A DNA stretch of 50,041 nt, taken from IMG/VR virus record IMGVR_UViG_3300037200_000048, positions 1-50,041 of that record; one strand, 5' to 3'. The notes below the pieces were generated by a model that worked only from the letters and a program-made list of their open reading frames with translations, was not told the DNA's origin and did no database searches. Below are positions 1 through 50,041 of this stretch, one piece after another. A program made the position numbers and the translations under genes. This DNA is from a virus. Taxonomy: Duplodnaviria; Caudoviricetes. The stretch's first letter is position 1. Each line of letters opens with the position of its first letter.

Positions 1-127
1 CGCATTGCCTCCACGAGCATAAGCAGTGCGGTTTCTTACAACTCCGACAGTAGGTTTCGCGGCCATAGCAAGCTGCGCAGTACTTCACTGTCATAAGACC
101 CTTTTCAGACCCTGATACCCGCAATTG
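1..127 (+). repeat. 127-bp exact terminal direct repeat, copy 1 (copy 2 at 49915-50041); probably assembly k-mer overlap
   Basis: cgcattgcctcc...cccgcaattg is identical at both ends. Confidence 0.95.
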
Positions 128-179
128 CTAAAGGCAGCGGAAACGGAATACGAACTTCGACCTAAGCCCGTCTTATTGT

Positions 180-296
180 TCATCGCCTTCTCCTCAACCA
201 GCATAGGAACCCACGCCACAGGCTCCGGTGCCTCAACCCATGCTTCACCCAATCCGTCGGCTCGCCGCAGTGGTAGCAGTAGTGTTGTTCTTTCAT
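180..296 (-). CDS. Small Cys-containing protein MKEQHYCYHCGEPTDW...LRRRR (38 aa)
   Basis: Translated by hand; ATGA overlaps with genes on both sides; CxxC motif. Confidence 0.5.
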   Translation of the reverse strand: MKEQHYCYHCGEPTDWVKHGLRHRSLWRGFLCWLRRRR

Positions 297-526
297 ACCT
301 TCCCCTTCCCGGCACAGAGGCCGATGCTCACGAATCGCACCGAAATTTTTCTCTCGCGGGAGAATCCCATCTGCTTCGCCAGAGTTGGCCCCGCATCACG
401 CCGACTCAAATACACGTCGGACAGATAGCCTACCGTTACATTCAGGGATTTCGCATATTCACGGAGCGAGCGCGTCCCTTGCTTGGATTTGATGAGGCTA
501 ACGAATTGCTCGTGGGTCAGTATCAT
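293..526 (-). CDS. XRE/Cro-like helix-turn-helix transcriptional regulator
   Basis: SLREYAKSLNVTVGYLSDVYLSRRDAGP is a typical HTH pattern; divergent from the early operon. Confidence 0.8.
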   Translation of the reverse strand: MILTHEQFVSLIKSKQGTRSLREYAKSLNVTVGYLSDVYLSRRDAGPTLAKQMGFSRERKISVRFVSIGLCAGKGKV

Positions 527-532
527 GAGAGC

Positions 533-561
533 ATATTAGTGCTCCCCGTCCGCCATGTCAA
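533..561 (-). promoter_or_regulatory. sigma70 promoter TTGACA-17-TAATAT; leaderless transcript for the HTH gene
   Basis: tgtcaa 556-561, atatta 533-538; ATG at 526 lies at the expected start site. Confidence 0.75.
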
Positions 562-590
562 CTATTTTCGCAATGTCCGCAAAATAAGAG

Positions 591-619
591 TTGACACGCT
601 CCGGCGCACAGTGCATACT
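591..619 (+). promoter_or_regulatory. sigma70 promoter TTGACA-17-CATACT for the early operon
   Basis: Consensus -35 at 591-596, 17-bp spacer, -10 at 614-619. Confidence 0.7.
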
Positions 620-695
620 CGCTTCAGTTCGATATTCGCAAGGCCGCCGCCGCAACCCACTATTGCCCGCAATGCGCGGAGAAAGGAATCAAACT

Positions 696-917
696 ATGAC
701 TAGCTTAGCCCACAGCAAGCCGCGGCGTTACCTTGGGGAGTTGAGGGTTGGGGCTGTTTACCAGTCGTGCATCCGCCCGCGCATAACCCGCCGAGTCGCG
801 CGGGTTGCCCACGACAACGTTTACTACGTCTACATGGAGACCGGGAAATGCCCAAGGGAATGTGTCGCGACGGAAGATACGTTTCGAGAGTTTACCTCGC
901 ACGAGGTGAAGCCGTGA
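696..917 (+). CDS. Hypothetical early protein
   Basis: AAAGGA RBS before ATG 696; GTGA overlap with next gene. Confidence 0.65.
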   Translation: MTSLAHSKPRRYLGELRVGAVYQSCIRPRITRRVARVAHDNVYYVYMETGKCPRECVATEDTFREFTSHEVKP

Positions 918-1060
918 ACCAACCCGACTTCAACGGATCGAAGAACCTCAGCGCCGAGGACAGACGAACCCTCTTCACCATTGGCTGCGTCTGCGCGTTA
1001 GCCTTCATCCTGGGCGTTGTCCTCTTCATTGTGAATTTTCCTACGCTGGTGGGACCATGA
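914..1060 (+). CDS. Small membrane protein
   Basis: Hydrophobic helix TLFTIGCVCALAFILGVVLFIV; coupled start and stop. Confidence 0.6.
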   Translation: MNQPDFNGSKNLSAEDRRTLFTIGCVCALAFILGVVLFIVNFPTLVGP

Positions 1061-1302
1061 TCCGCCAATTCCTCACCTCTCCCGGCTGCATCTTCGTGGT
1101 GGCCATGCTTCTTCTTGCTCTGGCTGCATGGATCGTCGAGCGCCCAAGCAAACCGAAGCACCGGATTACCGGGGTGATCCATATATGGGGCGACTATTGG
1201 GCTTGCTGCGCTTGCGGATGGCAGACCGTAGGTTTCTCCTCTGAGGCGAACGCCCGCACCGCGCTCGACAACCATATCGCAGAACCCTGGAGGGAACAAT
1301 GA
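1057..1302 (+). CDS. Membrane-anchored small protein with Cys/His motif
   Basis: N-terminal TM helix, CCACGW...H; ATGA coupling. Confidence 0.6.
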   Translation: MIRQFLTSPGCIFVVAMLLLALAAWIVERPSKPKHRITGVIHIWGDYWACCACGWQTVGFSSEANARTALDNHIAEPWREQ

Positions 1303-1463
1303 CACCCGACGGCCTGGAAGCTGCCTCCGAACGAGTCCGCCTAGCCGAGTTGGGACTCAAGGGGGCAAATGAGTATGCGCGTCTCGCCGCCGAAGACCTC
1401 GACCGAGCACGGCAGGCTCTCGAACTGGAAATCAAGAACGCACCGAACAGGATGGGGCAGTAA
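1299..1463 (+). CDS. Small helical hypothetical protein MTPDGLEAASERVRLAEL...NRMGQ (54 aa)
   Basis: Translated by hand; GGAGGG RBS; ATGA overlap. Confidence 0.6.
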   Translation: MTPDGLEAASERVRLAELGLKGANEYARLAAEDLDRARQALELEIKNAPNRMGQ

Positions 1464-1508
1464 CCATCCCTCAACCCGCACCAAACGCGCTGGGAGGCGC
1501 ACAATACA

Positions 1509-1862
1509 ATGCCATTCGCCAAAGAAATCGCCGCTGAACTCCGCAAGATTGCAGACGCACTCGACCTCAACCCTGAAGTTGAAACCATCAAGCCAACCCT
1601 GTCCTTCTTCTTCTTCTATGCAGAAGAGAAAGAGAAGTTTATGGCGACTGCCCGCCTCCTGCCGCGGCCAGTCCAAAAGCAGTACCCCGAGGACGATGAC
1701 CATTTCTCTCGTGTGCGCGTTGTGCATTCTGCGGATGCGGTTGACGTGGAGACTAGCATCTACCGCACAGCCATCTGCACCATCGTCAAGCCAGCGCAGC
1801 CAGCCGAGTACGATTGCAGCCTCACCCTGCTCGACCACGAAGACGCTTCGCTCACCGCATAG
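1509..1862 (+). CDS. Hypothetical protein
   Basis: GGGAGG RBS; phage-like coding composition. Confidence 0.7.
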   Translation: MPFAKEIAAELRKIADALDLNPEVETIKPTLSFFFFYAEEKEKFMATARLLPRPVQKQYPEDDDHFSRVRVVHSADAVDVETSIYRTAICTIVKPAQPAEYDCSLTLLDHEDASLTA

Positions 1863-1895
1863 GATGGGGCAGTAAACCGCGCTAGGAGGCCAACA

Positions 1896-2402
1896 ATGGC
1901 AACATGTGTAGCATTACACGCGCACCACGAAGCGAAACTCCCAATAGAGTTTTTGTATGAGTCCTATGAGTCGCGCCTCAAAACCATCAACACAACGAAG
2001 GCCGCGGAAGAGCCGTCTTGGAAGGTCGAACTTCGCAAGAAACTCTTCCGCGAGATAACCCCAGAGGAGATGCCGGACTGGTTCGCCGACCTGCGGAAGC
2101 AGATCGCCGACCTGCGGAAGCAGCGCGCCGACCTATTGAAGCAGAGCGCCGACCTGGGGAAGCAGCGCGCCGACCTGGGGAAGCAGCGCGCCGACCTATT
2201 GAAGCAGAGCGACGACCTGGGGAAGCAGAGCGACGACCTGGGGAAGCAGCGCGCCGACCTATTGAAGCAGAGCGACAACCTGTGGAAGCAGCGCGCCGAC
2301 CTGTGGAAGCAGCGCGCCGACGACATCATCGCGTTCCACGACTCCATCTGCCGTTGCGGATGGACGCGCGAGAACAACAACATCTTCAATTTCCCACGCT
2401 AA
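1896..2402 (+). CDS. Coiled-coil heptad-repeat protein
   Basis: AGGAGG RBS; heptads of the form ADLxKQ[RS]. Confidence 0.8.
   Translation: MATCVALHAHHEAKLPIEFLYESYESRLKTINTTKAAEEPSWKVELRKKLFREITPEEMPDWFADLRKQIADLRKQRADLLKQSADLGKQRADLGKQRADLLKQSDDLGKQSDDLGKQRADLLKQSDNLWKQRADLWKQRADDIIAFHDSICRCGWTRENNNIFNFPR
2085..2321 (+). repeat. Intragenic 21-bp tandem repeat, 11 units plus 6 bp (GCCGACCTNNNGAAGCAGMGC)
   Basis: Units read directly; abutting with no spacers. Confidence 0.95.
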
Positions 2403-2485
2403 GCGTAATTGCTGCGTTGAGAGCCGCTGTCTAGGCCTAGACTATTTCGCTCGATTTTATGTCCCCGCGCTAGGAGGCGCACCGC

Positions 2486-3778
2486 ATGTCCAGTGAATTT
2501 ACACCCAAGAAGGCTCAGAAAGCCGCCGTCAAGCTGAAGATGGCGATACAGGGGCCAAGCGGTTCCGGCAAGACCGAGGGCGCGCTTGCGCTGGCGAAGA
2601 ACTTTATGCCGAACGCCAAGATTCTCCTGATCGACACCGAGAACTCTTCAGCTTCGCTCTACGCGGATCGCTACGACTTTGACACAATACCTCTGACCGC
2701 ACCGTACACGTCCCAGCGATACGTCAACGCCATGCGCGAAGCCGTGACAGGCGGTTACGACGTGCTGATCGTGGACTCTATCACCCAGCAGTGGGATGGC
2801 GAGGGTGGTATCCTCCGGCGGAAAGAAGAGAAGGATCGAAGCGGCGGAAATAGCTTCACCAATTGGGCATCGTTCACGCCGGAGCATACGAGGTTCATGG
2901 AGTTTATCAAGCAACTCCCCGTGCATACCATCGTAACGATGCGTTCCAAGCAGGCATACATCTTGGAGAAGAACGACAAAGGCAAGGAGGCACCGCGCAA
3001 GGTCGGACTTGACCCCATCCAGCGCGAGGGTACGGAGTACGAGTACACCATCGTATTCGAGGTCAACATGGCCCACCGCGCCACTACATCGAAGAATCGC
3101 ACCACGCTATTCCAAACCGACGAACTGATTGACTTGACCAGCCCAAAGGTCGCCGAAGAACTCAAGGCGTGGCTGGCAAACGGAATCCTGCTCCCGCGTC
3201 CGGCGGAGGATGTGGTGGGTCAGGTGGTAGACGAGGTTGAACGCCAGCAGGCCGTACATGCTCCCGCTACGATTGCAGAGGCGGTTCTGGCCAACGTGAA
3301 ACCGAAGGAGGAAGGATACGTTCCCCCCGAACTCGAATGGAGCTACCAGAAGACCACCGGCATCCTCATCTGCCGGATCACCGACGTCCAGAAGAAGACC
3401 AAAAAGGGCAGTAAGGATGAGTTCCTTGCCGTGAAAATCAATCAGCCCATCGAAGGCAAGTGGATCATCTTCTACTGGCACAAAACGCACATCGACCTGC
3501 TGCTGGCTTCGATAGGTAAGATAGTCAAACTGGAGACGGACGTAAAGGGAGGCTTCGCCAACATCAATGCCGTTCTGGAGATCGATGGAGAAAAAGTGGA
3601 GGAGTCCACTGAGGACTTCGAGATGCAGGCTAGGTGGTTGGCAGGAGTACTCGAATTCACCGAACCTGAACTGACCGAGCTTCACCAGCGATGGAATCGT
3701 GGGTCGTGGAAGGACACGCTGGCCGCACTGCAAGGCGAGAAGCTGCGCCGGGAATCCCTGGAAGGAGAGCCAGCATGA
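2486..3778 (+). CDS. AAA_24/Sak4-like P-loop ATPase (phage recombination protein) with long C-terminal extension
   Basis: Walker A GPSGSGKT, IDTE, Walker B VLIVDS, PIQREGTEYEY motif. Confidence 0.85.
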   Translation: MSSEFTPKKAQKAAVKLKMAIQGPSGSGKTEGALALAKNFMPNAKILLIDTENSSASLYADRYDFDTIPLTAPYTSQRYVNAMREAVTGGYDVLIVDSITQQWDGEGGILRRKEEKDRSGGNSFTNWASFTPEHTRFMEFIKQLPVHTIVTMRSKQAYILEKNDKGKEAPRKVGLDPIQREGTEYEYTIVFEVNMAHRATTSKNRTTLFQTDELIDLTSPKVAEELKAWLANGILLPRPAEDVVGQVVDEVERQQAVHAPATIAEAVLANVKPKEEGYVPPELEWSYQKTTGILICRITDVQKKTKKGSKDEFLAVKINQPIEGKWIIFYWHKTHIDLLLASIGKIVKLETDVKGGFANINAVLEIDGEKVEESTEDFEMQARWLAGVLEFTEPELTELHQRWNRGSWKDTLAALQGEKLRRESLEGEPA

Positions 3779-4083
3779 CCGAGACCCACCGCCAAAACCT
3801 ACTCATGGCCTGCGCTTACGCAGAAGTGTTTATCAGAAATGCGGACATGGAGATTCGCGCGTGTCAACTGGTTGCGTCCAGCAAGTTGAAGGACGCCACA
3901 CCGTGGCCTCAGGCTCGCCAGAGAGCCGCAGAGCAGTTGCAAGCCGCCCTCCGTGCGCTGGACGATCCGTCTCCGGATGTGCCTGTTGTGGACTGGAGAA
4001 CACTGCGCGACACAGCCAAGTCCGTCGAGGACCTTCGGGCTTTGGGCGACGAGTTCAGGAAGGAGCGTGATTCATGGACCTAA
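3775..4083 (+). CDS. Hypothetical protein
   Basis: AAGGAG RBS; ATGA overlap. Confidence 0.6.
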   Translation: MTETHRQNLLMACAYAEVFIRNADMEIRACQLVASSKLKDATPWPQARQRAAEQLQAALRALDDPSPDVPVVDWRTLRDTAKSVEDLRALGDEFRKERDSWT

Positions 4084-4271
4084 GCTACATGGACAACCTG
4101 GGCGTTCTGAGTTGGTATCACGCTTCCGAGGACAAGAGCTACGCATACGCCGAGTTGGAGAAGAGGGGCTTGCTGGAGTGGCTAGAGGATGATGGCTCCA
4201 TTGAGTGGTTGTTGGAGCAGTGCGGGGTTGAACCGATGACGCAAGAGATTGGAAGTAGCTTCACAGCATGA
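4074..4271 (+). CDS. Small acidic hypothetical protein
   Basis: AAGGAG RBS. Confidence 0.55.
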   Translation: MDLSYMDNLGVLSWYHASEDKSYAYAELEKRGLLEWLEDDGSIEWLLEQCGVEPMTQEIGSSFTA

Positions 4272-4433
4272 ACCTGTTGGATGAAGTGGGACGCTCTAGG
4301 GACATCGGCGCGACTCGGGATATAAATGCGTGGGAGACGCACCTACGTATCCGCCCCCACGATGGACGACCTGCAATCCTAGCTTAGAGCGTTCCACCTG
4401 ATCCAGCACAGAATGAACCTATTGGAGGACACC

Positions 4434-4670
4434 ATGACGCAAGAGATTGATGTAGAAATTCTGGTGACGGTAACGGTGGATGAGAGCAAGTTTACGCCGG
4501 AGTTCCTCGCGGAATTTAGGGAGCACTTCTTTCCGTTTGAAACCGTTGAAGACCACATTCGCCATATCGCTTTTCTTGCAGCTACGGGACAGCTAGGCGA
4601 TTTGCCTCGGTTTGTCGAAGGCTATGGCCAATCGCAGGATTTTGGGATCGAGGTTTCAATAGGCCGCTGA
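4434..4670 (+). CDS. Hypothetical protein
   Basis: GGAGG RBS before ATG 4434. Confidence 0.65.
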   Translation: MTQEIDVEILVTVTVDESKFTPEFLAEFREHFFPFETVEDHIRHIAFLAATGQLGDLPRFVEGYGQSQDFGIEVSIGR

Positions 4671-4707
4671 TCCAACACAGCATGAACCAGGAGAGGATTT
4701 AGAGAAA

Positions 4708-4926
4708 ATGGCTAAATATCGTGTAAGGCTGTTTGGATCACTACCTTGCAGCGCAAAGATGATCGTAAAAGCTGATTCTCCCAAAGAAGCGGAAGACTGG
4801 GCAATCGAAAACTCTGACAAGTTCCCTTGGGACGGGTCAGACTACTCTAGACCGGATGGTTCTCAGATCGAGGGAGCCGAAATTGTTGAGGAAATCGAGG
4901 AGCCCAAAGATGCCCAACCTGAATGA
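4708..4926 (+). CDS. Small acidic protein (MAKYRV...ADSPKEAEDWA)
   Basis: Resembles the common phage 'V.A.S.EEA' small-protein type (DpnD/PcfM-like); RBS present. Confidence 0.6.
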   Translation: MAKYRVRLFGSLPCSAKMIVKADSPKEAEDWAIENSDKFPWDGSDYSRPDGSQIEGAEIVEEIEEPKDAQPE

Positions 4927-5497
4927 GAGAGAGATAGCCGCCTACGAATATGGCGACGTGATTGTTCCTAACGGGAAGTCGGGCGACTGGGAGGTTTCCG
5001 AGCGCACCGTTAGCAAGTTTGAGTCGATGATGTCGAGTATTCGCGGCGGGTCGCTGTTCCACTGTCCCGAGGGGACGTATAAGACGCTTACCTGCGGCTT
5101 CGATTGCGTGATGTCGAATACTCCAATGGAGTTGCGTACCAACCGCGCGTTTGTCCGGGCCGCTGAAGGGCATGTTCACATAAATGGGCTGGGCCTCGGA
5201 GTTGTTCTGCTGGCTGTCCTGATGAAGCTTGAGGTTGAGTCTGTAACGGTAGTTGAGAAGTCGCCGGACGTGATTTCCTTGGTCGCGCCGTCGTTCGCTA
5301 GCTTCGACAAGTTGACCATAATTCAGGGCGATGCGCTCGAATATAAGCCGCCATCCAAGAAGAGGTTCGGAGCCGTTTGGCACGATATTTGGAATGGGAT
5401 ATGCGAAGACAATCTAGACGACATGCGCTTGCTGCACCGCCGATGGGGACGAAAAACTCAATGGCAGGGCAGCTGGGCGCGGGAGCTAATCCGATGA
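4910..5497 (+). CDS. SAM-dependent methyltransferase, spermidine-synthase-like fold
   Basis: VHINGLGLG motif I, VTVVEKS, IIQGDA, WHDIW. Confidence 0.8.
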   Translation: MPNLNEREIAAYEYGDVIVPNGKSGDWEVSERTVSKFESMMSSIRGGSLFHCPEGTYKTLTCGFDCVMSNTPMELRTNRAFVRAAEGHVHINGLGLGVVLLAVLMKLEVESVTVVEKSPDVISLVAPSFASFDKLTIIQGDALEYKPPSKKRFGAVWHDIWNGICEDNLDDMRLLHRRWGRKTQWQGSWARELIR

Positions 5498-5835
5498 CAA
5501 TGCCAAATGAGAAGACAGCGCACACGCCTTGGAGCGCGGAACAGAGAGCGCAGGCCATCCGTGACACTGAGGCGATGGTAGCTGTATCCCAACGCGCTAC
5601 AGCCGTGGAGGCCTATAACGACATGGCCATCGAACTTGCTTGCCAGCGCAACCGGCTTCTACAGGCTCTCCAATTGCTACTGAAGGACGAACTCCAAGCG
5701 AAGCGCAACGAAGCGGCACGATGGGGAATAGTGGGTACGGACGCTGCACTCGAGGCGCGATTTCCAGACGGCCCCTATGACAATATCAATCAGGCCCGCG
5801 CAGCCATCGCCCTAGCCACAGGAGGGAAGCCATGA
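5494..5835 (+). CDS. Hypothetical phage protein
   Basis: ATGA coupling; C-terminal ARAAIALATG is typical of phage accessory ORFs. Confidence 0.65.
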   Translation: MTMPNEKTAHTPWSAEQRAQAIRDTEAMVAVSQRATAVEAYNDMAIELACQRNRLLQALQLLLKDELQAKRNEAARWGIVGTDAALEARFPDGPYDNINQARAAIALATGGKP

Positions 5836-5985
5836 GAGCCTCTGAGGTGCTCGCCCCCAAGCCCGTGCCCACGCCTCAAGACGAGCGATGCGCGACATGC
5901 GCACACACGCTATTCGATCACGAGGGCATGACGGGAGGATTTTGTTTAGTGCCTGGATGTCTGTGCGGCATGTTCATGGAAACTC

Positions 5986-6399
5986 ATGGCGAAGTGTAAC
6001 GCCGTAGACAGGGCGTGGTTCGGTAGGAGGCAGTTGTGGCTACTGTGTTCTTACGAGAGATGGCACGAAGGGCCTCACCGTGATTCTCGACACAAGGAGC
6101 ATTACTGGTCAGAGACTTTCTATGAGGAGGAAATTGAACGAGGGCGACCGATAAAGGTTCCAACGAAGAAGGTTCGGCTGTGCAAGAAGTGCGGCAAGGA
6201 GCGACGGACTGACGGGGCCAACGATGCCTGCGTATGCAAGGAAACCGGGGCGAACAAGCGGCAATCTATCATGTTCGCGGATGAGCGGGAGAAGCTGTAT
6301 CGGCAAGCGGCACTCAGAGATTTGGAAGACGACATCGCATGGCTGATGGATCGGTGGAAGAAAGAGGCTGATGAAGATGGATACCACGGAGCTTTTTGA
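5986..6399 (+). CDS. Hypothetical Cys-containing protein
   Basis: ORF track; CKKC...CVC. Confidence 0.5.
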   Translation: MAKCNAVDRAWFGRRQLWLLCSYERWHEGPHRDSRHKEHYWSETFYEEEIERGRPIKVPTKKVRLCKKCGKERRTDGANDACVCKETGANKRQSIMFADEREKLYRQAALRDLEDDIAWLMDRWKKEADEDGYHGAF

Positions 6400-6622
6400 G
6401 GACATAGCGAACAGCGTCTACCGGCTCTATAGGGCCGTCGGGATGTTTCTTGACATGATCTTCCGCAATGGGGAGGGAAATTGGTTCCACCGCTATCCAG
6501 ACGGATGCAATGGGGCTAGGTTCATGCCCCGCGATACGTGGGAACTGGCTTGGGGATTCTGGAAGACGTGGGAGCCGAGGAGTCGATACCGGCGAGTATG
6601 GTGGATGCGGAGGGGACGATGA
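6377..6622 (+). CDS. Hypothetical Trp-rich protein
   Basis: ORF in the operon; coupled to next gene. Confidence 0.45.
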   Translation: MDTTELFEDIANSVYRLYRAVGMFLDMIFRNGEGNWFHRYPDGCNGARFMPRDTWELAWGFWKTWEPRSRYRRVWWMRRGR

Positions 6623-6870
6623 AAGTCGGGAGAACTGGAGACAGCATGGCGTTCAATCCATACACGGTAGACCGTTTCGAGCGCGGGAATGCGGAATTTC
6701 CAGATCAGACCGTAGTGGACTCCGCCGACTACGATGCCCTGCTAGACCTGTTCAAGAGCGTTGTTTGCTTCAAATGCAAGCGTTCCGAAGAGATTGACGC
6801 CGAGGGTAGGTGCATCCGGCACAACCTAATGGCCTACCCAACCCAAGAGCCATTTCATAAGCGTTTCTAA
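6619..6870 (+). CDS. Hypothetical protein containing SADYDALLDL motif
   Basis: GGAGGGG RBS; ATGA overlap. Confidence 0.55.
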   Translation: MKVGRTGDSMAFNPYTVDRFERGNAEFPDQTVVDSADYDALLDLFKSVVCFKCKRSEEIDAEGRCIRHNLMAYPTQEPFHKRF

Positions 6871-6906
6871 TGAGAAAAAGTACTCCATGAATAATTCTTA
6901 TAAGGC

Positions 6907-6935
6907 TGGCAATTCGTCATTTCACACGTTACGCT
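6907..6935 (+). promoter_or_regulatory. Possible promoter TGGCAA-17-TACGCT
   Basis: Intergenic AT-richer segment with correct spacing; weak consensus. Confidence 0.35.
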
Positions 6936-7008
6936 CAAGCAGCGCGAGCGCGATGCGAGCTTGCTCGACAGCGCACGAGCCTCTTGAGCGGTCTAGTGAA
7001 GGGACAGC

Positions 7009-7167
7009 ATGATTCGAGAATACAGTTTGGAGCGTGACGGAAATGGGAGGCCAACTAAGCTCTGTTGGTTGGGCGACCGAGAGATTCCCCGTCCCAATTC
7101 CAAAGCCGAGACGGATGCCGCTAAACTTGCCGAATATGAATCAATATATGGGAAGAGGACGACCTAA
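7009..7167 (+). CDS. Small hypothetical protein MIREYSLERDGNGRPTKLCW... (52 aa)
   Basis: AAGGGA RBS; stop abuts next GTG. Confidence 0.5.
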   Translation: MIREYSLERDGNGRPTKLCWLGDREIPRPNSKAETDAAKLAEYESIYGKRTT

Positions 7168-7758
7168 GTGACCGCGCCTGAGATGGCTTCACGCTTCGGC
7201 GCACGTGGCCCCAGCCGTGGCCCATGGAGGGCCAGATGCCCCGTCCACGGCTCACGGGGACTCACGCTGGCCATCTATCCAAAGGCAGACCGTACCTGTC
7301 TAGTCTGCTTCGCTGGGTGCGCCTCCGATGACGTGCTGATAGCCGTGGGGCTGACGTGGAAGGACTGCTACTACCAGCCGCGCACAAAGATCGATGCGAA
7401 GGCGCAGCAAGAGTATCGCAGGGAGCGGGAAGTAGCAGAGAAGAGGGCAAGCGACATCCGCATCGGCGTCTGGATCATTCGCTTCGCTCGGCGGGGATAT
7501 ACCCGCGAAGACCGCGACCTTGACATCAGTGCTCTATGCGCCTGCGCCATCGTTCTGACCAATAAGGCCATCCCCACGTGGGAATCGATTCTGCGGAGGC
7601 ACAATGAGCGAATCCTTGCCGCTGAACATTGCATGGAACGGGGTATGCTGCCAGAAGTGGTGCATACAAGGCCGAGTTTTCCCTGCGGCGACTGGAACCC
7701 ACCTTTGACAATGGAGCATTTCAACCCGCCGTATCCGACGAATCCGAGGACAGCATGA
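7168..7758 (+). CDS. Protein with N-terminal primase-type (CHC2-like) zinc-binding domain and no visible catalytic domain
   Basis: WRARCPVH...LAI...LVCFAGC...DVL...GL.W.D pattern. Confidence 0.75.
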   Translation: MTAPEMASRFGARGPSRGPWRARCPVHGSRGLTLAIYPKADRTCLVCFAGCASDDVLIAVGLTWKDCYYQPRTKIDAKAQQEYRREREVAEKRASDIRIGVWIIRFARRGYTREDRDLDISALCACAIVLTNKAIPTWESILRRHNERILAAEHCMERGMLPEVVHTRPSFPCGDWNPPLTMEHFNPPYPTNPRTA

Positions 7759-7934
7759 GCACACGGAGCACCATCTACTATCACAAGGCTGACGCAACAG
7801 CTCCCCACATCCACATCTTCACAGATGTGGCGCTCGAAGATGGGGACGACCCGATCCGGATGGAGATTCAGACGGAGTATGCGTTGATCGACGTTCCACT
7901 CCCGAAAGACCTCTGTGAAAGGTTCGGACTATGA
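7755..7934 (+). CDS. Small hypothetical protein MSTRSTIYY...
   Basis: GAGGA RBS; ATGA coupling on both sides. Confidence 0.6.
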   Translation: MSTRSTIYYHKADATAPHIHIFTDVALEDGDDPIRMEIQTEYALIDVPLPKDLCERFGL

Positions 7935-8542
7935 CCGATTGGAATACCCTCCCCGACCCAGAAGCCGAGTCTACCATCTGGAACCAACTCAAGGTCTACG
8001 CCGAGATCGACCGCGTGAAGTGGGGAACCATCGGCCTTATGGCCCATGAAGTCCGTAAGCGCGGCCTGTGGAAGGCCAGAACAGACCCCGAAGACGGCTT
8101 CCCATGCCGCAGCTTCAACCGCTGGGTGCAGATATGCCCCTACCCTCACTCGACCGTACGCGCAGCCCTAGCGGATGTGGATGAACTGAAGGGCGACGTG
8201 TCTGCGGCGGACTTGGCAGAAATCCCACAGTCGAACTTCTCCACCATGAAGCTAATAAGCACAGACTATCGCAAGCGTCCCGACGTGCTGAAAGCGGCGA
8301 AAAGTCTGGGCCTGGACAAGTTCATGGCGAAGACCTACCCGGAGCAGCACCTCAGCGACCGTTCTCCCTTTCGCCTCACCCCAACCGATGAGCAGCGGGC
8401 GGAGATTGAGGAGGCTATCGAACTGGCCATCCAGTGCGGCGATGCTACCAGCAAAGAGGAGGCTATCTTCATGTGGGCAATCAATTACCGGCAGGAGCGC
8501 CAGCAACGCATCATGGACTCAGGGGAGTGCGCCCATGCCTAA
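7931..8542 (+). CDS. Hypothetical protein
   Basis: 203-aa coupled ORF. Confidence 0.7.
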   Translation: MTDWNTLPDPEAESTIWNQLKVYAEIDRVKWGTIGLMAHEVRKRGLWKARTDPEDGFPCRSFNRWVQICPYPHSTVRAALADVDELKGDVSAADLAEIPQSNFSTMKLISTDYRKRPDVLKAAKSLGLDKFMAKTYPEQHLSDRSPFRLTPTDEQRAEIEEAIELAIQCGDATSKEEAIFMWAINYRQERQQRIMDSGECAHA

Positions 8543-9212
8543 GCTACCGAAGAAACTTAGTCCCGGTGAAGAAGAATTCGCCTTGCACTGCTCCATCTAT
8601 AAGCTCACCCCGGAGCGCGAGTACGTATTCCATCCTGGACGCCAGTGGAGATTCGACTTCGCTTGGCCTGGGGAGAAGGTGGCCGTTGAGATCGAGGGTG
8701 GAACGGCCTTCGGGAAGTCGCGCCATAGTCGGGGCGCAGGGTTCGTCGGGGACTGTCGAAAATATAATGCGGCGGCTCTGCTCGAATGGTTGGTGTTCAG
8801 GTTCACGACAGAGATGGTCCATTCTGGAGAGGGGATAGATACTATTCGGCAAGCATTGGGTGTAAGAACGGAGATGGTGACTACTGGGGAATCCTTCGAC
8901 CCCATAACGGAAGGCTCTGGCATGATCCGACCGAGAAGCAAGCCCCGACCGGGAAGACTAAAAGGTGCGGCGTTACAGGCGCTCCGAACTTCATGCTGGT
9001 TGCGCGATAGAGGTTGCTGCGTCAGGTGCGGAGTGGACGTTTGGCAGGAGTTGCCGCATACCAAAGATAACGCCTTCCATATGGCTCACAAGCGCAACAA
9101 ACGGATGTGGGGCGATACGCTGGAGAACGTGCAAACCGAGTGCGGTGCCTGCCATCGTGCATGGCATTTGAACGGCCCTACCATGAAAAAGCCTTGCCCT
9201 CCCAAGGTTTAG
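8535..9212 (+). CDS. PD-(D/E)XK (DUF559/Vsr-like) endonuclease in frame with a C-terminal HNH domain (internal ATG 8922)
   Basis: EYVFHPGRQWRFDFAWP..KVAVEIEGG...KYN.A; then RD.GCCVRCG...HMAH...GDTLENVQTECGACH. Confidence 0.75.
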   Translation: MPKLPKKLSPGEEEFALHCSIYKLTPEREYVFHPGRQWRFDFAWPGEKVAVEIEGGTAFGKSRHSRGAGFVGDCRKYNAAALLEWLVFRFTTEMVHSGEGIDTIRQALGVRTEMVTTGESFDPITEGSGMIRPRSKPRPGRLKGAALQALRTSCWLRDRGCCVRCGVDVWQELPHTKDNAFHMAHKRNKRMWGDTLENVQTECGACHRAWHLNGPTMKKPCPPKV

Positions 9213-9213
9213 C

Positions 9214-9789
9214 ATGTATGCTATGGCAATGACACCACTCCACGTAGAACGGTTTTGGACTAGAGTTCAGAAGCTCAACGGGTGTTGGCCTTGGACGGGT
9301 TCTTTAGACCACTACGGCTATGGTCGTTGCGCCATTGAAGGCAAGCACTACAAGGCGCATCGCCTGGCATTTTTGCTAACAACAGGGGATCTGCCGAATG
9401 GTAAAGAACTGCACCACACTTGCGAAAACAAGCGGTGCTGTAATCCTAATCATCTTGTCCCACTGACGCGCAGGGAGCATATCGCAGTAACCAAATATAC
9501 CCGCTCCACACACTGCAAGAATGGGCATCCTTTTGATGCAGAGAATACCTACGTTTGGCGAGGTATGAGGTGTTGCCGGACGTGCAATTTGATGTATACC
9601 CGTCTACGCCGAAAGGTTGATCTAGACCCTATTCGCTATCCGCAGGAGTGTTGGAAGTGCGGTCATAAATGGATTGCAAGACTTCCATCGCCGAAGCAAT
9701 GCGTCAACCTGAAATGCAAGGTGAGACAGAAACACGCCCAAGGCCCCAGTTACACCAAACCAGTTCCACCCAAGGACGTATCCCGATGA
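9214..9789 (+). CDS. HNH homing endonuclease with C-terminal Zn ribbons
   Basis: RFW..V....GCWPWTG...GYG...AHRLA...LHHTCENKRCCNPNHL; THCKNGHPF. Confidence 0.9.
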   Translation: MYAMAMTPLHVERFWTRVQKLNGCWPWTGSLDHYGYGRCAIEGKHYKAHRLAFLLTTGDLPNGKELHHTCENKRCCNPNHLVPLTRREHIAVTKYTRSTHCKNGHPFDAENTYVWRGMRCCRTCNLMYTRLRRKVDLDPIRYPQECWKCGHKWIARLPSPKQCVNLKCKVRQKHAQGPSYTKPVPPKDVSR

Positions 9790-9965
9790 GCAAGCCCGAT
9801 GCAGTACCCGCCAAGCCGAAATTTTCCTGCACTGAGTGTGGCGGCGATGCCCTCGTTGGTTATGGAAATGGATGGGAAGGTCGCGTGAAGAAAGGCGAGC
9901 GGCTTTGCACTCGCTGCTTCCAGAAGCGCGGCGGTGAGAACTTTTTTGGAGGTAAGAGAAAATGA
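9786..9965 (+). CDS. Small Zn-finger protein
   Basis: CTEC...CTRC; coupled. Confidence 0.55.
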   Translation: MSKPDAVPAKPKFSCTECGGDALVGYGNGWEGRVKKGERLCTRCFQKRGGENFFGGKRK

Positions 9966-10360
9966 CCACCGGACAGTCCGAAGTTCTGGGTACTTGCGAC
10001 AAACATTTCGGCGAACACGAGTTCGATTTCCGTGGCCAATCCCGCTGCGTCAACTGGAAGCCCGTTGCTGCGCCAGAGAAGCAGGAGGATGGGTGCCCTA
10101 ACTGTGGCCGTTCAGATGGATGGCACAAGGCTGAAGGTCATCCCCCTCCGCCTGTAGGTGACTGCCGCAAAATCGTGTGGTTGTCTGACGGTCAGATGGA
10201 GTGGTGGGGCATACGCGCTTACGGGAATCATGGCGGGACTGGTTACGATTCAGACTATTGCTGGATGAACAATGGAGCAAAGGAAAGCGCAACAGTTCTG
10301 TTTTGGATGGATGGGCCGCATAACCCGAACTACCCCGCACCACCGGAGGCATCCAAATGA
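9962..10360 (+). CDS. Hypothetical protein (C-terminal DUF551-like W...V.FWM pattern)
   Basis: GGAGG RBS; coupled. Confidence 0.55.
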   Translation: MTTGQSEVLGTCDKHFGEHEFDFRGQSRCVNWKPVAAPEKQEDGCPNCGRSDGWHKAEGHPPPPVGDCRKIVWLSDGQMEWWGIRAYGNHGGTGYDSDYCWMNNGAKESATVLFWMDGPHNPNYPAPPEASK

Positions 10361-10590
10361 CCACCCCAAGCGATCCCGAACCGGTTCATTGCACAGGATG
10401 CGCCAAGCCGGATGGATTCAACGGCGAGACGCATCAGCACGGAACTATTGAGCATCCAGACGCCCCGCCCAGACAATCCGCCGCCGAGCGCGATAGGGAC
10501 GCGGCAATCGCGATGCTGCGACGGTTGTACGAGGACGGCGACAAGCGTGGAGTGTGGGACTTTCTTGCCGCGCAGAAGGTGAAGGTATGA
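10357..10590 (+). CDS. Hypothetical protein, last gene of the + strand arm
   Basis: GGAGG RBS; converges on the late operon. Confidence 0.55.
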   Translation: MTTPSDPEPVHCTGCAKPDGFNGETHQHGTIEHPDAPPRQSAAERDRDAAIAMLRRLYEDGDKRGVWDFLAAQKVKV

Positions 10591-10629
10591 CGGGCCACGC
10601 TCTATCGCAGTACGGCAGCGCGGGAAGGG

Positions 10630-11235
10630 TCAGACCCTCTTCGCCTTCGCCAGAGCCGCATCGATTGTTGCGTCTCCGGTAGGGGAAAGCAAGGCATTCA
10701 CCTTGGCCTTTGTCTCCGCCTTGGTAAGCGGCGTGGTCACAGTGAAAGTCTCTCCCGCCGCAGCCTTGAGGCCGGGGATGAGGCTTCCCCACGCGGTAAG
10801 CTGCTGAAGCACCACGGCCACGATCCCAGCAATAACATTCAGCACATTCGCCGGCAGACCGAGATTCGAGAAGTCGGTCGCCAGGTTCGCCTGCACGTCA
10901 GCCAGCGCGGACTCGATTGCGGTCAGGAGCGTGGGACTGGGAGCGGCGCTGTACTCGTCGAGCAACTTCTCCAAGTCGGAGATGCCGGTCTGCACTTTGT
11001 CGATCCATGCGGTCACGACAGCCAGGCCAGCTTCGAGCGACGTGTCGCCCGTAAGGCCCGCGATAAAACTGCCGATGGACGTAATACTTGCCCCGGCGAG
11101 GGTAATGATTGAGGATGCATCGGTGAGCCATGTCGGGGCCGCGCAGCCCACCATGAGCATCGCAATGCCGCCGATGAGCAGCACGAGGGAGAGCATCTTG
11201 AGGGCGTGACGGTAGCGAATAAGAATCTTGCGCAT
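10630..11235 (-). CDS. Putative lipoprotein, spanin-like lysis protein
   Basis: Basic N-terminus, hydrophobic core, lipobox LMVG-C; helical body; downstream of holin-like gene. Confidence 0.6.
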   Translation of the reverse strand: MRKILIRYRHALKMLSLVLLIGGIAMLMVGCAAPTWLTDASSIITLAGASITSIGSFIAGLTGDTSLEAGLAVVTAWIDKVQTGISDLEKLLDEYSAAPSPTLLTAIESALADVQANLATDFSNLGLPANVLNVIAGIVAVVLQQLTAWGSLIPGLKAAAGETFTVTTPLTKAETKAKVNALLSPTGDATIDAALAKAKRV

Positions 11236-11507
11236 TATGATTTCTCCGGTTCTGGTTTGGGGTCGATGACGACCGATTCGGTTGTGACTGTCTGCTTGAT
11301 GCCGAGTATCCCCTCGACTTCGGGATTGTGGAGCAGGCCAACTATGCCGGTGATGACGCCCAGCGCCGCCGAGACATGCGGATGGAGTTTGGCGAAGGCG
11401 AACACCGGGGCGCTCACGGCAGGGATTTGGAGCAGGCTTCCCAACCCAAGAAGGAACGCAACAATCGATTTCGTGCTCACCTTGAGGCGGGACAGGTCGA
11501 TAGTCAT
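11235..11507 (-). CDS. Putative holin (2 TM helices)
   Basis: SIVAFLLGLGSLLQI and VSAALGVITGIVGLL; charged C-terminus; GGAG RBS. Confidence 0.6.
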   Translation of the reverse strand: MTIDLSRLKVSTKSIVAFLLGLGSLLQIPAVSAPVFAFAKLHPHVSAALGVITGIVGLLHNPEVEGILGIKQTVTTESVVIDPKPEPEKS

Positions 11508-11746
11508 CGATTCCTCCGGTCTTCAACTGGCGGCAGGCTTGGAGTAGCTTGCCCTCCATTCTCTCTTCCCGCCCAGTAGAGCGTCGTGGCATCGTCTACA
11601 AGTGCTCTGTACAGATCCAGCAAGGCATCATAGTCGGATGCCGAAACCCAATAGCCGTCAGGAAGCAACTCCATCCCTACAGCACAACCAACTTCGAGGG
11701 ATATAGGTTTAGGCGTCCTGCGCTCCACGTTTTCCGGGTCAAACAT
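11504..11746 (-). CDS. Hypothetical protein with SASDYDALLDL motif
   Basis: ATG 11746; shares motif with 6619-6870. Confidence 0.5.
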   Translation of the reverse strand: MFDPENVERRTPKPISLEVGCAVGMELLPDGYWVSASDYDALLDLYRALVDDATTLYWAGRENGGQATPSLPPVEDRRNR

Positions 11747-11800
11747 AGGTTGCTCACCGATCACCCAATTCGTTATCCAGTCAAATAAGAACGTGCTTAG

Positions 11801-11813
11801 AATCAATGATTTA
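11801..11813 (+). promoter_or_regulatory. IHF-consensus binding site AATCAATGATTTA
   Basis: Exact match to WATCAANNNNTTR in an AT-richer intergenic stretch. Confidence 0.45.
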
Positions 11814-11883
11814 TAGCGGTTAGCCGTTTGCCAGTCAAACGAAACCTGTCCAGAGAATAGTCGCCGATTGCTCTCTCCTCCAT

Positions 11884-12117
11884 CTAATACCGTCCAGCAG
11901 TGAATCGGTACTCGCCCCAAGGCCAGTGCCATCCAGCAACATCGTCCGCAAACTCCCCGGCGGTCAAGTATCCAAAACGACGCCATCCCGACTGAATCGA
12001 GAAAATCCAGCGTCGGTCGCATTGAAGCGTGTGATACATCAGGTTGATGCGAAGATGACCGATGTTCCACTGCCATCCGCCGAAGATGCTGTCAGGAACT
12101 CTAATCGAAATTTCCAT
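11884..12117 (-). CDS. Hypothetical Trp-rich protein
   Basis: ORF track; GGGAGA RBS. Confidence 0.4.
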   Translation of the reverse strand: MEISIRVPDSIFGGWQWNIGHLRINLMYHTLQCDRRWIFSIQSGWRRFGYLTAGEFADDVAGWHWPWGEYRFTAGRY

Positions 12118-12255
12118 CAATCGATCTCCCACCTGATTTGCGCGGGGCAGGCACGATCCGCCGCCCGCTTCCAGGCCTTCAGTTTGCTCACGATTTTACG
12201 CAGCCAAGCCATGCGGGGATTGTACCTCACCTAACCGTCTGGTTCCACCATAAAT

Positions 12256-12534
12256 TCAGAGCGGTCGTTCTGCGCGATTCGCACTGTCTCGCCCTCCCCG
12301 TTCGTCCCTCACACCTTGCTGGTAGGAGCCGTCGATGCGGGCTGTGGTAAGTGCTTCCCGCATCTGCCTCAAGTCGTCCGTCATTTTGTCCATCTTCCCA
12401 TCCACTTTGCCGTCAACCGATGTGATCTTACCGCGGTTCAGGTAAGAGAAAATCGCCCCCAGCAGCGCTGCCAGCGCGATTATGTCGTCGGGCAGTTTAT
12501 TGATGAGGGCGACGATTACGGATGGGTCGCTCAT
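12256..12534 (-). CDS. Holin-like/hemolysin-like membrane protein
   Basis: One TM helix then coiled coil (KITSVDGKVDGKMDKM), common in phage lysis cassettes. Confidence 0.55.
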   Translation of the reverse strand: MSDPSVIVALINKLPDDIIALAALLGAIFSYLNRGKITSVDGKVDGKMDKMTDDLRQMREALTTARIDGSYQQGVRDERGGRDSANRAERPL

Positions 12535-12537
12535 GGG

Positions 12538-12873
12538 TCACGCGGTGGGCTTTCGGGAGTAGGCGCTGTAGGCGAGATTGATGAGCGTGAGGACGGAAAT
12601 AAGGTAGCCGACCGCCTTCACCGATCCCGTCAACTGATCCATCGACGTTCTCAAGTCCCTTATGTCCGCTGAGTTCTGGGCCAACTGTGTTTCGGCGGTT
12701 CCAAGTCTCGCATGGTCAACTGCAACCTCAGTCGCGGTGGACTCGCGGCCCCCTTGCGCATATAGCCAGTAGCCCACAGCAGAGGAGATGGCGAGCACTA
12801 CCCAGAAGATGAGCCGACGCGCACCACTGCGCCAATGCGTCATGGAGTCCTCCGTGTTCTGCCCGACATTGCA
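12538..12873 (-). CDS. Membrane protein, TM-coiled coil-TM (lysis-cassette type)
   Basis: Two hydrophobic helices flanking a heptad region; GAGGAG RBS. Confidence 0.6.
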   Translation of the reverse strand, partial: CNVGQNTEDSMTHWRSGARRLIFWVVLAISSAVGYWLYAQGGRESTATEVAVDHARLGTAETQLAQNSADIRDLRTSMDQLTGSVKAVGYLISVLTLINLAYSAYSRKPTA

Positions 12874-12977
12874 CATACTCCTCTAGGATGCCAACCAGCG
12901 ACAGCCCGTGTGCCCCAGGCTTGCGGGTATTACTCCCCAGCCGCTGCGCTACAACTAAATGCTACCACCGCCTAGAT

Positions 12978-13508
12978 TTACGACTCCAACGTAAAACTGC
13001 TAGATTTGTACGCCGCCTGCGAAACGGGAACCACCGCCGCGCCTGAGAAGATGAGTCGAACAACCGTCCACACCTTTGCACATATGTCTTGAATGTCACA
13101 GTTTACAGATTCGTAGCTCATCCCCAAGTCAGGCGCGGCCAACTTCTTCATCAAATCGGGAAAGTCTCTGGAGTAGATGTACCCGCCCACCCACAACAGA
13201 TTCTTACACACTTTGGCCTCAGTTATGATGCCGCATTTATGTTGTACCTGATGTTTTCCCGACTCGCTGCCATAGTTGATGCCCATGCACAGCAAACTGG
13301 GCAGAGCCTTGATGGCCGCTTCACGCGTAACGATAATGGTATGCCCGCGCGCTCCGCTCGGCGCTTTGTCACTGGGTTGACCGACGGTGCATAGCGCTCC
13401 GCTGAACCGCCGCAGGTTGGGATGGTGCGGCGTGGGATGAGACGCAAAGAGTCGTTGAACTGTTTTAGGTCGTGGCATCTTGAACTCAAGTCTACGCGGA
13501 TCGACCAT
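12978..13508 (-). CDS. Prohead-protease-like protein (uncertain); resembles Acidobacteria-associated hypothetical family
   Basis: PSDKAPSGARGH...EAA..ALPSLL.M...H...KCGIITEA...GY....DFP...LGMSYE...FSGAA...AAY; His...Ser arrangement of herpes/HK97-type proteases (from recall). Confidence 0.5.
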   Translation of the reverse strand: MVDPRRLEFKMPRPKTVQRLFASHPTPHHPNLRRFSGALCTVGQPSDKAPSGARGHTIIVTREAAIKALPSLLCMGINYGSESGKHQVQHKCGIITEAKVCKNLLWVGGYIYSRDFPDLMKKLAAPDLGMSYESVNCDIQDICAKVWTVVRLIFSGAAVVPVSQAAYKSSSFTLES

Positions 13509-13647
13509 CGGATGCCAAGAGTTTCCATCGGGCTAATTCTTCTTTGAGGGCCTCAATCTCTTCCTGTTGCTTCCGCAGGTACTCATTCATCGAACGCAGA
13601 TCGTAGTAGCAGAACAGCCCTTTTTGCACTGGCTTGGGACGTTCCAT
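13492..13647 (-). CDS. Small coiled-coil protein
   Basis: MNEYLRKQQEEIEALKEELARW. Confidence 0.45.
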   Translation of the reverse strand: MERPKPVQKGLFCYYDLRSMNEYLRKQQEEIEALKEELARWKLLASDGRSA

Positions 13648-13661
13648 AATTTCACCCCATT

Positions 13662-15455
13662 CTAGTGTCCTATGGCTCCTCCGGCCATCACTCCGCCCGA
13701 AAAGGTACTGCCTCCGCCAAGCACAATTGTAAACGTCCCCTGCACCAGAGAGCTCGGCAGGCTTGCATAACTCACTCCAGCCATCGCATAGAGATTTTGC
13801 GTGAACGAAACCGCAATCGGCCCCGTATAGAGCGTGGCGTTTGGGCACCCGCCCTGATTGTCTGGCTGGGGAAGGAACGTCGGCAGAGTTGAGGACAGGA
13901 CGTAGCAGATGTAAGGCGTAGCCGATCCTGTGGCAGTCGTCGAGAGCGTGACCATCTGTGTACCCGAATAAGTTCCGGGGACGGGAGACATCGTGGGCGA
14001 GTTCGCGGGAGCTTGGCCGGATGGAGAACTGCCATCCCAGAACGGGTTGACTATATAGGCCACCGATCCAACCGCGCTATCGCTGAGACCCGTTCCGCCA
14101 GCGACAGCGTAAATGGGGCCGTTCGATGTCACGGGAATTGGGGCCGTGTACAGCGTCCCAGTCGCGCATCCGGTCGATCCGTTGGTTGCCGGAGCGCCTG
14201 TCGTGTTCCAACAGGTTGTCCCTCCGTGTGCAGCCGTAAGTTGAACCGTCTGGTAACCGTTGTAGTAGATTTCTCCGGGCTGGTTGAATATCGGGATTGA
14301 ACCTGTGCCTGTGATGTTGAGGGCCACGCTAGCTACCGTGCTATCCCCTGCTGCACCTGCGACCGCTGCGACCGCATAGACGTTGCGCCCAGACGGAATG
14401 GATATAGGCCCCGTATAGAGCGTCCCGTTCGGGCAACCTCCAATTCCATCGGAGAATACACCGCCGGTGAAGTTGTAGCAGATGTAGCTTCCACCCGTAG
14501 AGTCGGAGAGCGTGAGCGACTGGGTTCCTGAGTAAGTTCCAGATGCCAGAGAAAATGTGGGAGCAGCCGCTGGCGAAAGGCTGCTGTAAGTCCACGAGTT
14601 GATCCAGGTCGAGCCGGGAAGGTTGGCATTGTTGCCCTCGACGAGTCCTACGTATGCCGTAGTCCCGCTCACAACGGATGGGATATAGATTGGCCAAGTA
14701 TGAGTGAAGCAGTTTGCGCTTGGGCAGGAATAACCGAGAGTCTGGTCGTACATCTGCATCGTGATGTGCGAGCCGGTGTAGGTCAGCGTAACCACGTAGA
14801 CGTCGCCAGTGGTCGAGAACTGCACCGGAGAGGCCTGCTGGGGGACTGGGTAGGTGCTGATCCTGTTTGTGGCTACATACGGGAACGGAGAGCTTCCGCC
14901 CTGAGTGGGCAGACACGGCTCTATTGCGGATATGAACATCTGTACAGTCGAGTAGTTGTAGGTGTAGATCGCGGGGTAGTTGATCGAGTCCTGCATGTCC
15001 GCAACCTGCAATGCAAACACGTTATTCGGAGGGTACGAGGTTGGGGGAATCCCGTCCGCTTGGAAAAATCCACCTTCACACCCGGCCCCGCCGAGGAAGA
15101 TGTTTCCCTGGTAACCCGGACTGTTCGTCGTGTTGTTGAAGACGAAGGCCAGGTTCTGCCCGTTCGGGATAAAGGCAAAGGTGGACGTGAATGCAGTTAC
15201 GTTCACCGGGACGTAGTAGTTCAGCGCAACCGGCTGATGCCCGGCGTTGGGCGGCGACAACTGGACTTGAGGCTGGGTCGTCCCGATAGGGCTAGGAAAC
15301 CCATAGATGATAAGCTGCCCTGACCCTATGGCGGTCGCGTTGGTCACAGAGCAAGGGCCGCTCCCCGAAGCATTGAAGCCGGACGAGCAGTTGATTTGGG
15401 CGTGGAGTGCCGCAGCGCTCAGCAGAGCAAGGATGGAGAGTAAGCGCTTTATCAC
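13662..15455 (-). CDS. Signal-peptide protein with L-type (legume) lectin-like domain and three CHB_HEX_C/FN3-associated repeats
   Basis: GTGA-coupled start; MIKRLLSILALLSAAALHA-Q; VNVTAFTSTFAF...NLAFVF...TAYVG...INSWTY; repeats PTFS..SGTYSGTQ..TLS.....ICY...LYTGPI. Confidence 0.8.
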   Translation of the reverse strand: MIKRLLSILALLSAAALHAQINCSSGFNASGSGPCSVTNATAIGSGQLIIYGFPSPIGTTQPQVQLSPPNAGHQPVALNYYVPVNVTAFTSTFAFIPNGQNLAFVFNNTTNSPGYQGNIFLGGAGCEGGFFQADGIPPTSYPPNNVFALQVADMQDSINYPAIYTYNYSTVQMFISAIEPCLPTQGGSSPFPYVATNRISTYPVPQQASPVQFSTTGDVYVVTLTYTGSHITMQMYDQTLGYSCPSANCFTHTWPIYIPSVVSGTTAYVGLVEGNNANLPGSTWINSWTYSSLSPAAAPTFSLASGTYSGTQSLTLSDSTGGSYICYNFTGGVFSDGIGGCPNGTLYTGPISIPSGRNVYAVAAVAGAAGDSTVASVALNITGTGSIPIFNQPGEIYYNGYQTVQLTAAHGGTTCWNTTGAPATNGSTGCATGTLYTAPIPVTSNGPIYAVAGGTGLSDSAVGSVAYIVNPFWDGSSPSGQAPANSPTMSPVPGTYSGTQMVTLSTTATGSATPYICYVLSSTLPTFLPQPDNQGGCPNATLYTGPIAVSFTQNLYAMAGVSYASLPSSLVQGTFTIVLGGGSTFSGGVMAGGAIGH

Positions 15456-18400
15456 TTGCACCACCATGTAGCAGTCGCCAAGATGTAGTAGAAATTCATA
15501 ACTCCCGTCGCGGAGCATACATTGGCTATGTTCCCGCTGGTAACGGTCGTCCCGTTGACTCCTATAAGAGTGATCTCGCCTGTAAGCCCTGTAGTCGTGA
15601 ATGCAGAGGTAGAAGGCACTGTTATAGTTGCTAGAGCCGACATTGGGAGGGTTCCGGTGGTGTAGACGACCGGACTCAACGGGGTAAACGTCGTTTGCCC
15701 AGCCGTCACTGCTTGCGTGGTGGTGTTGTAGCCGTACACCCCGGATGAGTCGATATTTCCGACCTGTGACAGAGACCCTACGGCACTGTAAATAGCAATG
15801 ACGTTGTTGTTTCCCCCTAGCCCCATGTTGTAGGGAGAGTTTCCCATCGCAAGACTAGAAGCGACGATTCCCTGACCGAAGAACGATCCTGTATAGCCGC
15901 CCTGGAGCGCTTTGTTCCAATCGTTGTTGTCCGGGAAGTGCAATTCAGAGCCGTTCCATAACACGGCCAATGCGGGAGAGTTACCCGCCCCATTCGAGAG
16001 TTCAAAAGCAATCAGCGTTACCGGGGTGCCGCCGCTCTGCGTGTTCGTCGGCGTCCCATAAATTCCCCAAGTCAAGCCAGAGATGGTTGTGCCGCTAGCT
16101 CCCGTATAGGTCACGACCGATTCAGTGCCGCCAGCGTTTCCGCCGAAGAGAAGCGTCCCGACTGGAGGCAATCCAGTCGTGCCGCTCACGGTGCAACTGC
16201 TCGCGCCTCCGGTGCATGTGCCGCTTATGGTGATGGCTGTCGTATTTCCGTTTCCATAGTGGTTCTCGTTGCCCGCGAAATCGAACTGCGCCAGAGGAGA
16301 AGCGACATTGAAGCCAAGCGGCGATCCTGCCGTCGCCCCAGTGTGAATGATGTCGCTGGTCGCCGTTCCTGTCGTGCCGGGAGCCGCGTAGTAGATGCCT
16401 TGCCCAGTAGTTCCGGATGGCAGACCTCCACCACCCGCATAATTGGGTATATTTAGGACTCCTCCAGTATATGTAGCTGCACCGCTGCTTCCTGTTGTAG
16501 TCAGCGATAAAGGTGGGCCACCATTCTGTAAATCTATACCATTGGCCTTGAATACTGCATAATTTCCCGATGTACCTGCTGTAGGAACCAGCGCTCTAGG
16601 TGCTACCGCACCATTGTTATATGAATCTAATATCCTGTGAGTTGCGGAATCGCATATAGAATAATCGACTCCGGGCGCAGGCACACCAGCCGTGCTCGAT
16701 TCATCGCAGGCCCAACCGTGAGCGCCGGTTGGAAGAGCAGCGAGAGCGCCGGAAGAAGGGGTGCCGGCAATCAGGGTTGGCGAGCTGAAAGGCAACGTCG
16801 TGCCTGCCATGCCTCCAACTTCGGTAAAGCTCGAAGGCCCAATCAGCGCCCCTCCCAGAAACTTCGGCAGCGCGTTCGCCGCAGCGGTGTTCGACCCCAT
16901 CACGGTAGAGTCCGTCCCGCTGTTGTTCATGTGCCAGCTGTGGGTTACGGTCGCGGCGTACATCTGGTCGAAGCCCGATGATCCGCCGGCTGCCGTGCCT
17001 TCCGTGCCGGTCACAATGCCGCCGACGCCGCCTATCCCGGTCAAAGACAGCGACGTGCCCGATGCCGCACCCAGGGTTGGCGTCACGAAGGTCGGCGAGT
17101 TGGTCAGGGCGACGCTGCCCGTCCCGCTCGTCCCGTAGCTCGTCCCCCAGGCCGATCCAGTCGAGAGCGGTATCCCTGCTCCGGGGTAGGAGGCGCATCC
17201 TGCTCCAGTGCAAGTCCCTCCGATGTTCAAGTTGTGCAGGTTCAGCGTACCGAGACCGTTGCCTCCCGTTGTCGTGTCGAGACTGAATACACCCGGAGAT
17301 GGCTGAGTGATGCCAGCAGTCTGTCCGCCATTCTTCCAAGTGATCGCGCCTAAATAATTGAGGTTGACCGCACCCCCGGCATTTCCGAAGAACAGAGATC
17401 CGTTGAATCCACCGCCGCCGATTGTTATATTGCCCTGTGGAACACTAAAGTTTGAAGCGTATAAGTCCCACGACGGGGTTGTCCCAATCCCGTTGAGTTC
17501 AAGCTGAGTACCTCCGACGTTGAATATCTCTAAAGATGTCTGTCCGGGGAACGTATTTGTGAAGCAGATTACGCAAGTCAGCGGCGTGAAATTGCTTACC
17601 ATCAAATTCTGGTAGTACCCGAATGAGTCACCCAGACCTTGCTCATTGACTCCGAAGGCAAATAATGGAGGCAGCATATTCGGGATAGTCCCTGAGCAAG
17701 CCGTGTAGTAGCTGCAAGGATTGTCGTTCTCCACTTCAAGAGAGAAAGAATTGCCAGCAAACCCTGCGCCAGACGCTCTTATCTCTAGTGGCTGGAGTAT
17801 GTTTCCAGAACCTCCGGATGGAGTTTGCATCTGAGCCCCAATCAGCAGACCTGAAATATCGTTCTCAGGGAATCCGGGCGCTTCGAGTGTATGTCCTACC
17901 GTTCCCATCCCGGCGCACCCCGGACTGAGAACGGGGAGATAAGCGTTGGTTGCAAGCTCCTTCAGGATTTGGGCAGCGCAGAATGTTTGGAATCCAGCGT
18001 CGGACGATCCATCCGTCGTCGCAGCTTCAGAACCGGGCTGAGGGATGGAAATTGCCCCATTCGTGCCTCTAAGGGGAACGGAGTAGATCAAATACCCGCC
18101 AATCGAGCCAGGAGATAGATAATTAGTTCGATGACCGAGATGCGTGGATGGGCCGTTCAAGGAAATTCCCTGACAGCTTCCTTGAAAGACCGCGATGTTA
18201 GTGTTCGCGTTGTAAAGCGGCAGAGTCAAGGTCTGAGTGCCGGCAGACCCGCTCACGGCGCTCAAAACACTTTCTTCAGAATAGTTAGAGCCAATGACAC
18301 ACACAGTCGATCCAGACGTGAGCGATCCCACCCCGCCTTGCAACGTGAAGGTCTGAGATACAGGAGCATCAGGTGTAGTGGTCTGCACAAGGTTTACGCC

Positions 18401-19561
18401 CAGTTTGTAACCCCACACCGAGACGACCGGCACCGTGCCAGTGAACGGGAGTTGCTGTATCCACGGCAACGATATGGAGCTTTGATTGAAGGCTGCACTC
18501 GTACCGGTAAGCACTCCAGACCCGGTAGCGGTCGTGGTGTCTATCATCCACGACGGGGGTGGGGGAATGCACGTATCGCTTACACTGCTGCTCAGGCAGG
18601 CGGAAAGCGACGTGCTAGAAAATGTAGGCTGGGTCGCAGTGCCACCGCCCACCGTGCCGTGAAACCAATAGGCTCCTTCTCCGCCATAAATGGCTTCCTC
18701 AACGTGTCCTTCGTCCGATGGAAATGCTACCCCTTGATGGCCGAAGTCGTAGATGCGAATAAACCCGCCATCGCCAGCCGCATTCTGGTTGATCGATCCT
18801 CCGATGCCCGTGAAGATTTCAGATGTAGCGATGTTGTCGTTGATGGACAGTCCATAGCCTGTCTTATAACCTCCCTGCGCCCATCCCGGCCCTTGCGCAG
18901 AGTATTCCTGCGTTCTCAGAATCTGGGGAGCAGTCGTAGCATATGTGTAGTTATTGAAATTGACTTCATCTAGGTTGCAAGCCAAACCGCCAAGTGTCGC
19001 CCCCGGAGTTATGCAACTGGCGTCGGCAGAGTAGCTAAGAGACTGAGACCCTTCAAGGACGTTCGGAGTGGTAGTCCCGATAGGGCCGGGCGACGGCATC
19101 GACAACCCGTTTATCGCTGTAGTCGTGCTGCTGGCGGGAACCGAAGTCGAGCCAATAGTGATAGGAAATCCGCTACTTCCCCCCGTCGAGCCTACCTGAA
19201 CGTAATTGGCCCCGTCCGGGCAGTTCACCATAACCGTCGCTCCCGCTGCGATGGCGACTGTCGTTCCCGTTGACCCCCCAACAGTGATTGTCCCGCTCTC
19301 TGAATTGGTGACGGTATACGTCTGACCGATGTTCTTCGGAGCGACAATCGTAGTCGCCGTCCCAGAAATCTTGATGGAATAGTGCCACCATTCGTTCGCC
19401 GCAAGCGTATACGTCGATCCCGTCGTCGTGACCGAGTATCCGCCTAGCAAAGCTAGCCCGCCCGTATTGCCCACTGTGCCAGGCAGAAGCGTGGTTGGTG
19501 GTGCGCCCTGTCCCCAGAAAGCCGATGCAACGAGAAGGGCGAGTACGATTAGCTTCTTCAT
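15452..19561 (-). CDS. Long tail-fibre/receptor-binding-like protein (1369 aa) with N-terminal signal peptide
   Basis: MKKLIVLALLVASAFWG-Q; G/T/S-rich; fibre-type motifs YPGAGIPLSTGSAWGTS, SPTFVTPTLGAA, LTTTGSSGAATYTGGVLNIPNY. Confidence 0.75.
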   Translation of the reverse strand: MKKLIVLALLVASAFWGQGAPPTTLLPGTVGNTGGLALLGGYSVTTTGSTYTLAANEWWHYSIKISGTATTIVAPKNIGQTYTVTNSESGTITVGGSTGTTVAIAAGATVMVNCPDGANYVQVGSTGGSSGFPITIGSTSVPASSTTTAINGLSMPSPGPIGTTTPNVLEGSQSLSYSADASCITPGATLGGLACNLDEVNFNNYTYATTAPQILRTQEYSAQGPGWAQGGYKTGYGLSINDNIATSEIFTGIGGSINQNAAGDGGFIRIYDFGHQGVAFPSDEGHVEEAIYGGEGAYWFHGTVGGGTATQPTFSSTSLSACLSSSVSDTCIPPPPSWMIDTTTATGSGVLTGTSAAFNQSSISLPWIQQLPFTGTVPVVSVWGYKLGVNLVQTTTPDAPVSQTFTLQGGVGSLTSGSTVCVIGSNYSEESVLSAVSGSAGTQTLTLPLYNANTNIAVFQGSCQGISLNGPSTHLGHRTNYLSPGSIGGYLIYSVPLRGTNGAISIPQPGSEAATTDGSSDAGFQTFCAAQILKELATNAYLPVLSPGCAGMGTVGHTLEAPGFPENDISGLLIGAQMQTPSGGSGNILQPLEIRASGAGFAGNSFSLEVENDNPCSYYTACSGTIPNMLPPLFAFGVNEQGLGDSFGYYQNLMVSNFTPLTCVICFTNTFPGQTSLEIFNVGGTQLELNGIGTTPSWDLYASNFSVPQGNITIGGGGFNGSLFFGNAGGAVNLNYLGAITWKNGGQTAGITQPSPGVFSLDTTTGGNGLGTLNLHNLNIGGTCTGAGCASYPGAGIPLSTGSAWGTSYGTSGTGSVALTNSPTFVTPTLGAASGTSLSLTGIGGVGGIVTGTEGTAAGGSSGFDQMYAATVTHSWHMNNSGTDSTVMGSNTAAANALPKFLGGALIGPSSFTEVGGMAGTTLPFSSPTLIAGTPSSGALAALPTGAHGWACDESSTAGVPAPGVDYSICDSATHRILDSYNNGAVAPRALVPTAGTSGNYAVFKANGIDLQNGGPPLSLTTTGSSGAATYTGGVLNIPNYAGGGGLPSGTTGQGIYYAAPGTTGTATSDIIHTGATAGSPLGFNVASPLAQFDFAGNENHYGNGNTTAITISGTCTGGASSCTVSGTTGLPPVGTLLFGGNAGGTESVVTYTGASGTTISGLTWGIYGTPTNTQSGGTPVTLIAFELSNGAGNSPALAVLWNGSELHFPDNNDWNKALQGGYTGSFFGQGIVASSLAMGNSPYNMGLGGNNNVIAIYSAVGSLSQVGNIDSSGVYGYNTTTQAVTAGQTTFTPLSPVVYTTGTLPMSALATITVPSTSAFTTTGLTGEITLIGVNGTTVTSGNIANVCSATGVMNFYYILATATWWCK

Positions 19562-20733
19562 CCTGTCACCACCACTGAATAAACTCCCGTCCCGTAGGTC
19601 GGCCCAACGTAAAGATTCATGCTGACCGTCACTCCATACTCATTGACAAAGCTAACCGGAATTGAGGCCAGAGTCGCGGGAAATCCATTTACATTGAACG
19701 TATGCCCCGCCCCAATGAGGAGCATGTAGAAATAGTTTCCGCTCAGCGTGAAATTGAACGTCGTCCCAACCGTCTCCGCACCCAACTGAAACGATGGCAG
19801 TGTGCCTGTGTCGCCCACCAGCACCGCACTTGTGCCGCTGGCGGTCGCTCCAGTAGCTCCACCGGATGTTCCCGTTCCACTGAAGATTCTAGGCGCGCAC
19901 GAGATAGACTGAGTGGCCGTCAAGGTAGTCCCCAAAGTTGCCGATAGAGTGAAAGTTACGAGAGTTCCCGGCGTCGATGCGCATGTATAACTATGGGCCA
20001 GACTCCAACTGGTAAACGGCGTGGTCAACGTGTCTACATTTGTCCCGTCTGAGACGTTGGCGCTGGCGGGAAGAGTCGAATAGCTTGCCGTCCCACTCAC
20101 CGGAGGCCCGACCGTCTGCCCCAACTCAACCGTGCCGCACTGTGTACAAACGAAGGAGTCGATAGCGAACGGAACGGTAAGGAAGATGTTGATGTTGCGG
20201 CCTACAGACGAAATTCCCAGTCCAGACCCTACCGTGATGGTGAGGATGCCCTGCTCTCCATTGACAGAGATTACCCCGCCGCTCGGCCCTCCGCATGTAA
20301 CGACTGGAGCCAATGCCGAGAGCGCAGTGCTTAGGTTGAGCGTCGTCCCCGTAACGGTAAAGATGCCGTTGAACGACCGCTGCGGGCAGACATTCGGAGG
20401 GCTTGCCTGTGACTGAATAGAGAAGTTGTACTGCGTCCCCGTGGGGTTGGGCGAGGCCGGGGCGGTAAAGGACGTGTTCGACAGCACCGGCACGGAAAAG
20501 TACCCGGCAGCGTTGCAATTTCCGGTTACAGGGTAATTGTTGAACGGTATCCCACCGATGAAAACAGGGGATGTCGAAATGTCCTGCCCGGTCGAGGAGA
20601 CGAGCGAGATGTTGTAGACACAATTGGAGATTTGAGTGCCGTTGGCGTCCGTAAGCGATGCGCTGACCTGGGTGTTCTGGGCCAGTACGGGCGATGCAAG
20701 AAGCACGAGCAGGATGGAGAGGAGTCGCTTCAT
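19558..20733 (-). CDS. Short fibre/spike-like beta protein with N-terminal signal peptide
   Basis: MKRLLSILLVLLASPVLA-Q; VISVNGEQG fibre-repeat motif; beta-rich. Confidence 0.7.
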   Translation of the reverse strand: MKRLLSILLVLLASPVLAQNTQVSASLTDANGTQISNCVYNISLVSSTGQDISTSPVFIGGIPFNNYPVTGNCNAAGYFSVPVLSNTSFTAPASPNPTGTQYNFSIQSQASPPNVCPQRSFNGIFTVTGTTLNLSTALSALAPVVTCGGPSGGVISVNGEQGILTITVGSGLGISSVGRNINIFLTVPFAIDSFVCTQCGTVELGQTVGPPVSGTASYSTLPASANVSDGTNVDTLTTPFTSWSLAHSYTCASTPGTLVTFTLSATLGTTLTATQSISCAPRIFSGTGTSGGATGATASGTSAVLVGDTGTLPSFQLGAETVGTTFNFTLSGNYFYMLLIGAGHTFNVNGFPATLASIPVSFVNEYGVTVSMNLYVGPTYGTGVYSVVVTG

Positions 20734-22874
20734 TGCGATGCCCCCTGTAGCTTTTCCGACACTTGCGGATATGTTCCGATAGACAGACCGATACCCAGCG
20801 CGGCTGCGGCGGCGGGAGGAATCTTGATCCCCTTCGCTTGGGCTTGCTTTGCGAGGTTGGTGAATCCAGTGCGCTGCTCTGGCGGGAGTCGCATGACTTG
20901 GCTTACATCTTCCGGGGTCAAGTTGGAGAGCGCGTTGACCACACTGCGATGCTCCAGCATCCTCGCGAACTGTTCCTTTCCGGCTGCATATCCAGCCCGA
21001 CCCGCTACATCTAGCGCCACTTCGCCCGGATTTCCTGAGAAGATTCCTCGCAGTCCATCAAGCACAGCGATAAAGGTAGCGATGTGGCCCGACGAACTTC
21101 GAACACGGTCTGCCTTGTCCAAGACGCGGTCTGCCTTGAACTGCTGTACGTCCTGAGGGCGCACAACACTAACATCTGGCGTGACTGGCTTGGCGGTCAG
21201 AGGAGTGGGTTCCTTTGGCAGCGGCTTGACTTGTGGAGCAACACTCGATACCTGCCCATCCTTCAGTGGCGAGGTGCGCTGCGGAACACGCGGAGATTCC
21301 AAAGCCTCGGCCTTCTTTCCCAACTGGCGATAGCGATTCAGGATGTCCGGGTTCGCCCCACGGTTTCGGTACTTCGCCGCCCGCTCCAAAAGCAAGTCTC
21401 CATACTTTCCTTTTAGAACGCTTTCGAGGTCGGCAGGAATCTGAGCGCGTACCACTTGGGCGAGCGGAGAACCCCCAGCCGTGCGGACGCTGCTGAGGTC
21501 GTCGAAGTCGTCCTTGTAATGCGACCAGTCATTTTTCAGAGAGGTGTATTCCCCCTCCAAACCGCGCTCCTTTGCCGCCCCTCTGAGTTGCTCGTCTAGA
21601 GCGTCATGTACCTCTCGGAGGGCCTTCCAGACGTTGCCGGGGAGATTTCCTGAGTACATTTTGTCCGCGATGTTGCTGAAGTGGATACGGGCCTCTGACC
21701 AGCCAAGATTCTGTGCCATCGGCTTCACCCCAGCGGCAGTGTCCTGCGCTGGACCAGTCTCAATCCTGCCCATCAGGTCGTTGAATGCCTTTAGGTCTTC
21801 AGGAGAGCCGACAAGATACTTTGTCCGAGCGTCATCAATCGCATCCACGATGGGCCCTGCTTTGACTGGTCGCATGTCGATGCCCTTGTCTGTGATGCTG
21901 GGACGCTCCATCTTCGCGCGAAGCGAATTCCAACGTGCATTGAGAGCAGTATTCGCAGATTCTTTAGCTTTCTTCAGATTGTCGAGTGCGAGACGGGCGT
22001 ACTCCCCTTGAGCGCGGGTGATTACTTCCTTCTTTGCCTCGACTTCCTGTGCGGCGCGTTCCGCCTGCCGAACACTATGCTCTTTTTCGGCCCATGTAGT
22101 ACGGTCGGCGGCGAGTTTTTCCCGTTGTTCCGCTTGTTTTGCCGAAAACTGCTCCGCCATCGCCCGGTTCTTCTCCTCAACTGCCGCTTTGCGGGTCTGG
22201 TATACCTCGTTTCTTCGAGCGTTGAGGTCGTCCACCCGCTCTTTATTGACACGTGTCTTATCCGCCGCCACCCTCACGGCATCCGCGTTTTCCTTGGCGG
22301 TCTTGGCGACAAACTCTCCTATATCTTCTCCCGTGGTTTTCGTGAGACGCCGTAGCGCATTCGTGGCGGCCCCTTTCGGGGATGTAACTCCATGAATCAA
22401 TCCAGCCCCAACTTCTCCCGCAATCGCCCCCGCAGCGATCCCCGATCCTTTCTCGGAAATATAGTCCGTAACATCGTCTTTAGTGATCGGCTTCTTTGGA
22501 TCGAAGGGAACACCGCCTTGGGCACGTTCCTGCATTCTCTGTGCCGACTGCCGTGGGGTCAGAGGCCCTTTGAACCAATCGGCAATCGCAGCAGGCATAG
22601 CTCCTAGATCGCTGACTGTGCCTGTAGCTAAATTGACGGCCCCGCGAGACAGGTAGGGGTGCTGTTTCGCGGCATCGTATTGCCCAAACTTGTCTTGGAA
22701 CTCCTGCGGAGAGTACTGAGGACTCTTCTTCGCAACCCACGCCGCAAACGAGTCGAGGGGATGAAAGCCTGAACTTTTAGGCAGAGGAGTCTTTACCACA
22801 GGAGGTGCGTCCTCAACGGAGTATCCGGAGGGAGCGTCTTCGATAGTGTATCCGCTTGCTATGGCGCTACCCAC
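20730..22874 (-). CDS. Putative large ejection (internal virion) protein
   Basis: Helical, A/K-rich, 714 aa; third of three helical genes after the nozzle. Confidence 0.6.
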   Translation of the reverse strand: MGSAIASGYTIEDAPSGYSVEDAPPVVKTPLPKSSGFHPLDSFAAWVAKKSPQYSPQEFQDKFGQYDAAKQHPYLSRGAVNLATGTVSDLGAMPAAIADWFKGPLTPRQSAQRMQERAQGGVPFDPKKPITKDDVTDYISEKGSGIAAGAIAGEVGAGLIHGVTSPKGAATNALRRLTKTTGEDIGEFVAKTAKENADAVRVAADKTRVNKERVDDLNARRNEVYQTRKAAVEEKNRAMAEQFSAKQAEQREKLAADRTTWAEKEHSVRQAERAAQEVEAKKEVITRAQGEYARLALDNLKKAKESANTALNARWNSLRAKMERPSITDKGIDMRPVKAGPIVDAIDDARTKYLVGSPEDLKAFNDLMGRIETGPAQDTAAGVKPMAQNLGWSEARIHFSNIADKMYSGNLPGNVWKALREVHDALDEQLRGAAKERGLEGEYTSLKNDWSHYKDDFDDLSSVRTAGGSPLAQVVRAQIPADLESVLKGKYGDLLLERAAKYRNRGANPDILNRYRQLGKKAEALESPRVPQRTSPLKDGQVSSVAPQVKPLPKEPTPLTAKPVTPDVSVVRPQDVQQFKADRVLDKADRVRSSSGHIATFIAVLDGLRGIFSGNPGEVALDVAGRAGYAAGKEQFARMLEHRSVVNALSNLTPEDVSQVMRLPPEQRTGFTNLAKQAQAKGIKIPPAAAAALGIGLSIGTYPQVSEKLQGASQ

Positions 22875-24151
22875 TTTCCATTCTCGCTCTTAGCGACTAC
22901 CTGACCGTTTTTCTTGAGCAGTTTATTGTTCTCTTGTGGGGCCGGTGGGGCGTCGGCGGGTACGACAAACGCTCCTCCGCCGACCGTATGAACAACACCC
23001 TGCTCCTGGATATTCTTTGCGGCCTTCTCCATCTGCTCAATCGCCGCAATCGCCGCCTCCGGATTGGTTCGATTGTTGCCGATAACCGTTTTGATGTCCT
23101 TCAGTTTAGCGTCGCTAGTTCCACCGAACACCCCCGCAAGATGGCCAGCGACCGTGACAGCAGCCGAGCGGAGGCGGGCAGCGTCCGGGTCTTGCGATCC
23201 CCACCACGTCTCGAAGTCTGTGAGCGTACCGGCAGCGGGGCCGAACTCATCTGCACGCCGAGTGAGAATTTCTTTCATGTCCGCCATCTGCTCAAGCGAA
23301 CTTCCGGCAAGATTGCTCCTCTGGCGTTGCATTCCGGTCGGACGGACATTGGGAGCGTTGGCCGAACCCACGGGTTTCCCCCTATCGCTAACCATCGATC
23401 CCTCGATAGGCTCTCCGTTGTACGTGCCCAGATATCTTCCCTGCGAGTTGAGCGAGGACGCCTGAGCTTTCTCGTATTCCGCCTGAGCGCGAAGCACCGC
23501 CGCTTTAGTTGCCGGGTTGTTAGGGTCCTTGGACGCTTCAAATTTAGCCGTTTGCAAGGCAAGTGCTTTCGTGCGCAAGTCGGTCTGCTCTTTCATGGCG
23601 GTTGCCCGTCCAATCCCCGCCTGCTCCGTCTTGAACTCCTCGAAAGTACCAGTAAATTCCGGGTGGGCCTGCTTGTAGTCTTCGTAGTCTTGACGCGCCC
23701 TGGTATCGTTATTGCTTCCCCCAGAAGCCCCTCTTGCAAGTACAGATGCTTGGGCTGATGGGACGCCAATCGCCATTGCCCGCAGCATCTCTTTGTACCC
23801 CGGAGACAGGTTGGCAGCGTCTCCGCCGGAGTTTTTATACAGTTCGTCGTAGGACGGTCGAGCGGGCTTCTCCACAATGTCCTGATGCCCAGTGGGGGTC
23901 ATATAGATTTGGTGGACTTCTCCATTAGCCAGAGTGCGCGGATCGCCTACCTTGATCCACCCCTCGGCGGTGCGCTTCTGCTGGTCGATGCTGCCTTGCT
24001 GAATCTGCTGCTGAAGCGCCTGCGTCCTCCGGTCGGCAGAGAATTTCTGCTTTTGCTGGAGGTCGAGCAACGCTTTCTGGCGCGCCGCGTCCATCTCCGG
24101 GGCGACTGTCCCGGCAGCGGTAAGTCCGGCTCCGAAGTCGAAAGCCATCAC
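22859..24151 (-). CDS. Putative DNA ejection protein
   Basis: Helical, Q/A-rich; C-terminal NGKW motif; synteny. Confidence 0.6.
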   Translation of the reverse strand: MMAFDFGAGLTAAGTVAPEMDAARQKALLDLQQKQKFSADRRTQALQQQIQQGSIDQQKRTAEGWIKVGDPRTLANGEVHQIYMTPTGHQDIVEKPARPSYDELYKNSGGDAANLSPGYKEMLRAMAIGVPSAQASVLARGASGGSNNDTRARQDYEDYKQAHPEFTGTFEEFKTEQAGIGRATAMKEQTDLRTKALALQTAKFEASKDPNNPATKAAVLRAQAEYEKAQASSLNSQGRYLGTYNGEPIEGSMVSDRGKPVGSANAPNVRPTGMQRQRSNLAGSSLEQMADMKEILTRRADEFGPAAGTLTDFETWWGSQDPDAARLRSAAVTVAGHLAGVFGGTSDAKLKDIKTVIGNNRTNPEAAIAAIEQMEKAAKNIQEQGVVHTVGGGAFVVPADAPPAPQENNKLLKKNGQVVAKSENGKWVAP

Positions 24152-24696
24152 GCGAACGCTCCCTGATCGAAGCCAAAATTCGTAAGGTCAACCGGCCCAA
24201 GACCAGGAGGCGTCAACCCGCCAGCGTCGTTTGCCCCTTCGTCGCCCGCAGGTACGGGATTGTTCACTTGAGCGCCCGGTGTAGCGCCGCCCTTCTTGAG
24301 CAGGGCAAGAAGAGCTTGGATGCCAGTACCGGCACCGGCCCCGGACGTGGGACTCGCTCCGCCGCCAAGACCCAGCGACGCGAGAGCCTGCTGAAAGGCC
24401 GTCTGCTGCTGATTCTGAATGATTGGAGCGATGGTTTGATTTTGAATCTGCTGCTGTTGGGCCGGAGAAGTCCCCAGCCCGCGCTCTGCCGCGTATGCCT
24501 GGGAAGCGTTGTTTACCCCAGCCTCAGTCCCGGCGGTGAGCGGCTGGACAAACTGACGAACATAGGCTTCCATCTGGCTGGGATTCTCTGCCAGTTTACG
24601 GAGCATGTCCTGATACTGCTGATTTTTATAGGAGTTGTAGAGTCCAGACCCTATCTCGGCTACATCGGCCCCGCCAGCAACTATGTCCGGCATCAC
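24148..24696 (-). CDS. Putative small ejection/pilot protein
   Basis: G/A/Q-rich; AAERGLGTS motif; synteny with P22 gp7/T7 gp14 position. Confidence 0.6.
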   Translation of the reverse strand: MMPDIVAGGADVAEIGSGLYNSYKNQQYQDMLRKLAENPSQMEAYVRQFVQPLTAGTEAGVNNASQAYAAERGLGTSPAQQQQIQNQTIAPIIQNQQQTAFQQALASLGLGGGASPTSGAGAGTGIQALLALLKKGGATPGAQVNNPVPAGDEGANDAGGLTPPGLGPVDLTNFGFDQGAFA

Positions 24697-25118
24697 TCAC
24701 CATCCTTGTAGAGTTGCACCACGGCGAGTGCTCCTGTCCACGGCTGCACCAATGCCCCGGCCCGCTGCATGATGCGGTTGAGTTTAGCCTCCAGTGGGCG
24801 GTCGTCATGCAGGAACGCCGCATACGAGACGCAGCCCCGCTGCTTGGCAGTATCTAGGATAGCGGGCATCGAAGCAAGCAACCAGTTCGCCGCTGACTTC
24901 GCCGATGCGGTTGAAAGAATGCGCCAAATGAACAACATGCCGTGCGCCTGCGAAGTAACAATCAGGGCAATAGGCTCTCCACTCGACTCAACGACCCAGC
25001 ACCAATCCGGCATGAGGTAGGAGAATTTGTACTGGCGCAGTTCGTGGGGGAGGAGTTGCGGAGTAGAGGCTTCGAGTTGGGTCAACTGGCGAAGCGAGAG
25101 TGTGCTAGTGAGGGTCAC
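24693..25118 (-). CDS. GNAT-fold-like virion assembly protein (P22 gp14/T7 gp13 position)
   Basis: WVVESSGEPIALI...AKQRGC pattern; between nozzle and ejection genes. Confidence 0.55.
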   Translation of the reverse strand: MTLTSTLSLRQLTQLEASTPQLLPHELRQYKFSYLMPDWCWVVESSGEPIALIVTSQAHGMLFIWRILSTASAKSAANWLLASMPAILDTAKQRGCVSYAAFLHDDRPLEAKLNRIMQRAGALVQPWTGALAVVQLYKDGE

Positions 25119-28100
25119 CCAATCATTATCTCCCCACCCTTTTTCGGAACGACCTCGAAGTCCATTCCGTCGATAGTTACCGGCCCTACGCCAGAAACGG
25201 CGATGTTCACGATTTGCGCGGTGAACATGAGATCGATGTCGAGTTGAAACTGTCCTGAGAACGGCTGAGGCTGAAGGTACGTCTGGAAAGTGGCAACTGG
25301 GTTACCGTCTGCCCTCACGCCAACTGCGATGAGAGATGCGGCAGTCTGCGTCGAGTACCCCCGGATCGTGACTTTACGGTAGAAGATGCGCCGCGAACTG
25401 CCTTCCTCGTAGACGTAGGTGCATTGGAATCCCCATGCAATCGGCGTGGCCGTTGCGGGCAATCCGCCAACCAGCGATGCAGCGTCCCACGAAGCGTCTC
25501 CAGCAAAGAACCTCTCCAGCGCCCCCGTGCCGTCTCCACGGAAGCCTATTGTTAGAGGGTTGCCTTCCCCAGTCCGGGCCTGTAAAAGAACGGTAATCGA
25601 CCAGGGAAGATCGATGATCGTCCACGCTTTGAGCACAAGGTCGAACAGGAACAGCCGGGTCATGGTCCCGAATACCGTAGGCGTTCCCGGTGTCCCTCCC
25701 GGAGCTTCACCGCCAATCGGCAACGCCCCATTGAATGAACTCGCCTGGACGTAAGTGTTTTCTCCCCCCGGCGTCGTACCCCAGTAAGCGCGATACTGGA
25801 CACCCGCTTGCGCTTCCGGTGTAAATACTCCTACCCCCTGCAAGATGGACGTTGTGGTGACAATCATCTCCGGGGTGATGGCCACTTCGGTATACACTCC
25901 CGCCCCATTTGGAACGAGTTTCGTTACGAGGATATAGAAGGTCAGGTGAGACCCTGTATCTCCAGGTACGGCACCCGACGTGACTCCGGTGAGTGTCGTT
26001 GCGACTAAAGGGCAGGCACAGAGATATTGCGGAGGTCTGGAAGTCTGGGCGCTCTGGGCCAGATAGCAGAACGTGAAATCGATCCCAACGATGTCTGCGT
26101 TGAGTCCAGTCCCTCCGTAAAGATACGGCCTGATTTCTTCGCTGATGAGCTTGTCGTTGACTCCGTTGAACAGGCCGAAACCCTCGTGCGTCAGGCGGAC
26201 AATCCCGTACCCCGCAAGAAACTGGATAGAGAATTTGGCAATGCAGCCGAGGTCGGTCTGCGCTTGAATGATTTGGAAGTCTGCCGCCCCGAATATTCCG
26301 AGAACCTGATATGTCTGAAATTCCTTGAAGCACACCAGCGACTCGGTAGGAGTAACGCCTACCTGGGCGATGCTGAACGTCGTCATGCCCGTTCCCTGTG
26401 TCCCGTCGTCTTTACCGAGGAAGGCGATGTTGGCCGGGTTCCATGAATTAGGGTTGCCGGAGTCGGACATCTTGAGGCAGGTTGGGCCGTCGATCTGGTC
26501 TTGGGTGGTCTGAGGGGCAGTATTGTAGAGCCACAGCGATCCTCCATAGACGATCCCATGCGCTGCTCCACGTGGAGCAATGCTTCCAGGCAATGTCCCG
26601 GTGTTTTTCCATACTGCCTGCCCATCGTCCACCGCCACGCCAAGAGTTGCGGGGAAGGTAGGCTCCGACGCGGCGCTTAGGCCAGCCTGGGTACAGAGGA
26701 AAGTATATGTAGTGCCTGAGACTGTTACGGCAATGATGTCGTTCAGTGCCCAGTTGACCGACGCCTGCCATCCCGGATAGAGCGACGTAAAAGTGTTGGT
26801 AAGGGCCGTGCAGGTGGACGAGCCTAGCAGTGTAGGGTCGAACTGCTGCGGAGCGTATCCGTTGCCGAGGATGAGGATAGCAACCGTGATTGGGAGAGCC
26901 GGGATTCCGGTGGTGACTGCGGCGAACTGGAGGATTTGCGGGATAGGGTCGGCGTACCCTAGAGACCCGCCGTAGGGCGTGAAGGAGTAGCCTGTCGTCA
27001 CCGTGACAGAGCTGGCGGAGATAAGCGCGTCGGCAATCGTCACGGCAGAACTGGTGGCGGTGGTGGTGATAGTAATGGCGATCTTCAGGTCGCTTAGATT
27101 GGTTAGGCCGGTGATGATTTGCGAAAGGGGGAAGGCTGGGTAGTCGTAGCCGCCGGGGATGGATGTAGAGATGGAGTAGATAGTGTTCCACGTCGCGCCG
27201 CCATCGGTGGAGTATTGAAATTCGATCAAGAACGATCCAGTTCCATCGTTATCGACGATAGCTCCACTCGCCCCGGCGGTGAGTTCGAGAATGACGGTTT
27301 GCGATCCGCTGATGGCGAGGGAGGGGTATCCCCCGGCGGTGTTTTGAACAGTATCGTTGCCAACGACCTCAAAGATCGGAATGTCGGCACCGGTGTAGGT
27401 ATTGACGTTCTGGAATCCCTCTTGAAATTGAAAGTTAGGATCGCCCGGAGCTACCTGCGCAGGTTGAGGGAGAGCCGCCGGAAACGTGTTGGCGGTCGGG
27501 GTGAACCAGACCCGCTTCGAGGGAGGCTGGATATTTCCTATTTGCAACTGATACAGGAACGTATTGTTTCCCACTGGAAGCTCGACCAGCGGCGTCGCAG
27601 GAATGTGGCCGATGAAGTTGAACCCTCCACCGGTGGAAGTCCCAAGCAGGACTCCTTCGGTAGACCCTGGCCCGCCCGGTAGGTAGTATATGGAGTAAGA
27701 CGTTGCCGAAGCGTCCATAGTCCATGTAAACGCCGCTCCGTTGAACGCAATTCCGGGGCTAATTGAGATAGTGGCAAGCTGCGGGTCTGAGTGCTGACTG
27801 CCGTTGGTAGCGCAGAGAGCAAAGAGGTAAGTCCCCGCCGGGTTGGACGGCGATCCAGACACCGCCGCCGCTGTAACTCCCGTGAGGTTGGGGAGAAGAT
27901 ACCCCACCGTAGAGGACAGCGCAAGATAGTACGGATATTGCCCTGAGACGAAACTGGAGAACGTCCCAAGTGCCGCCGCCTGCGTGTTTGGGGAGACAAG
28001 TTGCCCAATGACCGCCGAGCCGTCAATCGTCTGTAGCGAGCCGCGCTGCGTGAAGTTCAGGTTGGAGATGCGCACAACCGTTCCGGGCGGCTGGGACAGA

Positions 28101-28165
28101 ATGCCAGTCGCCGCGTTGACGCCCTTGACAAACTTTTTCAGCGGTTCGATCTTTCCTTTGCCCAT
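25115..28165 (-). CDS. Tail nozzle/tail tubular protein B-like (1016 aa) with inserted domains
   Basis: F.KGVN...N-terminus, SDSGNPNSW, LVCFKE, DLGCIAKFSI, KLISEEIRPY, FDLVLKAWT beta-propeller motifs. Confidence 0.8.
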   Translation of the reverse strand: MGKGKIEPLKKFVKGVNAATGILSQPPGTVVRISNLNFTQRGSLQTIDGSAVIGQLVSPNTQAAALGTFSSFVSGQYPYYLALSSTVGYLLPNLTGVTAAAVSGSPSNPAGTYLFALCATNGSQHSDPQLATISISPGIAFNGAAFTWTMDASATSYSIYYLPGGPGSTEGVLLGTSTGGGFNFIGHIPATPLVELPVGNNTFLYQLQIGNIQPPSKRVWFTPTANTFPAALPQPAQVAPGDPNFQFQEGFQNVNTYTGADIPIFEVVGNDTVQNTAGGYPSLAISGSQTVILELTAGASGAIVDNDGTGSFLIEFQYSTDGGATWNTIYSISTSIPGGYDYPAFPLSQIITGLTNLSDLKIAITITTTATSSAVTIADALISASSVTVTTGYSFTPYGGSLGYADPIPQILQFAAVTTGIPALPITVAILILGNGYAPQQFDPTLLGSSTCTALTNTFTSLYPGWQASVNWALNDIIAVTVSGTTYTFLCTQAGLSAASEPTFPATLGVAVDDGQAVWKNTGTLPGSIAPRGAAHGIVYGGSLWLYNTAPQTTQDQIDGPTCLKMSDSGNPNSWNPANIAFLGKDDGTQGTGMTTFSIAQVGVTPTESLVCFKEFQTYQVLGIFGAADFQIIQAQTDLGCIAKFSIQFLAGYGIVRLTHEGFGLFNGVNDKLISEEIRPYLYGGTGLNADIVGIDFTFCYLAQSAQTSRPPQYLCACPLVATTLTGVTSGAVPGDTGSHLTFYILVTKLVPNGAGVYTEVAITPEMIVTTTSILQGVGVFTPEAQAGVQYRAYWGTTPGGENTYVQASSFNGALPIGGEAPGGTPGTPTVFGTMTRLFLFDLVLKAWTIIDLPWSITVLLQARTGEGNPLTIGFRGDGTGALERFFAGDASWDAASLVGGLPATATPIAWGFQCTYVYEEGSSRRIFYRKVTIRGYSTQTAASLIAVGVRADGNPVATFQTYLQPQPFSGQFQLDIDLMFTAQIVNIAVSGVGPVTIDGMDFEVVPKKGGEIMIG

Positions 28166-28290
28166 TTACTTCCACTTCGATCCATGACTTATTTTGTGAA
28201 CTTCACGCTGAACTTTCAAAAGTTCACTGAACTTTAGCATGAACTTTTACCCTATTATAGACCCATATAAACAACACAAAACAAACAAGA
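28166..28290. repeat. AT-rich island with five TGAACTT heptamers (four direct, one inverted) forming overlapping palindromes
   Basis: TGAACTT at 28197, 28209, 28228, 28240; AAGTTCA at 28220. Confidence 0.75.
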
Positions 28291-29575
28291 TAGGCAAAAT
28301 TACGCCCCCAAAATAACCACCGAGGCCGACACAAATTTCCGTTCCCCCACCGCCTCCAACTTGCACTTGCCTGGGCCCGTTGGGTTGCTGCATCCCTTTG
28401 ATGTCCATGCAGAGTTTCGTCATGCGGTCGAACTCCGCTTTCGCTCCCGCGTCGTCCTGCTCGGCCAGTTTGAAGCGATGGGTTAGGTAGGTACGGATAG
28501 CGTCCTCGAAAGCTGGCGGGCATGTGAATAAAAAGTTGGCCTGCCCTTTCTGGTAGAGTTGCGGCATTCGCAGCCCGGTCATGTAGACGTTGCACTCGTA
28601 CACGGGAGTCATTGCAGGCCACGCCTGCGGCTGAGTTCCTCCCAGCCCTCGTGTGAGCGCCGAGATGGTTGTCCCTGAGAGTTGCGAGTAGTAGACCAGT
28701 TCGCACGACCCCGGCCCCACCAGAGCAGTAGGAGGATACGTCCCTATGAGGATGAGGCCGAATCCGAGAACGAAACCGTTCGCTCCGAACATCACGGTTA
28801 TTGACGTGTCGGTGATCGCTGCCGGATCGGAGAGGATAGCCTGCCCCGAAGTCCTGTCGGGCTGGGGCCACAGTTCTACGATCTGCCGGTCGGAGGATGT
28901 GTTTACGACTATCACTCCTGAGAGTCCGGTCACGTTGGAGTGGCGGAAGACCTGCTGTTTTGTTCCTGCTGCCACAGGGTAGCCATCGTAGAAGTTATTG
29001 TCGATACGCCGCCACTGACCCACCAAAGCATACTGCGCCGTTCCCTGCGTAGAAGGTACGGCGGTAATATCCCTTATCCCCCCGGTCATCTGTCCGATGA
29101 GCTTCAGCCCGTCGTTCAACCAGCGGTACACTAGCGCCGCGGAGAGGATATTGCCATCCGAGTCGGGGACGAACGCGCGAGAGATGTTGGGAGGGAAGTT
29201 CTGGATAGGTGTGGATGTCCCGTTTATGGCGATAGAAACCGAGTTGGTTGGAGTTGTAATCGCAAACTCAATGTACTGGTCTTCCCCGCCGGGGACGAGA
29301 GAGAAGTAAATCCGCGCGAAACTGGCAAGGTACGATACCGCAATCGTTGCGACCACATTGAAGGCCGCTGCGTTGGTGACGCTCTGTTCTACCGTCGCTG
29401 CCGTCTCGCCCCATAGGGTACTCTGCGTTGCCTTGAGGTACACTGTGGCCCCGGCAGCAAACAGCGTAGGCGCGACAACGTTCGTAGTCGCCGCGAAGGA
29501 TGGCGTCTGGAGTGTCATGGCCGGGTCGGGAGCCAATTCTCTCAATCCCTGGATTAAATCCCCTACAAGACTCAT
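28247..29575 (-). CDS. Head-tail adaptor/tail tubular protein A-like with extra domains
   Basis: LVYRWLNDGLK..., GTAQYAL, IVELWPQPD, PPAFEDAI..Y; between capsid and nozzle. Confidence 0.7.
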   Translation of the reverse strand: MSLVGDLIQGLRELAPDPAMTLQTPSFAATTNVVAPTLFAAGATVYLKATQSTLWGETAATVEQSVTNAAAFNVVATIAVSYLASFARIYFSLVPGGEDQYIEFAITTPTNSVSIAINGTSTPIQNFPPNISRAFVPDSDGNILSAALVYRWLNDGLKLIGQMTGGIRDITAVPSTQGTAQYALVGQWRRIDNNFYDGYPVAAGTKQQVFRHSNVTGLSGVIVVNTSSDRQIVELWPQPDRTSGQAILSDPAAITDTSITVMFGANGFVLGFGLILIGTYPPTALVGPGSCELVYYSQLSGTTISALTRGLGGTQPQAWPAMTPVYECNVYMTGLRMPQLYQKGQANFLFTCPPAFEDAIRTYLTHRFKLAEQDDAGAKAEFDRMTKLCMDIKGMQQPNGPRQVQVGGGGGTEICVGLGGYFGGVILPILFVLCCLYGSIIG

Positions 29576-29592
29576 GCTCCCCCTAAACTGCA

Positions 29593-29623
29593 ATGGCCCC
29601 GCCCCCGAAGGGAACAGGGCCAT
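29593..29623 (-). terminator. GC-rich hairpin with TTCG loop after capsid/decoration genes (weak U-tract; possibly partial terminator)
   Basis: ATGGCCCTGTTCCC-TTCG-GGGGCGGGGCCAT on - strand. Confidence 0.55.
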
Positions 29624-29645
29624 GAACGTCCACCGGTGCAAAACT

Positions 29646-30065
29646 CTAATTCATGCTGACTTCAAGCTCCATCGTGGCTGCCTGCGTCCCGCCCGCCAAA
29701 GTTACCACTGCCGATACCGAGGTAATCGAGAGATCGGTGTTGAACTCCTTCGTGTAGTCCAATCCAGTACCCGCCGCCGTTGTCCCGATAGACTCGATTT
29801 GGAGGGTGTTGGTTCCGTCCGTCACCGTAAGTAGGGCGGCGAGAGTGGTCGCTCCATTGACTGAAGTGGCCCGCAAGCGAATCTTTCCCCGGCTAGGCGC
29901 TGGGCCTCCGTTTGCGTTGAACGGGATGCCGTTGGTCGAAGGCGTGGTGGTCGTGGCCGCGATGGTGAGCGTCCCCGTCGCGGTAAGCGCGGAGACGGCA
30001 TACCCGTAGTTTGAGCCAGAGCCGTACCCCGGCATTACCTGTGCTACCGAGTTGGCAAACGACAT
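29646..30065 (-). CDS. Putative capsid decoration/cement protein
   Basis: 139-aa T/A/G-rich beta protein directly after MCP; AAGGAG RBS. Confidence 0.55.
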   Translation of the reverse strand: MSFANSVAQVMPGYGSGSNYGYAVSALTATGTLTIAATTTTPSTNGIPFNANGGPAPSRGKIRLRATSVNGATTLAALLTVTDGTNTLQIESIGTTAAGTGLDYTKEFNTDLSITSVSAVVTLAGGTQAATMELEVSMN

Positions 30066-30075
30066 AGCAATCTCC

Positions 30076-31062
30076 TTAGTTCGGAAGGCCCGTGATGGTG
30101 ATATTCATGCGAGGCGAGATGCACGACAAGTTCCACGTCAGGTACATCGTCGAGACCAACACGCGCTGGTTGCTCGGCTTCACGAACGGATCGACGTTGA
30201 AGTAGTCGGCCTCGTGGAAGACGGGGAAGATGTACTTCGAGTTCAGGAACATCGCAATCCCGGTTGGGCAGAAGTAGTCCGGCACCGTGACGGCATTGTT
30301 GAACAGGAAGTGGTTGCGGAAGCCAACCTGCAACGCCTCATCGTCCTGCATTCCTTGACCGAAGCGGACTTCGGTGGTGAAGTTTGCCTTGAACGCGGCG
30401 TAATTCAGCCGGTTCATCACGCAGAGGTCAGGCTCGTCGTACCCCCAGGTCACGTTCTGGTAGGCAGGCTCGAAGATTGCCGGAGTGACCGCTCCGCCCG
30501 AAGCGTAGTTTGCAGCGGGCAGCCAGAAGGCGTTGGCGGCAGTCGAGCGGTTGATGCCGGCGATGGTGTTGGTGGTGGTCTGCACCCACGACACAAGATC
30601 GTCGATGTCGAGCGAAGTGTTCTGCGGAGCGGTGTGCCAGATGGCGCGGGAGAGCTTCTGGAGGAACGACGCAGAGGCCGTCTGGTACTTCGCCTTGATG
30701 AGGTCGAGGTTCCCAGCCCCGCCCCGGTTGAGAATGATGTCCGTTACCGGAATCACGATGGGCTGGCGGTAGGGCTTCCACTGCTGGTTCGCAGGCTGAA
30801 TCGAGTCAACCACGGAGGTATCGAGCAGTTGGTCGCCATAGTAGGCACCGCCCGGAAGCTCCTCTTGGTAGATTTCGGGGAAGACAAGCTCGCCTGCACC
30901 GAACTTCTTACCTTCGCGGGTCAGTGCCCAGAACACCGGAGAGGGCTTGAAGACGTTATCGCCGAGTACCGGGACGATGTACTTCTGGCTGATTGCGTTG
31001 ACCGTGTTGGAAAGTTGTACCGGGGGAGACGCAAGCCCCAGACCAACGACTGAATTTGCCAT
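30076..31062 (-). CDS. Major capsid protein
   Basis: DNVFKPSP...G.G.....P...Y.G...L.T...A...WK, IAGINRS...FW, EPDL, MFLNSKY pattern; strongly biased codons; AAGGAG RBS. Confidence 0.88.
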   Translation of the reverse strand: MANSVVGLGLASPPVQLSNTVNAISQKYIVPVLGDNVFKPSPVFWALTREGKKFGAGELVFPEIYQEELPGGAYYGDQLLDTSVVDSIQPANQQWKPYRQPIVIPVTDIILNRGGAGNLDLIKAKYQTASASFLQKLSRAIWHTAPQNTSLDIDDLVSWVQTTTNTIAGINRSTAANAFWLPAANYASGGAVTPAIFEPAYQNVTWGYDEPDLCVMNRLNYAAFKANFTTEVRFGQGMQDDEALQVGFRNHFLFNNAVTVPDYFCPTGIAMFLNSKYIFPVFHEADYFNVDPFVKPSNQRVLVSTMYLTWNLSCISPRMNITITGLPN

Positions 31063-31073
31063 GCTCTATCTCC

Positions 31074-31892
31074 TTAGTTCGCCCACTGCTTCCCAACTGT
31101 GTTCCAAAGTTCGCTGTCTTGGCCCGCCGCTGCAATTGCCTCATCGAGCGAGAGCGTCTTGCCTTTGTCGTCCGTCCCTTTGAATCCGGTGTCGAGGATA
31201 CGCGGCCCGTGGACGCCGGGGCGCTGCATGGCTGCAAGAGCCTCACGATCCTTGGTGAGTTCCGTCTTCTTCGCTGTCACTTCGGCAAGCTCGGCTTCTT
31301 TACGGGCGTCCCACGTCAAGCGGTCAACCGCAGCGTGGATATCGAGCCGTCCATGCTCATCCAGCAGTTTCCGATCGGTCGCAAACTTGATAGCCTGCTC
31401 CAGTTTCACCTGGTTGCGAATGCCCTCTGGGAGTGCCGCCTGTTCACGGGCAAAGACAGAGTTGTAGTTGTCGTCCAGGTAGCCCTTCATGGCCTGCTGG
31501 GTGACGGTACGAACCTGAGCCACCTGCCCTTTGACTTCCTCCACGACGGCTTGTATCTTGGCCATCTCTGCGCGGACTTCTTTTACCATCGGGCCGAAGA
31601 GAGGATCGTTCTCGTCCATGCCGGTCGTCTCGCGGACATGATCGGCAACCTGCCTCCGGCTGGGAACCACAACTTCCATCTTGTCGTCCAGCAGACCGGC
31701 GGTACGGAGCTTGGTCACGCGCTCCAATACTCCCTGCTCGGCAAGTTCCAGTTGCTGCTGACGGGCCAATAGAGCCTGCCGCTCCGAAGTGGCCAACTGC
31801 CGCATCTCTCCAACTGTGGCCGACGAACCATCGGGCAATGCGATAACCAGATCGTCGGCGTAGGTTCCTGTCGTCAGAATGTCTTTCAGCAT
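31074..31892 (-). CDS. Putative scaffolding protein
   Basis: Helical, charged, directly upstream of MCP; AAGGAG RBS. Confidence 0.65.
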   Translation of the reverse strand: MLKDILTTGTYADDLVIALPDGSSATVGEMRQLATSERQALLARQQQLELAEQGVLERVTKLRTAGLLDDKMEVVVPSRRQVADHVRETTGMDENDPLFGPMVKEVRAEMAKIQAVVEEVKGQVAQVRTVTQQAMKGYLDDNYNSVFAREQAALPEGIRNQVKLEQAIKFATDRKLLDEHGRLDIHAAVDRLTWDARKEAELAEVTAKKTELTKDREALAAMQRPGVHGPRILDTGFKGTDDKGKTLSLDEAIAAAGQDSELWNTVGKQWAN

Positions 31893-32315
31893 TTATGCTG
31901 CTCCTTGGGCGAACTGCTGTAGGTTTTGCTGTCCCTGTGGCGGCTGGCCCGCGCCGTTGGCGATGGGGGCCGCTACCGTGGATGCAACCTCAGCCGCCTT
32001 TTGGCAGGCTTTGATTGCCGCATCGCAATACTTCTGGGCCTGCGCTACCGGGGTCGCTACGTCGGGCATGGCAAACGCCGCGCGGGGGTAAATTGCGACC
32101 AATTGGCTCTTGATCTGATTGAGAATCTTCATCATCGAATTGGGGTCGGCACCCTGCAATTCGGCAAGCTGCGTCTGAATCTGCTGTCCCGCTTCGTCTC
32201 CCCCCGGAGGCTGACCCTGACCCGGTTGACCTCCGCCCGGAGGCTGACCCTGCGGAGCCAGTTTCGATAGAAGCTGACGCGCCATGATCCCCGCAATTGG
32301 ACTGCCTGCGCTCAT
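31893..32315 (-). CDS. Q/G/P-rich head-module protein
   Basis: ATGA-coupled; low-complexity termini. Confidence 0.65.
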   Translation of the reverse strand: MSAGSPIAGIMARQLLSKLAPQGQPPGGGQPGQGQPPGGDEAGQQIQTQLAELQGADPNSMMKILNQIKSQLVAIYPRAAFAMPDVATPVAQAQKYCDAAIKACQKAAEVASTVAAPIANGAGQPPQGQQNLQQFAQGAA

Positions 32316-32413
32316 CGCGCCCCTTTGCGCTGCGGCGTGTTGCGGAAAGAGTTCTTGGGAACCTTCGTATGCGAGGACTTCAAACCCTTCGACTTCAGAC
32401 CCTTCATCTTCAT
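32312..32413 (-). CDS. Basic micropeptide MKMKGLKSKGLKSSHTKVPKNSFRNTPQRKGAR (33 aa)
   Basis: Translated by hand; ATGA overlaps at both ends. Confidence 0.7.
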   Translation of the reverse strand: MKMKGLKSKGLKSSHTKVPKNSFRNTPQRKGAR

Positions 32414-32577
32414 TCGCGGCCCGCTTTCTTCGAGTTGCCCGGAATTAGCCTCAGCGGATCGGTTGGCATGGCTACGGGGTTGTTACGCACATCGGGGCCA
32501 GGCTCGTTGGAAGGACGGCCAACGGTGAGGGGACTCTTAAGTATTTTGTCGTCAAATGCCTTGCCGCCAAATTCCAT
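32410..32577 (-). CDS. Small P-rich protein MEFGGKAFDDKILKSPLTVGRPSNEPG...KKAGRE (55 aa)
   Basis: Translated by hand; GGAGA RBS; coupled to next gene. Confidence 0.65.
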   Translation of the reverse strand: MEFGGKAFDDKILKSPLTVGRPSNEPGPDVRNNPVAMPTDPLRLIPGNSKKAGRE

Positions 32578-32598
32578 GATCTTCTCCAGAGTGGTACA

Positions 32599-32624
32599 CC
32601 GGGAGTCCCGTCAGGAACCCCCGG
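32599..32624 (-). other. 11-bp RNA hairpin between micropeptide genes
   Basis: CCGGGGGTTCC-TGAC-GGGACTCCCGG. Confidence 0.5.
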
Positions 32625-32647
32625 CTAGGGAGTGCAAGAGGGGAGTC

Positions 32648-32698
32648 CTAACGGCGAGTGCTGAGTTTGGGCTTGCGCCGTCCACCGCGTCTCGGCAT
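32648..32698 (-). CDS. Arg-rich micropeptide MPRRGGRRKPKLSTRR (16 aa)
   Basis: AAAGAGGT RBS directly before ATG. Confidence 0.55.
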   Translation of the reverse strand: MPRRGGRRKPKLSTRR

Positions 32699-32786
32699 AA
32701 GAACCTCTTTCGCTCTGCTGGTAACGCCAGCAAATCGTCTAAGAGCGGCGGGCGCGAAAGCCAGCAACAGCACCGCTCGTTTTCAG

Positions 32787-32891
32787 CTATTTGGAACTGC
32801 CTCGTTGAGAGGAGTTCTTCTTAGCCAGAGCGCGCGCGTCGGAGAGAAATTTCTTCGGATTTTTGAAGTCCTTGATTATCTTCTTCGGCAC
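32787..32891 (-). CDS. Lys-rich micropeptide MPKKIIKDFKNPKKFLSDARALAKKNSSQRGSSK (34 aa)
   Basis: GAGGAG RBS 5 nt before GTG. Confidence 0.6.
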   Translation of the reverse strand: MPKKIIKDFKNPKKFLSDARALAKKNSSQRGSSK

Positions 32892-32905
32892 ACTTGCTCC
32901 TCAAA

Positions 32906-32965
32906 CTACTTCCGCTTGCTGTGCTTCTTGCCGTGACGCTTGTGCTTTACGCGGGTCTCGAACAT
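32906..32965 (-). CDS. K/R/H-rich micropeptide MFETRVKHKRHGKKHSKRK (19 aa)
   Basis: AGGAGG RBS; ATG 1 nt after upstream stop. Confidence 0.65.
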   Translation of the reverse strand: MFETRVKHKRHGKKHSKRK

Positions 32966-32966
32966 A

Positions 32967-33224
32967 TTAGAAGCCCTCCTCTTGCCTCTTCAGGATTTCG
33001 TCCATCGGAAGCGGATTGCGAGCGTCGCCGTAAATATGGATCAGAACCTCAGACTGACGGGCGATGTAGGCCAGATAGCCTTTGTCCGTCAGGCACTCAG
33101 GAAGTTCCCTTGTGCTCTTGTGATCGTCGATAGCCGGGGCCAAAATGCCATTGACGGCAACCTGAACCTGAATATCTCCGTTCCCAAGGTCTGTGTAGCG
33201 AACCAACTCTACGGCAGCCTGCAT
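32967..33224 (-). CDS. Hypothetical protein, first gene of capsid operon (probably leaderless)
   Basis: ATG 7 nt after TACGCT -10. Confidence 0.6.
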   Translation of the reverse strand: MQAAVELVRYTDLGNGDIQVQVAVNGILAPAIDDHKSTRELPECLTDKGYLAYIARQSEVLIHIYGDARNPLPMDEILKRQEEGF

Positions 33225-33231
33225 ATTGGAA

Positions 33232-33259
33232 AGCGTATAGCCTTTTAGGGTTGCGGCAA
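33232..33259 (-). promoter_or_regulatory. Candidate promoter TTGCCG-16-TACGCT for the capsid operon
   Basis: Intergenic; spacing gives a start site at ATG 33224. Confidence 0.45.
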
Positions 33260-33283
33260 GAGGGTTGGTTCGCCGCTGACATC

Positions 33284-33514
33284 CTACAGAAGGGAAGATG
33301 GCACGAGGAAATACAGACGGCAACGGTCTCCACTTGACCCGCCGCGCCTGCCTCTTCCCATTTTTCTCCCCTCGAAACGCAATGACTCGTCCATCAGAAC
33401 AAGGATGCCAAAGTTGGAGAAATGCCCTGTCTTTGCGTATTTCTGCGCCCAACGGCGAGTCCTTCCCATGATCAAGGCGAACTCTTCCGAAGTGATCCAG
33501 ACATGATCGTTCAT
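33284..33514 (-). CDS. Small winged-HTH/excisionase-like DNA-binding protein
   Basis: WITSEEFALIMGRTRRWAQKYAKTG; ATGA overlap with portal stop. Confidence 0.55.
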   Translation of the reverse strand: MNDHVWITSEEFALIMGRTRRWAQKYAKTGHFSNFGILVLMDESLRFEGRKMGRGRRGGSSGDRCRLYFLVPSSLL

Positions 33515-35235
33515 CGCTTCTTGCCCTTCATGATTCCCGCCAAAGCCTGTAACTGAAGCTGCTCTTTCTGCTCCTCCGCAATCTTCTCCGCGTGAGGGAT
33601 TCCGAGCATTTGCAGCCCGCGCTCGGTGTTGAGGACTCCCGTCTTCATCAGTTCCGGGACCATGCGGCGCAACGCCAGCTCGCTCAACGGCTGGATTGAA
33701 TCTTCGTCCAGCATGAGGTCGTAGTTGTGCGGGTCGAGGATGCCTTCCCACTGCACTACATCGGTAGACTTGTCTCCCCGGAACGGCATGGAGAAGCGCC
33801 CCATATAGCGCCCCATCGTGTAGAACATGCAGGTTGCGAGTTGGGAAATAGTGAACGATTGAAGCCTTCCCGCAAGCTGCAACATCCCTGAAGATTGCAG
33901 GATGGACGACTCGAACAGAGAGGTCGAAACATTGCCCTGCCCAGGGTTTCCCTGCTTGGCTTCCGTCTGGCCTTGAAGCCGCTGCTGGATTTTTAGCAGA
34001 TCGGCTGGCAGTTGGTATGCCTGCGAAGAGAGAGCGGGTGCCGTCCGGCATTCGGGGATTCTTGAATTTGGATTGATCGACTGGACTTCTCCAGGCATCC
34101 CGCCGAACGCTTCTACGTCGATTCCCGTGCTTTGGTCGATGAACCACGTTCCATTGTTGAGCCGGACGGCATTTTCGTACAGTTGCGTGTATAGTTTTTC
34201 TCCCATAGTTTGCAGAGACTCGGAAAAGCGCGTAACTGGGATGCCCCAAGGCCCGTAGAGCGGCGGCAGCGCCCACATCGGGAACAGAGGAAAGAATGGC
34301 GATGGAATGTCTGTCCGCTTCGGGTAAGGGTTCGACCCATCCGACAGGATAAAGCCTTCGCACTCTACCAGGTATCTTCCGTTGGGGTACTTCCACTTGA
34401 ACTCAGGATCGGTCAGCGCCCCATCTGGGATATTCTTTTCATCCACGATTTCGCGCGTGTAGTCCTTGCAAAAAACGTGCCGGACGCGAAGCCGGGTATC
34501 CGAGTTTGTCCTCCCAAGCTGGGAAGAAATACCCGGCATACCCGGCATTGAAGTCATGGGGCCGTTCGGCATCTGGAAACCGTACCCCGATCCGGTCTGC
34601 TGAAGAGACGCCGTGGACGACCCCGCTCCGACAATCTTGATGCTCTTCGAGGTGTGAGGCCATCGCTGGCGAATCTCCTCGACATGCATCCAGTCCTCAA
34701 AATACAGGTAGCTGGGATCGAACTCGTAATCGGTCGTAGGGTCGAACCCCACCGTCCGAGGGTCGCGCGACTTGACCCATAGACCGCCTTTGCCATTTCT
34801 CAGGTCGGGCGAGTAGCAGAGTTGCAGAAATCCCGTTCCAGTGTAACGCGAGGCCGTCGTAGCGAAGAGAGAGTGATAATTGACCCGCGCCTGCTGCCAC
34901 TGGGCCTGCAACGCTTTCTCGCGCCCCTCCGCTCTCTCCCCATCGTTGAAGATGTAAACCTGCGGCGAGATGTCGGAGATGCGGTTTGAGTCTTCGAGGA
35001 TGATCTTTTGCAGTTCGGGAATATTGATAGCCGGGCGGAAAGACGGCACTTCCCCGGTCGGCCCCTTGAGGCTGTAAAGCGCCTCCGCAGCAGCAAAAGC
35101 GTTCTCTCCCAACGCCTGCTTACGGGCGCTGTCCGACTGCTCTACCCAGTTCTCGATATGCTTGCATCGAGGGTCTCGGTACTGGTCGGGATCGGACTTT
35201 TTTCTGTCCGAGCGAATTGTGACGATGTTGGCGAT
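33511..35235 (-). CDS. Portal protein; probable ATC start at 35235 (ORF track starts at TTG 35112)
   Basis: GTGF.....SPD, RDPRTV.FDP, KYPNGR, DGSNPY, WGIP....S.Q motifs; frame open to 35238. Confidence 0.88.
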   Translation of the reverse strand: MANIVTIRSDRKKSDPDQYRDPRCKHIENWVEQSDSARKQALGENAFAAAEALYSLKGPTGEVPSFRPAINIPELQKIILEDSNRISDISPQVYIFNDGERAEGREKALQAQWQQARVNYHSLFATTASRYTGTGFLQLCYSPDLRNGKGGLWVKSRDPRTVGFDPTTDYEFDPSYLYFEDWMHVEEIRQRWPHTSKSIKIVGAGSSTASLQQTGSGYGFQMPNGPMTSMPGMPGISSQLGRTNSDTRLRVRHVFCKDYTREIVDEKNIPDGALTDPEFKWKYPNGRYLVECEGFILSDGSNPYPKRTDIPSPFFPLFPMWALPPLYGPWGIPVTRFSESLQTMGEKLYTQLYENAVRLNNGTWFIDQSTGIDVEAFGGMPGEVQSINPNSRIPECRTAPALSSQAYQLPADLLKIQQRLQGQTEAKQGNPGQGNVSTSLFESSILQSSGMLQLAGRLQSFTISQLATCMFYTMGRYMGRFSMPFRGDKSTDVVQWEGILDPHNYDLMLDEDSIQPLSELALRRMVPELMKTGVLNTERGLQMLGIPHAEKIAEEQKEQLQLQALAGIMKGKKR

Positions 35236-35238
35236 GGC

Positions 35239-35418
35239 CTAGTCCCTGTATCCATCGCGGAACGTGCTTACCCGCTTCGACTTCACTTTTCCTTTGCCCG
35301 ACTTGCCTTTCGGCTTGGCATGGCGTCCGTGGGCATGGCGTCGCGGGTTCTCCATCGCCATTGCCTTCGATTCGTCGTCCGGTGCGGTTGTCTGATACTT
35401 CGCTCTGGCTGTACCCAT
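35239..35418 (-). CDS. Basic 59-aa protein (RRHAHGRHAKPKGKSGKGKVKSKR), in frame with portal
   Basis: GGAGGG RBS; its TAG is in frame with the portal ORF. Confidence 0.65.
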   Translation of the reverse strand: MGTARAKYQTTAPDDESKAMAMENPRRHAHGRHAKPKGKSGKGKVKSKRVSTFRDGYRD

Positions 35419-35514
35419 GATAAGTCCCTCCAAACGCTATAGAAACGCGCGGATTCGCTTATGTCAACCTGCATTTGTATGTTAGATAAGAGTTGGCAAT
35501 AAGTTCGCAATAAG

Positions 35515-36015
35515 TTATGCAGACTGTAGAGCGTCTCCGCCGCGCAACCATTCGGCCAGCAGGGTAGCTGGCGTCTTCCCGCTCTCGCTCGACCGCTTGC
35601 GAAACTCTTCCAACTTCATCAGCAATTCGCTCAACTCTTTCATGCTCATCACTCCACCGAGGATGAGGTACTGGGCATTGTTCGCCAAGTCGCGCTGGTA
35701 GACCTCGTAGGCCTGAGACTGGCTTATCTTGCGGTTCTCGGCAAACTCTTTACCGATGGATTCGAGTATTCCTTTGGCGTAGTCGCGGTCTTGCGGTGTG
35801 ACGTTAGGAGGCAATTCGCGGTCTACTGCTGACGCCACGGGAAGATCGGCCCTGCGTTCCTCTGCACTCTTTCCTCGACGCTTGTACGGTCGGCGAGTCT
35901 TTCTTCCCTTTCCCTCTCCAATGACAATAACTTGGCCTCCGTTGGACGGACGCTGCGGTGAGTTGATGGAGGAGAAGTCGAAACCGTTTCCGAGAAAACT
36001 TTCGTCAGTAGCCAT
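35515..36015 (-). CDS. Hypothetical protein (possible packaging-associated)
   Basis: GGAGG RBS; basic patch then helical domain. Confidence 0.65.
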   Translation of the reverse strand: MATDESFLGNGFDFSSINSPQRPSNGGQVIVIGEGKGRKTRRPYKRRGKSAEERRADLPVASAVDRELPPNVTPQDRDYAKGILESIGKEFAENRKISQSQAYEVYQRDLANNAQYLILGGVMSMKELSELLMKLEEFRKRSSESGKTPATLLAEWLRGGDALQSA

Positions 36016-36086
36016 TCAATTGCCTCCGCCTTCGCCTCGTCGGGAAGTTCGATCACGATTCGGTTTTTGTCGCGCAGGATCGTCAT
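35823..36086 (-). CDS. Possible overlapping gene MTILRDKNRIVIELPDE... (87 aa)
   Basis: ATGA-coupled to upstream gene; overlaps 35515-36015 in another frame. Confidence 0.4.
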   Translation of the reverse strand: MTILRDKNRIVIELPDEAKAEAIEWLLTKVFSETVSTSPPSTHRSVRPTEAKLLSLEREREERLADRTSVEERVQRNAGPIFPWRQQ

Positions 36087-36835
36087 TTGCAATCCAGCAT
36101 CCGATCGATGAGTGCCGGAATAGTAGCTTGTATCCCATCCACCGTGGGATTTAGTTTTTCCAAAGCCCATTCCCCATCAGCGGTCAAAGCTGCGGTCAAA
36201 GCAGCATCAAAAGAACAGCCCCAAGCAACTTCCCCATGAGCAGTCAAAGCAGCGGCCCAAGTAGCTTTAAAACCAGCGTCCCGAAGAGCACTTCCCCCAG
36301 TAGCGGCCCAAGCAGCGACCCCATCAGCCATCCTGGCATCCGCCCAATCATCGTCCCTACCATAGTCCCTAGAAGCGTTCAAAGCAGCGTACACAGCATC
36401 TGACGCGCTATCGTGCGCTTCCTCAATCAGGTTTTTTGTAGATAGGACTTGCGCCAACGACGTAATCTCGGGTAGGGACGATAGCGCATCGGATTGAGAG
36501 GTAAGGCCGCACAACCTCAACCATGCAGGCGTATGGGTTCTTATAAGCCAGTCAGCCGCGATGAGCTCCCGGCGCTCTTCGATGGCGTTATCTCCAGCCG
36601 TACCGATAAGGTGTACGATGTACGGCTTGAGCGTCTGCCTCACCTCGTAGCTCACCGAGTCGTTGTAATGCCGCATGAACGCGCTGATTACGGGCGAGGC
36701 GCATTGGGGGCGATCCGACCAGGTCTCTCCCGCCATCATTGCGACCGCTTCCATGAAGCACATTTCGTGGCTGTAGGGTTCATGCACTCCCTGCTTGAGT
36801 TCCAATGTTTCGAGGTCTAGCGTCTTGATTTCCAT
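36083..36835 (-). CDS. Phage hypothetical protein with CxMEAV...SD.P.C.SPVI domain and degenerate Ala/Trp repeats
   Basis: MCFMEAVAMMAGETWSDRPQCASPVISAF...ND pattern; GGGAGA RBS. Confidence 0.7.
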   Translation of the reverse strand: MEIKTLDLETLELKQGVHEPYSHEMCFMEAVAMMAGETWSDRPQCASPVISAFMRHYNDSVSYEVRQTLKPYIVHLIGTAGDNAIEERRELIAADWLIRTHTPAWLRLCGLTSQSDALSSLPEITSLAQVLSTKNLIEEAHDSASDAVYAALNASRDYGRDDDWADARMADGVAAWAATGGSALRDAGFKATWAAALTAHGEVAWGCSFDAALTAALTADGEWALEKLNPTVDGIQATIPALIDRMLDCK

Positions 36836-36874
36836 TGTGTTCTCCCAATCTCTCGATAGCTCGGTCACGCAATA

Positions 36875-37141
36875 TCATGCTACATCGCCAATCTCTTTGG
36901 CCCAACGATCTAGGCATCCCAAGCAAGTGTATGCGCTTGCCATCTTTCCATCACATCGCGCAGTCTCTCTTACAGCGTAAGAACCGATGGGGATTGGGTG
37001 CGTCTCGCCATTACAGTTTCCGGGGCACGAGTGCATCTTTCTGGTTCTCACTACTTCGGTGGAGTAGAGTTGCACGTCATCTGATCCATCCCAAAAACAA
37101 CCCGCTAGACTGATGTACCGAGATTTTTTCTGTTCGTTCAT
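36875..37141 (-). CDS. Small Cys-rich protein
   Basis: RTRKMHSC..C....IPIG...YTCLGC; ATGA-coupled to TerL. Confidence 0.6.
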   Translation of the reverse strand: MNEQKKSRYISLAGCFWDGSDDVQLYSTEVVRTRKMHSCPGNCNGETHPIPIGSYAVRETARCDGKMASAYTCLGCLDRWAKEIGDVA

Positions 37142-38964
37142 ATTCCCGCCAATCTGTTAGGAGTCTTCTTCCTCTGGTTGTATTTCTCCAGCATCCGCAG
37201 ATGGTCGTTGGAGTTGGAGAGCAGCGCCCCGAACGCTGTAGTGGTGGAGTCTAGAGTCCATGATAGAGCAGCCTGTTCCGCGTTCCCAGCCCGCCCGGTC
37301 AACATGATCTGAGCCGCCGCTAGCTCTTCCGAAGTGAGCATAACATTCCGGCTCTGCTTTCGAGTGCAGACCAGCGGGTGAAACTGCTCTTTCGCAATCC
37401 ACCCCAGCAACCCTGCCATGAACACGTCGTCTTTGCCCACCGCAATGTCCCAGCGAAATCCTTCCATCTGGGCGCTTACCATCTGGCCGACGAACACTTT
37501 GTCCTTCGGTGTTGCCTCTTTGCGATAGAGGCTAGTCCTGAAGATGTTGAACATCATGGCCCGATATCGCGAGGTCGTCTCGAAGCCGAATGCCGTGCCC
37601 GGTTTGCCGTCGAACTTGTCGTCACGGCCCTTCCAGCGGTACTGATTCGGGTAGTGGTGACGGTCGCGCAGGTCTCGCATCACGACATACCCTAGCCCGT
37701 TCAATTCGACATTCAGGCAAGCATTGTTGTAGAACCTGCCAATCAATCCTGCGTACCCAGCCAGTGTCTCAGGGGAGACTCGGCTCATATACCGCGCGGC
37801 CATGTGGCCGGTCTCGGCGTTCCACATCACGATTGCGGCATAGTCGCCGGGCCGTACGTTCTCTGCATCCCCTCTGGCCGTGTCCACTCCGGCAAAGTAA
37901 TGGTGCCCAGGCTGAGGGTACTCCCAGATTTGCAGCATGGACTCGTCCGGGTGGGAAGACGCATGGAACTCAGGCTTGAAGGTCAAAGTGTTCGCCACAA
38001 TCTCCCCGCAATGGATGGGTTTGCACTTGGCGTTCTCGGCAAACTGGATTTCCTCATGCGAGAAGGCTGGCTGACCGGAAGCTACGAACGCCTCATTCGG
38101 AGTGCTGGGGAATTCAGCCCGCCATGAGTCGATAGACGACTCGCACTTCGTAGCAAGGGTCTGGCGAAACCATGCAATACGGTCTTTTCCCAGCTTGACC
38201 CCTGTGCCGGTGATAGGGTCTTGCAGATCGTTCATCAGCCATTTTTCGTAGTCGTCTCGCGGAGCGTCTTCGGCCTCCGAGGGGTCGCGGACGTAGTTGT
38301 CGTCTTGAAACCACGGCAGAAAAATTGGCAGAAATTCGTTTTCCCCATCCACCGCTCCCTGCCAATACTGGTAGTACGCTTCTCCGTCGCCCTCCATGCC
38401 GTTCGCCGTCGTCTCGATCAGACACACGTTGTCGGGATCGCTCGAAAGCGTGTTGAGGATGGCTTTGTACGCCCCTTCGTACGGGTAGAACGCCGCTTCG
38501 GTCATGTGGACGCTGGAGAGCGTCATGCCGCGCTGCCCGTGAACTGTGGCGGCAGTGTAACTCTTGAGGTCGGAAGGCTCCGCCGACTGGTGCGGGTAGT
38601 CGATCTTCTTCGATACGAAGGCGATGTTGGGGTTGATATGTTTCAAGTCTTTGGCCATCGACTTTGCCTGGGCGAAGATAGTGTTTCCCACCTCTACGTT
38701 CTGCGCGATGATGGCAGCGTGAGCATCCGACCGCGAGGCTATATGGGCTATCTGGAAGAGGTTGGCGATGGTTGAAATTCCAAGACGCCGCCCTTTGAGA
38801 AAGATGATGAACGGGCGGCGTTTCCTGGCAATATGGGCCTTGGCCTGCTCAATTACCTGCATCTGCTGGGGGCGCAGACGGAAAGGAATACGCTGGCCGG
38901 AGTCGCGGTCGCGGATCGACAGGCGGGACGCCAGTGTGACTACTCTATCGAGGTCGAGTGGCGT
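37138..38964 (-). CDS. terL: Terminase large subunit; probable ACG start at 38964 (ORF track starts at 38862)
   Basis: LKGRRLGIST Walker A, VHMTEAAFY Walker B, ETTANG coupling motif, FLPW, EFP, GVDTARG, NVELNGLG, KDDVFMA nuclease residues. Confidence 0.93.
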   Translation of the reverse strand, partial: TPLDLDRVVTLASRLSIRDRDSGQRIPFRLRPQQMQVIEQAKAHIARKRRPFIIFLKGRRLGISTIANLFQIAHIASRSDAHAAIIAQNVEVGNTIFAQAKSMAKDLKHINPNIAFVSKKIDYPHQSAEPSDLKSYTAATVHGQRGMTLSSVHMTEAAFYPYEGAYKAILNTLSSDPDNVCLIETTANGMEGDGEAYYQYWQGAVDGENEFLPIFLPWFQDDNYVRDPSEAEDAPRDDYEKWLMNDLQDPITGTGVKLGKDRIAWFRQTLATKCESSIDSWRAEFPSTPNEAFVASGQPAFSHEEIQFAENAKCKPIHCGEIVANTLTFKPEFHASSHPDESMLQIWEYPQPGHHYFAGVDTARGDAENVRPGDYAAIVMWNAETGHMAARYMSRVSPETLAGYAGLIGRFYNNACLNVELNGLGYVVMRDLRDRHHYPNQYRWKGRDDKFDGKPGTAFGFETTSRYRAMMFNIFRTSLYRKEATPKDKVFVGQMVSAQMEGFRWDIAVGKDDVFMAGLLGWIAKEQFHPLVCTRKQSRNVMLTSEELAAAQIMLTGRAGNAEQAALSWTLDSTTTAFGALLSNSNDHLRMLEKYNQRKKTPNRLAGI

Positions 38965-39007
38965 AACAACCTCCTACCGCGATTCCATGATGCGCAGAAA
39001 TCCACGA

Positions 39008-39490
39008 CTACTTGATGTCTCCCGGTATCCCTGCATGTTCCGCTCCGGCAAGTCCCATGCGCTGCTTGTTGCGCTGCTGGACACACGCGATAGAGCACAG
39101 CACCTTGGTCTGGGCTGTCCCGGTAGCAGGGTCTCTCTCAATTACCATCTGGATCGGCTTTCCACCCGGAGGCATTGGCTTCAAACACACCATGCACTTA
39201 TCCTCTTCCGGCTGGAGGCGCTGATTGATCTCCTCCGACGCCATCTGAGAGATGTGGCGGAGCTGGGCCAGTTCTTCAAGCGCCTGCGTTTTGGTCAACT
39301 GCTCCCGGTAACGGAGGCGCAGTGCAGCATCGCGAGTGGCCAGAAACTCGGCAAGAGTCGGCCCTAGCAGGGACACATCGCCATTCGATTCGGCCCGATA
39401 AACAGGGTGGGCCAGAAGGTTGTTCTTACGAGGACGGCCACCTCGGCGGGGCAGAGTTTCAAGATCGTCTACGACTGGCGATATACTCAT
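39008..39490 (-). CDS. Hypothetical protein upstream of TerL (AT-hook-like RRGGRPRK, CxxC/CSxxC); possible small terminase
   Basis: AAGGAG RBS; position. Confidence 0.5.
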   Translation of the reverse strand: MSISPVVDDLETLPRRGGRPRKNNLLAHPVYRAESNGDVSLLGPTLAEFLATRDAALRLRYREQLTKTQALEELAQLRHISQMASEEINQRLQPEEDKCMVCLKPMPPGGKPIQMVIERDPATGTAQTKVLCSIACVQQRNKQRMGLAGAEHAGIPGDIK

Positions 39491-39828
39491 GCGGGTCTCC
39501 TTATGTGGAACTGCTTTTGGTGGGACTTCTTCGACTCTTCAAACTTCCGCCTGCCAGCCATCTCTTCCCGCAACGACGAGTCCATGTCGATACGATTCAT
39601 GCGCGGCGGAGGCGCTTCGAGAAGCCTGTTCTGCGCCGCCATATCTCTGCGGCTCCTGTCCCGCAACCATGCCTTCGTCTTGACTTGAATGGCCTGCACC
39701 TTCAGCACGTCCCGACACGTCTTGCAGTAGAAAACGAAACAGTCTTCCCGCTCCTCCGCGCAAACCATCGTGTTCCGGTTGGCGCCGGGATGGTCCGGGT
39801 TGCGGCACTCAGGCAGTTTTCTTCCCAT
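39487..39828 (-). CDS. Cys-containing hypothetical protein
   Basis: CRNPDH...YCKTC; coupled. Confidence 0.6.
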   Translation of the reverse strand: MGRKLPECRNPDHPGANRNTMVCAEEREDCFVFYCKTCRDVLKVQAIQVKTKAWLRDRSRRDMAAQNRLLEAPPPRMNRIDMDSSLREEMAGRRKFEESKKSHQKQFHIRRPA

Positions 39829-40348
39829 TGAACACTCTCAGGTCTCGGATCGGTTGTACATCGAGATAAGGCTTCAACCCTACCACGCGCGGCATCGTCC
39901 CGCAGTAGGACTCCCGCTTCCACCGCTTCATCTGCTCAAAAGTGGCATCGATGTTGGGCTTTATGCGGTCGAGGTCGGGGACAGGATACTTTGGCTTGCG
40001 GGTTTCTTCCGCATAGGGGAAAAACCCTGTATCGCTTGCCCAAGCCCGGTACAAACTGACCCTCACCGAAGTCTCCTGCTTCAGGAAGTACGTCTTGTAG
40101 GCTTGGCGGGCCTCTTCATAGCAAATAGAACAGACGTTGACTCCGGCGCGAGAGATGAAGGCATACTTGCAACGGGAGCAAATGCGGCAATCGACGTGCA
40201 TCGTAAGCCGCAGACGCCACTTACGAGTGGCAACGGCTCCTCGTGTCATCGAGAGCGGCTTGACGTTCTGCTGGTAATACCTGCACACCCCTCCATAAAG
40301 AACAGTCTTGATGCGGCGGTGAGCGCAATCCGGTCGTCTTCGGGTCAT
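39809..40348 (-). CDS. Cys-rich basic hypothetical protein
   Basis: CSRC...CSIC; ATGA-coupled. Confidence 0.4.
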   Translation of the reverse strand: MTRRRPDCAHRRIKTVLYGGVCRYYQQNVKPLSMTRGAVATRKWRLRLTMHVDCRICSRCKYAFISRAGVNVCSICYEEARQAYKTYFLKQETSVRVSLYRAWASDTGFFPYAEETRKPKYPVPDLDRIKPNIDATFEQMKRWKRESYCGTMPRVVGLKPYLDVQPIRDLRVFNGKKTA

Positions 40349-40863
40349 CTCGCCCCCCACTTCACAATCGAACCCTTCCCATGGCAGACCGGGCAACTCC
40401 CTCCGGCGGCGAGCGTTCCCGACCCGGAACAACGTCCACAGGCCGATGGAGTCCCTGGAGGCCGAGCAGCCCGCTTGCGGCGGACTCGCTCCGGCTCCTC
40501 TACCTTTGGGAACTCGATTGGAGTCCGGTTCTCAGCGTCTATCTTGCGCTGCAATTCCTCAGCCTCTAACTGAGCTTCGTACTCTGCCATCTCAGCCGAG
40601 GGTGGGGCGGCAGGGTCGGGTATCTCAACAGGCATTGCCTTACGAGGTTCAGGGACAGTTTTGTGCCCGTTGCCGAACTTGAACACTTTGGTATCGGTTG
40701 GAGTAATGAGCGTTAGTTTGCGCGCTCCCGCCGTGGCCCCGATAGACTGAATCACCTGCGGAGACCACGCCTTCGCCATAGGTGAATCGGAGAGGCGGAC
40801 GGTGAACTCTCCATCGTCCTCGTACACGGCAAGCATGGGGGACAACTGAACAGGATCGCTCAA
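40345..40863 (-). CDS. Hypothetical protein with C-terminal DnaJ-like CxxCxGxG Zn finger
   Basis: CGRCSGSG...CPVCHGKG. Confidence 0.65.
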   Translation of the reverse strand: MSDPVQLSPMLAVYEDDGEFTVRLSDSPMAKAWSPQVIQSIGATAGARKLTLITPTDTKVFKFGNGHKTVPEPRKAMPVEIPDPAAPPSAEMAEYEAQLEAEELQRKIDAENRTPIEFPKVEEPERVRRKRAARPPGTPSACGRCSGSGTLAAGGSCPVCHGKGSIVKWGAR

Positions 40864-41180
40864 AGCGCCACTACCCTTTCTCCTTCGATCAGGTCAACCC
40901 TGCGAGAAAGCGTTCGCAAGGACTCAAGGGCGCAGTGAAGGCACTCCACATGAGGGCAATGCGCATGAGGGTGGACTTCACAAGGCTCCCTCCCCCCAGC
41001 CTTGCAGACGCAGCGGTCATCCAGGTAGGAGTGGAGGCGGAGCACAGCGTCGGATTTTCCGTCCACGTTGGTGTAGAACTCCTCTCCATCGCTTCGCCTC
41101 CCAAAATACTGCGCGACGATGCCTAACTCAGGTACAGCATGTTCCTCACGAGATGGGCCGTCGATCCAGGTTCTACTCAA
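40860..41180 (-). CDS. Cys/His-rich hypothetical protein
   Basis: Coupled ORF. Confidence 0.5.
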   Translation of the reverse strand: MSRTWIDGPSREEHAVPELGIVAQYFGRRSDGEEFYTNVDGKSDAVLRLHSYLDDRCVCKAGGREPCEVHPHAHCPHVECLHCALESLRTLSRRVDLIEGERVVAL

Positions 41181-41583
41181 AACGGACTCCCTCCGACTTC
41201 ACAAACCCTTCGATGTCGCGGTCGAGGTCGCGCAGTTCCGTTGCCAAGCCTTCGGGATCGTCTGGATACACAATGAACTCATCCGCCGCCTGAGATGCTA
41301 GGGCGACCGACTCTGAGGTAATCTGACCCGCTCCCGGTAACTTGTGCTTTCCGACAGCGACCCCAAACTTCCTACCCTCGGCGTTCTCCCATCCAAGCAC
41401 GTCAGAACAAAGAGTTCTTGAGCCATCAGGCCCATCGAAATTCATCGTTCTCATTTCTCCACGCACAGGCTCTGGGATTCCCTCATAAGCGTACATTCTC
41501 CGCTTGCCTTCTTCCTTCTGCTTCAGGAATTCAGCATCTAGCGATGCTTCTTGCACCATGCGGCCAAATTTATCACTCGCCAT
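41173..41583 (-). CDS. Hypothetical protein
   Basis: GAGGTG RBS. Confidence 0.6.
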   Translation of the reverse strand: MASDKFGRMVQEASLDAEFLKQKEEGKRRMYAYEGIPEPVRGEMRTMNFDGPDGSRTLCSDVLGWENAEGRKFGVAVGKHKLPGAGQITSESVALASQAADEFIVYPDDPEGLATELRDLDRDIEGFVKSEGVRFE

Positions 41584-41872
41584 TATTCACCTCGCTCGTC
41601 CAGCCGTTCAGTTCGACCATAAGCTCGTTGATCCTCCGCATGACGTAATCGACCGCCGCCGGAGTCTTGCACACCAGAGTAGGGGCCGATCCCAGGACTG
41701 CGTAGTACCGAGGCTTCGGCTTGTTCTGCGTCCCTGGAGCGTACATCCCAATGTTGACCCGTATCCGGCACTGCCGCATCGCCCCAAACGCCGCCCGCGC
41801 GACATTGCGATTGTCTTCCATGTCGGAAGGCGATGGGGTACTCATGCTGATAAGGATTTCAGGAGGAGTCAT
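41573..41872 (-). CDS. Hypothetical protein
   Basis: ATGA-coupled. Confidence 0.5.
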   Translation of the reverse strand: MTPPEILISMSTPSPSDMEDNRNVARAAFGAMRQCRIRVNIGMYAPGTQNKPKPRYYAVLGSAPTLVCKTPAAVDYVMRRINELMVELNGWTSEVNNGE

Positions 41873-42138
41873 ACAATCATCTTCGCCTCGAACATGTGCC
41901 ACGAGAGCCGCCAGACCTTCTTCATCGTCCGCCTGTCCCCAACGCACTCCCAGCACTGAATCTCGTCCGTATACCGGGGAGGGTCGGGTAACACGCCTCC
42001 GGAAAAAGCCCCGCTAAACCATTCATCGAAGTCGTCCTCGCTGGGCACTGTCCCCAACTCAACCGGCTTATCGCCCTGCCGTACCAACACAATGCTCCAG
42101 AAGGTAGAGGCGATGGCTTCATGCTCCGAAACTTGCAT
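41869..42138 (-). CDS. Hypothetical protein
   Basis: GGGAGA RBS. Confidence 0.5.
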   Translation of the reverse strand: MQVSEHEAIASTFWSIVLVRQGDKPVELGTVPSEDDFDEWFSGAFSGGVLPDPPRYTDEIQCWECVGDRRTMKKVWRLSWHMFEAKMIV

Positions 42139-42159
42139 CCAATCTCCCAAGGAGTCCTT

Positions 42160-42306
42160 ATGCTCATCTTGCTAATCGTTCTCATCCTGCTCTTCGGATT
42201 CGGCGGCAACTTCTACAACGGAGGAGCCTACCGAGGCACAGGCTTCGGCATCGGTGGACTCCTCGTTGCAGTGATCCTCGTCCTGCTTCTGATGCACCGG
42301 CTCTAG
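42160..42306 (+). CDS. DUF3309-like small Gly-rich membrane protein on the opposite strand
   Basis: MLILLIVLILLFGFGG.FY.GG...G.GIGGLLVAVILVLLL; AAGGAG RBS. Confidence 0.75.
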   Translation: MLILLIVLILLFGFGGNFYNGGAYRGTGFGIGGLLVAVILVLLLMHRL

Positions 42307-42740
42307 ACGCCTTGAGGCTGTCCCCAAACAATCTCCACGTTCGTAGCCGGGTCGGGAACCGCCACCACCGTCAGAACGTCGGTCGCGCTAAGGTTCGTCG
42401 CCGGATCGGTGCAGGTTACGTTCACGGAGCCGACAGCGACCCCGGTAAAAACAACGCCCTCACCCGTCCCCACCACCGAAGCAACGGTCGGGTCGGAAGA
42501 AGTCCAGTTCAACGAACCCGGATCGGAGATGTTGACTGGCTGAGAATTTGCGTCTGTTTCGGTCGCCGTCGCGGTGACGGTCTGGCCCACTTCAATCTGC
42601 ATTGGCATTGTGAATCCCTCATAGTGAATTTGCAGTGCTACCGGCACCTTCATCTGTACCAGCATAAGCCGTAGGATGCCCTTCTGTACCTCAAGGGAAT
42701 GCCTTAGAACTTCGATCAACTCGCGCTCTTCATCCCTCAT
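42303..42740 (-). CDS. Ig-like (Big_2) domain protein
   Basis: IEVGQTVTATAT...WTSSDPTVASV...TGVAVGSVNVT. Confidence 0.8.
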   Translation of the reverse strand: MRDEERELIEVLRHSLEVQKGILRLMLVQMKVPVALQIHYEGFTMPMQIEVGQTVTATATETDANSQPVNISDPGSLNWTSSDPTVASVVGTGEGVVFTGVAVGSVNVTCTDPATNLSATDVLTVVAVPDPATNVEIVWGQPQGV

Positions 42741-42926
42741 TGATCGCTCCTTTGATTGCATCCGCCTCAGCCTGTGTCGGCACTGAGCGCGGTTGAACTA
42801 AACTGCATCCTCGAACGTCTCGATCCCCTCCGGACTTTCTCCATAACGTCTCCGCAACGTCCTGGTCAGCCGACTGCGCGGTATACTCAGAGACACCATA
42901 CGGGTCGCCGTCCTGTGAATAGTCTC

Positions 42927-43139
42927 TCATCGGGAGAGTCCCCCCAAAAGCGTATCGCTGTCGATTGAAGCTGCTCGCAGTTCAGCCTCGAACAGCGCGC
43001 GGTCTTCAGGGTTGGGGATCGCAATGCGAGGGATCGTAGTGAAGACCTCGACCCCTCCTTCGGTCTTGCCCTCCCAAACGAGGTAGCGCTTGCCATAAGC
43101 CTCGACGAAGCGGCTGGTGCTCTCAAGCGTTATCTTCAT
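42927..43139 (-). CDS. Hypothetical protein MKITLEST...VWEGKTEGG
   Basis: ORF in chain. Confidence 0.5.
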   Translation of the reverse strand: MKITLESTSRFVEAYGKRYLVWEGKTEGGVEVFTTIPRIAIPNPEDRALFEAELRAASIDSDTLLGGLSR

Positions 43140-43686
43140 CGGGAGAGGCCCGCACACTGCGCCATCTCAACCCATAGGGTTTTAGGAACGGCCAGACCCT
43201 CCCAAGGCAGGGCCGTTTCAGTATGCAGGCCAACCCAATTCTCCCACATCCGCTCTCCCGCAAGGCTCTCCCACCACCGCCCGCAAGCAGACCGCCGGAA
43301 CCCGTACTGGAGAAACCATTCCATAACCTTCACCTAGATGCCGTCTCCAGTTCCTATTCCCTAACGGAGGAGCCACATAGAAGTTCCCGACCATCTCTAC
43401 CGCAACCCATCCCATGTTCATGCCACTGTTGATTCTCTGGACTATACCGAGCGTCGCAGCAGGGGCATACGTAGACGTGAACCGCTCCAGACCAAGGCAA
43501 AATCTCGACCGGAGTTTCGCCTAGGCACATCTTGCAGATCATGCTCCCTCCCGCTTCACATACACCCGAACCGAACGAAACCGCTTACTCTCCTCAGCAT
43601 GACACACCCGGCAAGTCTGTTGTCCAGGGCGCTTCACACCACGACCGCACCGGCAACCCTCAGTCCGCTTACGCATACTCCCTGCT

Positions 43687-43971
43687 TCATGAGACCGCTT
43701 TATTTGCCATAATCCCCAAGGTGAGAGCTTTCTCCGCTGCGCTCTGCATCCCGAAGTCGAGGGTCGTGACCACCAAACTGCATCCTTCCCTTGCGTTCAA
43801 ACCTATGACGACGCCCCGCACATCGCCATACTCCCCATTCTCAATGCGACGCGCCAGAGACCGCAGCCGCCCAGTGATGTCGTACCGTGTCCCCTGGTCG
43901 ATCCGCCTAAGCCCGCTACGTTTGATCTTCAGCTGCTGCTCTATCGCCTGCTTTGAAAGGATAATACTCAC
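43687..43971 (-). CDS. Hypothetical protein
   Basis: LRSLARRIENGEYG pattern; GGAG upstream. Confidence 0.55.
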   Translation of the reverse strand: MSIILSKQAIEQQLKIKRSGLRRIDQGTRYDITGRLRSLARRIENGEYGDVRGVVIGLNAREGCSLVVTTLDFGMQSAAEKALTLGIMANKAVS

Positions 43972-44210
43972 CCCACAACCCTACTCCAGTTACTAAGAGT
44001 TGTAAACTGCAAAATTTGGAATATTTTGTGGATGGGCAATGTCAGATCGAGCGACCCAACCCCTTGCCTGCGAAGGGTAGGCTCGACCTTTTTGCGTCCG
44101 GTACCCTATCGAGTTGCGGCGATGAGATTGATTGCATGTAGGTCAGGGTAAGATCAGCGCACTGACTCTAGACCCCATGAGGATTCATACGCGCTCCCCT
44201 GGACGGCACG

Positions 44211-44450
44211 TCACGCCGAGCACAGCGAACACTTGCAGCGCGGATGATGGCCCTCAGTCTTAGACTGCATGGAAACGGCTCGGATCAGCGCCTTGGGCAC
44301 GTCAGAAGGTTTGCGAATCACGGCTGGTGCTCCCCCATTCCATCGCCGACTCTTGCACTTGGCGCAGTGCTTTGGCGTAGACGCACCGACGACCAGCCAC
44401 TCGTGGGAGCACTGGTCGCAGTGAGCTACCTGGCGGGTTACGAAGCTCAC
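44211..44450 (-). CDS. Zn-ribbon protein (CDQCSHEW...PKHCAKCKSRRWN)
   Basis: CxxC-xHxW-PxxCxxCxSxxW motif; coupled. Confidence 0.7.
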   Translation of the reverse strand: MSFVTRQVAHCDQCSHEWLVVGASTPKHCAKCKSRRWNGGAPAVIRKPSDVPKALIRAVSMQSKTEGHHPRCKCSLCSA

Positions 44451-44644
44451 AGCGACACCCAGCGATAGCGTTCGCCGGGTGCCCGGTTTGCGCTCGGTGC
44501 GTGGTATGCGACATGGATACCGCCATCAACCAACTTGACTCCGGTGCAATCGGTTACAAAGCGGATCGCCTCTTGCTTGGCAGTGCGTAGGGTGGTTGCG
44601 GTGAGATCGATTTTCTTGCCAGTGTCTAGCTTTGCCTGATACAT
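44447..44644 (-). CDS. Small hypothetical protein
   Basis: GGAGGA RBS; directly downstream of promoter. Confidence 0.6.
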   Translation of the reverse strand: MYQAKLDTGKKIDLTATTLRTAKQEAIRFVTDCTGVKLVDGGIHVAYHAPSANRAPGERYRWVSL

Positions 44645-44665
44645 TGTTGTTTCCTCCATGTATCC

Positions 44666-44694
44666 AACATACACACATGCGTACCCAATGTCAA
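44666..44694 (-). promoter_or_regulatory. sigma70 promoter TTGACA-17-TATGTT
   Basis: tgtcaa 44689-44694; aacata 44666-44671. Confidence 0.7.
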
Positions 44695-45093
44695 CAACTA
44701 TTTGTGCCTATTGTATACAGGTTATGTGTGCGCGTGTCCCGACGGGGGCGGGTCAGGACTCATCATCCATGCTTTTGCCGGACTCTATAGGCGGATTAGG
44801 GAGGAGATTTTTCGCGTGGTCTGTGGCTGGGCATTGTTATAGCAGCCGAGAGTTATGTGCCATTCATATCGTTCGCGCGTAATGCGTCCGCACCGGCCCT
44901 GCTGGTCAACGTGAAACCACCTCTCTCCCGAAGGGTAAAGGAACAATACGATTTGGTCTCCACAACTGCGACAGATTCCGCGCGCATGGGTCATCTATGC
45001 ATCTTACGCGCAGACTGGAGCGCCTCTCGTTTCCGAGGTCATTTCCTGGGAACTCTATTGAATCAAAGGGGAAATCGGCATGGAGTGGTGAAT

Positions 45094-45588
45094 TCATTTC
45101 TCCGACGAGGCGCTTACCTGGTCGCTCTTCATGGCGATCTCCAGATTGCATACAGGATCGGCAGTTGCGATCTGCTTGGCGTCAGGTAGATGCACCTTGA
45201 CTACCTCGTATCCCACAATGGCCGCTAGGATACTATCGAAAGTCCCCTTGTTGAACTTCCCGTCGGGGAGATCGTTCCCGCGAGTGTATTCCTCACCTGC
45301 GCGCGGTTTGCGAGAACTAGCGATGCAGCCGAGGTAAGATTTGTCCTCGCCGACATGCTTCTCTGCCGTGATTCTATATCTGTTATTTTCGGTGTAGATT
45401 CGCAGACTGACTCGCTCTTTCTCTGCGGTCAACTCCTGACCCAATATCTGCACGTCTCGCGTCCAGATCAGGTAGGGGATGTCTAACCACTTCTGCAACT
45501 GTTCCATGACCATAACGGCCTCCCTTGGTGAATCGGTTTTAGTGTACACCATCTCCCATTTCCCTGTGGATAATGCATGTGTGTTCAT
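45094..45588 (-). CDS. Phage hypothetical protein (YLGCIASSRKPRAGE...GNDLPDG)
   Basis: Motif-like ORF; coupled. Confidence 0.65.
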   Translation of the reverse strand: MNTHALSTGKWEMVYTKTDSPREAVMVMEQLQKWLDIPYLIWTRDVQILGQELTAEKERVSLRIYTENNRYRITAEKHVGEDKSYLGCIASSRKPRAGEEYTRGNDLPDGKFNKGTFDSILAAIVGYEVVKVHLPDAKQIATADPVCNLEIAMKSDQVSASSEK

Positions 45589-45782
45589 CTCGATTCCACT
45601 AGTCTAGTGGCAAAAAGATCGCAATCCACAAGATCATCGGGCGGAAACTCGAACATTTCAACGCGGGCGGCGAGTTTCCGGTGCTTATTGGTTCGGACTC
45701 GGCCACGCATGTCGATAGAGCTTCCCACGTAGAGGCACTCGCCAGACACACCCCAAAACACGTAGATTCCAGAGATTCTCAT
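45585..45782 (-). pseudogene. Short/truncated GIY-YIG nuclease
   Basis: SGIYVF.....CLYVGSSIDMRGR; ends before the conserved Glu/Asn of the fold. Confidence 0.6.
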
Positions 45783-45925
45783 TGTTGACGCTCCAAAGCC
45801 CGGAGAGCTATCCGAAACACCGCAGTGGGGCCAATCTCCCCAAAACGCTTCTGAAGCTCCGCAAGGATGGCAATGTCCTCTTTCGTGAGTGCGATCCCTA
45901 TGCGCTGCTCAGTCGTTTTCTTCAT
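45779..45925 (-). CDS. Ribbon-helix-helix-like regulator (leaderless)
   Basis: MKKTTEQRIGIALTKEDIAILAELQKRFGE..PTAVFRIALRAL. Confidence 0.65.
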   Translation of the reverse strand: MKKTTEQRIGIALTKEDIAILAELQKRFGEIGPTAVFRIALRALERQQ

Positions 45926-45932
45926 GCCCCTA

Positions 45933-46004
45933 AGCATACCGCATAAAATAGTTGGCGTCAAGCATAAAATAGTGCTTGACATACCCCGTATGCTCTGTTA
46001 CTCT
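45933..46004. promoter_or_regulatory. Back-to-back promoters (- strand TTGACG-17-TATGCT; + strand TTGACA-17-TACTCT) with direct repeat GCATAAAATAGT x2
   Basis: cgtcaa 45956-61 with agcata 45933-38; ttgaca 45976-81 with tactct 45999-46004; repeats at 45941 and 45962. Confidence 0.75.
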
Positions 46005-46031
46005 CTGTATATCGCTTGGAGGCGATTCCAA

Positions 46032-46208
46032 ATGAAGACATACATTCTGGCCGTCGCGGTGGTACTGGCGTTAGCCGTCCTTGTCGTCTCCAGGCTCAAC
46101 GCCGATCTCGCAGAGCATCGCGTGAATCCCTGCACTTACCGGGGGCAGATGCTCGAAGGTCAGTACGGAACTGCTCATGTCTGCACCGCCGACGAAGTTG
46201 CACACTAA
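46032..46208 (+). CDS. Small membrane/secreted protein
   Basis: GGAGG RBS; MKTYILAVAVVLALAVLVVS. Confidence 0.6.
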   Translation: MKTYILAVAVVLALAVLVVSRLNADLAEHRVNPCTYRGQMLEGQYGTAHVCTADEVAH

Positions 46209-46234
46209 CCCAGATGCACTCAGGAGCTAAGACA

Positions 46235-46546
46235 ATGAAAGCCATACGCACAAGCTATGTAGGGCCAACGAATACTCGTGGGTCGAGAATCATCGCCAGT
46301 GACGCCGATGGGAACAAGGTGAGCATTGGCTATCCGCACCAGTTGTCATCCGATGAAGCGCACGAGCTGGCCGCGTATAGGTTGATGGAAAAAATGGGGT
46401 GGCCGAATCGGTTGGTTGGGGGAGGGTTTGGAGCGGAGAATTTCTGGGTCATGGTGCCAAGGGAGGATCGAACGGAGCCGCCGGCCTATTTGGCGGTTTT
46501 GGAAGGGCTGCCCGCGCTGCGGCCAGTCAAAAAGTGGCAAGCATGA
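46235..46546 (+). CDS. Phage hypothetical protein (AI.T.Y.GPTNTRGSRI.A type)
   Basis: AGGAG RBS; motif. Confidence 0.7.
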   Translation: MKAIRTSYVGPTNTRGSRIIASDADGNKVSIGYPHQLSSDEAHELAAYRLMEKMGWPNRLVGGGFGAENFWVMVPREDRTEPPAYLAVLEGLPALRPVKKWQA

Positions 46547-46764
46547 GCTATACCTCGATGCGATTTATGCGGGACTGGCCGACTCCGATAGCTTGCTCTA
46601 AGTGTGGGCACATGGCTTGCGTGTGCAGCATCCTAGCCAACCACGCGCCCCACTGCAAGTTCCGAATATCTGCGACCTGCCCGGTCGGAATCGAATGCGA
46701 ACATGGACGCGACACTTGCCCCATCTGCGATCCATGCACATGCAAAACAGGAGCCACACAATGA
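46543..46764 (+). CDS. Cys-rich small protein
   Basis: CSKC..ACVC...CEHG.DTCPICDPCTC. Confidence 0.6.
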   Translation: MSYTSMRFMRDWPTPIACSKCGHMACVCSILANHAPHCKFRISATCPVGIECEHGRDTCPICDPCTCKTGATQ

Positions 46765-46812
46765 TGTCACTAGCCGTAGCAAAGCGAGCTGCACAGGATG
46801 CCAAGACGCGAT

Positions 46813-47151
46813 TCAATGAGTCCAGCCGCCACGAGAGTCCTGCCGAGCCATGCGATTTTCAGTTTGACCGAGGACTTGCACCAGCAGATCAATCGTGAAC
46901 ACAATGAGATCGCGGGTATCGCTGCAATCTGGATCGCATATTTCCTTTGCTACCAAATCATTCCGGGCGTCAATCACGGCATCCTTCGCAACCTTTGCCA
47001 TCTGACGTGCCTGTGCAACTGCCTTTAGGGCGGTCAAAAAGGACTCTAGCGATTCCTCTAAGGCTTCGTTAAGGTAATGCTTTGCTACCTCGGGATTAGA
47101 TAAGCGATCCAAGAGTAAAGCCTGAAATGGACGTGATTTTTTAGTGGTCAT
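46813..47151 (-). CDS. Orphan addiction-module antitoxin (HI1420-like), truncated at the HTH
   Basis: LLDRLSNPEVAKHYLNEALEES.ESFLTALKAVAQARQMAKVAKDA, then unrelated tail; no toxin gene. Confidence 0.7.
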   Translation of the reverse strand: MTTKKSRPFQALLLDRLSNPEVAKHYLNEALEESLESFLTALKAVAQARQMAKVAKDAVIDARNDLVAKEICDPDCSDTRDLIVFTIDLLVQVLGQTENRMARQDSRGGWTH

Positions 47152-47162
47152 AGTTCACTCAT

Positions 47163-47191
47163 AGCATAGAATCATGCTCTACGGGCGTAAA
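47163..47191 (-). promoter_or_regulatory. Promoter TTTACG-17-TATGCT overlapped by palindrome AGCAT-N6-ATGCT
   Basis: Read directly upstream of the antitoxin. Confidence 0.55.
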
Positions 47192-47217
47192 ACTCCTGTT
47201 AGTTGTCTAGCGCTGGA

Positions 47218-47373
47218 CTATTGGGCAAGCGCGGCCTGCAATTCAGCCCGGTCTTTCGCTAGGTCCAGAATGGCCTTGGCCAATATCTCGTCTCCATTGC
47301 CGAATCGCCACGGCTCAGCGAGCACATACTCAGCGACTTCGACGACATCGCGCACTTCTTTGTCGGTCATCAT
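47218..47373 (-). CDS. Small hypothetical protein
   Basis: ATGA-coupled to PAPS reductase. Confidence 0.5.
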   Translation of the reverse strand: MMTDKEVRDVVEVAEYVLAEPWRFGNGDEILAKAILDLAKDRAELQAALAQ

Positions 47374-48230
47374 TCGCACAAACCATACTTCGACTCGCAG
47401 GACTCGCGCTCGTGAAATATCGGGAACAGTTCTTTCCGACCGCCCCTGGCCGTCTTCGACCATGCCACCACTTGATCGATCGTATTGTTCGCTTTCAGCC
47501 CTGGGACCATGGGCGGGAAATAGGTGTAGCCGGTTTCCGTTTCCCAATCGCGAATTTTATCGATCATGTCTGGTCTGCGCAGGACCCAGTTCAGAATGTC
47601 TTCCTTCCCGCTGTTCACGCACGGCGCACACCCGACACGGCCAAATCCCATCAGATACAGAGGATTGATCTTCTCGCCACGCTCGCGGGCACCAGCAAAG
47701 CATTCCACTTTCGCAAGGCCAGCGATGATATGGTTCACCCAGCAATCGAAGTAGTCATCCCATTCGCGGTCTGGATAATCTTTGCGTGCGTGGCTCTCGT
47801 CGCGGCGGACGCCCGTGTACCGCGCGTAGTCCTCGCCTTCGTACTTTCCGCCGACTCCGAACTCACGTTGCATCCATCGGCGTTGCGGGGCCAGCTTCAG
47901 AATCGACGTGCAGAACTGGACCTTCCTGCTCGGAGGCCGCTTCTTGATCCGGATCATGTCCCTGAACGTCAGGACGGCATTTCCGTCCAAGCCCTTATGG
48001 TCCTCAGCAAAGCCTTCGGTAATCCAGATATCAGATACGATAGCTTCAACGATTACAACAGGATGGACCGTAGCCGAGTAATCGGCTATGAACTCAACGG
48101 TAAGCGGGTCTTCGTTTCCACCCGCCTGCGAGTTCATCAGAATAGTGTCATCGTGGCCGTACAGCGCGATTACCCGCGCGGCGGCTTCCTGCGAATCGAT
48201 CCCGCCAGAGAATCCTACAATGTGCTTCAC
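47370..48230 (-). CDS. Phosphoadenosine phosphosulfate (PAPS) reductase family protein
   Basis: PP-loop FSGGIDS, FCTSILKLAP, GVRRDES..R, NPLYLMGFGRVGCAPC, C.S.YGLCE. Confidence 0.9.
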   Translation of the reverse strand: MKHIVGFSGGIDSQEAAARVIALYGHDDTILMNSQAGGNEDPLTVEFIADYSATVHPVVIVEAIVSDIWITEGFAEDHKGLDGNAVLTFRDMIRIKKRPPSRKVQFCTSILKLAPQRRWMQREFGVGGKYEGEDYARYTGVRRDESHARKDYPDREWDDYFDCWVNHIIAGLAKVECFAGARERGEKINPLYLMGFGRVGCAPCVNSGKEDILNWVLRRPDMIDKIRDWETETGYTYFPPMVPGLKANNTIDQVVAWSKTARGGRKELFPIFHERESCESKYGLCE

Positions 48231-48313
48231 GCGCCCACCTTCGCAATCAGCCGCTCATACGTAAGGCGCTTGCCGACGATGGATATGCCGCCGAACTCGA
48301 AATATGGCTTCAT
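48227..48313 (-). pseudogene. 28-aa ORF MKPYFEFGGISIVGKRL..., possible deleted DNA methyltransferase remnant
   Basis: GGAGA RBS; N-terminus resembles MKPYY...GITIY.GD of phage N4/N6 MTases. Confidence 0.35.
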
Positions 48314-48671
48314 TCAGTCTCCAAGGGAGTCATGTATATAAGTCCCTTACAAATGCTTGATTCCAGAAGGCTCAGAGCAAAGCAAAAGCAGGGCAGGCCC
48401 CACTCTCGCCAGCGATTTGGAGACAGTATGCTGTCATCCGTCAGGTCGTCGCTTATGTCAGACAAGTCCCCGTTTGCGCTGCTCGCCTGGATCACAAGTC
48501 AGTGCCCTTATCGACGCGGGGACGGGCATCTGCACCCATCGGGCCGCCGGTTACTCTCTCGGCGTACCGATTGAGCCGAATGCACGGGCCAAGACGCACG
48601 AAGTCTTTGGGGAGTTCAAGCCGAATTGTCGGGAGAATGTCCGCATAGAATTTCACTACCTTGGCGAACCC

Positions 48672-48875
48672 AGATTAGCGGTAGCAACGGGCCGATGTCA
48701 AGTGTAAAATAAGGGATGCCAGGCGTTGACGCGCCGGACTAGCCCAATCGTCTCAGGAGGACGATTGACGGTATTGAATGTCAACCTCTTTGTCAAGCAT
48801 AAAATTCATTATAACGCCCCGAAATTGATATGGAGGTGTTATTTAGTAGACTTACACTATTATCTGCGCTATAGT
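48672..48875. promoter_or_regulatory. Promoter cluster: - strand TTGACA-18-TAATCT (48701-48672) and TTGACA-17-TACCGT (48796-48768); + strand TAGACT-17-TATAGT (48847-48875)
   Basis: Hexamers read directly in an AT-rich intergenic region. Confidence 0.6.
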
Positions 48876-49252
48876 TGGTGTCAAGTCGCGTCTCTGAACC
48901 TATTGCCGGGCGTATACCCGCGACCCAAAAGCAGCATTGGAGGCGTTGATGGCTGACAGTAAAGAAATGCGGAGGCTTACGGGAAAGTGGGCGACTGGCA
49001 ACGATTCTCTTGCTTTTCCATATGAGGCAATGTATGATGTAATTGTTCGCGAGCTGCCTTGGCCGTCATCTCCGAATTTGCCTCCTGTCGTTTCAGTCTG
49101 ACCCCGCACAACGCGGGGTCTTTCTGCGTTTGATATGCTGTTTTCAGTTGCAGACCGGCTAAGCGCAGAACGGCCCACCTTGGATTGCCTCCTCGGTGGG
49201 CCTCTCTGCTGCTCTGCGTTTGTCCGCGTCCCTCCTTCCTCTAACGAAAAGT

Positions 49253-49447
49253 CTACTCCGGGTCGAGCGCCTTGATTGCGGCGTCCACTGCGTCTCGCTC
49301 AATCGTGAGGGCGAAGATGTTGACGTTCAGCTTGTCGCGGCGCTGCAAAAGGTGGTTTATGGCGATGCTGACGTGCCGGTTGAGTTTCTTGGGTTCGCCG
49401 AGCGGGAATTCTGCTATTGCTGCGTCCTCTGATACCTTTGCCATCAT
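49253..49447 (-). CDS. Small coiled-coil protein
   Basis: AAGGAG RBS; coupled. Confidence 0.55.
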   Translation of the reverse strand: MMAKVSEDAAIAEFPLGEPKKLNRHVSIAINHLLQRRDKLNVNIFALTIERDAVDAAIKALDPE

Positions 49448-49755
49448 TTCTTCTCCTTGGTTGCATCCGCCTTCGGTTTTTCCACACACGCCGGTTCCCC
49501 CGCAGCATCCATCGTAGGGGTGAATTCCTTGCCACATGCTTCGGTGATGGCCTTCGCAGCCTCTTGGAGAGCCGCCTGCTTCTGCTGGGCTACCTGGGAC
49601 GCTTGCTCGGCCTGAGACCGCGCCGTGAGGAATTCGGAGTTGGCCTTGAAGTAGGCGATCTTCAGCGCGTCCGTGATTGCCGGCGGTTTGGGTGGTTGCT
49701 GCTGCGCTCCAGCCATTGAGAGCGCGAGGTAGATGGGCCAGAATGACTTCTTCAT
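49444..49755 (-). CDS. Secreted small helical protein with signal peptide
   Basis: MKKSFWPIYLALSMAGA-QQQ; AAAGGA RBS; Cys pair near C-terminus. Confidence 0.65.
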   Translation of the reverse strand: MKKSFWPIYLALSMAGAQQQPPKPPAITDALKIAYFKANSEFLTARSQAEQASQVAQQKQAALQEAAKAITEACGKEFTPTMDAAGEPACVEKPKADATKEKK

Positions 49756-49861
49756 TGAGTTCCTTTCGCTATTGCCTCGGTAAAGCTCGGTAGAGCGTCT
49801 TGCATCCACAGTCGGGACACTCAGTTTTGTCTACAGGCTCTCCGCGCTGCATGGTTTTCCG

Positions 49862-50008
49862 TTACGACCGTTCTCTGTCAGTCTTATTTTCGTGCTTTAC
49901 TTTAACCTTCTTCTCGCATTGCCTCCACGAGCATAAGCAGTGCGGTTTCTTACAACTCCGACAGTAGGTTTCGCGGCCATAGCAAGCTGCGCAGTACTTC
50001 ACTGTCAT
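49862..50008 (-). CDS. Cys-rich 48-aa protein MTVKYCAACYGRETYCRSC... (spans the circular junction from ATG at 94)
   Basis: Translated by hand; ATGA-coupled. Confidence 0.5.
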   Translation of the reverse strand: MTVKYCAACYGRETYCRSCKKPHCLCSWRQCEKKVKVKHENKTDRERS

Positions 50009-50041
50009 AAGACCCTTTTCAGACCCTGATACCCGCAATTG
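49915..50041 (+). repeat. 127-bp terminal direct repeat, copy 2
   Basis: Identical to 1-127. Confidence 0.95.

Follow-up and report, generated by a model that had tools for sequence, protein, structure and literature searches.

The interval between the portal gene and the major capsid gene of this phage contains a conserved late-operon cassette of micro-genes, which belongs to a clade of uncultivated peat and permafrost phages and is not described for tailed phages. It lies in the head-morphogenesis module of a 50-kb record (50,041 nucleotides, the whole of which is called the window here) with a tailed-phage large terminase, a portal and a major head protein, and all genes of the interval are on the minus strand. 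Gene callers skip ORFs so small, and gaps in phage genomes are therefore usually taken as non-coding; here a 650-bp gap amounts to five genes, s1 to s5, and even those of 16 and 19 codons have comparative evidence equal to that of ordinary genes. The first-pass annotation of the window had proposed that the gap hides an array of basic micropeptide genes that are expressed together with the capsid genes, and this proposal is supported by our analysis; the coordinates and translations of the five minus-strand ORFs, together with the counts of Lys, Arg and His residues, were all reproduced. Its description of the gap as five tiny ORFs is correct for all five, but the gap also holds an HTH_17-type gene and an 85-aa gene, both of which were unlisted.

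On the minus strand, the locus begins with p59 (35239–35418), a gene of 59 aa just 5′ of the portal which is indeed basic as earlier claimed, with a net charge of +10 and a pI of 10.6. The portal gene (33511–35112; phrog_156 portal, E = 2.6e-5) serves as the upstream anchor, and the unlisted 76-aa helix-turn-helix gene (33284–33514; Pfam HTH_17) is ATGA-coupled to its stop codon. After p85, an acidic gene of 85 aa (32967–33224; pI 4.7), comes s1 (32906–32965), which starts with ATG and encodes a 19-aa Lys/Arg/His peptide of net charge +8; 14 nt further on is s2 (32787–32891), with a GTG start and a basic 34-aa product of net charge +9. The space between s2 and s3 is taken up by an RNA hairpin, P1 (32743–32778), with an 8-bp covarying stem around a conserved loop, and by the ribosome-binding region of s3 (32699–32713), for which an anti-SD:SD pairing with the P1 loop is predicted. 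The s3 gene itself (32648–32698) encodes a 16-aa arginine-rich peptide with an RGGRR core and a net charge of +8. It is followed by a 16-nt motif, identical in the closest relatives, and an 11-bp hairpin (together 32599–32643), and then by s4 (32410–32577), whose 55-aa proline-rich product contains eight prolines. The last member, s5 (32312–32413), gives a basic 33-aa peptide of net charge +11 that is devoid of acidic residues. Downstream are p140 (31893–32315), a conserved head-module gene of 140 aa whose start overlaps the s5 stop codon, the adjoining acidic scaffold-like gene p272 (31074–31892; pI 5.2, net charge −8), and the major capsid protein gene as the downstream anchor (30076–31062; phrog_9953 major head protein, E = 5e-21).

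As claimed earlier, the micro-genes have either their own ribosome-binding site or an ATGA coupling: SD sites precede s1, s2, s3 and s4, and ATGA overlaps occur at the s4/s5 and s5/p140 junctions. Given these overlaps and the abutment of p140 and p272, the micro-genes are translationally coupled to p140 and the scaffold-like gene. Hairpins had been said to separate the ORFs; they do so in the s2–s3 and s3–s4 spacers, but not at the other junctions, where the spacing is 14 nt (s1–s2) or the genes overlap (s4/s5). Known RNA families and tRNAs were not found across the window, and a promoter and terminator scan of 31500–35600 yielded nothing above shuffles.

The genes s1 to s5 are genuine and not chance ORFs. 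The comparison set comprised 63 distinct portal-to-scaffold regions, namely the window and 62 related viral contigs, the relatives having been recruited by a capsid query of the viral contig collection, in which the portal as a single query had no match. The ordered array was found in 61 of the 63 regions, and order, start codon, SD and charge are all conserved across related regions. The expectation that basic small ORFs at the syntenic locus would keep ribosome-binding site and charge despite sequence drift was thus clearly borne out. An arginine/lysine micro-ORF cluster with 103 members from 59 regions has an SD in all 103 and an ATG start in 100, whereas both are mostly absent from the clusters of alternative-frame ORFs. 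The pooled dN/dS in the annotated frames of all peptide families is 0.12–0.39, as against 0.9–2.5 in the two shifted sense frames of the micro-ORFs and 0.36–0.54 in the best (mirror) antisense frame, which is always above the sense frame. Since the sense-frame values lie below those of the alternative frames, the amino-acid sequences of all families are under purifying selection. Indels relative to the closest relatives keep the reading frame. Over both strands of the 50-kb window, only seven ORFs of 10–70 aa combine an SD with a K+R content of 30% or more and a D+E content of 10% or less, and s1, s2 and s3 are three of these seven, all inside 320 nt.

The individual genes conform to this pattern. 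The SD of s1 is the strongest among the 17 late genes scored, and in the closest relatives an ORF of 16 aa begins at this ATG, the difference being an in-frame 9-nt indel. ORFs of the s1 type, with lengths of 11–42 aa (median 15), are present in 49 regions, and their pooled dN/dS is 0.38; four other frames give 0.91–1.22 and the mirror antisense frame 0.47. HMM matches to s2 were obtained in 43 of the 63 regions (SD in 42 and ATG in 42 of the 43; dN/dS 0.39). The strict pattern of the RGG-type peptide encoded by s3 matches 42 of the 63 regions, all with an SD (dN/dS 0.36); synonymous changes and a 3-nt indel that keeps the frame set s3 apart from its closest relatives, and the peptide sequence is near-invariant over wide divergence. 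For s5, the identity in L002–L004 is 82%, with synonymous changes, and elsewhere the slot is occupied by a different basic ORF of 30–62 aa, belonging to family C10 in 15 regions and to family C15 in five; the families of this slot have dN/dS values of 0.12–0.35. HMMER reached only one, two and four regions for s1, s3 and s5, respectively, and pattern, position and clustering were used for these three, whose shortness and compositional bias make HMMER unsuitable. A 175-aa ORF on the plus strand (32297–32824) was ruled out as a real gene, given that the antisense frames always have a higher dN/dS than the sense frames, that the micro-ORFs occupy different frames, and that long antisense stop-free runs are common at this locus (median 134 aa in 59 regions), as would be expected from Lys and Arg codons.

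Peptides of at least 20 aa gave no match in PHROGs, and eleven of them matched no NCBIfam model at E values up to 10; a Pfam search with the peptides of this length and p59 returned just two weak, unrelated matches, both to s2. No cultured close relative was found. In the gene maps of the distant cultured relatives Mx8 and BUCT555, annotated genes fill the portal-to-capsid interval and, to judge from these maps alone, both phages do without such a cassette.

A typical set consists of four polycationic peptides of 11–62 aa, whose net charges add up to about +35 (median), plus s4; the basic peptides of the window have 16 to 34 residues. Per-family median net charges of the polycationic peptides range from +7 to +14. 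The s1 and s3 types are 50–54% K+R with only 3–4% hydrophobic residues, whereas the other families are 31–35% K+R, and the s2, C5 and s5-like families contain 14–21% hydrophobic residues. The RGG-type arginine peptide has a length of 13–20 aa. The occupants of the s1 and s5 slots drift in sequence and length but retain their composition and charge, and the sum of about +35 holds even with a fourth member from a different family. The array was originally described as one of basic micropeptides, which is true of s1, s2, s3 and s5 but not of the 55-aa s4, with a net charge of +2 in the window and a family median of 0.

It follows from this composition that s4 is another kind of protein than the basic peptides. 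It was found in 61 of the 63 regions with 50–77% identity to the window protein and nine invariant residues, and in conservation it ranks second in the module, behind the capsid gene (dN/dS 0.19). Among 1.84 billion proteins, 29 clusters of s4 were recovered, 28 of them spanning 46–80 aa and one 221 aa. The protein is predicted to be disordered, the model having a pLDDT of 60.9 and no secondary structure. Searches gave no usable match in the ESM Atlas, PilP alone at E = 0.08 among PDB sequences, and no match in the phage collection, which also lacked one to the portal. When s4 was co-folded with the capsid protein, the score was 0.00, which we counted neither way. The invariant core of s4 includes LTVG, four residues shared with an encapsulin cargo-loading peptide. 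In PMC11190991, the minimal cargo-loading peptide LTVGSLRR of M. xanthus is described as binding the inner face of an HK97-fold encapsulin shell. Cargo-loading motifs of this kind are C-terminal, whereas the LTVG of s4 lies in the N-terminal third and comprises four residues only. We treat this possible likeness as a lead rather than a finding; s4 may be a capsid-bound partner.

The P1 hairpin shows strong covariation. Its stem is 7–10 bp long in 30 of 33 distinct sequences, which have 18 different 5′ arms, and the observed mean stem length was matched by none of 1000 arm shuffles. The distance from P1 to the RGG-type peptide downstream is 29–106 nt, and the two occur together in 46 regions; 12 regions have neither, five have the motif only and none the peptide only. 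All 18 independently retrieved loci with an RGG-type peptide also have the P1 stem. The loop is invariant, and a 7-nt stretch of it is complementary to the s3 ribosome-binding site. RNAalifold on 32 s2–s3 spacers recovered ten nearly invariant loop:SD pairs, and 28 of the 32 have duplex energies of −12.1 to −15.1 kcal/mol; the pairing rests on conservation and energy, a double change being present in only one of the ten pairs. P1 is thus predicted from the alignment to be an RNA structure that occludes the ribosome-binding site of s3, and the product of s3 would repress its own synthesis. The RNA of 32570–32800 is more stably folded than all 200 shuffles (z = −3.0). This operator-like element before s3 had been missed in the first reading. 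The s3–s4 hairpin retains its pairing in L002–L004 with differing arm sequences, support that is limited to the window and its closest relatives, and RNAalifold gave no consensus structure of the s3–s4 spacer among nine more distant sequences. The 16-nt motif after s3 was considered as a repeated promoter-like site and rejected, as it occurs once in the window; allowing up to three mismatches, 48 of 100 shuffles yield at least one match.

How can these features be explained together? Our best explanation, which we hold tentatively and at somewhat less than even confidence, is that the peptides are nucleic-acid counter-ions for packaging or for the virion core, and that an autogenous RNA operator titrates them. 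The peptides would bind phage DNA during packaging, would remain in the capsid with the DNA, or both, in a role akin to that of polyamines, protamines, adenovirus mu and VII, or Microviridae protein J. Synthesis of the RGG-type peptide would be gated by the RNA operator through pairing of the P1 loop with the s3 ribosome-binding site, and surplus free peptide would plausibly switch off its own translation. Proteins whose synthesis is matched to the amount of a nucleic-acid ligand, such as ribosomal proteins and T4 gp32, typically control their own translation. DNA-condensing core peptides, as suggested at first, appear compatible with the position of the array between portal and scaffold/capsid genes, its strong SDs and the polyelectrolyte character of its products; a set charge held near +35 across differing fourth members also fits counter-ions. 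Several points count against this explanation. Tailed phages fill a preformed shell with DNA, so internal proteins must enter beforehand, and peptides of 11–20 aa are too short for a known capsid-targeting signal. By our own estimate, neutralising the whole 50-kb genome would require an implausible mass of peptide, and only partial neutralisation is realistic. The gene maps of Mx8 and BUCT555, without such a cassette, are a further objection, and a specific RNA as ligand would account for the strict conservation of the RGG-type peptide and its tight link to the hairpin no less well than bulk DNA. That a clade of tailed phages has protamine-like counter-ions of its own, translated separately and down to 11 residues long, packaged with the genome and in one case supplied via a peptide-sensing RNA switch, in which a 13–20-aa arginine peptide would bind the hairpin before its own gene, we regard as doubtful.

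The specific-ligand argument leads to an alternative that we consider unlikely, in which the arginine-rich-motif peptides, above all the RGG type, bind late head-transcript RNA and are not virion components. P1 and the neighbouring hairpins would be the ligands, and the translation, processing or stability of head mRNA would be controlled. Hairpin-binding arginine-rich peptides are well known from lambda N/boxB and Tat/TAR, and the covarying P1 that always accompanies the RGG-type peptide, also in the independently retrieved loci, the complementarity of its loop to the SD site, the excess folding stability and the coverage of the array by RNA-library contigs all point in this direction. However, a conserved RNA element accompanies just one peptide family out of four or five, charge rather than sequence persists in the s1 and s5 slots, unlike specific RNA recognition, and 13–20 aa are too short for the host-factor-binding parts of known antiterminators; nor would a regulator require the operon's strongest ribosome-binding site. 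Rather more unlikely are assembly cofactors, that is, cationic peptides and s4 binding acidic procapsid partners (p272, the portal or the capsid interior) instead of DNA, which would nucleate or stabilise assembly or aid the exit of the scaffold. The genes do lie between portal and scaffold/capsid with translational coupling to p140 and p272, the neighbours are acidic (net charges of −8 for p272, −5 for the capsid protein and −6 for p85), and s4, disordered alone yet highly conserved to a degree that tracks the capsid protein, suggests a conserved binding partner; but near-pure K/R/H peptides are unusual as specific protein ligands, and the partners except the capsid protein diverge strongly while the RGG-type peptide is nearly unchanged.

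The remaining readings have little probability. A cationic charge would suit peptides directed against the envelope, nucleoid or defence of the host, be they membrane-active, antimicrobial or lysis helpers; a phage-encoded cationic lysis peptide exists, and the s2, C5 and s5-like families are hydrophobic enough to form amphipathic segments. The s1 and s3 types cannot be amphipathic, the genes are in the head module and not in a lysis cassette, and no signal sequences or membrane segments were evident by eye in the translations, all of which makes this reading very unlikely; the earlier suggestion of membrane-active cationic peptides is a poor fit for these two shortest families in particular. 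Marginally less probable again is that the micro-ORFs are regulatory upstream ORFs with functionless peptides, whose translation itself sets head-protein ratios via relay, coupling and mRNA unfolding. Tight packing, overlaps, structured spacers and the predicted SD sequestration before s3, which suggests that translation is tuned here, speak for it, but not the purifying selection at the amino-acid level in all families, the near-invariance of the RGG type or the charge kept across non-homologous slot occupants. The smallest bacterial ribosomal proteins are similar in size and composition to the peptides, and some phages encode ribosomal proteins, yet ribosome-associated micro-proteins that alter host ribosomes late in infection are the least probable reading of all, in view of the NCBIfam and Pfam results given above and of a head-module location without known precedent for such genes.

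For the counter-ion explanation, the nearest functional analogue among phages is protein J of the Microviridae (phiX174 type), a very small, highly basic peptide whose gene adjoins that of the capsid protein in the morphogenesis cluster and which is packaged with the genome as a counter-ion. Both cases share a small basic gene near capsid or scaffold genes; protein J, however, is the product of a single gene in an ssDNA phage with another capsid lineage and packaging route, whereas the genes here form an array, and no family match or sequence relationship to protein J was detected in PHROGs, NCBIfam or Pfam for the peptides of at least 20 aa. With adenovirus mu and VII, baculovirus P6.9 and the protamines the peptides share richness in arginine, very small size, several members per virus and late expression with capsid genes; a high Arg/Lys content in a small protein co-expressed with the capsid is exactly what the s1 and s3 types exhibit. 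In contrast, mu, VII and P6.9 belong to eukaryotic viruses and the adenovirus peptides are cleaved from precursors, whereas each window peptide is translated from a start codon and ribosome-binding site of its own, and the same searches revealed no protamine-, mu- or VII-type homology. T4 IPI–III and the internal or ejection proteins of podoviruses, such as T7 gp6.7, are encoded in head modules and reside inside the capsid with the DNA, some being small and basic. The known examples are about 8–20 kDa or larger, with targeting sequences or core complexes, and form no array of 11–34-aa peptides; no similarity to proteins of these types was found.

As for the RNA element, the N proteins of lambda and P22 with boxB, and HIV Tat–TAR, likewise feature a short arginine-rich segment and a conserved hairpin with an invariant loop, and such a motif beside such a hairpin is present here. 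Proteins of the lambda N type act on transcription and have additional domains that engage host factors; the whole s3 product is 13–20 aa and lacks the regions that contact host transcription factors, and the pairing of the P1 loop with the product's own ribosome-binding site points to translational control, unlike lambda N. The mRNA pseudoknot of ribosomal protein S15 and the T4 gene 32 mRNA are autogenous translational operators with a comparable hairpin and loop-to-downstream pairing over the ribosome-binding site, although the regulated product here would be a peptide of at most 20 aa from a phage head operon.

Were the peptides DNA counter-ions, built-in polycations as in adenoviruses, baculoviruses and microviruses would extend to tailed phages, with a bearing on packaging physics, capsid pressure and particle survival in cation-poor acidic peat water. 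A protamine-like set combined with an RNA switch, if true, would amount to a novel type of virion component in tailed phages, and s3 would be among the smallest known autoregulated genes. In any case, hairpin and peptide form a compact, testable candidate for peptide–RNA autoregulation, and the peptides are short enough for synthesis, which makes the main hypotheses testable without culturing the phage.

Contigs of 151–606 nt from four peat or permafrost RNA libraries cover 32439–33213; these libraries may contain DNA, the runs were picked because they hold this stretch, and the uncovered parts of 30000–35200 are not interpretable. Contig ends at 33041–33046 were rejected as RNA ends, for X5 is polymorphic at 33042 and 33045, the very place where they lie.

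Among the neighbouring genes, p140 gave a sub-threshold DUF6244 match only in the family search and p272 no family match, and p272 is probably the scaffold in view of its position between portal and capsid and its acidity. No family match to a prohead protease was obtained among the head-module genes scanned. The capsid protein, which is assumed to have the HK97 fold, is 77–91% identical across 51 aligned relatives and is the product of the module's most conserved gene, compared with identities of about 45% for the portal and about 30% for the scaffold. The helix-turn-helix gene is present in all 63 regions, and Pfam HTH_17 matches 29 of 34 members (best E = 1.7e-6); a model of the protein has a pLDDT of 75.6, with no match at E ≤ 0.001 in a fold search. 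The acidic p85 was found in 24 of the 63 regions, and the 161-aa ORF in the ORF track is an over-extension of it, since relatives begin at an internal Met. The portal gene probably starts further upstream, at about 35235, because homologous N-terminal codons are open 5′ of the listed TTG start. Upstream of it, p59 has no Pfam match, and tblastn matches with 43–55% identity were obtained in 22 loci, duplicates included.

The interval between portal and capsid in the head module contains five tiny ORFs on the minus strand, namely s1 (32906–32965, 19 aa), s2 (32787–32891, 34 aa), s3 (32648–32698, 16 aa), s4 (32410–32577, 55 aa, proline-rich) and s5 (32312–32413, 33 aa), and their positions and translations in the first-pass annotation were all verified. 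The ribosome-binding sites and ATGA coupling proposed there were also found. A Shine-Dalgarno (SD) site lies ahead of s1, s3 and s4, which start with ATG, and of s2, which starts with GTG, while the s4 stop overlaps the s5 start, and the s5 stop the start of the following 140-aa gene (31893–32315), in ATGA. The description of the peptides as basic holds for s1 (net charge +8), s2 (+9), s3 (+8) and s5 (+11) and fails for s4, which has a net charge of +2 and eight prolines. Just seven ORFs of 10–70 codons on both strands of the whole window combine an SD site with a K+R content of 30% or more and a D+E content of 10% or less, and s1, s2 and s3 are three of these, clustered inside 320 nt. A 16-nt motif directly past the s3 stop (32628–32643, minus strand) is present in a single copy in the window and is identical in the related loci L002–L004, with different flanks.

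The apparent gap conceals two more minus-strand genes missed by the ORF track. An HTH_17-type gene of 76 aa (33284–33514), ATGA-coupled to the portal stop, lies under spurious longer ORFs, and an acidic 85-aa gene (within 32967–33452) is over-extended to 161 aa. Upstream of the listed TTG start of the portal gene, about 40 open codons (35113–35241, minus strand) correspond by homology to the N-terminus of the portal in relatives and reach back to the stop of a 59-aa gene (35239–35418); the start used in relatives aligns with an ATC 3 nt past this stop. Given these open homologous codons and the ATC at the aligned start, the portal probably uses a rare start codon or re-initiation, and would have about 574 aa, compared with the 533 listed.

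Related viral-contig loci were collected with a capsid-protein query (71 loci, best-segment identity 58–94%) and a terminase query (16 additional loci, on contigs partly shared with the capsid set). The window and the 79 of these 87 loci with both the portal end and the start of the 140-aa gene gave 63 distinct regions after 17 exact duplicates were removed; portal identity to the window ranges widely among them, from 86% down to 34%. Conserved basic small ORFs do recur at the syntenic locus, as the first-pass annotation had suggested checking, in a fixed order and with near-universal SD and ATG. Per-region maps read portal, HTH gene, 85-aa gene, s1-type, s2, s3-type, C5, s4, s5-slot, 140-aa gene, scaffold-like gene (31074–31892 in the window) and capsid, with the 85-aa gene, s2, C5 and the s5-slot member missing from some regions. 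C5 is a basic micropeptide family of 22–51 aa that 34 regions (for example L013:5957–6055 and L016:5956–6054) carry between the s3-type gene and s4, with SD and ATG nearly universal; it is absent from the window, which, like about 24 other regions, has a basic peptide after s4 instead.

Iterated profile searches recovered the HTH gene in all 63 regions, s4 in 61, s2 in 43 and the 85-aa gene in 24. Owing to their shortness and compositional bias, with which HMMER cannot cope, s1, s3 and s5 were detected in only 1, 2 and 4 regions; by a simple pattern, an s3-type ORF is found in 42 of the 63 regions, each time with an SD site. When all plus-strand ORFs of the regions of at least 10 codons were clustered, s4 formed a cluster from 61 regions (SD in 61/61), and an arginine/lysine micro-ORF cluster (n=103, median length 18 aa, K+R 53%) came from 59 regions, with SD in 103/103 and ATG in 100/103. 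SD and ATG are nearly universal in the s2 cluster (43 regions) and in three s5-slot families (15, 5 and 4 regions) as well, whereas clusters in alternative frames mostly miss both. Two regions with no match to the s4 profile, L069 and L071, have by eye divergent s4-like ORFs, and L069 two arginine micro-ORFs as well. In the closest relatives s1 is a 16-codon ORF with the same ATG and an in-frame 9-nt indel, missed by tblastn, and s3 shows a 3-nt indel that keeps the frame as well as arginine and glycine codons changed synonymously. In one distant relative, L066, a 143-aa ORF resembling by eye a LAGLIDADG-type homing endonuclease lies inside the array, between the arginine micro-ORFs and s4 (region coordinates 1024–1455).

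The s1 and s3 types have 50–54% K+R and only 3–4% hydrophobic residues, and the s2, C5 and s5-slot families 31–35% K+R. In the s1 and s5 slots charge is kept while sequence and length vary; the s3 type is near-invariant across most of the clade. Cationic peptides occur in 61 regions, of which 38 have four, 9 three, 11 two and 3 one, and the summed net charge (median +35, range +7 to +39) is similar when the fourth member comes from another family. The s4 family has a median net charge of zero, 9 invariant and 11 near-invariant alignment positions, and a predicted structure without secondary structure (pLDDT 60.9). Its profile matched 29 clusters among 1.84 billion proteins, all but one of them stand-alone proteins of 46–80 aa. 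The exception, P0027 (221 aa), has four tandem repeats weakly matching the s4 core, a resemblance that low complexity may have produced by chance.

Pooled over sequence pairs, dN/dS in the annotated frame comes to 0.19 for s4, 0.39 for s2, 0.30 for C5, 0.36 for the s3 type, 0.38 for the s1 type, 0.35 for the s5-slot family C10 and 0.12 for s5, against 0.91–2.46 in the two shifted sense frames; because the pairs are phylogenetically non-independent, this frame contrast is the control and no P value is given. The antisense frame sharing wobble positions gives 0.36–0.54, above the sense frame in every case, as expected of a mirror effect. Stop-free antisense runs opposite the array could mislead gene callers; in the window (32297–32824, plus strand) they span 168 aa, and in relatives a median of 134 and a maximum of 261 aa, which would be expected from Lys/Arg codon composition. 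The 175-aa plus-strand ORF 32297–32824 was rejected as the gene, since antisense dN/dS always exceeds that of the sense frame and such runs are common in relatives.

The spacer between s2 and s3 carries a hairpin (32743–32778) whose 7–10-bp stem occurs in 30 of 33 distinct sequences. Pairing is kept in all 18 distinct 5′-arm sequences, and when the 3′ arms of 18 representatives were shuffled, mean stem length was 4.4 against 7.2 observed, a value attained in none of 1000 trials. The loop is nearly invariant, with a heptamer complementary to the first bases of the s3 SD site. In an RNAalifold consensus of 32 spacers, loop and SD are joined by 10 near-invariant pairs, with a double change in one pair only; for the 28 of these 32 spacers that the search pattern matched, duplex energy lies between −12.1 and −15.1 kcal/mol. 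Hairpin and loop-to-SD pairing would form a pseudoknot-like switch across the s3 ribosome-binding site. Window RNA 32570–32800 folds better than 200/200 shuffles (z = −3.0). Motif and s3-type peptide of 13–20 aa (RGG-type) are both present in 46 of the 63 regions and both absent from 12; the motif occurs alone in 5, although in 4 of these the strict pattern overlooked an arginine peptide lying directly downstream, and the peptide never occurs alone. The link is independent of s2. A viral collection was scanned with the exact 15-mer, and 80 of at least 120 matches were examined: 18 have an arginine micro-ORF 29–106 nt downstream, all 18 with the stem, and 62 have none, including L146, which has the family stem and whose locus is cut by the contig end.

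Metatranscriptome contigs from four libraries, in runs selected through this same stretch and possibly containing DNA, cover 32439–33044 (606 nt), 32547–33041 (495 nt of a 517-nt contig), 32670–33210 (541 nt) and, as two contigs of 151 nt, sites between 32648 and 32921; RNA ends, strand and level are not derivable from them. Strain variants occur at 33042, 33045 and 33083–33174, and several contigs end at 33041–33046; these ends look more like breaks made by the assembly at polymorphic positions than like true ends of RNA.

Taken at the level of sequence, these data establish the locus as a late-operon cassette that is conserved and translated and that encodes polycationic micropeptides together with a partner protein, itself conserved and disordered. 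For one member, s3, translation is under predicted control by RNA structure. Composition, charge kept without sequence, strong ribosome-binding sites and head-module position lead us to the tentative view that the peptides may act as counter-ions to nucleic acid in packaging and/or the virion core. For the first-pass annotation, the observation is confirmed and extended, and the interpretation partly supported. Autogenous control is typical of proteins produced in proportion to their nucleic-acid ligand, and a candidate RNA operator controlling s3 translation would agree with a counter-ion role. The operator favours just as much a role of s3 as an RNA regulator, which we consider rather unlikely. 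That the peptides are assembly cofactors is doubtful, that they are directed at the host improbable, that the micro-ORFs are function-less upstream ORFs a little more so, and an association with ribosomes is the least probable.

The peptides of 20 aa or more have no family match in PHROGs or NCBIfam and only weak, unrelated ones in Pfam. The closest functional analogues are Microviridae protein J, adenovirus mu/VII and T4 internal proteins; lambda N with boxB is the closest for a peptide plus hairpin, and autogenous operators for the control. Full-text searches on small tailed-phage proteins of basic, protamine-like or internal type listed nothing comparable, and a term search of a review of phage small proteins gave no match for 'arginine', 'capsid' or 'basic'. 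We rate the kind as known, that of viral polycationic core or nucleic-acid-binding peptides, and the lineage and format as apparently undescribed previously.

The window is a complete IMG/VR virus record of 50,041 bp with terminal repeats. Family searches identify the large terminase (phrog_2), portal (phrog_156) and major capsid protein (phrog_9953) of the minus-strand head module; outside it, Pfam matches are almost absent from the genome. By capsid, the closest cultured phages (25–26% identity) are Myxococcus Mx8/Mx9, Stenotrophomonas BUCT555 and a Bradyrhizobium phage, in which searches of the phage collection with the portal and s4 found no counterpart; on the gene maps, the portal-to-capsid interval of Mx8 and of BUCT555 is filled with annotated genes. 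The public runs in which the stretch occurs carry peat or permafrost metagenome labels. An acidobacterial host is weakly hinted at by one contig of 5.8 kb that was placed in the bin of an uncultured Terracidiphilus genome and has a capsid gene of 82% identity. The few recognisable genes elsewhere include an HNH endonuclease (9214–9789, plus strand), an AAA_24 ATPase (2486–3778, plus strand) and a PAPS-reductase-like domain (47370–48230, minus strand); the product of 13662–15518 (minus strand), a protein of 618 aa containing chitobiase/Fn3-associated domains, likely serves in the tail or in receptor binding.
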